Below, one piece after another: positions 1 through 64,000 of a stretch of DNA of 64,000 bases; positions within the stretch are counted from its first letter, which is position 1; the number at the start of each line of letters is the position of its first letter. The stretch comes from Candidatus Pampinifervens sinense (GTDB lineage Bacteria > Aquificota > Aquificia > Aquificales > Aquificaceae). The stretch spans positions 32,001-96,000 of the forward strand of contig JAXSPP010000006.1 of the NCBI GenBank assembly GCA_037927135.1, written 5' to 3'. The notes under the pieces were generated by a model. It saw only the letters and a program-made list of their open reading frames with translations. It ran no database searches and was not told the origin of the DNA. Both the position numbers and the translations under genes were made by a program.

Positions 1-447
1 CTTGTCCAAAATCTTTTTGTGTATACTTCTAAACTCTTCGGGCATAGGTGGAATTTGATCGGGCACCTCTTTTTCAAGGGAGATTATTTCAATCTCTATA
101 AGTGGGTTTATCTCTTTTAACTTCTTGATGGCTACAGCCACATTATAGCCTAGTCCAAAGCCAATATCCAAGATGCTTACCCTTTTGAAGCTTTGTGCCT
201 TCTCTAAAAGTCCGGAGGGTATCAAAAACTTTTCAAGACACTCCCTTATGGCACCTGCCGAGAGGCTATGGTAGGGCTCTCCATAGTAAGGATGTAAAAG
301 CGTATAGTCCCCTTCCTGTGTTTTCACAATACCAGACCCCTCAACGGAAGGCTTTAGCCAAGCCCTCAGCTCCAAAAGAATATTCTCTAATGGTAATTCA
401 ATACCTTGCTTCTTTAAGTAAAGCTTCAAAAGTTTTTCAAGGTCCAT
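1..447 (-). CDS. mnmD: tRNA mnm5s2U methyltransferase MnmC2/MnmD (DUF752), runs off window start
   Basis: Hand translation from ATG 447: ...TLLHPYYGEPYHSLSAGAIRECLEKF...ILDIGFGLGYN (SAM-binding motif); open to position 1; not in ORF track. Confidence 0.85.
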   Translation of the reverse strand, partial: MDLEKLLKLYLKKQGIELPLENILLELRAWLKPSVEGSGIVKTQEGDYTLLHPYYGEPYHSLSAGAIRECLEKFLIPSGLLEKAQSFKRVSILDIGFGLGYNVAVAIKKLKEINPLIEIEIISLEKEVPDQIPPMPEEFRSIHKKILDK

Positions 448-468
448 AAGGTAAAATTTAACTATGGC

Positions 469-1791
469 ATGAGAGGTTTTGAATGGACACCGCATAGAAT
501 ACTGCTAACTTCCTACTTAGTGGTAATACTCATAGGCTCCGTTCTTATATATTTTTCTACCATAAGGCCCATAAGCTACTTGGATGCCCTCTTTACCGCC
601 ACTTCCGCCACCACGGTAACAGGCCTTGTGGTTCTTGACACTGAAAAGGACCTAAACTTCTTTGGAAAGTTTGTGTTGTTGGCCCTCATTCAAATAGGTG
701 GTCTTGGATATATGACCCTTACCACTTACTTCTTTATAGCCCTTAGAAAAAAGCTTGGTCTTAGAGAAAGGCTCATGCTGGCAGAGTCTTTTAACTACCC
801 TGGTATGCACGGGCTTGTAAGGTTCACAAAAAGGATTATACCCCTTGTTTTCTTCATTGAGTTTCTTGGCATGCTTGCCCTTTTCCCACCCTTTCTGTTT
901 GAATTGAAAGATCCAGCAAAAGCTCTTTTTGCAAGCCTCTTTCACTCTGTTTCTGCCTTCAACAACGCCGGCTTTTCCACCTTTTCCAATAACCTTATGG
1001 CTTTTAAGGGAAATGTATGGGTAAACCTGGTCATAAGCCTTTTGATAATCCTTGGTGGCTTGGGCTTTTATGTAATATATGAGCTGATCCTCTACAAAAG
1101 GGGCGAGATAAGAAGAATTTCCACACATACAAAGCTTGTCCTCCTGTCTTCTTTCTTCCTTATACTTGTGGGCTTTCTTTTCCTACTTTTTGACCTGTGG
1201 CGGTTCAAAGATATGTCATTGAAGGAAAAGATACTTGCAAGCTTCTTTCATAGCGTTTCTGCCAGAACGGCCGGCTTTAACACCATAGATATTGCAAAGC
1301 TTTCTGAGGCATCACAGTTTTTGATAATAAACCTTATGTTTGTGGGAGCTTCTCCCGGGGGTACCGGTGGTGGCATAAAGACCATAACGGCCGTTGTGGT
1401 CTTTTTGGCTGTAATCTCTTATATAAAGGGTAGGCAGGATGTGGTAGTCTTTGGAAGGAGGCTTATAGAAGCCCAAGTGCACAGGGCCATGGTTATACTT
1501 AGCTTGGCCTTTGCCTACAACACTATTGTGGCCATGCTTGTGGCCGAGATTGAAAATATAAGGCTATTGCCCGCTCTCTTTGAGACGGTCTCGGCCTTTG
1601 CTACGGTGGGGCTTTCTCTGGGCAATCCTCAGGGTCTTAGCCTCTCCGCAGACTTTTCTCCTTTGGGTAAAGGCCTTATAATTCTAAGCATGCTCATAGG
1701 AAGGATTGGCCTGCTTGGCTTTATGCTTGCCCTTGTAGGCAGGGAAAGGCCAAGCCATGTAAAACTCCCTGAGGCGAGGCTTTTGATATGA
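469..1791 (+). CDS. ktrB: Trk/Ktr potassium uptake membrane subunit
   Basis: Selectivity-filter motifs TVTGL, FNNAGF, RTAGF, ATVGLS; PGGTGGGIK. Confidence 0.93.
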   Translation: MRGFEWTPHRILLTSYLVVILIGSVLIYFSTIRPISYLDALFTATSATTVTGLVVLDTEKDLNFFGKFVLLALIQIGGLGYMTLTTYFFIALRKKLGLRERLMLAESFNYPGMHGLVRFTKRIIPLVFFIEFLGMLALFPPFLFELKDPAKALFASLFHSVSAFNNAGFSTFSNNLMAFKGNVWVNLVISLLIILGGLGFYVIYELILYKRGEIRRISTHTKLVLLSSFFLILVGFLFLLFDLWRFKDMSLKEKILASFFHSVSARTAGFNTIDIAKLSEASQFLIINLMFVGASPGGTGGGIKTITAVVVFLAVISYIKGRQDVVVFGRRLIEAQVHRAMVILSLAFAYNTIVAMLVAEIENIRLLPALFETVSAFATVGLSLGNPQGLSLSADFSPLGKGLIILSMLIGRIGLLGFMLALVGRERPSHVKLPEARLLI

Positions 1792-2429
1792 AGAAGGTTT
1801 TCGGAGTCATTGGACTTGGAAGGTTCGGTTTTAATGTGGCAAAGACCTTGGCAGAAGGTGGTGCGGAAGTCATAGCATGCGATAAAGATGAGGAGAAGGT
1901 AAAGGCAATAGCGGAGCTTGTATCTCAAGCCTTCATACTTGATGCCACCGACGAGAAGGCTCTAAAGGAGTCTGGTATAGCCAATGCGGACGTGGTGATA
2001 GTTAGCATAGGAGAAAACATAGAGGCAAGTATACTGGTGGTTGTCCAGCTTATGGAGCTTGGAGTAAAGGAGATTATCGCAAAGGCGGTCAATCCTCTTC
2101 ATGGGAGGATATTAGAAAGACTTGGTGTGAGCAGGGTAATACATCCAGAGAGGGATATGGCCATAAGGCTTGCCCACTCTTTGCTTGTAGGTGGCTTTAT
2201 AGAGGAGATACCCATAGCAGAAAACTACAGCATCTTTGAGATGCTACCACCACAAAGGCTTCATAACAAGACTTTGAAGGACCTTGACCTAAGGAAGAAA
2301 TATGATATCACCGTTTTGGCCATAAAGAGGGGTGAGAGGTTTATAGTAAACCCATCGGGCGATGAAGTAGTGCTTCCAAACGATATACTTGTAGTGTTGG
2401 GCAACAGGGAGAGGATAGTATCCTTGTGA
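1788..2429 (+). CDS. ktrA: Ktr/Trk RCK regulatory subunit
   Basis: GLGRFG nucleotide-binding motif, RCK-N plus RCK-C domains, overlaps ktrB stop. Confidence 0.93.
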   Translation: MKKVFGVIGLGRFGFNVAKTLAEGGAEVIACDKDEEKVKAIAELVSQAFILDATDEKALKESGIANADVVIVSIGENIEASILVVVQLMELGVKEIIAKAVNPLHGRILERLGVSRVIHPERDMAIRLAHSLLVGGFIEEIPIAENYSIFEMLPPQRLHNKTLKDLDLRKKYDITVLAIKRGERFIVNPSGDEVVLPNDILVVLGNRERIVSL

Positions 2430-2438
2430 TAATATTCT

Positions 2439-3551
2439 ATGCTAATGCGTAAGCTTTTGCTTCTTCTTCTCTTTGTTCTTCTTGGTGCCTTTGTGCTTAT
2501 CTTTGCCATAAACAAGGAGGGGGAAAAGTATGCGGTGGTGGAAGAGAAAGAGATAAAGAGAATGGTCTATGGCTCTGGCTATGCCAGAAGCAAGGACTAT
2601 GTGCTTTTGAGGGCTGAGGTCTCTGGCTATATAAAAGAGGTCCTTGTAGGGGAGGGGGATTATGTAAAGAGGGGGCAGGTGCTTGCCATCATAGAAAGCG
2701 GTCCATTAGAAGAGAGTATAAAAGAGGCCTCTGAGAGGCTAAGACTTGCAAGAGAGAGGTCAAGGGAGGACTCTCCTTACATTAAAAGCTTGGAAAGTGC
2801 TTTAGAGTCTGCTAGAATAAACATGGAAAATGCCAAGAGGCTCTTTGAAAGAAGGGAGAGGCTCTTTTCACAGAGGCTAATACCAAGGGAGGCCTACGAA
2901 CAGAGTAAAACCCAGTATGAGATGGCAAAAAGGGAGTATGAGAGGGCAAAAAGTGCTTATGAAGATGCTTTAAAATCTCTAAGGGCTGAAGAGAGGATTC
3001 TTGAGGCCGAGCTAAGAAGGCTTTTGAAAGAGAAGGAAAAGTATATCATAAAAAGTCCTATAGATGGCTATGTCCTCAAAAGGTATGTAAGCAGGGGTGA
3101 TTATATAAACCATATGAGCCAAGACAATAAGCTTTTCTCCATAGGCTCAAGAGATTGGGAGGTTTGGCTGGAGGTGGATGAAGAGTATGCGGGGCTTGTA
3201 AAGGAGGGGCAAAGGGTGGTCCTTAAGCTGGATGCTTACCCAGATAGGACCTTTGAGGGGAAGGTAGCAAAGATAATAAGGGAGGTAGACAGAAGCAGAA
3301 AGCTTATCACTGTAAAGGTCTTTGCAGACCTTCCAAAGGAAACACCCTTTGGTGCCACAGTGGACGGCCAGATAGAGGTGGAAAACAAAAAGGTGCTTCT
3401 AATTCCTGTAAGTGCCTACAGAGATGGCTATGTGCTTGTATATGATGGTATAAGGAAGATAAAGGTGCCGGTAGAAGTTGGAGAGAGGTTTGGTGAGTAT
3501 ATTGAGGTAAAAAGTGGCCTACGGCCCGGTCAAAGGCTTGTCTTGCCATGA
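2439..3551 (+). CDS. Efflux periplasmic adaptor (HlyD/MacA-like)
   Basis: N-terminal TM anchor, lipoyl halves (VSGYIKEVLVGEGD; IKSPIDG) flanking a coiled coil. Confidence 0.88.
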   Translation: MLMRKLLLLLLFVLLGAFVLIFAINKEGEKYAVVEEKEIKRMVYGSGYARSKDYVLLRAEVSGYIKEVLVGEGDYVKRGQVLAIIESGPLEESIKEASERLRLARERSREDSPYIKSLESALESARINMENAKRLFERRERLFSQRLIPREAYEQSKTQYEMAKREYERAKSAYEDALKSLRAEERILEAELRRLLKEKEKYIIKSPIDGYVLKRYVSRGDYINHMSQDNKLFSIGSRDWEVWLEVDEEYAGLVKEGQRVVLKLDAYPDRTFEGKVAKIIREVDRSRKLITVKVFADLPKETPFGATVDGQIEVENKKVLLIPVSAYRDGYVLVYDGIRKIKVPVEVGERFGEYIEVKSGLRPGQRLVLP

Positions 3552-4768
3552 ACTATATCCTCTTTGTGGCCTTTAAGATGCTTTTTGAGAGAAAAAGGCA
3601 GACCTTGGTCTCCATCTTGGGCGTTTCTGTGGGTGTTTGTGCCTTTATAGTGATGAGCTCCCTCATGCTTGGCTTTCAAAACTACTTTATACAGCAGGTC
3701 ATAGACTTGGAGCCTCACATAAAGATAAAGCCAAGAGAAGAAGAGCAAGAGGTGGAAAAATACACCATCCTTCTTGGTGCAAAGCCAAAGGAAAAGGACA
3801 GGATACTTGGCTGGCAGAAGATCATAAAGGAGCTGGAAGGAAACCCACAGGTGGTAGGCAGTGCGGAAAGGCTCATAAGCAGGGGGATTTTAAAGTATGG
3901 TATAAAGGACAAGCCTATAACGCTCATTGGCATAAACCCGCAGAGGGAACCAAGGGCTTCTGTGATAGAGAGGTTCCTTGTCTATAAAAGGCTTGATAAG
4001 CTTGGGACAAACAGGACTGGTGTGATAATTGGCAGTCTTGTGGCAAGAAGCCTTGGAATAAAAGAGCTTGGCAAAAAGCTGGTGCTTGTGGCACCAAACG
4101 GGAAAAGCCTTTTGGTGAGCGTGGAGGACTTTTTTGACTCTGGCATAACCAACATAGATGATACAAGGGTCTATATAAACATAAAAACCCTTCAAAGCCT
4201 TTTGGAAAGGCAAGGAGAAGTAAACGAGATAGTGCTTAAGATAAGGGATGTGGACAGTGCGGAAAGGCTTGCAAGAGAGCTAAAAGAAAAAATACCCTAC
4301 GAGGTGGAAAGCTGGCAGAGGGCCTACAGGAACTTTTTAAGCATCTTCAAAATCCAAAACATCATAACCTACATGATAGTCTTTGCCATCTTGACCGTTT
4401 CGGCCTTTGGCATCTTTAACATAATCATGATGACCGTCCTTGAGAAGAAGAAGGATATTGCCATACTTATGGCCATGGGCTTTACAAGAAGGGACATACT
4501 TTTTATCTTTGTGGTGCAGGGCCTCATAATAGGATTGCTTGGTGCCATAATAGGCTCTTTCCTTGGCTTTGGATTGCAAGAATACCTTGAGTCTGTAAGG
4601 CTTGATGTGGAGGGCCTAATAAGAGCCAAGGGCTTTGTGCTGGACAGAAGCCCAATCCTTTACCTATATGCCTTTGTATTTGCCCTTTTCTTCTCCCTCT
4701 TGGCAAGCCTATATCCTTCCTACAGGGCAAGCAGGCTAAACCCTGTGGATATCTTCAGAAGCCAATGA
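3548..4768 (+). CDS. ABC transporter permease, MacB/LolC-E/FtsX family
   Basis: TM-periplasmic-3TM layout, EKKKDIAILMAMG, C-terminal YPSYRASRLNP. Confidence 0.88.
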   Translation: MNYILFVAFKMLFERKRQTLVSILGVSVGVCAFIVMSSLMLGFQNYFIQQVIDLEPHIKIKPREEEQEVEKYTILLGAKPKEKDRILGWQKIIKELEGNPQVVGSAERLISRGILKYGIKDKPITLIGINPQREPRASVIERFLVYKRLDKLGTNRTGVIIGSLVARSLGIKELGKKLVLVAPNGKSLLVSVEDFFDSGITNIDDTRVYINIKTLQSLLERQGEVNEIVLKIRDVDSAERLARELKEKIPYEVESWQRAYRNFLSIFKIQNIITYMIVFAILTVSAFGIFNIIMMTVLEKKKDIAILMAMGFTRRDILFIFVVQGLIIGLLGAIIGSFLGFGLQEYLESVRLDVEGLIRAKGFVLDRSPILYLYAFVFALFFSLLASLYPSYRASRLNPVDIFRSQ

Positions 4769-5418
4769 ATATAATAGAGCTAAGAGGAGTAAAAAAAGTC
4801 ATAGGCCAAGAGGAGATACTAAAAGGCATTGACCTTGAGATAAAAAAAGGTGAGTTTGTGGCCATCATAGGTGCGAGCGGTTCTGGAAAAAGCTCCATGC
4901 TATACATTATGGGACTTTTAGATAGGCCCACAGAGGGAGAGGTTTTCTTTGAGGGAGAAAGGATAGACTTTTCCAAGGAAGAAAAGATATCCAAGATAAG
5001 AAATCAAAAGCTGGGCTTTGTCTTTCAATTTCATTATCTTTTGCCAGAGTTTAGCCTTTTGGAGAATGTGATGATACCAGCCATAAGGCTTGGAATGAAA
5101 AAGGAAGAGGCAAGGGATAGGGCTTATGAGCTTTTGAGGAGGCTTGGCCTTGGTGGAAAGGAAAATAGGAAGATATACCAAATATCGGGCGGTGAGATGC
5201 AAAGGGTTGCCATAGCAAGGGCACTTATAAACAAGCCCTTGGTTATCCTTGCAGACGAGCCTACAGGAAACTTAGACAGCAAAAACACCCAAGCGGTCAT
5301 GGACATATTCAAAGACATAAACTCTGAAGGCACCACCATAGTGATGGTGACCCATGAACTGGAACTTGCAAGGCAGGCGCACAGGATTGTGGAGATGAAG
5401 GACGGAAGAATACTATAA
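4765..5418 (+). CDS. ABC transporter ATPase, LolD/MacB family
   Basis: GASGSGKS, ISGGEMQR, LADEPTGNLD. Confidence 0.92.
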   Translation: MNIIELRGVKKVIGQEEILKGIDLEIKKGEFVAIIGASGSGKSSMLYIMGLLDRPTEGEVFFEGERIDFSKEEKISKIRNQKLGFVFQFHYLLPEFSLLENVMIPAIRLGMKKEEARDRAYELLRRLGLGGKENRKIYQISGGEMQRVAIARALINKPLVILADEPTGNLDSKNTQAVMDIFKDINSEGTTIVMVTHELELARQAHRIVEMKDGRIL

Positions 5419-5503
5419 GTATCCTTTTTAAAATTATTTGAAGCATATGCCTGTTAGGAGCTTAGGCCTCAAGTTTACCTCTAGCATAAATATACATTAA
5501 ACA

Positions 5504-5986
5504 TTAAGTGATAAATTGCTCAATTATTCTAGAAATTTTATCTCTGTTAGTCTGCAGTACAATACATTTATCCACAGGTACAATGCGAAATTCCTTACCT
5601 TCTTTATTTACTTCTTTTTCACACTCAAGCACTTTTAAAAAGGGTATCCAGTACTGTAAGCTAGGTTGTTGTGGAGGAATAAATACAAACCAGACTGGAA
5701 TTCTTGTTAATTGCTCAAATGAGAAATATCTCCGAACCTCTAACTCTTCATCCAATGTGAAACACTTCTTACCATATCTCTCAAAATTTGCGTCTTTCCC
5801 TTTAACATCAATTGCAATTATACCAATTCCTTTTAAAATAACAAAAAAATCTGGCCGCTTTGTGATTTCTTTTTTAAAGAACTGTGAGAAGGTTTCTGGT
5901 GATTGTTCAATGTAGAAATAGCCATAATCTTGATTATCAAGCCATTCCTTAAATTGAAGTTCTGCCCAGTTCTCTTCTACTGACAT
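5504..5986 (-). CDS. Hypothetical protein with PD-(D/E)XK nuclease-like motif
   Basis: WAE...KRPDF...IAIDVK spacing; AGGAGGTG SD; AT-rich. Confidence 0.55.
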   Translation of the reverse strand: MSVEENWAELQFKEWLDNQDYGYFYIEQSPETFSQFFKKEITKRPDFFVILKGIGIIAIDVKGKDANFERYGKKCFTLDEELEVRRYFSFEQLTRIPVWFVFIPPQQPSLQYWIPFLKVLECEKEVNKEGKEFRIVPVDKCIVLQTNRDKISRIIEQFIT

Positions 5987-6015
5987 ATTTCACCTCCTAC
6001 CTAATTGTGAGTAAT

Positions 6016-6045
6016 ATTATAATAAACCCATTATACTTGTGTCAA
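6016..6045 (-). promoter_or_regulatory. Sigma70 promoter of the 5504-5986 gene
   Basis: TTGACA (6045-6040), 18 nt, TATAAT (6021-6016) on minus strand. Confidence 0.6.
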
Positions 6046-6163
6046 TTGGTTTGAACGTGCTTTAAAAAAATTATGCTTTAACTTTCTCACGAAGAAAATT
6101 CTAGTATAAGCTTCTATAGTTTAAGATTTGTTTTATCTGAACTGCGTGGGGTGTAAAGTAAGC

Positions 6164-7549
6164 CTATTCAAAAAGCCTAATGGCTTCCCTTAAAACCATA
6201 TTCACTTTCTCTTGGCTTGGCATCTCCACATATATCCTTATGAGAGGCTCTGTGCCGGAGGCTCTAAAAAGTAGCCAGCCATCATCCTCAAAGATGAGCT
6301 TTAGGCCATCAAGGGTATTTACCTTAAAAACCTTAAAGTCTCCAAGCCTTTCTGGTGGGTTCTTTATAAGTTCTTTTAGCTTTTCCTTTTTGTCCTCCTC
6401 CGCATGGAGGTCCACTCTCTTATAGTAGGCCTCTCCAAACTCTTTAAAGATCTCTTCTATTATCCCAGAGAGGGGCTTGTCCTTTAACATAATAAGCTCC
6501 AGAAGGTTCAAACCAGTAAAGAGTCCATCCCTCTCTGGAAGAAAATCCACAATGCCATATCCACCACTCTCCTCGCCACCAAAGAGGACCTTTTCCTTTA
6601 GTATGACCTCGTTTATGTTCTTAAAGCCCACTGCCACCTCTTTTAGCTCCACGCCGAAGGCCTTGCATATCCTGTCCGCAAGGTAGGTGGTGGAGACTGT
6701 CTTTACCACCAGACCATCCCTTAGCCCTTTGTTTTTCAAGAGATGATAAAGCAAAAGCACATAGATGAGCTGTGAGTTTACAAAGTTCCCTTTTTCATCC
6801 ACAAGGGCTATCCTGTCTCCATCTCCGTCGTTGGCTATGCCAAGGTCTGCACCGAGGGACCTAACTTTAAGGATCAGTGGTTGAAGGTGCTTTTCTACAG
6901 GTTCTGGCGCATGGCCTCCAAAGAGGGGATCCCTGTAGCTCCTTATATTTATGACAGATATCTTTGTGCCGGCAAGTATGTGGGAGTAGGTGCCAAGGGC
7001 AGAGCCATACATGGCATCATGGACCAAAAGCATATCCCTTTGTGATAATAGCTCCATATTTATCCTATTTTTTACCTCCCTCATATACTCTCCCCAGATG
7101 TTTATATACTCTGGCTTAAAGTTCTCCGGTTTTATGTCTTCTGAAATCTCTTTTTCTACCTCCGATATAAACTCCGGCGTGGCAGAGCCACCAAAATAGT
7201 CCTTTATCTTGTAGCCGTTATACTCCGGCGGATTGTGAGATGCGGTCATCATAACGCCGTTGTCAAAACCCATATACTTGACGGCAAAGGAGACCATGGG
7301 AGTGGTGCAAGCCTTGTTGGCAAGATAACACTCAAAGCCAAGTGTTCTAAAGACCTTATAGACCTCAAGGGCAAAATGCTCTGACATAAATCGGTTATCA
7401 TAGCCCACTATAACCTTCTTTTTCCCTTTCCTTTGGAGCACCTTGGCATGGGCATAGGCTACCCTTCTTACGTTTTCAAAGGTAAAGCTTTCGCCTATTA
7501 TGGCCCTCCATCCGTCGGTGCCAAACTTTATCATATACCTCCTCCGCAC
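6164..7549 (-). CDS. Phosphoglucomutase/phosphomannomutase
   Basis: FGTDG, TASHNP phosphoserine loop, DGDGDR, GEESG, RASGTEP. Confidence 0.93.
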   Translation of the reverse strand: MRRRYMIKFGTDGWRAIIGESFTFENVRRVAYAHAKVLQRKGKKKVIVGYDNRFMSEHFALEVYKVFRTLGFECYLANKACTTPMVSFAVKYMGFDNGVMMTASHNPPEYNGYKIKDYFGGSATPEFISEVEKEISEDIKPENFKPEYINIWGEYMREVKNRINMELLSQRDMLLVHDAMYGSALGTYSHILAGTKISVINIRSYRDPLFGGHAPEPVEKHLQPLILKVRSLGADLGIANDGDGDRIALVDEKGNFVNSQLIYVLLLYHLLKNKGLRDGLVVKTVSTTYLADRICKAFGVELKEVAVGFKNINEVILKEKVLFGGEESGGYGIVDFLPERDGLFTGLNLLELIMLKDKPLSGIIEEIFKEFGEAYYKRVDLHAEEDKKEKLKELIKNPPERLGDFKVFKVNTLDGLKLIFEDDGWLLFRASGTEPLIRIYVEMPSQEKVNMVLREAIRLFE

Positions 7550-7571
7550 TGTTCTATTATAATCTCTTTAA

Positions 7572-8669
7572 ATGATACCTCAGGAGATCTTAAAGGAAGC
7601 CTTAAGGAAGAATAAGTTAAAGAGTGAAACCTATGGAGACCTTGAATACCTTCGCTTTACCGATGATTTTAAGGAGATACCGAGGGGAACAGTTCTTTTC
7701 AAAGACACTGTAATCTGGGGCTATCCTCATATAGGTAGAATATTCCAGCTTTCTACAGGTATAAAGGAACAGTTTGAAGGGCCCTTTTGGGTGGAGGAGA
7801 AGGTAGATGGCTACAATGTAAGAATATTTATGCACAACGGTGAAGTTTATGCTCTCACAAGGGGTGGGCACATATGCGCTTTTACCACAGATAGGATAAA
7901 GGACTTTGTAAATCTGGAGGTCTTTGAAAAGTATCCTAACCTTGTTCTATGCATGGAGGTTGCAGGACCTGAGAATCCCTATGTGGAAGAAAGTCCGCCT
8001 TATATCAAAGAAGATGTGGCTTTTTTCCTTTTTGACATAATGCAAAAGAATCAATCTGGCTTTCTACCCTACAGGGAAAAGTTAAGAATCATAGAAGAAT
8101 TTGGTCTTCCGAGCGTAGAAAGGTATGGCCTATACACCCCCGATCAAGTGGAAGAGCTAAAGAAGCTCCTCAGAAGACTGAACGAAGAAAAGAAAGAAGG
8201 TGTTGTGCTAAAAGAAGATTCTCAGAGGGACAAAAGAGTAAAGTACATAACAAGCTATGCAAACCTGAACGATATAAGGGTAACCTCCCTCAATATGCTT
8301 GGCTTGCCCGCAGACTACTACACAAACAGACTTTTGAGACTTGTGCTCTTTTTGGAAGAGGAAGGAATAGAAGCGGACGAAGAACTAAAAAAGGAGCTAG
8401 GAAGAGCTTTTCTTGATGGACTTTTTGAAGCCTGCAGGATGGCTAAGGAAGAGGGAAAGGTTTATAGAGTCTTTAGGTGCAGGTTCAGAAGCAGGGAGAA
8501 GGCCCTAATATTCCTAGAACAGATTAAACATGCTTCCGTTCATATACAGGTCAATATGCTATCCCTTGAGAAAGAGGGGGACTTTTGGGTGCTTGAGTTT
8601 GAAAAGGTCTTCCTAAATATGACTGGCCTTTTAGGCTACCTTTTAAAGGGTGGGTCCCTTATAGACTAA
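7572..8669 (+). CDS. ATP-dependent RNA ligase, Rnl3 (Pab1020/MthRnl) family
   Basis: GYPHIGR, motif I EEKVDGYNVR, AGPENPY, FLFD, KEGVVLK, VKY. Confidence 0.88.
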   Translation: MIPQEILKEALRKNKLKSETYGDLEYLRFTDDFKEIPRGTVLFKDTVIWGYPHIGRIFQLSTGIKEQFEGPFWVEEKVDGYNVRIFMHNGEVYALTRGGHICAFTTDRIKDFVNLEVFEKYPNLVLCMEVAGPENPYVEESPPYIKEDVAFFLFDIMQKNQSGFLPYREKLRIIEEFGLPSVERYGLYTPDQVEELKKLLRRLNEEKKEGVVLKEDSQRDKRVKYITSYANLNDIRVTSLNMLGLPADYYTNRLLRLVLFLEEEGIEADEELKKELGRAFLDGLFEACRMAKEEGKVYRVFRCRFRSREKALIFLEQIKHASVHIQVNMLSLEKEGDFWVLEFEKVFLNMTGLLGYLLKGGSLID

Positions 8670-8672
8670 ACT

Positions 8673-9257
8673 CTACAGCAAGCTTTCAAGCATATGTCTA
8701 AATCCCTTTGGGTCTATAAGTTTTATGCCTACTTTGTCTGCCCAGCTTCTTAGGCCCTCATCGCCAGACACCAAAATAGCATCAAGCTCGTAAGCAAGCA
8801 AAAGCACATCAAGGTCCTCTTTACTATCTATTATGCCAGCCCTTAGGGCTTCTCTATACTTCTCCCTTAGCTTGTTTATGAGCCTTCCCACATCTTCCTC
8901 GCTAAGCCTTCCCGCTTCCTTTGTGTGCTCTTCTGCGATCCTTAGCCCTTTGTTTATCCTGTATCGTACCTCTTCTATAAATTCATAGAGGAACTCCGCT
9001 GGCACCATCAGGTTAAACCTTCTGGGAGACCTTATCCTTACCGCAAGCTCAAACTTTGGCCTAAGGCTTCCAAGATCTACCATTTTGTTGAACTCTTCAT
9101 ATACGGATGTGGGCATATAGAACTTAGCCCTGCTGTGAAGTGCCAAAGATATGAAGTTCTCTATAGCTCCTATCTGATCCTTTTCAAACTGGGTGTATAT
9201 GTCTGGATTGGTAAAAATGCTTGTATCCAGCACAAAAATTTCTATGCCCTTTTCCAT
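8673..9257 (-). CDS. RNA-free ribonuclease P (HARP, Aq_880-like, PIN domain)
   Basis: [48 protein letters not shown]; likely start ATG 9257. Confidence 0.9.
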
Positions 9258-9372
9258 AGATTTATATTTTATAGCCAAAGAAAGGCTAAAGAATTGCAGA
9301 AGTTTTAAAAAGGTCTGGATTGCTTTAAGGTTTAAATTGACAGATACTTCCCTAAAGCTTATGATTTTAACT

Positions 9373-9738
9373 ATGAGAAAGGTATTTTTACTGCTTGTAG
9401 CGTTGCTAAGCTTTTATAGTCTTTCCACAGCCAAGGAAGTGCCTTTTACACAGGAGGATAGGGATAGGCTTATAAGGTTAGAGGAAGGTCAGAAGTTTTT
9501 ACAAAAGCAGATAGACAAACTCAGAAGCGATTTTAGAACTTATATGAGTATAGTGATAGGAAGCATTATAGCCCTTGTGGGATTTATCATATGGGATAGA
9601 AGAACTGCCATATCTCCAGTGGTGAAAAAGACAAGGGAACTTGAAGACAGAAGCGATAAAATTGAAAAAGTCCTAAAAGATTTAGCAAAAAGAAATCCAG
9701 AGATAGAGGAAGCTTTAAAAAGGGCTGGATTGTTATAG
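9373..9738 (+). CDS. Exported/membrane coiled-coil hypothetical protein
   Basis: ATG 9373; signal peptide, [20 protein letters not shown] helix, WDRRTAISP. Confidence 0.7.
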
Positions 9739-9807
9739 TTTGATTTGTTTGGAAATAGATTTTTAAAGTGTTAAAATTTCCACAGAACAACCTAAGGAGG
9801 CGGGCCT

Positions 9808-10739
9808 ATGAAAAGGCTAACATCCGCTCTTTTTGGGTCCTTACTCTTTGTTTCTGCCACCTTTGGGCAGAGTGTGGTTGTGGAGTGTTTTAATTTACGT
9901 AAAGCTGGGGATTACCAAAGGGCAATAGAGGCTGGGCAGAGGGCAGTAAGGATGTTTCCTAATAGTGTGGATGCAAACTCTTGCCTTGGGGCGAGTTATC
10001 TGAAAGTTGGAGAATTAAAGCTTGCAGTTGAGTATTTAAAGAGGGCGGAAAGCTTGACAAGTGATAAATTGCGGTTGAGTGCAATATATAACCTATTAGG
10101 GTGGGCATTACATCGTATGGGCGACCTCGATTCTGCTTTGTATTACTATAGCAGGAAATTGCCCATAGACAGAGAGCTTGGAGATAAAGAGGGCGAGGCG
10201 GCGGCGCTTGACAATATTGCTTTGATATACCAAGATAAAGGGGACTACGATAAAGCTCTTGAATACTATCAACAGTCTTTGGACCTTACAAAGGATGATA
10301 AGGAAAAAGCAACCAATACAATAACATGGCTACTCTATACTCAGCTAAAGGAGACTATAACAAGGCAATAGAATACTATCAAAAAGCCATTGAACTTGGA
10401 GAAAGAGTAGGAGATTACCATGGAGTAGCACAGACATATCTAAACCTTGGCGATACTTACAGGGAAGTTAGAAACTACGAGTTTGCAGAGGGATACCTTA
10501 CTGAGGGTCTTAAAAGAGTTCAAAGGGTGGGAGATAAGTATTTGGAGGCTTATGGCTATGGATACTTAGGGCTTTTATACAAAGATAAAGGAAATAACAA
10601 GCTTGCTATAGATTACCTTACCAGAGCTTACAATCTTTTTAAAAGCATAGGGGCACAAGCTGATGCTGAAGGGGTAAAGGCGCGTCTCCTTATGCTTGGT
10701 GTTAATCCAGATAAATCACAGAGGGGTAGAAGGAGATAA
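9808..10739 (+). pseudogene. Secreted tetratricopeptide-repeat protein, frameshifted near 10314
   Basis: AAGGAGG SD, signal peptide, TPR repeats in two consecutive frames (9808-10371, 10326-10739). Confidence 0.8.
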
Positions 10740-10968
10740 GGTAAAAAACTCCTACAAAATTTGTATTTGTTGATTTGTTGTATTATATACTCAAAGAGGG
10801 ATAACCCTGTATGGTGTTTTTAGACTATTTGTAGGAATTCTAATTGATATGTTTTTTTCTATGCTGGTGTGGTTTTTATGCAAAAACCCCTCAGTATTAA
10901 CTCCTCTCCCTAAACTTAACAAAATTACCCCACTTTGCTTTATTTAAACCGTGTGGGGGCAAAGAGAG

Positions 10969-11247
10969 CTATGGTTTACCTTCTAAAGCGGTACCAATAG
11001 CAACCAAGATAAATCCAACAAGCATGCCACCATACTGAACAATAACCACAGACCAATCACCCAAAGCAAAACCAATATAGAAAGGAGCAACGGCAAATAC
11101 AATGGGAAACAAGACCATACCGAGTATAAAAGCTCAAACTCCCCAGGTTTTTACTACTATGGCAATACTTGAAAGGAAGCCTATTAACGATGCAAGTATA
11201 AAAACAACGCCTCCAAGGATCTGAATTAACCTTCCAAGAACCTGCAT
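10969..11247 (-). pseudogene. Small membrane protein with internal in-frame TGA
   Basis: TAAGGAGG SD; MQVLGRLIQ...KTWGV*AFILGM...LEGKP; TGA at 11136-11134. Confidence 0.65.
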
Positions 11248-11316
11248 AACAACCTCCTTACCATTTTAGGTTATTAGGTTATTATTTAGGTAAGAAAAAA
11301 TTATAAAAACTATTAG

Positions 11317-11493
11317 AAGAAAATTCAAATAGTGCCACCCGCAGTGGTGCAAGATGTTCTAAATTCATATTGGGAGAAAGAACAACCTGGATTACCCATG
11401 AGGACAAATTTATCTGGTGTAGAAATTGCCTTGCTAGTAATTATTGCAACTATAACAGTTATGGTAATAATTGGTAGTTTCATACCAGAGTAA
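11317..11493 (+). pseudogene. C-terminal fragment of a membrane protein
   Basis: VQDVLNSYWEKEQPGLPMRTNLSGVEIALLVII... preceded by in-frame TAG 11314 and no SD. Confidence 0.4.
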
Positions 11494-11496
11494 TTT

Positions 11497-11763
11497 ATGA
11501 AAATTGTAAGGGAGGCATCAATTAAAGAGATTTTGATTTTACTTGCTGGTGTGTGGGTTTCCTTTGGCATAGGCTACTTTGACAACGCAAGGCCCTATAA
11601 GGACGCATGAGGTAATAGCTATAAGCATTATGATAACCTATGTAAAGATACGGATAGAGACGGAGTGATAAACTACTTTGATTACAACGACAGAAATCCA
11701 TACATTCAAAACAAGTATCAAAAAGACCTGTTTAGGATAAACAACAAAAAGTGGTATAGGTAA
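11497..11763 (+). pseudogene. Small exported protein with DxDxDG motif and internal TGA
   Basis: Hydrophobic N-terminus, YKDA*GNSY, DTDRDGVINYFD; TGA 11608-11610. Confidence 0.6.
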
Positions 11764-11830
11764 TACTTGCTAAAAGCCTACAGGCTAAACCATTCTATTC
11801 TCCACTTCCAAAAACCTATATTTATATCCT

Positions 11831-12679
11831 ATGTATAGGGACCTAAACCAGCAGACGCAAAAGGACCTAAAGGAGTATTTTCAAAACCAAGACTATATGA
11901 TTATTGCCGTTCCAAAGGAGGACCTCATAAGGGTCTATGCCCTCAGAGCTACCAATACGGTGGAGACGGCAAGGAGGCTCCATTCCTTAGAAGGTGAGGA
12001 GCTAAAGCTTATGGCTTATAGCATACTATCCGCCTTGCTTTTGACTTCTCTGGTTAAGCATGCCACAAACCAAAAGGTGCTTTTCAAAATACAGAACGAT
12101 AGTGGTGTGGTGGTGGCTGAGGCGGATGGCATGGGAAGGGTAAGGGGTTTTATGGAGGGCTATCCTTTGGAGGACTGGTCTTCTGGAACCCTTACGGTGG
12201 TAAAGGAGCTAAGGCTTGGCACACCCTATACAAGCATAGTGCCAGTGGTGGGAAGGGATGTGAAAGAGGCCCTTTCCTATTATTTTGAACAGTCGGAGCA
12301 GACAAGGACCTACATAGACATGCTTGTAAAGACCGATGGGGAAAGGATTAAAGAGGCCTTGGCCTACTTGGTGCAGGTCTTGGGCGGTGCAAGGGAGGAG
12401 TCGGTCCGCAAAATAGAAGAGAACATAAAAAGCCTTAGGCTTGAGGGCCTGAGGCCCGAAGATATTGCCATGGCAATCCTGAAGGACATGGAGCCGAGGC
12501 TCATAGGCCTAAAGGAGATAGAGTATTACTGTCCTTGTTCTGAAGAGATTGCAAGGTCAAGCCTTTTGCTTTTGAGCGAGGAGGAGCTGGAGGACATTTT
12601 AAACGAAGGGCCTGCAGAGGTGGTGTGCAAGTTCTGTAAAAAGATATACAGGTTTAGCAGAGAACAGCTTATGTTATAA
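11831..12679 (+). CDS. hslO: Redox-regulated chaperone Hsp33
   Basis: YFEQSEQ, CPC...CKFC zinc switch. Confidence 0.9.
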
Positions 12680-12761
12680 TTTTTATAAGACCGCACCTTT
12701 CCCAGTTGGGTTGCCCTTAAATAGGGTTCGGGAAAGGGTGGCAAAACCCAAGGAGGTAGCG
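12672..12761 (+). promoter_or_regulatory. rpsB extended -10 promoter and structured 5' leader
   Basis: TGtTATAAT 12672-12680; two interleaved complementary segments; AGGAGG SD. Confidence 0.6.
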
Positions 12762-13589
12762 ATGGCAGTAGTGTCTATGAGAGAACTTTTAGAGGCTGGT
12801 GTCCACTTTGGACACTCAAAGAGCAGATGGAATCCAAAAATGGCACCCTTCCTTTACGGGGTGCGCAATGGCATCCACATAATAGACCTAAATAAGACCA
12901 TAGTCTATCTTGAGCAGGCATACCATTTTGTGGCAGACAGTGTGGCTCAGGGTGCGGAGGTGCTTTTTGTCGGCACAAAGAAGCAGGCAAAGGATGTGAT
13001 AAAGGAAGAAGCCGAAAGGGCTGGAGTTCCTTATGTAAACGAAAGATGGGTTGGAGGCCTTCTTACCAACTTCAGAACGGTGCGTAAAAGTATATTGAGG
13101 TTGCATACCCTTGAGAGGATGGAAGCGGAAGGTGTTTTTGATGTGCTTCCAAAGAAGGAGGTGAGAGCCTTAAAGAGAAAAATGGAGAGGTTGAGAAAGC
13201 TCTATGGTGGCATTGTAAATATGGAAAGGCTTCCCAACATCCTCTGGATTGTGGATACAGTAAGGGAACATCTAGCGGTAAAGGAGGCTAAAAAGCTGGG
13301 CATTACAGTGGTGGCCATAGCAGATTCCAACTGTGATCCAGACCTCATAGATTACCCTATACCGGGCAACGATGATGCCATTAAGTCAATAAAGCTTTTG
13401 ACTTCTAAGATAGCCGATGCGGTAATTGAAGGAAAGCAAAGAAGAGAAAGCCTAGGAGAAGCTGCAATAGAGGTGCCAAGAAGAAGGGTCATAACGGTAG
13501 AGGAAGAGGAAAAGGCGCTGTTTGAAAAGGCTATGGAGATGTCCGAAAAGTATGAATACATAGACAAGGGTGCAGAAGAAGAAGAGTAA
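12762..13589 (+). CDS. rpsB: 30S ribosomal protein S2
   Basis: [23 protein letters not shown] before ATG 12762. Confidence 0.98.
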
Positions 13590-13602
13590 AGGAGGTTAAA
13601 GG

Positions 13603-15182
<1,580 letters not shown>

Positions 15183-15198
15183 TTAAGGAGGGAAAGCC

Positions 15199-15744
15199 AT
15201 GATGGAGGACATATTTAAGAGCGCAGAGGAGGATATGAAAAAGGCTGTAAACCACTTTAAAGGTGAGATAGCTGGGCTGAGAACAAGCAGGGCTAGCACC
15301 TCTTTGGTAGAGGAGCTAAAGGTAGAATACTATGGTACAAAAGTGCCACTAAAACAGCTAGGAACTATAAGCGTAAGCGATGTAAATCAGATAACCATCC
15401 AGCTTTGGGATAGCAACGCTGTAGCCAATGTGGAAAAGGCCATCATGGAAAACCTAAACCTAACCCCACAAAGGCAGGGCAACATACTAAGGGTAAACTT
15501 ACCACCTCTTACAGAAGAGAGGAGAAAGGAGTTGGTAAGGCTGTTGCATAAGATGGCTGAGGAGGCAAGGGTGGCAATAAGGAACATAAGGAGGGACGCT
15601 AAAGAGATGATAGAGGATATGGAGGGGGTTTCTGAGGATGAGATAAAAAGGGCGTTGGAGAAGCTTCAAAAGCTCACAGATAAGTATATAGAAGAGGTGA
15701 ACCAGCTTGCCCAGGCAAAAGAAAAAGAGATAATGGGTAGCTAA
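15199..15744 (+). CDS. frr: Ribosome recycling factor
   Basis: LRTSRA, PPLTEERRKEL, RNIRRDA. Confidence 0.97.
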   Translation: MMEDIFKSAEEDMKKAVNHFKGEIAGLRTSRASTSLVEELKVEYYGTKVPLKQLGTISVSDVNQITIQLWDSNAVANVEKAIMENLNLTPQRQGNILRVNLPPLTEERRKELVRLLHKMAEEARVAIRNIRRDAKEMIEDMEGVSEDEIKRALEKLQKLTDKYIEEVNQLAQAKEKEIMGS

Positions 15745-15764
15745 AAGGTTTTATATTATTCACT

Positions 15765-16061
15765 ATGGATTTCCCCGAGCTTTTGGTTATACTGGCCGTT
15801 GCCTTTATATTCTTAGGACCAGAAAAGATGGTAGAGGTGGCCACCAAGCTGGGAGAGTTTTTACGCAAAGTGAGGGAAACATGGGATGAGATAAGGTACC
15901 AGCTTTACGTGGAAAGCATTAACAAGAAGATAATGGAGGAAAGTAAAGAGGAAGAAACATACCAAGAGGAGAAGGAGGTGAAAGAGGAAGATGGAGCCCT
16001 ACGAACTTCCCAAGATGCCCCTGACGGAACATCTGAGGGAGCTAAGAAGCAGGCTGATTAA
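15765..16061 (+). CDS. tatB: Tat translocase TatB/TatA-family subunit
   Basis: ELLVILAVAFIFLGPEK, directly before tatC. Confidence 0.8.
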   Translation: MDFPELLVILAVAFIFLGPEKMVEVATKLGEFLRKVRETWDEIRYQLYVESINKKIMEESKEEETYQEEKEVKEEDGALRTSQDAPDGTSEGAKKQAD

Positions 16062-16749
16062 ATCCATACTGGCCTTCTTTATAGGAACAGGTATAGCCTT
16101 CTACTTTGCCAACTACATCTTTGAAGTGCTAAAAGAGCCTGTCAAGAGGTCCTACCCAAAGGTGGAGCTTATCACCCTATCACCCACAGAACCCCTCTTC
16201 ATCCTACTCAAAATATCCGTTGTCTTTGGCTTCATCCTTTCTTCCCCATTCATACTCTACCAGCTTTGGAGGTTTGTAGAACCCGCACTATACCCTAACG
16301 AGAAGAGGCTTATAATCCCCATTACCCTTGTTTCCATAGTCCTTTTTCTGCTTGGAAGCGCCTTTTCCTATTTTATAGTCCTTCCAATGGCCCTGAAGTT
16401 TCTCCTAGGTATAGGCCTCTCCCAGCTTCAAGCCACACCCTTTCTCTCTGTAAACCTATACATCTCCTTTTTACTTAAGATGATCGTTGGCTTTGGCATA
16501 GCCTTTGAACTTCCCGTAATCATCTTCCTCCTTCAGAGGGCGGGTGTGGTCAGCGAGGAACAGCTCAAATCTTTCAGGAAGTACTTTATAGTTATAGCCT
16601 TTGTGGTAGGTGCCCTTATAGCTCCAGATGTGACCACGCAGGTTCTTATGGCCATACCCCTTATCTTGCTGTATGAGATCTCTTTGCTTGCAGGAAAGCT
16701 GGGCAAAAGAAAACAGAAGGTAAAGGCCATTGAGGTGGTGCAAGAATGA
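15991..16749 (+). CDS. tatC: Tat translocase TatC
   Basis: HLRELRSRL, FVEPALY, FELP, APD. Confidence 0.96.
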   Translation: MEPYELPKMPLTEHLRELRSRLIKSILAFFIGTGIAFYFANYIFEVLKEPVKRSYPKVELITLSPTEPLFILLKISVVFGFILSSPFILYQLWRFVEPALYPNEKRLIIPITLVSIVLFLLGSAFSYFIVLPMALKFLLGIGLSQLQATPFLSVNLYISFLLKMIVGFGIAFELPVIIFLLQRAGVVSEEQLKSFRKYFIVIAFVVGALIAPDVTTQVLMAIPLILLYEISLLAGKLGKRKQKVKAIEVVQE

Positions 16750-17690
16750 AAGTGCTTATAACGGGAGCAACGGGCTTTATAGGAAGGTATATAGTAAAGG
16801 AACTGCTATCAGAAGGCTATGAGGTGGGCTTTCTTGTAAGAAGTGTGGAAAAGGCCCATAGACTTTTTGGGGATAGGGTAAGGCCCTACAGGGTAGATTT
16901 TGAGGACACAGCCTCCCTTGAAAAAGCTTTTTTAGACTTCTCCCCAGACTTTCTTATACACCTCATCGGTATACTTTTGGAAGACAAAAGACATGGACAG
17001 ACCTTTATGAGGGTTCATTACCTTTATGCCAAAAACCTATACCGAGTTGCGAAGGATTATGGAAAGATAAGGAAGGTTGTGCATATGAGCTCCCTTGGAA
17101 CCCATAGGGATGCTCCCTCCATGTATCACAGAACCAAATACATGGCGGAGGAAGAACTAAGAAGGTCTGGGCTAAATTACACCATATTGAGGCCTTCCAT
17201 AGTGCTAGGACCAGAGCAAAGGCTTTTTTATGACATGTGGCGCATTACCAAGTATATAAGGCTTGTGGCATTGCCCGGTGGTGGCTCTTACCTTTTCCAG
17301 CCGGTGGATGTGAGGGATGTGGCCTGTGCCTTTGTGAAAGCCCTTAGCCTAAAGGAGAGCGATGGGAGAACTTATGAGCTTTGCGGTAACAAGAGGGTAA
17401 GCTTTAAAGAGCTACTTGAGGACATCTTTAGCGCATGGAAAAGAAGAGTTTTACTCCTTCCTGTGCCCAAAGTTTTTATGTACCTTGCAGGCCTACTGAT
17501 AGAAAGAATTATACAGCCGCCACCCTTTAGCTCAGACCAGATGCTTATGATGTGGAGGGACAATGTGTGCGGTCTTGACCCAGAGGTGGAAAGCCAAGGC
17601 GTGCAAAAGCTATGTGGAAGGGAGCCAATTCCCTACGAGGATTCTTTAAAGTGGAGCTTGGAAGAGTTTAGGAGGCGTATAAATGCCTGA
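16746..17690 (+). CDS. NDUFA9-like atypical SDR / NAD-dependent epimerase
   Basis: ITGATGFIG, YHRTK, LRPS, FQPVDVRDVA. Confidence 0.85.
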   Translation: MKVLITGATGFIGRYIVKELLSEGYEVGFLVRSVEKAHRLFGDRVRPYRVDFEDTASLEKAFLDFSPDFLIHLIGILLEDKRHGQTFMRVHYLYAKNLYRVAKDYGKIRKVVHMSSLGTHRDAPSMYHRTKYMAEEELRRSGLNYTILRPSIVLGPEQRLFYDMWRITKYIRLVALPGGGSYLFQPVDVRDVACAFVKALSLKESDGRTYELCGNKRVSFKELLEDIFSAWKRRVLLLPVPKVFMYLAGLLIERIIQPPPFSSDQMLMMWRDNVCGLDPEVESQGVQKLCGREPIPYEDSLKWSLEEFRRRINA

Positions 17691-18612
17691 CCTTTCTGTG
17701 GAGCTCTTTGGCGTAAGGTTCAAAAACCCTGTATGGGTGGCCTCTGGCACCTTCGGCTATGGCTTGGAAGCTCTGGAACTCTACGATATATCAAAGCTTG
17801 GTGCTGTGGTTACAAAGGGTATATCCCTTAGGCCAAGGCAAGGAAACGCACCGGAGAGGATAGCTGAAACCCCCTGCGGTATGTTAAACTCCATAGGCCT
17901 CCAAAACCCAGGAGTGGAAGGCTTTTTAAAGAAGATATACCCGGAGATAAAAAAGATAGACACCCACTTTATAGCCAACGTCTTTGGGGAGGAAGAAGAA
18001 GAGTATGTAGAAGTCTGTCTTGCCCTTGAGGAGGCAGATAAGATAGTGGCCTATGAGCTAAACGTTTCTTGTCCCAATGTAAAAAAGGGTGGCATGCTCT
18101 TTGGGCATGATCCAAATACTTTGAGAAGGCTTGTAGAAAGGGTAAAGTCAAAGGTCAAAAAGCCTGTGCTTGTAAAGCTCTCACCCAATACAGGGGACAT
18201 AGTAAGCTTTGCCAAAGTATGCGTAGAAGCTGGTGCAGACGGCCTTGTACTGATAAATACCTTGCTTGGCATGAAGATAGATACAAAGAGCCAGAGGCCT
18301 GAGCTTTCCACCCTTATGGGTGGGTTATCTGGCCCAGCCATACTTCCTATAGCCGTAAGGATGGTTTGGGAGGTCTTTTCATACCTTGGCTCCTCCATCC
18401 CAATCATAGGCGTGGGAGGCATATACGACACGGACTCTGCCCTGCAACACATCCTTGCTGGAGCTATATGCGTGCAGGTGGGAACGGCCAACTTCTTTGA
18501 TCCTTTCGCACCTTTAAAGATCATTGAAGGTATAGAGGAGTATATGCAACAGAGGTCTATGGAGAAATTTACTGACCTTGTTGGGAGGGCCCATAGGCTT
18601 GTGATAAGGTGA
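17683..18612 (+). CDS. pyrD: Dihydroorotate dehydrogenase family 1B catalytic subunit
   Basis: ASGTFG, NSIGLQNPG, NVSCPN, KLSPN, GGLSG. Confidence 0.95.
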   Translation: MPDLSVELFGVRFKNPVWVASGTFGYGLEALELYDISKLGAVVTKGISLRPRQGNAPERIAETPCGMLNSIGLQNPGVEGFLKKIYPEIKKIDTHFIANVFGEEEEEYVEVCLALEEADKIVAYELNVSCPNVKKGGMLFGHDPNTLRRLVERVKSKVKKPVLVKLSPNTGDIVSFAKVCVEAGADGLVLINTLLGMKIDTKSQRPELSTLMGGLSGPAILPIAVRMVWEVFSYLGSSIPIIGVGGIYDTDSALQHILAGAICVQVGTANFFDPFAPLKIIEGIEEYMQQRSMEKFTDLVGRAHRLVIR

Positions 18613-18617
18613 TGCTT

Positions 18618-19655
18618 CTACACCTTATGATCTCTGTCTTTATACAACTCCAGTCCCTTTTCAATGGCAAGAGGTACATCCTTTTCACTTTCAAGGACCA
18701 CACATCTTACCCATGGGTGATAGTGATAAGCAGCGGGAAAGTCCTTTACAAATATGGCTAAAGTGGGAACCCTTAGAGCAACAGACATATGATAGGGACC
18801 ACTGTCGGTGGATATAAAGAGAGAACAGGACCTTATAAGGCCTGGCAATTCAAGTATATCTGTGGATCCTGCAAGGTCGTAGGCGGGCAAAGGGTAATCC
18901 TTGAGAAACTCCTCATTTATATCCTTTTCAAAGGAAGCACCAGTAAGCACAAGTATAGCTCCCGTGCTTTTTTGAATTTCTTCAATCACTTTTCTCAAAA
19001 GCCTTAGGTTGGGTCGCCTCCAAAGGGCATCTGGTGTACCGCATCCTATGTTTAGTCCTATAAGATTGGCTTCCTCTGGAATTCCAAAGCTTTTACGAAA
19101 ATTTTTTCTAAAGCTTACAGCCTCTTCCGTTTCTTCCAGTTCTATGGGTATATTATTCCTCTCTATGCCTAAGGCCTTTAGAACTACAAAATATCTATCG
19201 GTGTAATCGGGAGTTTTAAGCACCTTTCTAGACGGTGGTGATGACATGCTATAAAAGAATCTCCTAAAGGGAATTTCTGCTATGCCCAAGGTTGGGATTT
19301 TGTGCCTTAGGCGTGCGTAAAGGCAGAGTATGGAGCTTTTAAGCCCATGCGGTTCAAAATCTATAATAAAATCTGGTTTTACTATCTTTAGCACTTGTTC
19401 AAATTCTCTTATAAACCTTTTCCAATCCTTTAGGCCCTTTATCCTTTTATCAATAACGTGAAAGGAGGACAGAAGATGATGTTTAGAGATTAACCTTTCG
19501 GAAACATAACCTTTATCCTTTGTAAGGAAAAGAAGGTGTAGATTAGACTCTGGAAACCTATTTTTGAGGGCCCTCCAGCTTGCACTGGCCCTTAACAGGT
19601 CGCCAATACCAGCAGAATGGCCAACTAACATAAGTATTTCCTTAGGCTCTCTCAT
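18618..19655 (-). CDS. Glycosyltransferase family 9 (LPS heptosyltransferase-like)
   Basis: GIGD, DSGPYHMSVALRVPT. Confidence 0.85.
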   Translation of the reverse strand: MREPKEILMLVGHSAGIGDLLRASASWRALKNRFPESNLHLLFLTKDKGYVSERLISKHHLLSSFHVIDKRIKGLKDWKRFIREFEQVLKIVKPDFIIDFEPHGLKSSILCLYARLRHKIPTLGIAEIPFRRFFYSMSSPPSRKVLKTPDYTDRYFVVLKALGIERNNIPIELEETEEAVSFRKNFRKSFGIPEEANLIGLNIGCGTPDALWRRPNLRLLRKVIEEIQKSTGAILVLTGASFEKDINEEFLKDYPLPAYDLAGSTDILELPGLIRSCSLFISTDSGPYHMSVALRVPTLAIFVKDFPAAYHYHPWVRCVVLESEKDVPLAIEKGLELYKDRDHKV

Positions 19656-20766
19656 ATCCTTCTATCATTCTAAACCATAAGAAATACAAAGGCAATAAAG
19701 CATCCCAAAAACCTGTAAATAAGGAACCTACAAACATTACGGAAGGCATAAGTAAAAAGGGAATAACCAAAAAGTCTGCAAGTTTGTATCTAAAAACAAA
19801 AGAGTAGTATTTCCAGTATAGCCAAAGAAGGGCCAAAAGGCCCAAAAGGCCCTTTTCTATAAACTCTGATACAAAAAGGATTGATTCATAGCCTACAGCG
19901 GACTCTATATATAGCCCTTCCCTTTCTTCAGGTTTAAGACCATGGCCTATCAAAAGTGGAATAACATTTGCCTCCTTTATATCCCTTTCTATTACCATAA
20001 GACCTGCCCTTAAGTTGGCCCACCTTAGGCTAGATATGGCGTCCAAAGTTTTATTGTCCAGCCTTTCTTGACCAGTAAGAACCTTATAAAAAGCTTGGAA
20101 TCTTGCATCCTTTTTCATAAAGTTATATGAAAAAACTGCGCCTAGTGAGATGGAAAGCAAGGCTATTACCATCATATACCTAAGTTTTATAACACCTCTG
20201 AGTAAAAAGACAAGCAATAGGAGAGTTATGACAAGACCAAGTATGGTGGACCTCCTTAGTGTAAAAAAGACTATTGATATAAACACAAAAAAGGACAAAA
20301 GCCACCAAATCCTTTTCGTTTTTAAGAACAAGGCTAAGGCAGAAAGGCTAAAAAGAGAATAAAAGGTGGCCACTTCAAAGACACCACCCCATATTGGAGC
20401 TATTGTGCCTTTATAATGGTATTTATAAAACACAACCGGTAGCAAAAGAAAGCCGATAAGGTTAAGTATAAGGTTTAACCTATAAAGGTATTTTTCATTA
20501 GCTTTCACTTCGTCACCACCAAAATAAAGGAAAAGAAATACGCTTCTCTCAATGGCTTTGTTCAAAAGGTGTGGTGCGTATATTAAAGTGGAAAGTAAGG
20601 TAGGGATTGCATGAATTAATAATGGTAGAGAAAGTGTACCTTTAAGGCTTTTCTTTTTCCTTATATGAACTACGAATATATAAATTAGTCCAAGGATGAC
20701 CGCACCTTCAAAGATGCTTATTGACAAAAAGGATAGTATGGTAAGTAAAATTACAAAGGAATTCAT
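19642..20766 (-). CDS. O-antigen ligase-like polytopic membrane protein
   Basis: Many TM helices, TLRRS, SLRW, PLLIGHG, EKGLLG; next to GT9. Confidence 0.7.
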   Translation of the reverse strand: MNSFVILLTILSFLSISIFEGAVILGLIYIFVVHIRKKKSLKGTLSLPLLIHAIPTLLSTLIYAPHLLNKAIERSVFLFLYFGGDEVKANEKYLYRLNLILNLIGFLLLPVVFYKYHYKGTIAPIWGGVFEVATFYSLFSLSALALFLKTKRIWWLLSFFVFISIVFFTLRRSTILGLVITLLLLVFLLRGVIKLRYMMVIALLSISLGAVFSYNFMKKDARFQAFYKVLTGQERLDNKTLDAISSLRWANLRAGLMVIERDIKEANVIPLLIGHGLKPEEREGLYIESAVGYESILFVSEFIEKGLLGLLALLWLYWKYYSFVFRYKLADFLVIPFLLMPSVMFVGSLFTGFWDALLPLYFLWFRMIEGYERA

Positions 20767-20783
20767 GCTGTTAATTATAAACT

Positions 20784-21593
20784 CTATACGTACTTTAACA
20801 CAGCTTCTTTTACCACCTCGTAAGGAACCTCTAAGCCGGTCCATATTCTAAAGCTCTCCATGCCCTGATATAGGAGCATATCTAGGCCATCCTGAAAAGG
20901 GCAACCTTTTTCCTTGGCCTTTTTCAAAAGGGGAGTCTCTTTGTATATGATGTCCACTACTGTGTGGCTTGGCTCTAAAAGGTCATAATCAAAGAGGGGG
21001 GGATCATCCTCCTTTAATCCGGAGGAGGTAGTATTGACTATAAGTTTAACCTCTTTTAGCACATACTCAGGCCTCTTTACCACTTTACAGCCAAAACTTT
21101 CGCAGAGTTTGTAAGCTTTTTCTATAGTTCTGTTCCACAAAAAAACTTCTGCTTCTTCGCCTTTTAGGGCATAAAGGATGGCCCTTGAGGATCCTCCTGC
21201 GCCAAGGACCAATGTCCTTACGCCTTTCAGGTTTGGCAAAAGCTTCTTTACAGCCTTTAAAAATCCTATCCAATCTGTATTGTAGGCATAGACACCCTCT
21301 TGGGTAAACTTCAGAGTGTTGGCCGCACCTATAGCCTTTGCATGATGGTCTGCAAAATCTGCGAATTCTAGGGCCCTTTCCTTATGGGGTAGGGTCACAT
21401 TCACACCTTTAACACCAAGGGCCTTAAGGCCCTTAAAGGCCGTCTCAAACTCTTCAGGCCTTACCTCAAAGGGAACATAGACAGCGTTTATTGAATGGTA
21501 TTCAAAGGCTCTGTTTTGGAAGACGGGAGAAAGAGAATGTTTGATAGGATAGCCTATTACGCCATAGACTTCCGTTTTGCCATCAAGGTTCAT
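20784..21593 (-). CDS. aroE: Shikimate dehydrogenase
   Basis: HSLSP, NVTLPHK, NTD, GAGG. Confidence 0.96.
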   Translation of the reverse strand: MNLDGKTEVYGVIGYPIKHSLSPVFQNRAFEYHSINAVYVPFEVRPEEFETAFKGLKALGVKGVNVTLPHKERALEFADFADHHAKAIGAANTLKFTQEGVYAYNTDWIGFLKAVKKLLPNLKGVRTLVLGAGGSSRAILYALKGEEAEVFLWNRTIEKAYKLCESFGCKVVKRPEYVLKEVKLIVNTTSSGLKEDDPPLFDYDLLEPSHTVVDIIYKETPLLKKAKEKGCPFQDGLDMLLYQGMESFRIWTGLEVPYEVVKEAVLKYV

Positions 21594-21841
21594 CCTATTT
21601 GGTACTTGGGTTGGAGGATCTCCACCTTTTTGACCCAGCTGAGGTTGCCCTTAATGGCCATATCTACCACATTCTTTAAGCTTACGTCCACTATGGGGCA
21701 GTCCGTGCATCCTCCTTCAAATTGTAGATACACTTCGCCTTCTCTTATGTCCACCACCTTTAGATTGCCATGATGATCTTTTAAAGCTGGTCTTATCTTC
21801 TCAAGTATAGCTTCTACTTCTCTTAGTTCTTTTTCTTCCAT
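21590..21841 (-). CDS. NifU C-terminal (Nfu) domain Fe-S carrier
   Basis: IRPAL..HHG, GGCTDCP (CxxC). Confidence 0.85.
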   Translation of the reverse strand: MEEKELREVEAILEKIRPALKDHHGNLKVVDIREGEVYLQFEGGCTDCPIVDVSLKNVVDMAIKGNLSWVKKVEILQPKYQIG

Positions 21842-21843
21842 AG

Positions 21844-22080
21844 CTATGCCTCCGACCTTCTATATAAATCTTGTATCTCTTGCCAAAGATTTCCCTGAGC
21901 TTCCTCATCCAAATCCATCAACCTACAAAAACCTTTTAAGGTAAGCTTATCTACAACCACATCCTCTATATCCTCTTCCACCAGCTTTGAATAGCCATAC
22001 TTCATGAGCACTTCCCTCGCTTTTGGCACCTTCTTAAACAGGTCTGTTAGTTTTATATCAATCGTTAGCCTTTCCTTCAT
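21844..22080 (-). CDS. Small hypothetical protein (possibly DUF1858-like)
   Basis: In operon; P.AREVL.KYG...TL pattern. Confidence 0.6.
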   Translation of the reverse strand: MKERLTIDIKLTDLFKKVPKAREVLMKYGYSKLVEEDIEDVVVDKLTLKGFCRLMDLDEEAQGNLWQEIQDLYRRSEA

Positions 22081-22328
22081 AGCTCCTTAACCTTTTTCAC
22101 AAAAAGATGATATTCACCGTCCTCTTCGTACATACCTAAAAACTCCTGACCTGTAGCCTTGCACCATGCAGGTATATCCTCTACAACACCCGGATCATCC
22201 GCTATGAGTTCAAGCACTTGCCCAATTTGCATACTTTTAATCATCCTTGCCGTCTCTGCCACCGGTACAGGGCAAAAAGTGCCTACCACATCGTGCACCA
22301 CATCTGGTTTTATATCCTCAAGCTTCAT
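22077..22328 (-). CDS. tusA: Sulfur carrier TusA family
   Basis: GTFCPVP, DDPG, DIPAWC; start ATG 22328. Confidence 0.88.
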   Translation of the reverse strand: MKLEDIKPDVVHDVVGTFCPVPVAETARMIKSMQIGQVLELIADDPGVVEDIPAWCKATGQEFLGMYEEDGEYHLFVKKVKEL

Positions 22329-22329
22329 C

Positions 22330-23364
22330 CTACTGCCCCCTCTTGCTATATATTTTAAGAGATTCAATCAAGCCTTCTTCCACAGGCTCACCCCATAGGC
22401 AAACCTCTTTACCTTCAAGGCTTATGGTCACTTCACAGGGCTGGTTCTTTGAATACCTTGCCACAATATCCGCTATAAGCTTGAGATCCTCCTCCTTAGG
22501 GCTTCCCTTTATAAGGGCAAAAGTACCCTTCCCATCCTTCCTGTATGCATAGTTATACCTATTTCTGAACTCTTTAAGGAACCTTACCTCACCTTCGTTC
22601 CTTGCAATTATAAGCTTTACTCCGGAAGGAAGGCGAAGGTGCCTTCCTACTGCAAAGAGTATAAGATCATCCCTTGTTATTAGACCTTCATGCTGTAATG
22701 CCTCTTTAAACCTAGAGGCGTAGTTTTCATCCGTAAGGTAGCAACAGCCTCCAGCGGGCTGTTCATACTCAAGCCCATACTTCTGTGCCAACGCTATCTG
22801 CCTTTTCCTACTCCTTCCCTTTATATCCAAAAGCTTACTTCTGTCCACCCAGCCAAGCTTTTCTGGAATGGTTTCTGGTAAGAGCTTTGCGGAAAGAGGT
22901 CTTAAAACGTAGCCTTCAAGCCCAGCCTCCTTCTCTATAAGCATCAACCTTTCAAAGGTTTGGCTCATGGGCCTTTGGCCTAAAACTTCACCGGTCACCA
23001 AAAAGTGATAGCCTTCCCTTTCCATTATCTCCTTAGCCTTTTTAAACATAAATATCCTACAGTCTACGCAGGGATTGACGTTCTTTCCGTAGCCATACTT
23101 AGGGTTAAGGATGATGTCAAAGTACTCTTGAGATATATCTACTATCTCTAGGGGAACTTGGAGCTGGGCTGCTGCTTTCAAAGCAGGATTCACATAAGGC
23201 GATCCGTCTTCTCTCTTCAGGCCAAGGCGCCTCTTGTGTTCTGTGATACAAAAGCCCGTGTAGAAGTGTATGGCCTTGATTTCTACGCCTTGGTCCTGAA
23301 GGAGGCGGATCGCTAAAGAGCTATCAAGCCCTCCTGAGAGTAAAGCAACAGCCCTTACCCTCAT
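22330..23364 (-). CDS. PP-loop ThiI/MnmA-like putative tRNA sulfurtransferase lacking THUMP
   Basis: SGGLDS, NPCVDC, TGEVLGQRPMSQ, PAGGCC, VGRH. Confidence 0.8.
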   Translation of the reverse strand: MRVRAVALLSGGLDSSLAIRLLQDQGVEIKAIHFYTGFCITEHKRRLGLKREDGSPYVNPALKAAAQLQVPLEIVDISQEYFDIILNPKYGYGKNVNPCVDCRIFMFKKAKEIMEREGYHFLVTGEVLGQRPMSQTFERLMLIEKEAGLEGYVLRPLSAKLLPETIPEKLGWVDRSKLLDIKGRSRKRQIALAQKYGLEYEQPAGGCCYLTDENYASRFKEALQHEGLITRDDLILFAVGRHLRLPSGVKLIIARNEGEVRFLKEFRNRYNYAYRKDGKGTFALIKGSPKEEDLKLIADIVARYSKNQPCEVTISLEGKEVCLWGEPVEEGLIESLKIYSKRGQ

Positions 23365-23822
23365 GTGGACAAGAATTCAAACTCCCTGCTTTCTTCCTCT
23401 TCCTCTTCGTAGCAATCGGGTATGCGCATAGCCTCTTCTATCCTTCCTTGCTTGAGAAGGTAGTCCTTTATGGCCACATGGAGTGTTTCAAGTCCAAGGT
23501 TTGTGCAGTGGATCTTTTGTGGTGGAAGGCCACCTAACTCTTCAAAGATGTCCTTGTAGGTGAGGCTAAGGGCATAGCTTATAGGCTTGCCCTTTACCAT
23601 CTCGGTTAGCTGAGAAGATACAGCAATGGCAGAACCACAGCCAAAGGTCTTAAACCTCACATCCTCTATTATATCAGTCTCTGGATTTATCTTAAGGGTA
23701 AAGAGCATAGCATCTCCACAGGCTGGATTACCGCATTGGCCTATGCCGTTAGCATCCTCAAGCACACCCACATTACGTGGGTTCAAAAAGTGATCCAAAA
23801 CCTTCTCACTGTATTCAAACAT
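23361..23822 (-). CDS. iscU: Fe-S cluster scaffold IscU
   Basis: GNPACGD, KTFGCGSAIA, LPPQKIHC. Confidence 0.95.
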   Translation of the reverse strand: MFEYSEKVLDHFLNPRNVGVLEDANGIGQCGNPACGDAMLFTLKINPETDIIEDVRFKTFGCGSAIAVSSQLTEMVKGKPISYALSLTYKDIFEELGGLPPQKIHCTNLGLETLHVAIKDYLLKQGRIEEAMRIPDCYEEEEEESREFEFLST

Positions 23823-23909
23823 GTCAATCACCTCCTTTCAAGGTTATTTCTATGTATAATTATCTTTTTCAAAGATAGGACTTGCTATGACCTTTATCAA
23901 AGATATAGC

Positions 23910-24596
23910 TTATAAGTAGCTCTCCACTATATGCCTGAAGGTATTGCTAAGTCTGTGATCTTCTCCATCTAACTCCAGATACTCTTTTACCCTTACTTTG
24001 CTTGTAAAAAGTCTTGAATAATCTACTGGCACTACCTCGTCCTTTGTACCATGAAAGATGTAAATCTGGTATGGAACCTCTGCAGGAAAGCGCACCTCCT
24101 GTCCGGATATGATCTCATAACCTTTCTCTAATATATCCACTGCAAAGTCTTTATTTATAAGAAGCTCAAGACCGCTTTCACACTCGCTTATCTTCAAATC
24201 CTCCTTTCCTTCAAGCCAATTTTTGCATCTTTCTTCACCGACCTCCCTTATGGTAAGGTATAGGGTGGAGTAGGAAGGGGCAAAAAGGAAGACCTTTGAG
24301 ACCTTATTGGGCATGCATAGCTTGAGGTAATTTAGTATAACATAGGCTCCATGGGAGCTGCCAGAAAGCCAAATTTCTTCAAACTTTTGAGAAAAGCCCT
24401 TTATAAGAACATCCAATACTTCAACGGCTTTTGTAGTGGTGGTAGTGTGATAATCCATATCCATGGCAAAGAAGGAAAATCTGCCTTTCAGAGACCTCTC
24501 TCTCAAAAGGGCTACTTTACTTCCCGATACATTGCTTGCAAAGCCATGGAGGTGTATTAAAATAAGCTGAGGGTTGGAAGTCTCGTAGATGAACAT
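23910..24596 (-). CDS. YqiA/YcfP-like alpha/beta hydrolase
   Basis: HLHGFAS, GSSHG, HGTKDEVV, DH; probable start ATG 24596. Confidence 0.85.
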   Translation of the reverse strand: MFIYETSNPQLILIHLHGFASNVSGSKVALLRERSLKGRFSFFAMDMDYHTTTTTKAVEVLDVLIKGFSQKFEEIWLSGSSHGAYVILNYLKLCMPNKVSKVFLFAPSYSTLYLTIREVGEERCKNWLEGKEDLKISECESGLELLINKDFAVDILEKGYEIISGQEVRFPAEVPYQIYIFHGTKDEVVPVDYSRLFTSKVRVKEYLELDGEDHRLSNTFRHIVESYL

Positions 24597-25168
24597 AAGG
24601 GAAATTATATACGACCTAGAGCTTAGAAGAAAGCTATTCCACATATTTGCTCTCATGCTCTGGCTTTTACCCATAGCCTTTTTCCCAAAGCACCTTACCC
24701 TAATCCTCTTTTTGTTTGTACTTAGCGTAAATCTTTTAACAGTTATGGGCTTCTGGAAAGAAAGGCTTCACTTCTACTACAGCCTTATCTATAAACTTGA
24801 GAGGGAAAGGAACTATTTGAGGCCTAGCATTCAGGCCCTTTGGGCCAATTTGGGCATCTTTTTGAGCTTTTTAATCTTTTGGAAGGGAAGCTTCCATGGT
24901 TGGTGTGGTAGTGTTGGCAATAGGGGACGCCTTTTCAGGTTTGATAGGCCTTAGGCTTGGTAAAAGAAAAGTATGGGGGAAGAGTGTGGAAGGTTCTTTG
25001 GCCTTTTTCTTTTCTACCTTTGTGGTGCTTGCACCCTTTATAGGAACTTGGAAGGCCTTCCTTATCTCCTTTATTTCTTCTCTTGTGGAACTTTTTTCTT
25101 CAAGGCTTGATGATAACTTCACCGTACCTTTGACTGCCAGCCTTCTTTATAAGATACTTGTGCTATAA
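24589..25168 (+). pseudogene. Cytidylyltransferase/dolichol-phytol kinase family membrane protein, frameshifted near 24880
   Basis: RRKLFH in first frame; GD, KSVEGS, LDDN in second frame. Confidence 0.75.
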
Positions 25169-25309
25169 TTCTAAGCTAAGGGGAAAGGCCATGGCTTTCC
25201 CAAAATGCCGCCTGCTGGGGAGTTGGGAAAGCCTAAAAAGAAGGGCGGGATACAAATACCCCAGCCCAAGCTGTACCAAAAGGTACAGTTTGGTCAAGAA
25301 GGCTAAAGT
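25161..25309 (+). promoter_or_regulatory. Extended -10 promoter and structured leader of aroA'
   Basis: TGcTATAAT 25161-25169; several hairpins. Confidence 0.5.
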
Positions 25310-26101
25310 ATGAACCTTGGAAAGATACTTAGGCTTGAAAGGCTTATGAACAGAGATACCGGAAAGACCATAATAGTGCCTATGGACCATGGAGTTAGCT
25401 CTGGACCTATAGAGGGTATAGAGAACATAAGGAAGGCTGTGGAGGATGTAGCGGAAGGTGGTGCTAATGCGGTGGTCCTTCACAAGGGCATGGTAAGGGC
25501 TGGACATAGGGGAAGGGGAAGGGACATCGGGCTTATAGTGCACCTTTCTGCCTCCACCGACTGGGCTCCCACAAGGAACGATAAGGTGCTCGTTTGCACA
25601 GTAGAAGAGGCTATAAAGCTTGGTGCGGATGGTGTATCCATACATGTGAATATAGGCGCAGATATGGAAAGGGAAATGCTAAGAGACTTTGGGTATGTGG
25701 CAAGGGTATGTGAAGAATGGGGTATGCCTCTGCTTGCCATGGTATACGGTAGGGGGAAGGATATGAACCAGTATGATCCAAAGGTTGTAGCCCATTGTGC
25801 AAGGCTAGGTGCAGAACTAGGGGCGGACATAGTAAAGGTTCCATATACAGGAGATCCAGAGAGCTTTGCAAAGGTTGTAGAAGGCTGTCCCATACCGGTG
25901 GTAATAGCCGGTGGGCCAAAGATGAAAACGGAAAGGGAAGTGCTTGAGATGGTCTATGGAGCCATAAAGGCAGGAGCAAAGGGCCTATCCATAGGAAGGA
26001 ACGTCTTTCAGGCAAGGGATAGGGTAAAAATGGTCAGAGCCTTAAGCCTTATAGTGCATGAGGGCAAAAGTGTGGAAGAAGCGATGAAAATACTTGAATA
26101 A
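25310..26101 (+). CDS. 2-amino-3,7-dideoxy-D-threo-hept-6-ulosonate synthase (DhnA/class I aldolase family, AroA')
   Basis: [14 protein letters not shown] Schiff-base Lys, AGG, GRN; aroB' in same window. Confidence 0.8.
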
Positions 26102-26112
26102 AGGAGGGTTTT

Positions 26113-26934
26113 ATGGGTCTTTTGGAAGGGAAAAGGGCTCTTATAATGGGAGTGGCCAACGAAAGGAGCATAGCCTATGGTATAGCAAAAGCCTTCAAAA
26201 GAGAAGGTGCGGAGCTTGCCTTTACCTACGCCAACGAGAAGCTAAAAAAGAGGGTGGAAGAGATAGCTCAGGAGCTAGGTTCTAACCTTACCTTTGAATG
26301 TGATGTTTCAAAGGACGAACATATAAAGGGACTCTATGATTGGCTCTCTAAGACCTGGGGAAGCCTTGACATAATAGTGCATTCTATCGCTTATGCGCCA
26401 AAGGAGGAGTTCAAAGGTGGTGTTATAGACACATCAAGGGAAGGCTTTAAGATAGCTATGGACATATCCGTCTATTCTCTTATAGCCATTACAAGGGAGC
26501 TCTTGCCCCTTATGGAAGGAAGGGAAGGATCCATAATTACCCTCTCTTACTATGGGGCGGAAAAGGTGGTGCCACACTACAACGTGATGGGTATAGCAAA
26601 GGCAGCCCTGGAGTGTACTGTAAGATATTTGGCCTACGATATAGCAAAGTATGGCCATAGGATAAACGCCATATCCGCTGGACCCATAAAGACTTTGGCA
26701 GCCTACAGCATAACAGGCTTCCACCTTCTTATGGAGCATACCATAAAGGTAAACCCCTTTGGAAGGGCCATAACCATAGATGAGGTGGGAGACACGGCCG
26801 TATTTCTGTGTAGCCCTTGGGCAAGGGCCATAACGGGAGAGGTAATACACGTAGATAATGGCTACCACATAATGGGTGTTTTTGGAAGGGAGGAGGAGAT
26901 AAGGAAGGAGGTTTTTGGAGAAAATAAAGAATGA
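26113..26934 (+). CDS. fabI: Enoyl-ACP reductase
   Basis: GVANERSIAYGIA, YNVMGIAKAALE. Confidence 0.96.
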   Translation: MGLLEGKRALIMGVANERSIAYGIAKAFKREGAELAFTYANEKLKKRVEEIAQELGSNLTFECDVSKDEHIKGLYDWLSKTWGSLDIIVHSIAYAPKEEFKGGVIDTSREGFKIAMDISVYSLIAITRELLPLMEGREGSIITLSYYGAEKVVPHYNVMGIAKAALECTVRYLAYDIAKYGHRINAISAGPIKTLAAYSITGFHLLMEHTIKVNPFGRAITIDEVGDTAVFLCSPWARAITGEVIHVDNGYHIMGVFGREEEIRKEVFGENKE

Positions 26935-29144
26935 AAACTTTTGAGCTGTATGGCCTTAAAGAAGAAGAATATAAAAGAATAGTAGAGAGGATTGGAAGGG
27001 AGCCAAACAGCGTAGAACTTGGCATCCTTGGAGCCCTATGGTCAGAGCATTGCTCTTACAAGTCTTCTAAGGTACATCTTAAAAAGTTTCCTACAAAGGC
27101 AAGCTGGGTGGTTCAGGGTCCTGGTGAAAATGCGGGTGTGGTAGAGCTGGACCAAAGGGTTTGGCTTGCCTTCAAGGTGGAGAGCCACAACCATCCATCC
27201 TACATAGAACCCTTCCATGGCTCTGCTACTGGTGTGGGGGGAATAATAAGGGACATACTTTCCATGGGTGCAAGGCCCATAGCCCTTGTAGATTCTTTGA
27301 GGTTTGGCTTGCCCATTGACAAAAGGATAGTAAAAGGAGTGGTAAGAGGCATTTCCCACTATGGCAACTGTGTAGGCATTCCAACAGTGGCTGGAGAGAC
27401 ATACTTTGAAGAGTGCTACAAAACAAACCCATTGGTCAATGCCTTTTGTCTTGGAATTTTGCCAGCTGGGAGGATGCTTAGGGCAAGGGGAAAGGCGGGA
27501 GACCTTCTTTTCTTGCTTGGATCCGCAACGGGTAGGGATGGCATACATGGGGCCGTTATGGCTTCTGGTGAGTTTGATGAAAGCTCTGAGGAAAAGCTTT
27601 CCAACGTGCAGGTGGGAGATCCATACTTTGGCAAAAAGCTCATAGAAGCCCTTTTGCAGATAATTGAGGAAGGCCTTATATCTGGCCTTCAGGACCTTGG
27701 TGCAGCTGGCCTTTCGGGTTCGGCTTCAGAGCTTGCAAGCAAGTCCAAGTGCGGTGTGGAGCTTTGGCTAGAGAGAGTACCCCTAAGGGAAGAAAATATG
27801 AAACCCTTTGAGATACTACTTTCCGAAAGCCAGGAGAGGATGTTGCTTGTCACTCAAGAGGACAAGGTAGAAAGGCTAAAGGAGATTGCCAAGTTTTACC
27901 ATCTTGAGGGGGAGGTGGTAGGAAGGCTAACAGAAGATGGAGTCTTCAGAGCCTACTATAAGGGTGAGCTTGTGGCAGAGCTTCCGGTGAGTCTAATAGT
28001 GGATGAAGCACCAGTCTATGAAAAGCCCTACAAAGAGCCAGAATATATAAAGACCTTGAGGTCCTTTGACCAAAGGGATCTTGCGGAGGTGGACATAAAA
28101 GAGTCTATTAAAAAGCTCCTTGCCTCTCCAAACGTCTGTTCAAAGGAATGGATATACAGCCAGTATGACCACCAGGTGGGCACAAACACGGTGATAAAGC
28201 CAGGCGGAGACTGTGCTGTGCTGAGGGTAAAATGGGTTGTGAGGCCAGAGTTAAGGAGCGACAAGCTTATAGCTATAACTTCGGAAGGCAATGGAAGGAT
28301 GGTCTTTTTGAACCCTTATGAAGGTGGCAAGTATATAGCGGCGGAAGCCCTAAGGAACCTTGCCTGTGTAGGTGCCAGGCCTTTAGGTATTACAGACTGC
28401 CTTAACTTTGGAAACCCAGACAGGCCGGAGATAATGTGGCAGTTGGTAAGGGCTATAGAGGGGATAGCGGAGGCTTGTGAGTTCTTTGGAGTGCCCATAG
28501 TGAGCGGGAATGTGTCCTTGTATAACGAAACGGTGGAGAGGGGAGAGATAAGGAACATATACCCCACACCCATACTGGTGGCCGTAGGTGCCATAGATAA
28601 AGGCAAGTTTGTGGACCATAGGTTCAAAGAAGAGGGGGACTTGGTGTTTCTTATAGGTGATATAAAAAGGGAGTTCTCCCTTGGAGGCAGTGAATTTCTA
28701 AAAGTAATCCATGGCAAGGTGTGCGGTGATGTGCCAGCCGTAGACCTAGAGAAAGAAAAGAGGCTTCACGAACTTCTTATAAGGCTTATTGAGGAGGACA
28801 TAATAAGGTCTGCCCATGATGTTTCTGTGGGTGGCCTTGCCATAGCCCTTCTTGAGTGCCTCTTTGGTAGCGGTCTTGGCATGGAGCTAAACCTCTACAT
28901 AGAAGACCGTCTTGACTTTTTCCTTTTCTCAGAAAACCCGAGCCTTGTGGTGGCAAGCGTAGAAAAGGAAAAGGTAGAAAGGCTAAAGGATGAGGTGGAG
29001 GCCTATGGCCTTGACTGGATGCTACTTGGTAGGGTAAATGAGAGTGGCCTCTTTACCCTTACCAACAACGAGGAGCTAATATTTGAAAGCAGTGTAAAAG
29101 AGCTTGAGGAGATATGGCAAAAGGCCTTAGAAAACATGCTTTGA
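26931..29144 (+). CDS. purL: Phosphoribosylformylglycinamidine synthase, small-type PurL
   Basis: WSEHCSYKSS, ESHNHPS, QDLGAAG, SESQERM. Confidence 0.97.
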   Translation: MKTFELYGLKEEEYKRIVERIGREPNSVELGILGALWSEHCSYKSSKVHLKKFPTKASWVVQGPGENAGVVELDQRVWLAFKVESHNHPSYIEPFHGSATGVGGIIRDILSMGARPIALVDSLRFGLPIDKRIVKGVVRGISHYGNCVGIPTVAGETYFEECYKTNPLVNAFCLGILPAGRMLRARGKAGDLLFLLGSATGRDGIHGAVMASGEFDESSEEKLSNVQVGDPYFGKKLIEALLQIIEEGLISGLQDLGAAGLSGSASELASKSKCGVELWLERVPLREENMKPFEILLSESQERMLLVTQEDKVERLKEIAKFYHLEGEVVGRLTEDGVFRAYYKGELVAELPVSLIVDEAPVYEKPYKEPEYIKTLRSFDQRDLAEVDIKESIKKLLASPNVCSKEWIYSQYDHQVGTNTVIKPGGDCAVLRVKWVVRPELRSDKLIAITSEGNGRMVFLNPYEGGKYIAAEALRNLACVGARPLGITDCLNFGNPDRPEIMWQLVRAIEGIAEACEFFGVPIVSGNVSLYNETVERGEIRNIYPTPILVAVGAIDKGKFVDHRFKEEGDLVFLIGDIKREFSLGGSEFLKVIHGKVCGDVPAVDLEKEKRLHELLIRLIEEDIIRSAHDVSVGGLAIALLECLFGSGLGMELNLYIEDRLDFFLFSENPSLVVASVEKEKVERLKDEVEAYGLDWMLLGRVNESGLFTLTNNEELIFESSVKELEEIWQKALENML

Positions 29145-29599
29145 TATATGTGGTCTTTGCTACAGCAGTCCTTTTTTTGGACCTTTCTACAAAAAAGATG
29201 GCTGAAGTCTACCTTGTAGAGAGGGACATGAGCCTTTTGCCCTTTTTGCACTTGGTGCTTGTATACAACAAAGGGGTTGCCTTTGGCCTTTTTTCTGAAG
29301 CTCCCGACTTTTTAAGGCTTCCTTTGCTTTTGGTAACACCCTTTTTGGCCTTAATCATTACCTTTCTTTACGCCATAAGGACAAAAGACATCTTTGTTAG
29401 CATACTTATGGGCATGGTGGGTGGAGGTGCTTTGGGGAACCTTTACGATAGGGTCTTTTTAGGAAAGGTGAGGGACTTTATATACTTCTCTTATGGAGGC
29501 CTCTCTTGGCCAGCCTTTAACCTGGCTGATGCCAGCATAAGCATAGCTATAGTGCTTTTACTTTTGAGAGGCCTCTTTCTAAAGACTGGAAAAGTATAA
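29114..29599 (+). CDS. lspA: Lipoprotein signal peptidase II
   Basis: NKGVAFG, GALGNLYDR, VRDF, PAFNLAD. Confidence 0.95.
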   Translation: MAKGLRKHALIYVVFATAVLFLDLSTKKMAEVYLVERDMSLLPFLHLVLVYNKGVAFGLFSEAPDFLRLPLLLVTPFLALIITFLYAIRTKDIFVSILMGMVGGGALGNLYDRVFLGKVRDFIYFSYGGLSWPAFNLADASISIAIVLLLLRGLFLKTGKV

Positions 29600-29626
29600 T
29601 TATCCTGTTTATATTATTCTATCTAT

Positions 29627-29899
29627 ATGATGGTGGAAAAGGTAGCCCACTTGGCAAGGATAAGGCTAACGGAAGAAGAGAAGGAATACTTTGAAAAACA
29701 GCTTCAGAGCATACTGTCCTTTGTGGAACAGCTCCAAGAGGTAGACACAGAAGGGGTGGAGCCTTTCACACCTTACTTTGATGAGACACCTATGAGAGAG
29801 GATGAGGTGGTAAAGGACTTTGATCCACAGCTTGTGTTAAGGCGGGCTCCACAGAGTAAGGATGGCTTCTTTGTAGTGCCAAGGGTTGTAGAATATTGA
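29627..29899 (+). CDS. gatC: Glu/Asp-tRNA amidotransferase subunit C
   Basis: VAHLARI, MRED, FFVVPRV. Confidence 0.93.
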
Positions 29900-29912
29900 G
29901 GAGAGTATAAAC

Positions 29913-30938
29913 ATGATGGTAGAGGAGACTCAAAAGGAGATATTGGAAAAGAAAAAGGCTCTTGAGAATGCCCTTGCCAGTATAGAAAGGCGTTTTGGAA
30001 AAGGTTCCATAATGCCCCTGAAGAATGCGGAAAAGGTCAAGGTGGATGTAATACCTACAGGCTCCATAGCCCTTGACATAGCCACAGGTATAGGGGGTAT
30101 TCCAAAGGGTAGAATTATTGAAATATTTGGTCCAGAGTCCTCTGGAAAGACCACTTTGGCCCTTCACATAATAGCCGAAGCTCAAAAGAGGGGAGGTATT
30201 GCGGTCTTTATAGATGCGGAACATGCCTTGGATCCAAAATATGCAGAAAAGATAGGTGTGGATACGGAAAACCTTTACATATCCCAGCCAGACTATGGAG
30301 AGCAGGCCTTAGAAATAGTAGAAAGTCTTGTGGCAAGCAATGCGGTGGATGTGATAGTGATAGATTCGGTGGCGGCTTTGGTGCCAAAGGATGAGTTGGA
30401 AGGTGAAATGGGTGAAGCCCATGTGGGCAAACAAGCAAGGCTTATGTCCCAAGCCCTAAGAAAGCTAAAGGGAATGGCCCATAAGGCTAACACGGCCATA
30501 ATCTTTATAAACCAGCTAAGGGAAAAGATAGGAGTCATGTTTGGAAACCCAGAGACCACACCTGGTGGAAGGGCCCTTAAGTTCTTTGCGGACATGAGGC
30601 TGGATGTGAGGCGTGTAGGTGAGGTAAAGGACGGTGGGGAAAAGATGGGCAATAGGGTAAGGGTGAAGGTGGTAAAGAATAAGCTGGCTCCACCTTTCCA
30701 AGAGGCTGAGTTTGATGTGCTTTACGGAGAAGGCATATGCAAGCTTTGTGATCTTATAGATGTGGCCACTGAGTTAAAAGTTATCAACAAAAGCGGTGCA
30801 TGGTATAGCTATGGAGACATAAGACTGGGGCAAGGCAGGGAACAAGCAAGGAAGTTTTTGATGGAAAACCCAGAGATAGCCCAAGAGATTGAGAGGAAGG
30901 TAAGGGAGGTTGCAGGCCTTGCTCCAGCTGATACTTAA
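29913..30938 (+). CDS. recA: Recombinase RecA
   Basis: [28 protein letters not shown]. Confidence 0.99.
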
Positions 30939-32016
30939 AAGGGCCATAGAACTTGGAGCTTCCGACATACATCTGAAAACTGGAAGCCAGCCTGTAGTAA
31001 GGGTTAAAAAGAAACTTCAAAGGCTTGAGGACTTTCCACCCTTAGATGAAAAGGTTATGGATCTTATAGTGAGGGAGGTCCTTGAAAGGAATAGAAAGAA
31101 AATGGCAGAGTTTGAAGAGTTTGGAGAGGCGGACACTTCCTATTCCTTGCCTGGTGTGGCCCGTTTTCGTGTAAATGTGTATAAGCAAAGGACGAGCGTA
31201 GGCCTTGCCTTCCGTGTCATACCCTTTAATATACCTTCCTTTGAAAGCCTCAACCTTCCAGAGGTTATGAAAAGGGTGGTGCTTGAAAACACAAAGGGCT
31301 TGATCTTGGTGACAGGCCCTACAGGCTCTGGCAAATCCACCACCTTGGCAGCTCTTATAGACATAATTAACTCAACAAGGGAGGATGTTATCATCACCAT
31401 AGAGGACCCAATAGAGTATCTTTTCAGAGACAAGAAGTCCTTCATAGTCCAGCGGGAGGTGGGTATAGACACTTCTTCCTTTGCAAGGGGTCTGAGGGCT
31501 GCTTTAAGGGAAGACCCTGATGTGATAATGGTGGGAGAGATAAGGGATCCTGAAACGGCCCTCATAGCCCTTCAAGCTGCAGAGACTGGACACTTGGTTA
31601 TGTCCACCCTTCACACCCTTGATGCAAAAGAGACCATAAACAGGCTTATAGGCATGTTTAACCTTGAGGTAAGAGAGCAGATAAGGCTTCAGCTGGCCGA
31701 GACCCTTGTGGCCATATTTTCCCAAAGGCTGCTTCCAAGGGCGGATGGATCCGGTGTTATACCCGCTGTAGAGGTGCTCATAAACACAGCCTCAATAAGG
31801 GAGGCTATTATAGACCCGTCAAAGTTTGATGAGATACCACTTCTCCTTGAAAAGGGAAGGCCTGTCTATGGAACACAGCTCTTTGATCAACACCTTGAAG
31901 AGCTCTACAGAAAGGGACTCATAGACTACAACACAGCCATCAGGTATGCAAGCAGGCCAGCAGACCTTGAACTAAAACTAAAGGGAGTGGCCTCTGGTGG
32001 TAGAGGATTCTTCTGA
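30910..32016 (+). CDS. pilT: Type IV pilus retraction ATPase PilT/PilU family
   Basis: [36 protein letters not shown]; start uncertain. Confidence 0.9.
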
Positions 32017-32663
32017 TGAAGATAGCAATAGATGGCCCTGCGGGAAGTGGGAAAAGCACGGTTGCAAAGGAGATCTCAAGAAGATTAAACATACCCTATC
32101 TTAACACTGGTCTGGTATATCGGGCCTTTGCCTATGTGTGCATGGTGGAAGGACTAGATAGCAGTGAAGTTTTTAAGGTCTTTGAGATGCCCATTGAGGT
32201 AAGGTTGGACATAGCAAGGACTGTGGTCATCTATAAAGGGGAAGATATTAGCCAAAGGCTTGGCTCAGAGGAGGTTGGCAAGAGGGCTTCAGAGATAGCA
32301 AGTTTGCCAAGCTTTAGAGAGAGGATAAACCAGTTTTTCAGGTCCCTCGTAGGGCAGGAACAGGTGGTGGCGGAAGGAAGGGATGCGGGAAGCCACATAT
32401 TTCCCGAGGCAGAACTAAAGATCTTTCTTACGGCCTCACCAGAGGAGAGGGCAAGAAGAAGGTATGTACAACTAAAGGAGGAGGGGATAGAGGTTAGCTT
32501 TGAGGAGGTGCTAAAGGCCATAATGGAGAGGGATGAGAGGGACAAAAACAGGCCCCTTTACCCCTTTAGGCCCGCCGAGGATGCCATAATAATAGATACA
32601 ACTGGGCTAAGCCCAGAGGAGGTTGTGGAAAAGATTTTAAGCTTGGTGGAAGAGAGGGTATAA
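32016..32663 (+). CDS. cmk: Cytidylate kinase
   Basis: IAIDGPAGSGKST, EGRD, RDERD. Confidence 0.95.
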   Translation: MKIAIDGPAGSGKSTVAKEISRRLNIPYLNTGLVYRAFAYVCMVEGLDSSEVFKVFEMPIEVRLDIARTVVIYKGEDISQRLGSEEVGKRASEIASLPSFRERINQFFRSLVGQEQVVAEGRDAGSHIFPEAELKIFLTASPEERARRRYVQLKEEGIEVSFEEVLKAIMERDERDKNRPLYPFRPAEDAIIIDTTGLSPEEVVEKILSLVEERV

Positions 32664-32670
32664 TTTTCTT

Positions 32671-33669
32671 ATGAAAGACTTTTGGTATTGGGCTCAAAAG
32701 TATGATAAAAAGCTTATAACCACGGCCTTAGAATCTGGTGCAAAGGTCATATGGCTTTCTGACCCTTCAAAGGTTCAAGAGGTCAAATCCCTTGGCAGGG
32801 TGATGGTGGCTTCCAAAGATGGTGGAGACCTCATTGAGGGAAGGGACTTTGTGTATGTGCTGATAGAAGGCAAAGAGGATGAAGAGAGGGCGGCCAAGTT
32901 CCCACCACAGGTAAAGGTTATTGTAGAAACTACAGACTGGACCATCATACCCCTTGAAAACCTAATAGCCCAAAGGGAAGAGATTTACGCAGTGGTAAAG
33001 AACGAAGAGGAGGCAAGGCTTGCCATAAAGGTGCTTGAAAAGGGTGTAAAGGGCATAGTACTAAAGACGGAGGATATGAACACCATAAAGAGGGTTGGCA
33101 AGGTGCTGGAAGAGGAAGAGGAAAGACTCCCTCTTGTGGTGGTAAAGATAACAAGGATTTTGCCTTTGGGCCTTGGAGACAGGGTTTGTGTAGATACTAC
33201 TTCTCTGCTTAACCGTGGAGAGGGTATGCTTGTGGGGAATTCATCCGGTGGTATGTTCCTTGTGCATGCCGAAACGGAAGAAAACCCCTATGTGGCCTCA
33301 AGGCCCTTCAGAGTTAATGCGGGTGCTGTGCATATGTACATAAGGGTGCCGGGAAATAGGACCAAATACTTGTGTGAACTCTCAGCTGGAGACCCTGTGA
33401 TGGTCTACGACTACAAGGGAAGGGGAAGGCTTGTTTATGTAGGAAGAGCAAAGGTGGAAAGAAGGCCCATGCTTTTGGTGGAAGGAAAGTATGAAAACAA
33501 AAAGGTAAGCGCCATACTGCAGAATGCGGAGACCATAAGGCTAACAAGGCCCGATGGAACCCCCATATCGGTGGCCGAATTAAAGGAAGGTGATGAGGTC
33601 TTGGGCTATATAGAAGAGGCAGGAAGACACTTTGGCATAAAGGTGGAAGAGACCATAACAGAAAAGTGA
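32671..33669 (+). CDS. 3-dehydroquinate synthase II (archaeal-type AroB')
   Basis: [36 protein letters not shown]. Confidence 0.92.
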
Positions 33670-35063
33670 GGCTTGAAGAACTTTTAAAAGGGTGTAAGGG
33701 CATTAGCGCCAATTCAAAGGAGGTATATCCGGGCTACATCTTTGTAGCCATAAAGGGGACTCAGAAGGATGGCCATGATTTCGTAAAAGAAGCCCTTGAA
33801 AGGGGAGCCATGGCTGTACTTGTGGAGAGGGATGTGGGCATAGAGGACCCACGCATAATAAGGGTGGAAGACACAAAGAAGGCCCTTGGAGAGCTTTCCA
33901 GCCTCTTCTACGGTGAGCCATCAAAAGCTTTGAAGGTTATAGGTATAACGGGCACCAACGGGAAGACCACAAGCACACACATTGTAGAGTCCATATTAAA
34001 CACAGCGGGCATAAAAACAGGCCTCATAGGCACCATATACTACAGGCTCGGAGAAAAAATATATGAATACGAAGGAAGAACCACACCGGACCCAATAAAG
34101 TGGCACTCAACCCTGATGGAGATGAAAAAGGAAGGGGCAAAGGCTGTGGTCTGCGAGGTCTCTTCTCATGCCCTGGACCAAAAAAGGGTATGGGGAACGG
34201 TTTTTCACACGGTGGCCTTTACAAACCTAAGCCAAGACCACCTTGACTACCACCAGACCATGGAAAACTACTTTTTGGCAAAGGCAATGCTCTTTACCGA
34301 GTATGAATACCAGCATGCCATCATAAACGCCGACGACCCTTGGGGCAAAAGGCTCATAAGCATGGCAAAAAAGGTAAAAACCTACGGAAAGGAAGGGGAT
34401 TTGAAGATATTGGACTTTTCTACAGGCCTTGAAGGCTCAAGGCTGAAGGTAGAGCATGAAGGAAAGGAATACACCTTTTATTCCAACTTAAGGGGAGACT
34501 TTCAAGCCTACAACCTTTCCCTTGGCATACTTTTGGGCTTTCTTTGGGACCTTTCTCCAGAGGTTATACAAGAGGGCATAAAAGAGGTGCATGTGCCAGG
34601 AAGGTTTGAAACCTACAATGGCAAGGGCTTTATGGTGGTTGTAGATTACGCCCACACGCCTGATGCGTTAGAAAAAGTGCTAAAAACGGCCAAGGCTTTG
34701 ACAAAAAACAGGCTCATTGTTGTCTTTGGCGCGGGTGGAAACAGGGACAGGACAAAAAGGCCCCTTATGGGAAAGGTAGCAGAAATGCTGGCAGACCTTG
34801 TAATTCTCACTTCCGACAACCCAAGGTTTGAAGAGCCTATGGCCATTATTGAAGACATCTTGGCAGGTATAGAAGAAAGAAGCAAGGTAATTGTGGAAGA
34901 GGATAGAAAAAAAGCCATAGAGCTTGCCATAGGCTTGGCAAGGGAGGGTGATGTGGTTGTAGTGGCCGGAAAAGGACATGAAGATTATCAGGAGATAAAA
35001 GGTGTAAAATATCCTTTTAAAGATTCTCAAGTGGTCAAGGAGGCCCTCGGTGTGCGACTTTGA
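33666..35063 (+). CDS. murE: UDP-MurNAc-dipeptide:meso-DAP ligase
   Basis: GTNGKTT, EVSSH, DYAHTPD, SDNPR, AGKGHE. Confidence 0.96.
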   Translation: MRLEELLKGCKGISANSKEVYPGYIFVAIKGTQKDGHDFVKEALERGAMAVLVERDVGIEDPRIIRVEDTKKALGELSSLFYGEPSKALKVIGITGTNGKTTSTHIVESILNTAGIKTGLIGTIYYRLGEKIYEYEGRTTPDPIKWHSTLMEMKKEGAKAVVCEVSSHALDQKRVWGTVFHTVAFTNLSQDHLDYHQTMENYFLAKAMLFTEYEYQHAIINADDPWGKRLISMAKKVKTYGKEGDLKILDFSTGLEGSRLKVEHEGKEYTFYSNLRGDFQAYNLSLGILLGFLWDLSPEVIQEGIKEVHVPGRFETYNGKGFMVVVDYAHTPDALEKVLKTAKALTKNRLIVVFGAGGNRDRTKRPLMGKVAEMLADLVILTSDNPRFEEPMAIIEDILAGIEERSKVIVEEDRKKAIELAIGLAREGDVVVVAGKGHEDYQEIKGVKYPFKDSQVVKEALGVRL

Positions 35064-35310
35064 AAGTCTACATTACACGCTAAAGGATGAGCTTTTGAAC
35101 CTTTATAAAGAGGCGGACACACCAAGGCCAAGGGTCAAGATAACAAGCCTAAAAAGCGGTAAGCTCTGCGGCCTTGCCAACCTTGCCAAAATAATCCTTT
35201 ACTTTGAAAGGGAAGGCTATGTGGTGGTGTTGAACAAGGATGATAATTATACCGAGTGGGAGATACAGATAGAGCCTGGCATACTTGACCTGCTTTTTGG
35301 GTATGGGTGA
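35050..35310 (+). CDS. Hypothetical protein
   Basis: 86-aa ORF coupled to murE, GGAGG SD, host-like codon usage. Confidence 0.65.
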   Translation: MCDFESLHYTLKDELLNLYKEADTPRPRVKITSLKSGKLCGLANLAKIILYFEREGYVVVLNKDDNYTEWEIQIEPGILDLLFGYG

Positions 35311-35686
35311 GCTTGGACTAAAGAAACTTGGGAAGGAGGAAGCTAAAAAAGTAGCACAGGCCATTGAGATTGCCTTAGAAAGCATTGAAGATAAAGCTAA
35401 AGATGTGGCTCTACAGAAAAAGCTGGAGCTAAAAGATGAGCTTACAAAGGAACTGGCAACGAAAGCGGATTTACAACTTTTAAAGGTGGAGCTTGAGGCA
35501 AAGGTGGAAAGCATAAAAACAGAGCTTGAGGCAAGGATAGAAAAAGAGTCTTCAAAGTTGAGAGAGGAAATCCTCAAGCTTGACAGGAAGTTTACCATCA
35601 TGTTTTTAATACTTCTTTTTGCCATACTTTTACTAAACAAGGGTGCCTTAGAATTCTTAGCAAAGCTTTTTGGCCTTGTTAAGTGA
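35303..35686 (+). CDS. DUF1640/CCDC90-like coiled-coil protein with C-terminal TM anchor
   Basis: LATKAD neck motif, heptads, hydrophobic C-terminus. Confidence 0.75.
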   Translation: MGELGLKKLGKEEAKKVAQAIEIALESIEDKAKDVALQKKLELKDELTKELATKADLQLLKVELEAKVESIKTELEARIEKESSKLREEILKLDRKFTIMFLILLFAILLLNKGALEFLAKLFGLVK

Positions 35687-35710
35687 TAAAGGTGGGATAA
35701 AATTTTAACC

Positions 35711-36604
35711 ATGAAGCTTTTTATGATAGGGTTGGGGAGGATGGGGCTTGGTATGTCAAGAAGACTCTCCAAAAAGGGGCATGAGGTCTTTGGCTACGAT
35801 GTGAGCGTGGAGGCCAGGGAGAGGGCAAAGGAATACATAAGGGTTCTTGAAAGGCTTGAAGAGCTAAAGGAACAAGAGGAAAAGGTCCTCTGGCTTATGG
35901 TACCTCATGAGGTGGTAGATGAGGCCATAGACAGCCTCAGGCCTTACTTGAAGGAAGGGGACATAGTCATAGACGGTGGAAACAGCTACTATAGAGACTC
36001 TCAAAGGAGGGCAAAGGAGTTAAAAGGAATAGGTGTTTATTTTCTTGATGTTGGTGTAAGCGGTGGAGTGTATGGAGAGGAGCTTGGCTACTGTTTAATG
36101 GTTGGTGGTGAAAGAGAGGCCTTTGAAAAGGTTGAGCTTATCTTAAGGGACCTATCTTATGAAGGCGTGGGCTATGCCTACCTTGGGCCATGGGGTGCTG
36201 GCCACTTTGCCAAGATGGTTCATAACGGCATAGAGTATGCTATGATGCAGGCCATAGGAGAGGGCTTTGAGCTTTTAAAGGAGAGCGGTTTTAACTATGA
36301 CCTGAAAGAGGTGGCACGTATATACAACACGGGCAGTGTGATACGTAGCTGGCTTATGGAGCTAACTCAGAAGGTCTTTGAGGACTTTGGAGACCTTGAA
36401 GGTCTGGAGGCCTATGTAGAAGACACAGGGGAAGGCCGTTGGACGGTGGAAGAGGCTATCAAAAGGGCTGTGCCAGTGCCTACCATAGCGGAGGCCCTCT
36501 TTGCCCGCTTTAGGTCAAGACAGAAAAACTCCTTTAGAGACAGGCTTTTGGCGGGCTTAAGGTATGAGTTTGGAAGGCATCAAGTAAGAAGAAAAGATGG
36601 ATAA
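35711..36604 (+). CDS. gnd: 6-phosphogluconate dehydrogenase (short type)
   Basis: GLGRMG, DGGNS, VSGG, KMVHNGIEY, FGRH. Confidence 0.95.
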   Translation: MKLFMIGLGRMGLGMSRRLSKKGHEVFGYDVSVEARERAKEYIRVLERLEELKEQEEKVLWLMVPHEVVDEAIDSLRPYLKEGDIVIDGGNSYYRDSQRRAKELKGIGVYFLDVGVSGGVYGEELGYCLMVGGEREAFEKVELILRDLSYEGVGYAYLGPWGAGHFAKMVHNGIEYAMMQAIGEGFELLKESGFNYDLKEVARIYNTGSVIRSWLMELTQKVFEDFGDLEGLEAYVEDTGEGRWTVEEAIKRAVPVPTIAEALFARFRSRQKNSFRDRLLAGLRYEFGRHQVRRKDG

Positions 36605-37931
36605 AAGCTTTTCCCTTTTTATCCTGGGTGGCACGGGGGACCTGGCAAAGAAGAAGCTTTTCCCATCCCTTTCAAGACTATACTCTAAGGGCTACCTTAA
36701 GGGCCTTGATAAGGTCTATTCCTTGGCAAGGAGCAAAAGGGAAGACTGGGAGCAGATAGTTTGCCAGCTTGACAGAGGCCTTGGAAAGCTTTGCAACTTC
36801 ATACCTTTTGATGCAAAAGACTGGAACTCCTACCTTGAGCTTGGAAAGGTCATAAAAGAGCTAAAGGGTCAAGAGCTTATATTCTTTTTATCCCTTAGCC
36901 CTTACCTTTTTGAGGATGCCATAAGAAACTTAGGGAGGCTTTTGAGGGACTTTACCAATCCAAGGAAGATAGTCATAGAAAAGCCCTTTGGCTTTGACCT
37001 AAAATCTGCCCAAAGGCTAAACGACCTGCTTTACAGATACTTTATAGAGGATGAGATATACCGCATAGACCACTTTTTGGGGAAGGACACCATCCAAAAC
37101 ATCTTTTCCCTTAGGTTTTCCAACACCATCTTTGAGGGCATATGGAACAGAAACTTTATAGACCATGTGCAGATAGTGGCCCTTGAGAAGGTGGGTGTGG
37201 AAGGGAGGGGAGAGTTTTATGATAAGGTGGGTGCCATAAGGGACATGCTACAAAACCATATGCTTCAAATGCTTGCCTTTACGGCCATGGAGCCACCTGC
37301 CCTGATGGAAGAGAGGTTTATAAGGGATGAGAAGGTAAAGGTCTTAAAGAACACAAGGATAGAGAGGCTTATCAGGGGAAGGTATGAGGGCTACACTTTG
37401 GAGGTGGGCAACGAAAACTCCAAGAGGGAGACCTTTGTATGTGCTAAAGTGCTTGTGGAAAACTTCAGATGGCAAGGGGTTCCCTTTTACCTTATGACGG
37501 GAAAGGCCCTAAAGGAAAAGCTAACTCAGATTGTAATAGTCTTCAAGGAAATACCTCAAGGCCTCACCAGGCTTTTGGACTGCAAGCCTCAGCAGAATAA
37601 GATCATCTTTCAAATGGCTCCAGAGAGCAAGCTTATAATAGCCTTTGACCTTAGGCCACCTACTGGAAAGCTTCTGTCTTGCCCTGTGGAAAGCCTTATG
37701 GAGTATAAATTTCCCACCGAGTTTGAGGAGGCCTATGAGGTGCTTTTGCTTGATATAGTGGAGGGTGATAGGTCCCTCTTTATAAGGGGTGATGAGGTAG
37801 AGGCCCTATGGGAGATAGTTCAACCATACCTTGACCAAGAAGAAGATCCCTTTATCTATCCCAAAGGTGTAATGGTGCCTCAGCCTGCGGTGGAATTTCT
37901 GGAAAGAGAGGGAAGAAGATGGATCCTCTAA
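36597..37931 (+). CDS. zwf: Glucose-6-phosphate dehydrogenase
   Basis: GGTGDLA, EKPFG, YRIDHFLGK, RDMLQNH. Confidence 0.95.
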   Translation: MDKSFSLFILGGTGDLAKKKLFPSLSRLYSKGYLKGLDKVYSLARSKREDWEQIVCQLDRGLGKLCNFIPFDAKDWNSYLELGKVIKELKGQELIFFLSLSPYLFEDAIRNLGRLLRDFTNPRKIVIEKPFGFDLKSAQRLNDLLYRYFIEDEIYRIDHFLGKDTIQNIFSLRFSNTIFEGIWNRNFIDHVQIVALEKVGVEGRGEFYDKVGAIRDMLQNHMLQMLAFTAMEPPALMEERFIRDEKVKVLKNTRIERLIRGRYEGYTLEVGNENSKRETFVCAKVLVENFRWQGVPFYLMTGKALKEKLTQIVIVFKEIPQGLTRLLDCKPQQNKIIFQMAPESKLIIAFDLRPPTGKLLSCPVESLMEYKFPTEFEEAYEVLLLDIVEGDRSLFIRGDEVEALWEIVQPYLDQEEDPFIYPKGVMVPQPAVEFLEREGRRWIL

Positions 37932-37934
37932 CTC

Positions 37935-38249
37935 AGGGTGTTTCAAAAATAGCCTGTGCTTTCACGCAGACTACCGCCCCCGTCCCCTGCAACGGGAACT
38001 AGTGCCCTTCTCGGGTCTCCCCACAAGCCCTGAAAGAGTTTCCCTTTCAGGACAGAGAGGTCCCTAAGGATCCTCTCAAGGGAGAGTGCCGTCAGCACCA
38101 CTACCTTGAGAACTCGCCATGGATTAAATATCCTCCTTGGCTCACTCCAATGGATATGTAGGCTGGTCTCTTTGCCTTGATAGTTTGAGAATGTAAGCTT
38201 AACGCTTATGGTTATCATCTTTAGGTAAGGTGGATTTTTGACACACCCT
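37935..38249 (-). mobile_element. Miniature non-autonomous element with 16-bp terminal inverted repeats and a TnpB-like remnant
   Basis: AGGGTGTTTCAAAAAT (37935-37950) vs reverse complement of 38234-38249 AGGGTGTGTCAAAAAT, 15/16 match. Confidence 0.75.
37943..38218 (-). pseudogene. Internally deleted TnpB-related ORF (N- and C-terminal ends fused)
   Basis: MITISVKLTF N-terminus joined to WRVLKVVVLTALSLERILRDLSVLK..QGLWGDP, recalled as the tail of thermophile TnpB-related proteins; no RuvC. Confidence 0.65.
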
Positions 38250-38259
38250 CCCCTTTAAC

Positions 38260-38534
38260 TTGACAAAGTATACGGAAGGTTATATAATAGATTAAAGTCA
38301 TTGGTGGTTCGGGGTTCTAAAGCCCCGTGAAAGGTCTTGACAAATGAAAAATTGTGTGTATAATAAAATAATTGGTGTCAGTTGAGGGGCATAAGGTCCC
38401 TTGTCATCTTGAGAGATGAATAGAAAACCTCTTGACAAAGGTGATGGGTTGAGATATAATTAATAAATGTATTGAGGGTCTAAAGGGCCCTTGATAAAGC
38501 ACCACTTGACAAAAGAAAAGTTCTGAAGTATAAT
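38260..38534 (+). promoter_or_regulatory. Four tandem sigma70 rrn promoters
   Basis: TTGACA-N16/17-TATAAT at 38260-38288, 38337-38364, 38432-38460, 38506-38534. Confidence 0.85.
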
Positions 38535-38628
38535 AATAATCCTGTAAAGGCTGTGAAAAGGAAAGGGCTAGAAGGCCCTTGATATCTTGGCAACTGAATA
38601 AGGAGGAAGGGCTCCTATAACTGGGGTT

Positions 38629-40195
<1,567 letters not shown>

Positions 40196-40260
40196 TAACG
40201 GAGCAAACTCTGAAGAAAAACTTCAGGAGCCCTTCCTCCTTATTGAGTTGCCTTTCCTTT

Positions 40261-40334
40261 GGGCCTCTAGCTCAGTTGGTTAGAGCGTGCCCCTGATAAG
40301 GGCAAGGTCGGTGGTTCAAGTCCACCGAGGCCCA
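40261..40334 (+). tRNA. tRNA-Ile(GAT), CCA not encoded
   Basis: Cloverleaf, anticodon loop CTGATAA, GGTTCAAGTCC. Confidence 0.96.
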
Positions 40335-40353
40335 TTATCTGGGGCAGGTCCAA

Positions 40354-40425
40354 GGGGATGTAGCTCAGCGGGAGAGCGCCTGCTTTGCAAGCAGGAGGTC
40401 GTGGGTTCAACTCCCACCATCTCCA
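40354..40425 (+). tRNA. tRNA-Ala(TGC), CCA not encoded
   Basis: GGGGATG/CATCTCC acceptor stem with G3-U70, anticodon loop TTTGCAA. Confidence 0.96.
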
Positions 40426-40467
40426 TGTCATCTTTGGCAACTGAATAGGTTTTCCTTCCTTGTGGGT

Positions 40468-43427
<2,960 letters not shown>

Positions 43428-43474
43428 ACCCACAGGAAGGAAAACCTATTGAGTTGCCAAAGATGCCAAAGCTT

Positions 43475-43595
43475 CCCTCGGGACCATAGCGGAGGGGAAA
43501 CACCCGGTTTCCATTCCGAACCCGGCAGTTAAGCCCTCCAGCGCCGATGATACTGTGCCGGACGCACGGCACGGGAAAGTAGGTCGTCCCGGGGG
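43475..43595 (+). rRNA. rrf: 5S rRNA
   Basis: CCATTCCGAACCCGGCAGTTAAG, GATGATACT, GGAAAGTAGG, terminal stem. Confidence 0.96.
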
Positions 43596-43606
43596 TTTTT
43601 AATTAT

Positions 43607-44359
43607 TTATTCCAGCTTGTAGCTTACAGGAAGCCTTATTACCACATCCACCGGTGGTTTTGGAAAAAGATGCGCCACCCTTTTGACAGTTTCTAAGGCA
43701 TTCCTGTCCAAAAGTTCATAGCCTGAGCTCTTTTCTATCTTCACATCTTCTAAAGTGCCATCGCTTCTAAGATGTATATAGATTACTACCTTGCCCTCCC
43801 ATCCCATTTTGCGCGCCAAAGGAGGATAGCTGATATTCCTTTGAACAATTGAAGATATAACGGAAAGCTTCTCCTTTAAGAACATCTCTTGGGCATGCTC
43901 TTTGTTTAAACTTTCCTTTGACTCCCTTTTAACATCCCCTAAAGCTACAGCCTCTTCACCCTTCCCTTTGCTTCCAACAGCTTGATCGTGAGATTTTTGT
44001 GATGTATTTTGACCGATCATTTCCTCATTTTTTTGAGAAATAGGTTGACTTACCTCCTGTGTTTGCAAGGGTGGTAAAGAAGCTTCCTCTTTTATACTCT
44101 TGATTATGTGAGGTTGATCACTTTCCCGCCTTACAGGCACAGCTTCATAGCTCTTGATGTTTTTCTCTTGTTTTATTGCCTTTTCTTTCTCCAATAGCTT
44201 TTCCACCTTAAAGGAGTCAAGGCTTAGGTCTATTTCTATGGCCTCCTTTCTTTCCATAGGTCTGTTTGTTAAAAATAAAAGGAAAAGCAAAAGGAAAGCA
44301 TGAAGAAGAAAGGAAAGACCAAAGGCCTTTAGCTTTATATCAATGCGCTCCATGGCCAT
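43607..44359 (-). CDS. tonB: Energy transducer TonB
   Basis: SFLLH TM motif, YPPLARKMGWEG, SSGYELLD. Confidence 0.9.
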   Translation of the reverse strand: MAMERIDIKLKAFGLSFLLHAFLLLFLLFLTNRPMERKEAIEIDLSLDSFKVEKLLEKEKAIKQEKNIKSYEAVPVRRESDQPHIIKSIKEEASLPPLQTQEVSQPISQKNEEMIGQNTSQKSHDQAVGSKGKGEEAVALGDVKRESKESLNKEHAQEMFLKEKLSVISSIVQRNISYPPLARKMGWEGKVVIYIHLRSDGTLEDVKIEKSSGYELLDRNALETVKRVAHLFPKPPVDVVIRLPVSYKLE

Positions 44360-45746
44360 AAGCCGGGAAGAGAAGGACGGCTATTATCGTAAAAAGGGAA
44401 AGGAGGAGATAAAAAACGGGAAGGGCTGAGGCTGTTATAAAGATATAAACTCTCCTTTCCCTTGTTAAAAGACACACTCTTTTCCACAGTATATGAAGGC
44501 TCCAAAAACCAGCTATAAAGGGGAAGATTTTAAAGATATGTAGCCAAGGCTCTCCCCTTTTTGCCAAAGGCTCTGCACTTATATCCAGTCCGAAGGTCTG
44601 AGAGAAACCGTTCACAATATTATGATAGTACTCTATAAAGAAGAACTCAAGCACATGGGAAAGACCACCTACTATCATAAGAGGGGCAAAGGCATAGCCA
44701 AGAGTGGTAAAAACTTGCCAAAAGTCTTTGCTTAAAGCCTTTGCCACCAATTTAAAGCTAACATAAACTGTAAAAAGCACCAGGATCAAAGACATAAGCA
44801 TGGCTATAAGGCCTGTCATATCCACAAACTTTGGAAGGCCTAAAGCCTTTTGAACATACCCTCCTACAGCTACCCAAGGCATATACTCGCTTAGGCTACT
44901 GCGCGAAAGGCCATGGTGGAACCTCATGGTAAAGGTTATTACCGCAACAAGAAGAACATAGACCATAACCTCTATAACTTTTGGGTTCTTTATACTTTCA
45001 TAAAGGGAATAGCCCCACCTTCTAAGATCAAACCTTACCGCTTGACAGACATTAGCACACTCCATACAAAGGGTGCAACCAAACATGCTCTTTCTTTCTT
45101 CAAACTTGGAAGGGTTTAGCTCATAAGGACAGGCAAGGGCGCATACTGGCTTTTTACAGCCTTTGCACTCCTCTTGGTATGTAGAAAGCCATGTAAAGGA
45201 AGTCCTTGAAAAGGCTGTATTTACAGAACCTATAGGGCATATGTATTTACAGTAGGCCATGCCTCTAAAAAGGAAGAAGAAAAGTATGGAAAGGAGGGTA
45301 AAGAAGAGGAAGAAGCTTGCGGTGGCAATGGGGTGTCTGAGAAGGCCCGGAAAGGTGTATAAGACAAACCAGTAGGCTATTATGTTGGAACCTATGAGAC
45401 CTATGTAAGGGTTGGCAAGCCATTTGGGCGGCCTAAGCCTTAAGCCAAATCTGGTTATATGCCTCCCTAAGAACCCATGGGGGCAGACCATGCAGAAGAC
45501 ATTTCCAAGGGTGGGAAGGCTTATAACCATAAAGAAGGGCCAGAAGATGGACCAAAAGACTGCCCTGGTGAAGATGTTATCCTTGGTGGGGTTTATAAAG
45601 CCGTAGGCTATAGCATAAAAAAGGAGAAAAAGGGTAAGGAGTCTGTAGAAGGTTAGCATATATCTGTTTTTGAAAAGAAAGGAAAGGATGGGCATACCAA
45701 AGATGTCTGTGCTTGCCCTTTTTTTGACAAGTGTAAACACCCTCAT
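44340..45746 (-). CDS. Polytopic membrane 4Fe-4S protein (NapH/YccM-like)
   Basis: CMVCP, CKYICP, CKGCKKPVCALACP, CTLCMECANVC, many TM helices. Confidence 0.8.
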   Translation of the reverse strand: MRVFTLVKKRASTDIFGMPILSFLFKNRYMLTFYRLLTLFLLFYAIAYGFINPTKDNIFTRAVFWSIFWPFFMVISLPTLGNVFCMVCPHGFLGRHITRFGLRLRPPKWLANPYIGLIGSNIIAYWFVLYTFPGLLRHPIATASFFLFFTLLSILFFFLFRGMAYCKYICPIGSVNTAFSRTSFTWLSTYQEECKGCKKPVCALACPYELNPSKFEERKSMFGCTLCMECANVCQAVRFDLRRWGYSLYESIKNPKVIEVMVYVLLVAVITFTMRFHHGLSRSSLSEYMPWVAVGGYVQKALGLPKFVDMTGLIAMLMSLILVLFTVYVSFKLVAKALSKDFWQVFTTLGYAFAPLMIVGGLSHVLEFFFIEYYHNIVNGFSQTFGLDISAEPLAKRGEPWLHIFKIFPFIAGFWSLHILWKRVCLLTRERRVYIFITASALPVFYLLLSLFTIIAVLLFPAYGHGAH

Positions 45747-45756
45747 GGCTCACCTC

Positions 45757-47856
45757 CTAAAAGCTGTAAGTTAGCCTCACAAGGAAGGTCCTCGGTGGTG
45801 CAGGAGTGTATCTCTTTACACCGCTTGTGTCCTTTGTAACCTCGTTGGCATATTTTTTATCAAAGAGATTGCTGACCATAATAGAAAGGTCTAAGTTTTT
45901 CCTCTCATATCCTACTGTGGCACTCGTTAAAAACTCATAACCTTTATACTTTTCGCTGTTGGCGTTGTCTATATAGTACTCTCCCCATGTGTCAGCCTGC
46001 ACCAAAAGTCTAAAGCCTGAAGGATGCCTGTAGGAGAAAAACAGTGAATACTGATGCATAGGTATGTAGGGTAGTCTATTCCCATTCCTGCTTACATTCA
46101 CACTTTGGTTTCCTACCCTTACTATCTCAGAAAACTCCTTGAACTTGTAGTCTGAGTAGGCATAAGAGAGTCCAAGGCTAAGGTTTTCAAAGACTTCGTA
46201 AGATGCGAAAATTTCAAGGCCTTTCTTTTCCGTCTTTCCAGCGTTTGTAAACTGCGTGTACCCATCGGGTTGTATAACCCTTACCACCTCATCTTTTACA
46301 TGCATCAGGTAAAGGGCTGTATCCAAGGAAAGCTTTTTGTGCCTTATCTTAAGGCCTGTCTCATAGTTTATAACCTTTGTAAGCCTTAGGTTTGGATTGG
46401 AAGAAAGCTCACCGCTGGAAGGTGTGTTCGCTCCCGTTGCCACCGTTGCATAGAGGTTTATCCAAGGCACAAGCCTATAAAGCAGGCCCACCCTCGGGCT
46501 TATCACCGTATAAGTCTTCTCCCTTTTGTAAGAAAAACAGTTTTCTATCTGTGAATTAGGACAGGAAACATAGTTGCCAGCAGAAAAGGAATAGTCTCCC
46601 CACTTATACCCGCTTATATCAAACTTTACCCTGTCTGCCCTTACACCTATATCCAATATCCATTTGTCCCTTTGAAAAGACTCCTGAAGGAACACACCCA
46701 TAAGGGTGGTCTTTTGATTTTGCCTTTCCAACATGTCTCCTTTTTTATCCGAAAGGGTGCTAACTATCCTACCGCTTACAACCTTAACATCCTTGTACTT
46801 AAAGTAATCTGTATCTTGATCATCCTGTCTTATTGTGATGCCTCCAGTAAGTATACCAAGGCTGTGTCTGTAGTTTGCTTGAAGGTCAAAGCCGTATATC
46901 CATGTGTTTGCCTCATTAATCCTGCCTATCACAGGGTGGTAGTGTTGCCAATGGTTTAGGTATACCAAGGGTATAAACTCTAGGCTTCCTACACTTTTTG
47001 TAAGCTTTGAACTAAAGAAGAAGATCTCTGAATATCTTCCCATGTGCTTCCAAGGGTCTGCCGTTTGAGGTGCCCTTCCAGTGCTTAAAAACTGGGACCA
47101 TTGGTCTATGTTCCTTTTTGGGTCTACCACAAGGGATCCAGGAAGCTGCAGGCTTGCCTTTGTGTAGCTTATATAGTTTTCCCATGTGTCTCCGTTTTCA
47201 AAAAGGTAAGAAGGCTGTAAGGTTATCTGGTTGGTCCAAAATTTGTTCCAAGGCCTCCAAGAGTTATCCGTCTGTCTCCTGCTTGCATTAAAACCAAGGT
47301 AAAAGCCCCCTCCTAAAGGGGCAGAGTAGTAAAGGTTATGGTTTTGAGAGTTAAAATCGCCAAAGCCAAGCTTTATAAAACCACCCTTCCTTTCAAAGGG
47401 ACTTCTTGTTATAACGTTTATCACACCACCCGCAGCATTCACACCCCATAGGGTAGAATTGGGCCCTTTTACCACCTCAACCCTCTCTATCAAAGAGGTG
47501 TCAACAAAGTCAAGCCTTGTAAGGCTGTCTGGATCTGTTATTGGAACGCCGTTTAGAAGCACCATTATCTCTCTGATTCCATAGGGAGCTTTGAGCCCCG
47601 CACCCCTTATTATCAGCCTTGTATCATAGCCTTGATTTCTTGAGCTTATATTAACCCCCGGGATTCCAGAGAGGGCATCTTGCAGATTGAACATGGGCTT
47701 TTGCTCTATCTTCTCCTTGCCCACCACAGTTATACTTGCAGGCACATCCTTTGCTTCCCTTTCTATCCTTGTGGCTGTAACGCTGACCTCTGGAAGTTCT
47801 TCTGAGAAGGCCATTCCCAAAAGTGCTATAAAGGCTAGCTTTAATTTGCCTACCAT
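45757..47856 (-). CDS. TonB-dependent outer membrane receptor
   Basis: TonB box EVSVTA, plug IERVEVVKGPNSTLWG, NLFDKKY, terminal Phe. Confidence 0.93.
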   Translation of the reverse strand: MVGKLKLAFIALLGMAFSEELPEVSVTATRIEREAKDVPASITVVGKEKIEQKPMFNLQDALSGIPGVNISSRNQGYDTRLIIRGAGLKAPYGIREIMVLLNGVPITDPDSLTRLDFVDTSLIERVEVVKGPNSTLWGVNAAGGVINVITRSPFERKGGFIKLGFGDFNSQNHNLYYSAPLGGGFYLGFNASRRQTDNSWRPWNKFWTNQITLQPSYLFENGDTWENYISYTKASLQLPGSLVVDPKRNIDQWSQFLSTGRAPQTADPWKHMGRYSEIFFFSSKLTKSVGSLEFIPLVYLNHWQHYHPVIGRINEANTWIYGFDLQANYRHSLGILTGGITIRQDDQDTDYFKYKDVKVVSGRIVSTLSDKKGDMLERQNQKTTLMGVFLQESFQRDKWILDIGVRADRVKFDISGYKWGDYSFSAGNYVSCPNSQIENCFSYKREKTYTVISPRVGLLYRLVPWINLYATVATGANTPSSGELSSNPNLRLTKVINYETGLKIRHKKLSLDTALYLMHVKDEVVRVIQPDGYTQFTNAGKTEKKGLEIFASYEVFENLSLGLSYAYSDYKFKEFSEIVRVGNQSVNVSRNGNRLPYIPMHQYSLFFSYRHPSGFRLLVQADTWGEYYIDNANSEKYKGYEFLTSATVGYERKNLDLSIMVSNLFDKKYANEVTKDTSGVKRYTPAPPRTFLVRLTYSF

Positions 47857-47962
47857 GTTCACTTCCTCCAAAAGATAATTTTAAAGTTATTATAACGAAA
47901 AGTTTAAGTCAATATTAACTAAAAAGACACTTGAAGATTTGAAGATCAGAAATAAATTCAAT

Positions 47963-48421
47963 ATGAGAAAAGTCATGGGAAGGCCCAATCTTTCAAAGGG
48001 TTTTACCCTTATTGAACTGCTTGTGGTTATTGCCATAATATCCATACTGGCTTCCTTAGCCATACCGCAGTATATGAGGTATCAAGAAAAGGCGAAGGTT
48101 GGATCCTATGCCCTACCGATAGCAAGGGCATGCTTGATGGATTATGTTATGTTTTGTATAGAAAATTCCGGAGCTATTCCTAACTTAAACAATTTGAGAA
48201 ACTGCTACAGTACTTTAGGAAATCAGAACTTTATAACGGCTGGTGGAGAGGTTACGCTTAACACCAACGACCTATTAGTACCATGCAATCCCGATGGATC
48301 CCCTGGTGATAATGCCACTGTTAGGGCCTATCTTTCCACCGCACCAGGATTTCAAGCTGTATGTTATATACCTCAAAGCTCACAAAGTATAAGATGCACA
48401 ATCGTAGCACGCACTCAATAA
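47963..48421 (+). CDS. Type IV pilin (major PilA-like)
   Basis: G|FTLIELLVVIAIISILASLAIPQY; C-terminal Cys residues. Confidence 0.85.
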   Translation: MRKVMGRPNLSKGFTLIELLVVIAIISILASLAIPQYMRYQEKAKVGSYALPIARACLMDYVMFCIENSGAIPNLNNLRNCYSTLGNQNFITAGGEVTLNTNDLLVPCNPDGSPGDNATVRAYLSTAPGFQAVCYIPQSSQSIRCTIVARTQ

Positions 48422-48801
48422 CTACTTTTTATTTCAGTCCTTATTACAACCCTTTCCAGACCATACCTTTTAAAAAGGTCAAGAAGACTAACCAAAGACT
48501 GCACCTTGGCCTCTCTATCGGCGGAAAGGCTTATTTTGGTGGAAGGACTAAGGCTTTTTAAAATATGCTCAAGCTCTTGCAAACTTACCCTTTTCCCTTC
48601 AAAGTATATCTCACCCTCCTTTGTAAGAACTATCTCAAGGCTTTTTAAGGCTTCTTCCTTTCCTTCCTTTACCTTAGGTAAATTTACAGGTATGACTCCT
48701 TGCACCATAAAGCTTGCGGTTATAAGCACTATGGTAAGAAGCACAAGCAGTATATCCACAAAGGGTATAACGTTTATTGAGCTAAACTCTTTATCCTCCA
48801 T
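48415..48801 (-). CDS. exbD: ExbD
   Basis: [17 protein letters not shown]. Confidence 0.92.
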
Positions 48802-49216
48802 TTTCTATCTCCCACAGGCTTATCTTCTCTTTTACCTTTCTTAGAAGGTAGTTGTAAAGCACAGAGGAAGGGATGGCTACCAAAAGACCTAAGGCGGTGG
48901 CTTTTAGAGCCAAGGCAAGGCCTATCATAACCTTTTTTGTATCCACCAAGCCTTCCTGTCCAATGGTGTAAAAGGTAAGCATTATGCCAAGCACCGTTCC
49001 TAGAAGTCCAATGTATGGAGCGTTGGATGCTACAGAGGCTATTATAAATAGCCCTCTTGTTAAGTCTACTTCAATCTCTTGCTTGCTTCTGTAAGCTTTT
49101 AAATCTACCCTTTTTAGGTACATATACCTTTCAAGAGCGATGCCCATAGAGAGAAAGCTCAAAAGGACCAAAATACCCATAACTCCGTAGTCTACAGAGG
49201 TTTTTATCCAGTCCAT
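48791..49216 (-). CDS. exbB: ExbB (short type)
   Basis: [28 protein letters not shown]. Confidence 0.92.
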
Positions 49217-49260
49217 GGTGTTAATTTTAATATAAAGTTATGAGATTTTCAACAACCATC

Positions 49261-49719
49261 CTATTTTACATAAACTGCTTCTACCCTTGCAGTCTGTTGA
49301 TTAGGGCTTGGAGCCCCTGCAGGAAAGCGAGCTATAGATACAATTTTGAATACACCACCTTTTGAGGAAGCTGCTGCTGTTACTGGCTCCCTTGATGTAC
49401 CACTTATCTCTTGCCCTGTCAAAAATTGATCGCTTGCTATCCTACATATAATTATCTCTGTCCTGCCGATACCATCCCTACCAGTAATTCTAAAGTCCAG
49501 AAATAGCTGTTGGCAAGTTTGCCTTTGAGGTATATTGGTCATAGAAGCTGCATACCTTGCTCCTGCAGCGGCTGCTTCTCTCACAGATGTAAACGTCCTT
49601 ATCTCTTCTGTAGATTTAAAAAGCCTGTTTAGTGCTATGTATAAACCAGTTATAAAAGCGCTTATTAATAAGGCAAATATGAGAGCATTTACAAGAGCGA
49701 TACCAAGCTGCCATTTCAA
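49261..49719 (-). CDS. PilX-like minor pilin
   Basis: G|IALVNALIF (no Glu5), AAAAGARYA; TTG start overlapping the pilW-like stop. Confidence 0.65.
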   Translation of the reverse strand: MKWQLGIALVNALIFALLISAFITGLYIALNRLFKSTEEIRTFTSVREAAAAGARYAASMTNIPQRQTCQQLFLDFRITGRDGIGRTEIIICRIASDQFLTGQEISGTSREPVTAAASSKGGVFKIVSIARFPAGAPSPNQQTARVEAVYVK

Positions 49720-50606
49720 TGTAAATTTGGCATAAATATGTCCATTTCTACCTTGCCCCATTTTCTATTCCTCCATGTGTTTTGTATATTTGGGTTCAAT
49801 TGCGTTAGCCTTCCACCTCCACAAGCATCTGTATACTCCGGTTCTGTATTGGTACCTGTAGCGGGTGCAGACTCTGAAAGTTGAACCATCATACATAGCC
49901 TAATACCCCTAAGCTGGTCATACGGACAAGGAGTATCAAAAGCTTCTATTTCATTATTTTGGTCTACGCAAAGATACCTAAATCTCAAATGAGCTACGCA
50001 TTGTATTATCTCTGCAGGTGTCCCATTCATATCAAGCATTAGTCTTTGGGTGCCATTTAAGCATTGGGGTGAAAGGTTTTGACTATCTAAGTAAAGTCTT
50101 AAATTAACTGGATCATTTCTAAAAGCAAGACAGTTGCTTTGGCAGTTTAAGCTTTTATCTATCATGCTTATCCTTATAGGATAGCTACCAGGATCTGTTG
50201 GACAGTTCCTTAGAGTGGTAAAAGAGACTGGCATTATATCATCGCTACCTTCGCTTAGTTTAAAGTTTCCATTGCTATCTATATAACCCCAGCAGCCAGC
50301 CATTGTATTCTGAGATGCTACCCTTGTAAGGATTTCTAACCTTTGGTTGTTATTTATAAGATTTATAACATTCCCACTTCCATAGTTTAGCTTGCTATTA
50401 TCTATTCCAAAGCCAGCAGAGGAAAGAAGTTTTGCCAGATTATCCATAACAAAGTTTAGCTGGGCCTGGCTTTTCACAACGGTGCTTCTTTCTGCTACAT
50501 TACCTATGAGGCTTCTATAAAGTGCTATCAGACCCCCAGCCAGTATTAAACTCAAAACCATCACAATTAAAAGTTCAACCAACGTAAAACCTCTTTCCTT
50601 CCTCAT
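49716..50606 (-). CDS. PilW-like minor pilin
   Basis: G|FTLVELLIVM, SAGFG. Confidence 0.75.
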   Translation of the reverse strand: MRKERGFTLVELLIVMVLSLILAGGLIALYRSLIGNVAERSTVVKSQAQLNFVMDNLAKLLSSAGFGIDNSKLNYGSGNVINLINNNQRLEILTRVASQNTMAGCWGYIDSNGNFKLSEGSDDIMPVSFTTLRNCPTDPGSYPIRISMIDKSLNCQSNCLAFRNDPVNLRLYLDSQNLSPQCLNGTQRLMLDMNGTPAEIIQCVAHLRFRYLCVDQNNEIEAFDTPCPYDQLRGIRLCMMVQLSESAPATGTNTEPEYTDACGGGRLTQLNPNIQNTWRNRKWGKVEMDIFMPNLH

Positions 50607-51553
50607 GGTAGACCCTGCCTTTCCTTAAACACCACCTTTGTAAAAGCCCTATATCTTTTATCTATTGGGTCAAAATACCAAGCTATTATACCTATAGCCT
50701 TCCCAAGTGGGTTCGTAGGAGATCTTAAATCAAAGTAGTTTATAATCGTTATACCCACATACACCTTATTGCCGGGTGCAGAGCTCCAAGAAACGCCTCC
50801 TCTCCTACTTACCTCATAGGTGCATTTTAATCCTCCAAGGCAGTTTTTATCAATTCTAAAATTCCAAGAGCCATCCCAGCTCGTCCATCCGCTTCCTATT
50901 CTACAATCTGTTCTACAATGGCCAAGTCTACAAGCGCAATCGTCAGATCCTTGCCCCCAATCTGGTAAAAGCCTAAGGTGGCCAGCTAAATACCATGAGG
51001 GAAATCTATATTTCATATTTTCTTCATTACAATTTGATTCGCCCTCCCTACAGTTGTTATTCCCATGGTATGGGTCTATAAGTGCAACTATGCCATCATC
51101 ATCCGAATCGTAGACCTTAAAGCCGTAAGGTGCATAGCCTGGTTCAAAAAAGGCGCAGTAGAAACAATGTTGGTCTGTCTGGGGATTGCATATGGGTGGC
51201 TCCTGACCGGAGTTTATTGTCCAGTTTCTCCAGTCTCTTGCTTGTATGCTACAAAAGGCCCTGTTATACGCACAATCATAACAATAAAGAGCATTGCCTC
51301 CTGCCATCGGTGGATCTTCATTGTTTTCACCAGGGCTTATTATCCAACTATCATATGGAAGCGCTTCTATAAAGGACGCCCAGCTTTCAACCACCTGTGC
51401 TGCTGTCTGTCTTGCCTTTATCCTCATATCAAGCCTTATAAGCTCCAAAACGCCTTTTGCTAAAGCTATACCCAAGAAGAGTATGATTATCATTGCTACA
51501 AGAAGCTCTATGATGGTAAAACCTTTTTTGTGTTTTAAAACCCTTGTGGACAT
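50603..51553 (-). CDS. PilV-like minor pilin with large Cys-rich insertion
   Basis: G|FTIIELLVAM; position in cluster; 14 Cys. Confidence 0.7.
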   Translation of the reverse strand: MSTRVLKHKKGFTIIELLVAMIIILFLGIALAKGVLELIRLDMRIKARQTAAQVVESWASFIEALPYDSWIISPGENNEDPPMAGGNALYCYDCAYNRAFCSIQARDWRNWTINSGQEPPICNPQTDQHCFYCAFFEPGYAPYGFKVYDSDDDGIVALIDPYHGNNNCREGESNCNEENMKYRFPSWYLAGHLRLLPDWGQGSDDCACRLGHCRTDCRIGSGWTSWDGSWNFRIDKNCLGGLKCTYEVSRRGGVSWSSAPGNKVYVGITIINYFDLRSPTNPLGKAIGIIAWYFDPIDKRYRAFTKVVFKERQGLP

Positions 51554-52020
51554 TCTTCACCCTCCAATACCCTTATCCTTCCATACCGGTTAATGCATAT
51601 AGTTTTGGACTTATTCAAAGGCTGTGAGTGAAGGACTATCCTATCCATACCAAGGCCACATATAGCATTTCTTGGATAACCTACCCTATCAAATATTATC
51701 AATGTATCTTTGTTTGAGACCACACCTTCAGGAAGGTTAAAAGTTTCTATGTTGTTTCTGTTGGCGCAATTATTGTCTACTCTAAACCTTATTATTTGGT
51801 TGGATCCATTTCTAAACTCTAACCCCAGCATAAAATCCCTACTACTGGACATTCTTCTTGTTTCTTCCAGGTACTGAACAACGGAGTTTACAGCCTCTCT
51901 TAGCCTAGCTTCGTTTCTCTGATTTATGAGATACCTGATGGACAAACCCATAAGTATGGATATGATGGCGATAACTACAGCAACCTCTATTAAAGTGTAG
52001 CCCTTTACTTTTCTATCCAT
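51535..52020 (-). CDS. FimT/FimU-like minor pilin
   Basis: G|YTLIEVAVVIAI, IFDRVG, INRYGRI. Confidence 0.78.
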   Translation of the reverse strand: MDRKVKGYTLIEVAVVIAIISILMGLSIRYLINQRNEARLREAVNSVVQYLEETRRMSSSRDFMLGLEFRNGSNQIIRFRVDNNCANRNNIETFNLPEGVVSNKDTLIIFDRVGYPRNAICGLGMDRIVLHSQPLNKSKTICINRYGRIRVLEGEECPQGF

Positions 52021-55000
52021 AGCACAAACCTTCCTGGCTTTCTTTGTCCCTGGAATTGAATGTTTATGAGCCCTCCGAGGCTGGTCTGCGCGATTATCCT
52101 ATCTCCTTGTGGAGTAGATACATATCTAAAAGCCTCTCCTAAAGGTGGTGCTCCATAGCCAGCAAACACTGAATATTTAAGCGTATTGCCGGAAGTGTTG
52201 CCAACTGTAGCAAGAGGTGGATTAGCGGGTGGCAAGCCCGTTTTGTAATTTAACGCCGCTATATAGGTTTCTCCTACTGGAGTGCATATATCTTGGCTTG
52301 GCTTGAAGTATATACTAAGGACGGTTCCAAAGGCTACTAAAGGTCTTGAATGGGACAAAGCTGGGGAGTCAAACTTGTAGTACCATCCCTTTTTACCAGC
52401 TTGGAGCTTGCATTGGTCCACTTGAGAGTTTGTGGATATTACTACATCCTTTTGAGAACAACCGTTTTGATCACAGCTACACATCTTTTTAGTTTGTGAG
52501 GATGTAAAGTTAAGAACAGTGGAGTTGCAATTGCTATAACCACTTATACTGTTAGCATCCGCCAGGTCGTTTTTTGATACTGTGATTGAGCATGTAGGAT
52601 CAAAATACTTTCCTGCAGGATTCCAGCATGGGTCCATGAAGCCTATTAGATAGTTGTCATATGGAATCTGATTATGTCTTGGAGACAGATACAGACCAGT
52701 ATTCACATAGACCCAAAGGTTTTGGTTTTCATCCTTTGTAGCGGAAACTGCGGCAAAAACGGGAGGGGTATGATTGCCTGTTCTGAAAGAGTCCAAGTCA
52801 AGCACCTTTTTTATATCGCTTATGGTAATCTGGTCTGGCCTTCTGTATGTATTTGGTCCCACTTTGAGAGCTATTCTAAACAGGCCACCCCAGCTCCTAT
52901 TGTTATTATCATAACCATACATACCAAAATAGACCACATCATCCTGATAATCACCATCTATGTCAAACTCCATAAGGTCTCCCACCGCAGCCCTTGTATT
53001 TGGTGGAATAAGAGGGCTCAGATCTATCTTCTTAAGAATCTGTCCGTTAGATGGGTCTATTATGTATAGCTTAGGATTGGATAAGAACTTATCATAAGAA
53101 TCTGCATATGGGTCTTTTGGTCCAGAGCCTGTTATAAAATACCAATATCCGTTTTTGTTTCTGTCTCCTATTCTAACCCTTGCAGGGTAAGCTGTGGTAA
53201 GGGCACCATCTTCTAAAGTTATCTCCCATACTACCTTAGGCTTTTGACCAGTGGCCATATAATCGGTTATGTCTATAAGCATCATGGAGGATGAAGCTAT
53301 GGTGTTTCCATTACTATCGGTCAATCTCTTACCACCAAGACCCATTGGAACAAAAAGGTATGTTCTCCAGCTATTTATATCTTTATTTGCTTCTGGATTA
53401 TAGCCTGGATAAAAAGTGGCATCAAAGGCATCAAGCCTGTAATCTAAAATGGGTATGTATCCGCCCGCGGAGCAATAGTCTTTATGTCCATACCAAAGCA
53501 TGTAAGGCAAAGCATTTTTGGGAATGAGGGCATACTCTTCACTACCTACTTGGTCCTGGTTTTCTGTATCTGGGCTGTTTGTTATTTTAATGGGTTGCCA
53601 GGAGTTTCCAGTCTCTTTTAGAAAGCCTATTCTGAAGAAGTGTATCATGCCTTGGCCTGTGCTAACAAAGGCTATAGATCTTCTATTTTTATACGCAGGT
53701 TGGTTTACAAAGTTCTCATAGGTACTATCTCCATAGGTTATTATGTATTTGCTTATAAGTGGTTCATTGCTTGCTACAGTTGGTGTGGAGTATACTATGG
53801 GGCCTAGTTTCCAAGGCACATCAGATCCTGACGAATATCCAGGGCAAATTTTTGAGATATTATCTAACTCCCTTTCCCTACGCACATATAATACTGGGTG
53901 GTTCTCGTTATACTTTTGTCCTCTATGATATTGTATTACATCACTGCACTGTTGATCTGTTAAGCTCATATCTATGCTTGTCCACCCATTGAGGCAACCT
54001 TCACTGGATATAAAGTCTCTTAGTTGGTTGCTATTGTTCAAATAAAGTATGTTTCTACTATCCTCATCTGTAAGTGCAAGCTTGCAGTCAAAATCTATAG
54101 TTGGGATTAGTTCTTCAAGTAGATATTTCTCTTGGTAATTTGTACATGCGTTTGGATTTTGATCTGGGTCATCGTTGAAAACAGCCGCTTTTGGCTGATG
54201 CTCTTCGTCGAAGAATATCCTAAATATCTTATCAATAGCGTTTCCAAAGATGGTAAGGATCTTATCCCTGATTGAATCTTCTCTAAAGTTTCCTAAGCTA
54301 TCTATCCAATATCCTCTAAATATACCAAGCCACTTTATTGAATTAAATTCGGGATGAAATCCTGGCTGGATAACCACTGCAGAAGACTGATATCTGGAAG
54401 ACAATGTGGCCACAGTGGCACCAGAAGAAGCTCTTTTGAGTATGTCGGCGAAGGCGGAAAGAAGGGCGCTCTTTAAGCTTTCAGCATCATCTGCTTCATA
54501 AAAGTTGTAAGGGAGGCCCTTAGGTGGTTGGGCTGTATCCCATTCGGCGCACTTGGGATCCCAAGAACTATTAGGATTACACTGGGGAAGTGGGTATTGA
54601 ACTCCTCTGCTATTACAGTAAGTTTGAGTTGGTGTTTGTATATTTGTACAGTAGGTTCCACTGCCATTAGGATACTGGATACCTGTAAAGGGGAAGGGCC
54701 ATGTATTGTTATCTTTGTCCTCAAAGCCGCCAAAGATGGCGGTAGTTATCATCGCTTGTCTTCCTTGAAGTTTTGTATTAGGGTCCAAATCGCCAAAAGC
54801 ATAAACTGCATAGGTGTAAACATTTTGCTTTCCGGGTAGGTCGCTTCTGAGGTCCTGCGTTGCCATAATACGGGCAGGCACTACTGGGTCCACATTCCCA
54901 TTCCAAGCACCGTCAGAGAGCAGGAGAACAAAGCTCTTCCTGCAGGGTACTGCGTAAGAATTTTGACCAGAACCATCGTAGTATGGGTCCGTATTGCCAT

Positions 55001-55943
55001 TACCCCTACCAATATAGGCAGTATTTTCTTCATAGTTATTGTCATTGCTTTGCTTATAAAAGTCATAGGCTTCCCACAGGGCCTCACCAGTGGGTGTGTC
55101 ATAATATGGAAGCTCATTGTTTATGGCGTTTATCAGTTGAGATATTGTAGCCTGTTTCCCGACCTTTATTTCTCCATATCTCCCGTCACCTGCAAAAACC
55201 ATAAACTCCATTATGAGCTGGCATTTTTCATTGATCTGTCCGTTTAAGTTTGAAGTATCACAGAAGGAGTGAATAATTCCTCTAATAGAAGATGGGTCTG
55301 AGGGTCTTATTCGAAGCTGTGCGTTGTTTATAGCGTTGTTTCCAAGGGGACAAGTTCCATTGTAGTTTCTTATTGTTAAACTTCTGTTGCTGGGTTGGCC
55401 GGCGGTTATTTGGAATTGGCATTTGAGGTTTGAGTCATATATAGTGTATATGGCTCCTTCGCTTATAAGAAATGTGTTGCCTTGAGAGGAGCTTGACCTT
55501 CCGCCAGTCAAAACCCAACGGGCTATATCAATCCTTGTGGCACTTATCCAGTTTAAAAGGTTTCCAGAGATGCAGGAGGAGGTGCCGATCTTGTTAGAAC
55601 AATCACAGTTTGCTTCTACAAAGTTTGATCCTGAATAACTATAGCATTTATTTGGATTAAAGTATCCCGAGTAAATCTTGTTAGTGTCATACTTAGCAGG
55701 AGATGAGGAGGTTATATAAGAAGTTCCACAGTTTGCCGTTTTTTGCTGAGTATATCTCAAAAAATCACATGGCACATAGGCTGGAAATTGCATGGATCCA
55801 GAGAAATCCATAACTATAAGAACGTTGGGCTTTACTGCGTTTGATATAAAAGGTGGTACATAACAGTAATCAGACATTTGGGCTGGCTTTGTCTGCGTGA
55901 AAGCCAAAAGTAAGATAACTATCAAAAACAGCACTTTTCTCAT
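52005..55943 (-). CDS. pilY1: PilY1/PilC pilus tip adhesin
   Basis: Signal peptide, KPNVLIVMDFSGSM vWA motif, WKLGPIVYSTP, DIDGDYQDD Ca loop. Confidence 0.85.
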   Translation of the reverse strand: MRKVLFLIVILLLAFTQTKPAQMSDYCYVPPFISNAVKPNVLIVMDFSGSMQFPAYVPCDFLRYTQQKTANCGTSYITSSSPAKYDTNKIYSGYFNPNKCYSYSGSNFVEANCDCSNKIGTSSCISGNLLNWISATRIDIARWVLTGGRSSSSQGNTFLISEGAIYTIYDSNLKCQFQITAGQPSNRSLTIRNYNGTCPLGNNAINNAQLRIRPSDPSSIRGIIHSFCDTSNLNGQINEKCQLIMEFMVFAGDGRYGEIKVGKQATISQLINAINNELPYYDTPTGEALWEAYDFYKQSNDNNYEENTAYIGRGNGNTDPYYDGSGQNSYAVPCRKSFVLLLSDGAWNGNVDPVVPARIMATQDLRSDLPGKQNVYTYAVYAFGDLDPNTKLQGRQAMITTAIFGGFEDKDNNTWPFPFTGIQYPNGSGTYCTNIQTPTQTYCNSRGVQYPLPQCNPNSSWDPKCAEWDTAQPPKGLPYNFYEADDAESLKSALLSAFADILKRASSGATVATLSSRYQSSAVVIQPGFHPEFNSIKWLGIFRGYWIDSLGNFREDSIRDKILTIFGNAIDKIFRIFFDEEHQPKAAVFNDDPDQNPNACTNYQEKYLLEELIPTIDFDCKLALTDEDSRNILYLNNSNQLRDFISSEGCLNGWTSIDMSLTDQQCSDVIQYHRGQKYNENHPVLYVRRERELDNISKICPGYSSGSDVPWKLGPIVYSTPTVASNEPLISKYIITYGDSTYENFVNQPAYKNRRSIAFVSTGQGMIHFFRIGFLKETGNSWQPIKITNSPDTENQDQVGSEEYALIPKNALPYMLWYGHKDYCSAGGYIPILDYRLDAFDATFYPGYNPEANKDINSWRTYLFVPMGLGGKRLTDSNGNTIASSSMMLIDITDYMATGQKPKVVWEITLEDGALTTAYPARVRIGDRNKNGYWYFITGSGPKDPYADSYDKFLSNPKLYIIDPSNGQILKKIDLSPLIPPNTRAAVGDLMEFDIDGDYQDDVVYFGMYGYDNNNRSWGGLFRIALKVGPNTYRRPDQITISDIKKVLDLDSFRTGNHTPPVFAAVSATKDENQNLWVYVNTGLYLSPRHNQIPYDNYLIGFMDPCWNPAGKYFDPTCSITVSKNDLADANSISGYSNCNSTVLNFTSSQTKKMCSCDQNGCSQKDVVISTNSQVDQCKLQAGKKGWYYKFDSPALSHSRPLVAFGTVLSIYFKPSQDICTPVGETYIAALNYKTGLPPANPPLATVGNTSGNTLKYSVFAGYGAPPLGEAFRYVSTPQGDRIIAQTSLGGLINIQFQGQRKPGRFVLWIEK

Positions 55944-55953
55944 GGTGCCCACC

Positions 55954-56214
55954 TCATATCCACCACTCTAGAACTTTTATAAATATGACCTTTCCCCTTT
56001 TATCAAACTCAAGCCTTATAGTCTTTGCAGAGGGAAGGCTCTCTAAGGTAAGCTCCTGACCTGAGGGTCCTTCTATCTTAACGTCCTTTGAAATTGTATA
56101 CTCTTTTTTGTTAACCATTATAATATCACCCTTTACCTCTATTTGCACATCTCTAAGTTCTAAGGCCAACGACAAGCTTACCAATAAAAGCCCCACAATT
56201 AAGACCTTTCTCAT
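55954..56214 (-). CDS. Small exported hypothetical protein (possibly PilY2-like)
   Basis: AGGAGG SD, signal peptide, first gene before pilY1. Confidence 0.6.
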   Translation of the reverse strand: MRKVLIVGLLLVSLSLALELRDVQIEVKGDIIMVNKKEYTISKDVKIEGPSGQELTLESLPSAKTIRLEFDKRGKVIFIKVLEWWI

Positions 56215-56300
56215 CTTCTTCCTCCTCTTACTTTCTATTATTTTCCTATCTTTCTATGTTTACGTGATGTTTTTGTGAAGCCATGCTATATTTATATAAG

Positions 56301-56772
56301 GCCATGATGGAAGCAACTTTGAAGCTTTATGAGCTTTTGCAGGAGAGCTTGGGAAAGGAAAGGGCAAAGGAATTCACGCAAGCTTTGGAGGAGGTTGTAA
56401 GAGAGATTACAGAAAGCAAAAAACAGACCTTTAAGCAGGAACTATCCGAGGAATTGGCCACCAAGCAGGATATAAAGATGCTTGAGATGGAGGTAAAGAA
56501 AGTGGAGGAAAAGCTTGAAGCGGAGATAAGGAGAGTGGAGGCTGAAGTTAAAAGGGTGGAGGACACTTTAAGAGCGGAAATGAAAAGATTGGAGGCCTAT
56601 ATGAAGATAATGATAATTTTACTACTTATTGCCATAGCTTTATATAGTCCTGTTTTTGCGGAGCTTATAGGAAAGTTTTTAAAGCCATGATGGAAGCAAC
56701 TTTGAAGCTTTATGAGCTTTTGCAGGAGAGCTTGGGAAAGGAAAGGGCAAAGGAATTCACGCAAGCTTTGGA
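56301..56772 (+). repeat. 89-bp identical direct repeat at the starts of the tandem genes
   Basis: 56301-56389 identical to 56684-56772. Confidence 0.9.
56304..56690 (+). CDS. DUF1640/CCDC90-like coiled-coil protein, copy 1
   Basis: LATKQD, EAEIRRV heptads, C-terminal TM. Confidence 0.78.
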   Translation: MMEATLKLYELLQESLGKERAKEFTQALEEVVREITESKKQTFKQELSEELATKQDIKMLEMEVKKVEEKLEAEIRRVEAEVKRVEDTLRAEMKRLEAYMKIMIILLLIAIALYSPVFAELIGKFLKP

Positions 56773-57043
56773 AGAGGTGATCCGAGAAGTGGCGGATGTA
56801 AAAGGACAAGAACTAAAAAAGGAAATCTCCTCCGACCTTGCTACAAAGCAGGACATAAAAGTGCTTGAGGCGGAGATAAAGAGAGTAGAAGCGGAGATAA
56901 GAAGAGTGGAAGACACCTTAAGGGCAGAGATAAGAAGACTGGAGGCCTATATGAAGATAATGATAATTTTACTTCTTGTTGCTATAGCCTTATATAGTCC
57001 TGTCTTTGCAGAACTCGTAGGAAGATTTTTAAAAAGCCCTTGA
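56687..57043 (+). CDS. DUF1640/CCDC90-like coiled-coil protein, copy 2
   Basis: Paralog of preceding gene, ATGA-coupled. Confidence 0.78.
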   Translation: MMEATLKLYELLQESLGKERAKEFTQALEEVIREVADVKGQELKKEISSDLATKQDIKVLEAEIKRVEAEIRRVEDTLRAEIRRLEAYMKIMIILLLVAIALYSPVFAELVGRFLKSP

Positions 57044-57099
57044 CAAATTCAATAAGGAAATTAGAATATTCTTATAACCTTATATTTTGGAGGTAAGCC

Positions 57100-57306
57100 A
57101 TGACTATGGACAGGGCCCTTAGACTGACCTCTGGTCTGATGCTTTTGATAGTCTTCCTTATAGCCATACGTCCTGCGGACATCCACTGGTTTTGGAAGCT
57201 CTTTATAGTTTTTATGTCCTTAAATCAAATACAGTCCGCCTTTACTGGATGGTGCCCGGTAGTTAGCCTTTACAGGAGGCTGGGCATAAAGGAATGTACC
57301 TGTTAA
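57100..57306 (+). CDS. YgaP/DUF2892 family membrane protein
   Basis: DRALRL..G, QSAFTGWCP. Confidence 0.85.
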   Translation: MTMDRALRLTSGLMLLIVFLIAIRPADIHWFWKLFIVFMSLNQIQSAFTGWCPVVSLYRRLGIKECTC

Positions 57307-57590
57307 TCCGTCTCTAGCTCTATCTCACAGCCCTCCTTTTCTATAACAAGCTGGCAAGTGAGCCTTCTGTTCTCTTCATACTCCCCTATGCGCCAGAGGG
57401 TCTCTTCTTCTTGTTCAGAAGGCTCTGCCAAGCATTCAAGCCCCTTTACCACAGTGCATACACAGACACCACACTGGCCATCAGTACAACCAAACTCAAC
57501 CCCAGCCTTTTCTATCTCATGATGGTATTCGCCAAACCTTACACCCGCTGGAATTTCCAACACCTTTCCATTTACCTTCACCTTAGCCAT
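57303..57590 (-). CDS. [2Fe-2S] ferredoxin
   Basis: GCTDGQCGVC...RLTCQ. Confidence 0.9.
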   Translation of the reverse strand: MAKVKVNGKVLEIPAGVRFGEYHHEIEKAGVEFGCTDGQCGVCVCTVVKGLECLAEPSEQEEETLWRIGEYEENRRLTCQLVIEKEGCEIELETD

Positions 57591-57619
57591 TGCAATATTT
57601 ATTTTAATCTTGAAAGGCC

Positions 57620-58183
57620 TTAAAGTTCTTGATTTATCTCAATGATTTTACAAAAGCCTCCAAAGACCCTCCCCACGGGCTTTAAGGACCACACATTTAG
57701 GCTTTCTGCGCCGGCCAAAAGGACCCTGCCAAAGATAAGGTCATAGCCAAAGAGTTCTTCGTGTTTTAAAAGCCTGCATTCAAGCCATGCTTTAGCCCTT
57801 GCCACCCTTGGCACCCTTACCTTATAGCTTTCTGCCGGCTCAAGGCCAGTCCTTTCAAACTCGCTTACCTCTGGTGGAAAGTCTTCCGAGCTTATCTCCA
57901 CTTCTCTTATTAGCTCTTCTGAGACAAGATTTATCACAAACTCGCCTGTGCTAAGGATGTTCCTCGCTGTGTCCTTCCTGCTACCGTCTTCCCTTTTGCT
58001 TATGGATATAAGGATAATTGGTGGCTCATCGCATACCGCATTGTAAAAGCTAAAGGGTGCAAGGTTCAAAAGGCCTTCAGGGCTCATAGAAGACACCCAT
58101 GCTATGGGCCTTGGCACAACAAGGCTTGTAAGCACCTCATAAGGGTCAAAGCCCTCAGGCCTTTCCATATCAAAGATCATCAA
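57620..58183 (-). CDS. Flavin reductase-like (flavoredoxin) protein
   Basis: VVPRPIAWVS, NLAPFS, KDTARN. Confidence 0.88.
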   Translation of the reverse strand: MMIFDMERPEGFDPYEVLTSLVVPRPIAWVSSMSPEGLLNLAPFSFYNAVCDEPPIILISISKREDGSRKDTARNILSTGEFVINLVSEELIREVEISSEDFPPEVSEFERTGLEPAESYKVRVPRVARAKAWLECRLLKHEELFGYDLIFGRVLLAGAESLNVWSLKPVGRVFGGFCKIIEINQEL

Positions 58184-58207
58184 AGATAGTATAAAATAAA
58201 CACACCC

Positions 58208-58783
58208 ATGAGGCTACTATCCCTTGACACATCCTTTTCTTTCATAAACCTCACCCTTATAGAGGATGGTAGGGTTGTCTTGCACCACTATGTGGATGAT
58301 GGAAAAAAGACCTTGGAACATCTGCCATCTTTGCTGAAAGGTCTTGGCATTGACCCAGAGCATATGGATGCTTTTGCTGTCTCTTTGGGGGTGGGCTATT
58401 TGACCTCCTTGAGGATAGGCATAACCTTTATGAAGACCTTGGCATACCTTACCAAAAAGCCCATAGTGGGCTATGAAAACCTCTATATGATGTGCCACTT
58501 TCTAAAAAGGGAAGGGGAGTTTTGTGTAGCGCTCAAAGTGAGCAACCAGATATTTTGTAGAAGATGCAAAGATGGGAAGATAGGGGAGATAGAGGTTTTA
58601 AAAGGCTTGCCGGAAGGCATAAAGGTGGTAGGGCTAAGCGGACAAGGTCTGGGAGATATCTCTCTTGAATTCTTTCCCTTTTCCCTCTATGGTGGCCTTT
58701 GGGCATACAAAAGGCTAATGGAAGGCTATGGTGGTGATGATCCCATGCTTTTAGAACCCATATATCTGAGGCCTCCTGTTTGA
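58208..58783 (+). CDS. tsaB: t6A biosynthesis protein TsaB
   Basis: LSLDTS, G.G..TSLRIG, EPIYLR. Confidence 0.88.
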   Translation: MRLLSLDTSFSFINLTLIEDGRVVLHHYVDDGKKTLEHLPSLLKGLGIDPEHMDAFAVSLGVGYLTSLRIGITFMKTLAYLTKKPIVGYENLYMMCHFLKREGEFCVALKVSNQIFCRRCKDGKIGEIEVLKGLPEGIKVVGLSGQGLGDISLEFFPFSLYGGLWAYKRLMEGYGGDDPMLLEPIYLRPPV

Positions 58784-59887
58784 AAGCCTGTATATGATAA
58801 GGCCCAAAATGGGAAAGACAAGCATGAGAAGGGCAGAAAGCCTGTAGTTTCCGCCTGTAAGATAAAGTAATAGGGACCAACTAAATAGGCCCAAGCTTGA
58901 GGCTATGCGCTCACTAAGAGAATAGAAGGAAAATCTTATGGCTATGTCTCCCTTTGTGAATCTTTCAATAAGGAGCACTCTTGATGTGGTCCAAAGGTGG
59001 GAGAGGGAAAGGCCTGCGAAGAAGCCAAGGAAGAGCACCATAGACCTTGGCGTGAAGAAAAGGAGTATTAAAAAGGCACTCCAAAGAAAAAAGCCCAAAG
59101 GGAAAAGCCTGCTGGCCGAAATTCTATCTGTTAGCCTTCCCCACAGAAGGCCTCCAAACACACCGCCAAGGGCCGAAAGGCCTATGGTCCTGTATATCTC
59201 CCCCTCCTTTAGCCCATAGACCTCCCTCAAATAGACCCCCATCATGGCTATCATGGTGTTGGCAAGCTCCATAAGCAAAAGCACAGATACCATGGTTAAA
59301 AGAAAGTTTTTGTCCTTTAGAACCTCCCTTATGCTTATGCTTTGTCTTTCTTTTGGCTCTGTGAGGTAAATTAGAGAAGGAAGGGACAAAAGGAAAAAGA
59401 TAAGGGCTATAAAGATAAAGGCTGTAGGAAGGCTAAGCCTTGGTGCAAAAAGTATTAAAACCACCGCAGATCCAACATAGCCCAAGGCCACACCAAGGCC
59501 AGAGGCCGTCCCTTTTGTCTCAAAGATCTTTAGCAAGGAGTTATAAAAGAGCATGGCCTGCTGGTGGATGATGGCCAAAAGAAGGTAGAGGAAGAAGTTC
59601 AATTCTACACTGTGAAAGGAAAGGTAAAGGGCAAAGCAAACAAGTGGTATGAGAAGGCTAAAGAGGCTAAAGAATTTCTTCCTTAAGCCTCTTTGGTCTG
59701 CCAGCTTGCTTAGCCTTAGGGCAATAAAGAAGGAAAGTAAAAAGGCAATCCCATAGAGGGTTGAATAGGTTTTTACGTCTATGTGCTGGGTAATATAGAG
59801 GGGGTAAAGGGTGGAGAAGAGGAGGGCTCCAAGCACCGTCTCTCCAGAGTCATAGAGGGCAAAGGAGAAAAGCCTTATTGCCCTTAT
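58751..59887 (-). CDS. MFS transporter (UMF1/Atg22-like); start probably ATA at 59887
   Basis: About 12 TM helices; FALYD motif lies upstream of the ORF-track GTG. Confidence 0.8.
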   Translation of the reverse strand: MRAIRLFSFALYDSGETVLGALLFSTLYPLYITQHIDVKTYSTLYGIAFLLSFFIALRLSKLADQRGLRKKFFSLFSLLIPLVCFALYLSFHSVELNFFLYLLLAIIHQQAMLFYNSLLKIFETKGTASGLGVALGYVGSAVVLILFAPRLSLPTAFIFIALIFFLLSLPSLIYLTEPKERQSISIREVLKDKNFLLTMVSVLLLMELANTMIAMMGVYLREVYGLKEGEIYRTIGLSALGGVFGGLLWGRLTDRISASRLFPLGFFLWSAFLILLFFTPRSMVLFLGFFAGLSLSHLWTTSRVLLIERFTKGDIAIRFSFYSLSERIASSLGLFSWSLLLYLTGGNYRLSALLMLVFPILGLIIYRLSNRRPQIYGF

Positions 59888-62800
59888 TTTTGAACCTCTA
59901 TCTCACACTGGTCTGTAATGCCATAGGGGTCCCTCTTGCACTGCTCAATGGGCACCACCTTCCTAAACCTTTCCACAAAATCCTCCCAGTTTTCCAATAT
60001 ATGTTTGCCCCATGGGCTCTGTGTATAGCCCACATGCTTCTCTATTAGGGCTCTTAGCTCTTCTCTTTCCGCATCCAAAAGCTTCCTCGTAATCACATAA
60101 TCCTTGTTTATCTTAAGGTATATATCTTCATCAAGAACGTAGGCATAGCCTCCCGTCATTCCCGCTCCAAAGTTCATGCCCACAGGGCCAAGGACCACCA
60201 CTATACCACCGGTCATATACTCACAGCAGTGCATGCCAGCACCTTCTATCACCGCAATGGCTCCGCTGTTCCTTACCGCAAACCTCTCTCCAGCCTTTCC
60301 GCTTGCGTATAGCTCACCCCCTGTGGCACCATAGAGGCATGTGTTGCCCATTATCACATGGTTTTGAGTGTCCTCCACATCGTAAGGCCTTATGACTATC
60401 CTCCCACCGTACATACCCTTACCCACATAGTCGTTGGCATCGCCTATGAGGGTCAAGGACATGCCTCTGTGGTTGAAGGCTCCAAAGCTCTGGCCCGCAG
60501 TGCCCCTAAAGACAAGCTGTATGGTATCTTCAGGAAGGCCTTCATCTCTGTATTTGATGGCTATATAGTAGGCAAGCCTTGTGGGCACGCTTCTGTCTAC
60601 GTTCCTTATGGTGTACTCTCCATAAAACCTTTCTCCCCTTTCTATGTATGGAAGCACCTCCTCCTCCAGCCTCTTTGCCAGCTCACTCCTCCTTGGGTTG
60701 TCGTTCCTCTCCTGCATACACCTTAAAGGCTTGTCTTTGGGATAGCCCTCCTTTAAAAACTCTTCTAGCTTTACCCTTTTGGAACCGGGTATATGGTCAA
60801 AGGTTCTAAAGGTAAGAAGGTCCCTTCTTCCTATTATCTCATCAAGGGATCTTACTCCCATCTCCGCCAATATTTCTCTCACCTCTTGTGCCACAGCCCT
60901 AAAGTAGGCCATTACGTTTTCCACCTTTCCTTTAAACTTCTCCCTGTATTTGGGGTCTTGGGTGGCCACACCTGTGGGACATTGATTGGTGTGGCAAAGC
61001 CTTGCCATCACACACCCTTCCGCTATCATGGCCGCAGTGCCAAAGCCAAACTCCTCCGCACCAAGAAGGGCAGCTATGATCACATCCTTACCAGTCCTCA
61101 TGCCACCATCCACCCTTAGCCTTACCTTGTCCCTTAGGTTGTTTTCCATCAAGACCCTTTGAGTTTCAGAGAGGCCTATCTCCCAGTAGTTTCCTGCATT
61201 CTTTATGGAAGAGTAGGGGCTTGCACCCGTTCCGCCTTCTGCACCGCTTATCTGAATCACATCGGCATAGGCCTTTGCCACACCGGCAGCTATGGTTCCC
61301 ACACCCGTTTCTGCCACAAGCTTGACGCATACCTTAGCCTTTGGGTTGGCCTCCTTCAGATCGTTTATAAGCTGTGCCAGGTCCTCTATGGAGTATATGT
61401 CATGGTGTGGCGGTGGGGAGATAAGGGTTATGCCCGGCTGGGCATGCCTTAGCCTTGCTATATACTCGTTTACCTTTTTTCCGGGAAGTTGGCCACCCTC
61501 TCCAGGCTTTGCACCTTGGGCTATCTTTATCTCAATGTCCTGGGCGGAAGCCAAGTAGGTAGGCGTTACACCAAAGCGTCCAGAGGCCACTTGCTTTATG
61601 GCGGAGTTCTTTATGGTCCAATACCTTGCCGGGTCCTCTCCACCCTCTCCCGAGTTGCTCCTCATACCAAGCCTGTTGCAAGCCTCTGCCAATACCTCAT
61701 GGGCCTCGGGAGAGAGGGCTCCCAAGGACATACCACCCGTTACAAACCTTTTAAGGATGCTCTCTACGGGTTCTACTTCTTCTATGGGTATGGGCTTTTC
61801 TGCCCTCTTGTAGTCCAGAAGGTGCCTTATAAAGGTGGGATGCTCTTCGTTTGCCAAACGGGAAAACTCCTTATAGTCTTTGTAGTCCTTTGTTTCCAAA
61901 AACTTGTGCAAAGCCCTTACCACAAAGGGAGACCAAGCGTGGTATTGGCCCCCCTTCCTAAACTTCATATCACCACCATAGTCAAGCTGTGGGCTATCCG
62001 TTTCATAGGCCGCATCATGCCTAGCCAAAAGGCTGTTTTGGATTTCAAAGATGCCATCCGCCTCAAGGGTTGCTGGAGTTCCCGGGAAGTACTCCTCTAC
62101 AAAGTCCCTGTTTAGGCATACTGTATCAAAGATCTTGGTACCTTGATAAGAGTTGAGGGTGGATATGCCCATCTTGGACATGATCTTTAAAAGCCCATCC
62201 TCTAAAGCCTTCTTATAGTTGAGTATGGCCTTCTCATAGGGCACCTTTATCTCACCCTTTTGACAAAGCTCACCTATAAGTTCATACATTAGGTATGGGT
62301 ATATGGCCGAAGCACCATAGCCTATAAGGCATGCCATATGGTGTGTGTCTCTCGCCTCACCCGTTTCTACCACAATGGAGACCCTGTTGGCAAGGCCTCT
62401 GTCCGATAGCCACTTAAATACGGCAGAGACGGCCAAAAGGCTTGGCACAGCAAGCCTATACTTGGATATATTCCTGTCGGAAAGCACCACAATGTTTGCG
62501 CCCTCTCTTACCGCCTCCTCCACCCTTCTACAGACGATCTCCACACCAAGTTTGAGGTCGCATATGCTTATACCCTCATACATGGCGTCATAAAGGATAT
62601 CCGTTATCCTCCTTTCTCCAGCCAGGTCTTGTAGCTCTACAACGCAGTAGCTTCTCTCCTTGGGATAGGTCATGGGCACCCAGGCCACCTTAAAATACTT
62701 TTGCTCCATCAGGGCCTTAAACTGGTATGGCAACAGTATGGGGCTGTCTATCTGAAGCCTTTTGGCATGCTCCTCCTCTTCCTTTAAAAAGTTCCTCTTG

Positions 62801-64000
62801 TGTCCTAAGTTCATCTTGAGGGACATAACAGACCTTTCCCTTATGGGGTCTATGGGTGGGTTGGTAACCTGGGCAAACCTCTGCTTGAAGTATCTAAAGA
62901 GAAGCACAGGCTTTTCTGAAAGGGGTGGAATGGGTGTGTCATCACCCATGGAGAAGGTGATTTCTTTACCTTCCTCCGCCATGGGTATCAAAACATGCTT
63001 TATCTCCTCTTGAGTGTAGCCAAAGGCCACAAGCTTTCTTATCCTGTCTGGGTCCTCCTTTGGTTCTGGAAGGCTGTAGTCTTTTATTAGCTTAGATAGC
63101 CTTACAAGATGCCTTTCAAGCCACTCTCCGTAGGGCTTTTGTGATGCAAGCTCTTTTAGTATCTGCTCCGTTTCCTTTACCTCGCCCTTTGAGAGGTCCA
63201 CAACCAAGGTGTCCCCAGGCCCTAGCCTACCCTTCTTTAGGACCCTTCTCTCTCCCAAATCTACCATCCCAACCTCTGAACCAAGCACAAGTATGCCATC
63301 TTCTGTTAGCACATAGCGTGCGGGCCTAAGGCCATTCCTATCTAGATGGGCCCCTATCTTTTTACCGTCGGTGAAGGCTATGCTTGCAGGACCATCCCAA
63401 GGCTTCATAAGAAGGGACTGGTATTCAAAGAAGTCCTTTATTTCTTTGCTTAGCCAAGGCATACCCTCCCATGCGGGGGGTATTAACATGTTTATGGCAT
63501 GCTCTGGGCTATAGCCTACAAGCAAAAGGAGTTCAAAAACCCTATCAAGGGAAGCAGAATCGCTCTCATCGCTGTATACCAAAGGCCTAACAAGCTTTAT
63601 GTTGTCTCCAAAGACCTCGTGCTGGAGTTCATGCTCTAAAGCCCTCATCCAGTTTCTGTTGCCAAGCAAGGTGTTTATCTCTCCGTTGTGGGCAAGGTAT
63701 CTTAAGGGCTGGGCAAGCTTCCAGTTTGGGAAGGTGTTGGTAGAATACCTCTGGTGGAAAAGGCAAAAAGAAGACTCTATCCTCTCATCCTTTAGCTCTG
63801 GGTAAAAAACATCCAGCTGAGTTGCCACAAGCATACCCTTATAGACCAGGGTCCTAGAAGAGAGGGAAGCAAAATAAACCTTATCCTTTATTTTTTTGTC
63901 CGTCTCTATGCGCCTTCTTAAAAGGTATAGCTCCAGTTCTACCCTTTCTGGGTCGCATTTTGCCGTGTCCAAAAGAAGGTGGAATATCTTGGGCATAACC
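59884..64000 (-). CDS. gltB: Glutamate synthase large subunit (5' end outside window)
   Basis: HQRYSTNT, HNGEINT, PWDGP, AQGAKPGEGG, CVMARLCHTNQC, GXGXG domain. Confidence 0.98.
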   Translation of the reverse strand, partial: VMPKIFHLLLDTAKCDPERVELELYLLRRRIETDKKIKDKVYFASLSSRTLVYKGMLVATQLDVFYPELKDERIESSFCLFHQRYSTNTFPNWKLAQPLRYLAHNGEINTLLGNRNWMRALEHELQHEVFGDNIKLVRPLVYSDESDSASLDRVFELLLLVGYSPEHAINMLIPPAWEGMPWLSKEIKDFFEYQSLLMKPWDGPASIAFTDGKKIGAHLDRNGLRPARYVLTEDGILVLGSEVGMVDLGERRVLKKGRLGPGDTLVVDLSKGEVKETEQILKELASQKPYGEWLERHLVRLSKLIKDYSLPEPKEDPDRIRKLVAFGYTQEEIKHVLIPMAEEGKEITFSMGDDTPIPPLSEKPVLLFRYFKQRFAQVTNPPIDPIRERSVMSLKMNLGHKRNFLKEEEEHAKRLQIDSPILLPYQFKALMEQKYFKVAWVPMTYPKERSYCVVELQDLAGERRITDILYDAMYEGISICDLKLGVEIVCRRVEEAVREGANIVVLSDRNISKYRLAVPSLLAVSAVFKWLSDRGLANRVSIVVETGEARDTHHMACLIGYGASAIYPYLMYELIGELCQKGEIKVPYEKAILNYKKALEDGLLKIMSKMGISTLNSYQGTKIFDTVCLNRDFVEEYFPGTPATLEADGIFEIQNSLLARHDAAYETDSPQLDYGGDMKFRKGGQYHAWSPFVVRALHKFLETKDYKDYKEFSRLANEEHPTFIRHLLDYKRAEKPIPIEEVEPVESILKRFVTGGMSLGALSPEAHEVLAEACNRLGMRSNSGEGGEDPARYWTIKNSAIKQVASGRFGVTPTYLASAQDIEIKIAQGAKPGEGGQLPGKKVNEYIARLRHAQPGITLISPPPHHDIYSIEDLAQLINDLKEANPKAKVCVKLVAETGVGTIAAGVAKAYADVIQISGAEGGTGASPYSSIKNAGNYWEIGLSETQRVLMENNLRDKVRLRVDGGMRTGKDVIIAALLGAEEFGFGTAAMIAEGCVMARLCHTNQCPTGVATQDPKYREKFKGKVENVMAYFRAVAQEVREILAEMGVRSLDEIIGRRDLLTFRTFDHIPGSKRVKLEEFLKEGYPKDKPLRCMQERNDNPRRSELAKRLEEEVLPYIERGERFYGEYTIRNVDRSVPTRLAYYIAIKYRDEGLPEDTIQLVFRGTAGQSFGAFNHRGMSLTLIGDANDYVGKGMYGGRIVIRPYDVEDTQNHVIMGNTCLYGATGGELYASGKAGERFAVRNSGAIAVIEGAGMHCCEYMTGGIVVVLGPVGMNFGAGMTGGYAYVLDEDIYLKINKDYVITRKLLDAEREELRALIEKHVGYTQSPWGKHILENWEDFVERFRKVVPIEQCKRDPYGITDQCEIEVQK

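Follow-up and report, generated by a model that had tools for sequence, protein, structure and literature searches.

A Miniature Element Derived from a TnpB-Only Insertion Sequence with Terminal Inverted Repeats in Candidatus Pampinifervens sinense

The zwf-rRNA Locus and Its Miniature Element

The stretch of DNA considered here (hereafter, the window) comprises 64,000 nucleotides of Candidatus Pampinifervens sinense (Aquificota; Aquificaceae), i.e., positions 32,001 to 96,000 of contig JAXSPP010000006.1 in assembly GCA_037927135.1. On the forward strand, an ORF at 36597..37931, which from its translation we take to be zwf (encoding glucose-6-phosphate dehydrogenase), terminates in a stop codon at 37929-37931 and ends 3 nt before a miniature element. 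On the other side of the element, four tandem sigma-70 promoters (38260..38534, forward strand) precede the 16S rRNA gene (start at ~38629). Their first hexamers are located at 38260, 38337, 38432, and 38506, and each promoter is a 12/12 match to TTGACA-N16/17-TATAAT.

The miniature element (mini) itself spans 317 bp (37934..38250, minus strand), including the outermost nucleotide on each side, as delimited by end mapping and by alignment to two long copies from the same genome, G000:C9 and G000:C5. Repeat search and end mapping place its 16-nt terminal inverted repeats (TIRs) at 37935..37950 (AGGGTGTTTCAAAAAT) and 38234..38249 (ATTTTTGACACACCCT); the arms are complementary at 15/16 positions and are separated by 283 nt. 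Since the gene strand is the minus strand, the right end (RE; 3′ side of the gene) lies at the left in the window, and the left end (LE; 5′ side of the gene) is the arm nearer the rRNA promoters. One nucleotide outside each repeat is a copy of a degenerate target-site duplication (TSD), the two copies agreeing at 8/10 positions. The RE-side copy, TCCTCTAACT (37924..37933), overlaps the zwf stop codon, and the LE-side copy, CCCTTTAACT (38251..38260), shares its last T (38260) with the start of the -35 hexamer TTGACA. The mini sits at position -36 of the first consensus rRNA promoter, and its TSD touches that promoter.

Within the element, a 91-aa ORF (37943..38218, minus strand) fuses a TnpB-like N-terminal segment of ~20 aa to a C-terminal segment of ~50 aa, with the RuvC core deleted. 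In BLASTP comparisons with the 503-aa protein of the parent element (see below), residues 1-29 of the ORF correspond to parent residues 7-37 (17/31, E 3e-6) and residues 31-81 to parent residues 440-490 (44/51 identical, E 3e-27). Only the two termini of the parent protein are matched; the ORF therefore lacks everything between them, the RuvC core included, and with it all three catalytic residues (D221, E284, and D353). The fusion ORF is probably not functional as a protein. It had no match in a Pfam search, and in an Rfam search of positions 37000-39000, at E values up to 1, the 16S rRNA alone scored, with no known RNA family in the element. The preliminary description of this DNA had recognized both the 15/16 inverted termini and an apparent core-deleted remnant of a TnpB-related protein; the termini were recovered at the same positions, and the protein assignment is borne out by the BLASTP matches and by a parent that passes the TIGR01766 model.

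The Parent Insertion Sequence

The genome of this strain (12 contigs, 99.96% complete) contains eight DNA matches to the mini. Two of these are long copies, G000:C5:75208-76751 and G000:C9:2865-4357, that match the mini at both its ends. The single long ORF in each encodes 503 and 487 aa, respectively; ~27 bp are missing from the 5′ end of the C9 copy. The parent is an insertion sequence (IS) of ~1.55 kb, and the TnpB-like gene is its only gene. Further copies in the genome include a 203-bp mini at C1:79226-79428 and a solo right-end fragment of 97 bp at C5:111513-111608, which is fused to a TTGACA promoter. The window mini is short, non-autonomous, present in multiple copies, and bounded by TIRs and a duplication, and its parent IS has been identified, all of which are features of a MITE. 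It is well supported that 37934-38250 is a MITE that arose from the 1.55-kb, TnpB-only IS by internal deletion.

The same termini are widespread among close relatives. Allowing one mismatch or fewer, the TIR 16-mer occurs 10 times in this genome and 23, 96, 34, and 18 times in four congeners, as compared to 0-4 occurrences of a reversed control pattern in the same genomes, so the repeat is not a product of chance. Congeners possess tens of minis, and the subfamily with TIRs was found in 7/25 genomes of the genus, including full-length parents with the inverted termini that had been predicted for them. In the orientation of the gene, the consensus of the element reads G-AGGGTGT[TG][TC]C[AC]AAAAT ... 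ATTTTTGAAACACCCT-G. The nucleotide just outside the repeat is G in 24/27 flanks at the left end and, on the same strand, G in 24/28 flanks at the right end, indicating that this outermost position is not inverted-symmetric. Beyond the genus, a metagenome scan with the 16-mer returned 121 stretches, mostly chance matches from unrelated habitats, among which only L227, L261, and probably L270 were family members. Viral contigs yielded one distant protein relative and no right-end match.

The TnpB-Like Protein and Its Relatives

TnpB, from which Cas12 descends, is regarded as a passenger that promotes the persistence of transposons with Y1 or serine transposases. It usually travels in IS200/IS605 (Y1) or IS607 (serine recombinase) elements. 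The parent protein scores 66.6 bits (cut-off, 32) against TIGR01766 (“IS200/IS605 family accessory protein TnpB-related”) and 60.6 bits (cut-off, 47.25) against TIGR01765, and its family is the “T. tengcongensis transposase” group defined by these two models. It scored below the cut-off of the Cas12f2 NCBIfam model and missed the threshold of guided_TnpB NF040570 (63.8 bits vs. a cut-off of 100). Likewise, the C4 zinc ribbon (Cas12f1-like TNB domain, expected between RuvC-II and RuvC-III) model PF07282 gave a sub-threshold match (20.2 vs. 26.3 bits, covering profile positions 1-28 of 60), and an alignment of 14 family members contains no conserved cysteines between E284 and D353. In the same 14 members, D221, E284, and D353 (P0001 numbering) are invariant and constitute the RuvC D-E-D triad.

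An AlphaFold2 model of the parent protein has a mean pLDDT of 67, with residues 421-503 below 50 and the C-terminus modelled as disordered. When compared to the PDB with Foldseek, the model matched Cas12f (8j1j_B, E 8.4e-11, ~390-445 aligned columns; 7wju_A, TMt 0.55) as well as Cas12k and the TnpB proteins of ISFba1 (6.6e-6) and ISDra2 (4.7e-5); a profile search of PDB sequences gave a weak Cas12f1 match alone (E 0.019). The protein is therefore predicted to have an overall WED-REC-RuvC fold like that of TnpB and Cas12f and, from profiles and model together, is a zinc-ribbon-less, TnpB/Cas12f-like RuvC protein and a putative RNA-guided nuclease.

The protein family is large, with 1284 proteins at E values up to 0.001 among the candidates scored, and 67/178 genomes of the phylum have a protein match. 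Its nearest relatives outside of the Aquificota, at 59-63% identity, are from Thermoanaerobacter, Caldanaerobacter, Caldicellulosiruptor, and others, where they are named “IS605 OrfB family transposase” or “TnpB-related protein”. Over codons 1-420, dN/dS was 0.08-0.22 across 15 pairs drawn from six intact copies. TnpB as such is described as common in Aquificae in the main text of Altae-Tran et al. 2023 (PMC10691335).

Other ends are seen in more distant family members. Relatives at 45-50% identity (G130 and G132) and at 56-63% (Firmicutes) were delimited by aligning copies within each genome. They start with AGGAGG(G)T.A.AACAGTT, and at the opposite end a hairpin precedes TTTGG(A/T)TGACCAGG; in these within-genome copy alignments there was no clear inverted repeat and no duplication. 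In Caldanaerobacter subterraneus, the TnpB-like gene is preceded by the 3′ end of a serine-recombinase-like ORF, and in congeners of Candidatus P. sinense, a gene with a resolvase domain abuts the distant subfamily. Given family relatives that lack TIRs and TSDs, inverted ends with duplications are a derived feature of the TIR subfamily. On sequence comparison, then, the Aquificota TIR subfamily appears to be one in which the usual IS607/IS1341-type ends have been replaced by 16-bp TIRs.

A Structured Module at the Right End

The best-conserved part of the family is the last ~175 nt before the right end, which many minis retain and which, in full copies, overlaps the last ~75 codons of the gene. 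In the window, this module occupies 37934..38109 (minus strand) and reaches the RE tip. Of 37 right-end sequences collected, 24 were aligned, and 13 with deleted or unrelated interiors were left out. The RNAalifold consensus contains 51 pairs in eight helices, with 98% of cells paired. Compensatory changes were seen in 18 pairs, as compared to 9.0 +/- 1.9 in column shuffles (0/500 reached 18) and 0-5 in slid versions of the structure. Folded as a single sequence, the window copy has an energy of -83.4 kcal/mol and a z-score of -3.44. In the part of the gene that overlaps the module, dN/dS rises to 0.45-0.82 in 14/15 pairs, with lower dS; the fifteenth value is undefined, its dS being 0.

A structured region that overlaps the 3′ end of the gene is also where TnpB guide (omega) RNAs are found, and at most TnpB loci the gene terminates within 250 bp of the transposon end (main text of PMC10691335). 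By analogy of position and fold, we infer that the module may be the omega RNA scaffold of the TnpB-like nuclease.

The pattern of covariation fits a structure in RNA or in single-stranded DNA equally well. No RNA run was listed for the locus, and two metatranscriptomes from a study whose DNA includes it, each sampled at ~3/100 of the reads, gave 0 reads, a depth at which the result is uninformative.

Target-Site Duplications and Target Choice

Full-length copies with both ends were available in eight cases, including one from this genome, six from its one-contig sister genome (G050), and one from G069. Seven of the eight lie between perfect direct repeats, which measure 9 bp in four copies and 10 bp in three, and the remaining copy, L052, has no duplication. 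Among 17 minis, perfect 10-bp repeats flank three, the window copy matches at 8/10 positions, and 13 have six or fewer matches; perfect duplications overall, in full copies and minis combined, number four of 9 bp and six of 10 bp. When flanks were deliberately mismatched as a control, 0/600 pairings reached eight matches. The perfect flanking repeats are therefore TSDs, which implies integration by a staggered cut. The same control sets the 8/10 agreement around the window mini apart from chance pairings, and the earlier statement that the mini has no clear duplication is best replaced by that of a degenerate one. Minis that have no duplication may have resulted from recombination between copies or from MAG mis-joins.

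The flanks also reveal a preference for particular sites. Target analysis was based on 27 left-end flanks, 2/29 having been dropped as ends of a neighbouring element. The most conspicuous positions were T-17 (18), T-16 (18), G-15 (14), A-12 (16), A-11 (17), and G-10 (16), so that the pattern reads TTGnnAAG, and the duplication starts directly after TTGTCA. A strict TTG[TA]CA was present in register in 7/27 left-end flanks vs. 3/28 right-end flanks. Insertions of the family thus favour sites that place the 5′ end 10 bp from TTG(T/A)CA. Read on the other strand, this motif is CTTGACAA, a -35 box firing away from the element. At two loci (L049 and L146), two elements stand in tandem as RE-[duplication]-LE, with one copy of the duplication between them; such arrays are expected from a second insertion into the same motif-defined target.

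Empty sites were less forthcoming. An unoccupied zwf-rrn site, proposed earlier as a means of defining the ends, was sought in the closest relative, G050, where a different gene follows zwf, and none was obtained. In two metagenomes, the DNA contigs that cover the locus are fragmented, with breaks inside the repeat. At the C5 copy, the flank on the miaB side lacked synteny in five congeners. Finally, a search of this genome with the insertion flanks of G050 gave one usable site, with a 30-bp stretch in place of the duplication-less copy L052.

Candidate Transposases

No gene for a cognate transposase was found among the families searched. In this genome, Y1 (PF01797), Resolvase (PF00239), DDE_Tnp_1 (PF01609), ISAs1 (NF033564), rve (PF00665), an IS903-like query, and a soil IS5-like ORF had no match. 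In G050, the same was true of all of these but Resolvase, and the two resolvase genes of that genome are both outside of the elements. Facing TIR pairs within 5 kb of each other, among the matches listed for G050 and G069, enclose only TnpB-like genes or minis. Similarly, 79 metagenome loci and the viral contigs held no element with matching ends and an adjacent transposase. By self-comparison, the assembled sequence contains no other repeated mobile element; most contig ends of this genome fall in an IS982-like element.

Several potential partners were considered individually. ISAs1 elements have CAGGG ends and 8-10 bp duplications, and the ISAs1 model NF033564 was without a match in this genome, G050, G065, G068, and G069. 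An IS903-like protein from G047 is present in 50/178 genomes of the phylum and absent from this genome, G050, G066, and G068; 0/29 loci of this type that were fetched carry the TIR ends of the TnpB-like element. In a soil contig, an 892-bp, two-ORF element of the IS5 family has nearly the same 16-mer ends, flanked by CTAG rather than 9-10 bp duplications. Although its ORF had no match in 25 congeners and was rejected as the partner, the near-identity of its ends indicates that termini of this kind are used by IS5-family transposases. Finally, a 1265-bp stretch of G050 between TIR ends holds a 282-aa DDE gene, which made the IS982-like element an attractive lead. Alignment of 14 copies demonstrated that this element has ends of its own, ACGCCGAGTGAGAAATT, and duplications of ~21-25 bp, and the G050 copy is therefore a nested insertion into a mini.

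Comparison with Known Elements

As described, the IS200/IS605 and IS607 groups have neither inverted ends nor duplications (PMC13565253, a 2026 review that states the absence of TIRs and TSDs for IS200/IS605, and PMC6188088). The present family resembles the IS607/IS1341 group in its protein, in a structured RNA region over the 3′ end of the gene, in a subterminal hairpin near the right end, and in a short motif 5′ of the site that is a candidate TAM. In contrast, the TIR subfamily has both TIRs and target duplications, and membership in IS200/IS605 or IS607 finds no support in this genome, where neither a Y1 nor a serine TnpA was detected (PF01797 and PF00239). The anatomy of TIRs and 9-10 bp TSDs, in keeping with the DDE-type ends anticipated for the parent in the preliminary description, is thus distinct from both groups.

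Among DDE elements, a possible parallel is the IS903 group of the IS5 family, with its 9-bp class of target duplication (9 or 10 bp here). The termini of the TnpB-like element may likewise resemble the IS903 type, G.G/C.TGT...AAA..T. Unlike IS5/IS903 elements, it has no transposase of that type inside, and none was found in this genome or in G050.

The pairing of a TnpB-type nuclease with DDE-type ends was considered atypical in the preliminary description and is less so in the light of Altae-Tran et al. 2023, whose main text describes six DDE-associated TnpB branches with inverted terminal repeats, plus solo TnpBs with such ends that are presumed to be moved in trans (PMC10691335). Like those branches, the present elements possess a TnpB-type gene inside TIRs, with the 3′ end of the gene near the transposon end. 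They differ, as judged against the main-text description, in having no DDE partner with matching ends in the genomes examined, and in that their protein family lacks the zinc ribbon and is otherwise associated with IS607/IS1341-type ends. In another example, the PATEs of haloarchaea are internal-deletion derivatives of IS605/IS1341-type elements, but are described as having subterminal palindromes with no TIR and no target duplication (PMC3119063). Fanzor1 proteins, which are TnpB homologues, also occur inside transposons with inverted ends and target duplications; those elements are eukaryotic and, as described, encode a separate transposase (PMC3627910), whereas the elements discussed here are bacterial and have a single gene. 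In the literature searched, including the main text of PMC10691335, we found no published description of a TnpB-only TIR element family in the Aquificota, and prokaryotic TnpB elements with duplications are not mentioned in the relevant passages of the 2026 review (PMC13565253).

Origin and Mobilization

Taken as a whole, the window mini is probably best explained as a MITE of a TnpB-only IS with TIRs that inserts by a staggered cut, is mobilized in trans, and carries a guide-RNA module. Insertion would occur through DDE-type, staggered-cut transposition acting on the inverted ends. Without a RuvC core of its own, the mini must depend on an enzyme acting in trans, which would most likely be an IS5/IS903-like transposase. 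Such a mover is favoured because movement in trans is how solo TnpBs with inverted ends are accounted for in the literature (main text of PMC10691335), and because proteins of the same architecture also live in elements without these ends. Of the original proposal, in which a nuclease is combined with DDE-type ends mobilized in trans, the ends and the parent have been found; the mover has not, in that no transposase gene lies between such ends in the genomes examined, and the proposed genome scan for TIR pairs succeeded for full-length copies and not for a transposase among the families searched. The DNA immediately outside the right end, comprising the target duplication plus downstream bases, would serve as the guide. 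An empty site, TTGTCA followed by the guide match, would then amount to TAM plus target, and cleavage of vacated sites by the nuclease could reinstate the element, in the manner of canonical TnpB.

It is tempting to dispense with a separate mover altogether, and to suggest that the family is autonomous, the TnpB-like RuvC protein itself being the transposase and the mini a non-autonomous satellite moved by full copies. The protein, perhaps together with RNA, would bind the ends, read the -35-like TTG(T/A)CA as a TAM-like motif, and make the 9-10 bp staggered joins, with the guide-RNA module still retained in this single-gene element. Several observations are in its favour. In G050 and this genome, such ends enclose nothing other than a TnpB-like gene or a mini (among the matches listed), no other candidate transposase emerged there among the families searched, and contig ends and repeats reveal a single other IS family, with different ends. 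Copies within a genome differ at dS 0.17-0.63 and yet keep perfect duplications at a dN/dS of ~0.1, indicating that diverged lineages kept moving and that the protein is under selection; the catalytic triad is invariant, and the target motif sits at the TAM position of the empty site. Nevertheless, we regard self-transposition as rather doubtful. No TnpB is known to have been shown to transpose. Proteins of the same family and architecture (45-63% identical) reside in elements without TIRs or TSDs, some with a serine recombinase, and that of the TIR subfamily has no extra domain. A homing nuclease would be expected to show the same selection, and the search for a transposase covered few families (Y1, resolvase, DDE_Tnp_1, ISAs1, rve, IS903-like, and IS5-like). 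Moreover, TnpB is described as dispensable for transposition (PMC13565253).

Two other explanations carry less weight. The mini may have ceased to be a parasite and been retained as a functional RNA or promoter element, e.g., as a guide-RNA-only locus for the full-length nuclease, an insulator upstream of rRNA promoter P1, or the source of an antisense RNA to the 3′ end of zwf. Its structured module is intact, and many minis keep theirs through compensatory changes; transcription through the right end would produce RNA antisense to the last zwf codons, and the mini is placed at -36 of a consensus promoter. All of these variants are nonetheless unlikely, as the site is not conserved (a different gene follows zwf in G050, the closest relative), the duplication has already decayed, and the location follows the general target habit of the family. 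It is also conceivable that the IS982-like element supplies the transposase for the TnpB-like element and minis. It is the only other multi-copy IS here, breaks most contig ends, has at least 13 intact copies in G050, and is present in all seven congeners holding TIR elements, and 12-14 nt of sequence from the LE interior (CCACCTTACCTA...) are also found close to its start codon. This co-occurrence is of little weight, however, because the element occurs in 19/24 congeners. With ends (ACGCCGAGTGAGAAATT) unrelated to the TIRs, duplications of ~21-25 bp rather than 9-10 bp, and a copy apparently between TIR ends that is a nested insertion into a mini, such a role is very improbable. Mobilization in trans by an IS5/IS903-like transposase thus remains the reading that we prefer.

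Conclusions

For annotation purposes, the finding accounts for a short-repeat family of Aquificota genomes. More broadly, it documents a switch in end type inside one protein family, in which the putative guide-RNA module has been retained and a TAM-like motif is in register with the duplication. Such a switch provides a natural test of whether OMEGA homing logic carries over to cut-and-paste chemistry. With no transposase among the families searched, and with a complete genome that possesses recently moved copies, TnpB-type self-transposition also becomes testable. Finally, by landing at the upstream edge of -35 boxes, these elements could shape gene expression in hot-spring bacteria, and in the window the landing site is that of the cell’s strongest promoters, those for rRNA.

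Similar termini and co-resident insertion sequences

Termini almost identical to the 16-mers of the Aquificota TnpB-like element are also found on an 892-bp IS5-family element in a soil metagenome contig (L249, positions 999-1890), which contains two overlapping ORFs and is flanked by CTAG at both sides.

A further insertion sequence, of ~960 bp and with termini ACGCCGAGTGAGAAATT, is shared by the genome of the window (G000) and its one-contig sister genome (G050). It encodes a 282-aa DDE transposase whose match to IS982 is weak (28.5 bits versus a cut-off of 130), and several copies of this IS982-like element are flanked by direct repeats that are unusually long, at ~21-25 bp. At least 13 near-identical copies reside in G050 (loci L203-L215), and in G000 the element is found at the ends of contigs C1 through C11, as well as at G000:C1:79488-79875, and it is the cause of most contig breaks in that assembly. 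A 12-14 nt stretch (CCACCTTACCTA...) occurs both in the IS982-like transposase gene, where it occupies codons 5-9, near the gene start, and in the subterminal interior of the left end of the TnpB-like element (e.g., locus L054; window 38222-38233). This shared stretch may reflect chance, or it may be a binding site common to both elements.

Insertion sites, remnants, and neighboring genes

A single insertion site is comparable between the sister genomes. In G050, it holds a full TnpB-like element lacking a target duplication (L052), and its G000 counterpart is a 30-bp stretch (G000:C7:78280-78309) starting, on the strand of the element, with TGGGTGTG. A footprint, decay of a remnant, or a deletion made at insertion could each account for this stretch. 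In genome G065, a pair of element ends, facing each other across 2.7 kb (L181; G065:C46:3738-6436), encloses a 100-aa TnpB-like remnant together with a gene for a 630-aa TPR-repeat protein; the arrangement could represent two remnants or a composite with a captured host gene.

Beside the window's miniature derivative, four tandem, perfect-consensus promoters (TTGACA-N16/17-TATAAT; window 38260-38600) are situated upstream of the 16S rRNA gene at a spacing of 74-95 bp, each within a repeated unit (repeat families D1, D3, and D5) that also contains a short stretch of high GC content resembling a hairpin. Elsewhere in G000, a solo 97-bp right-end fragment (L012; G000:C5:111513-111608) is directly joined to a promoter-like site, TTGACA...TATTAAT, with a small FeoA-like ORF downstream. 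The promoter of this ORF may be supplied or bordered by the remnant.
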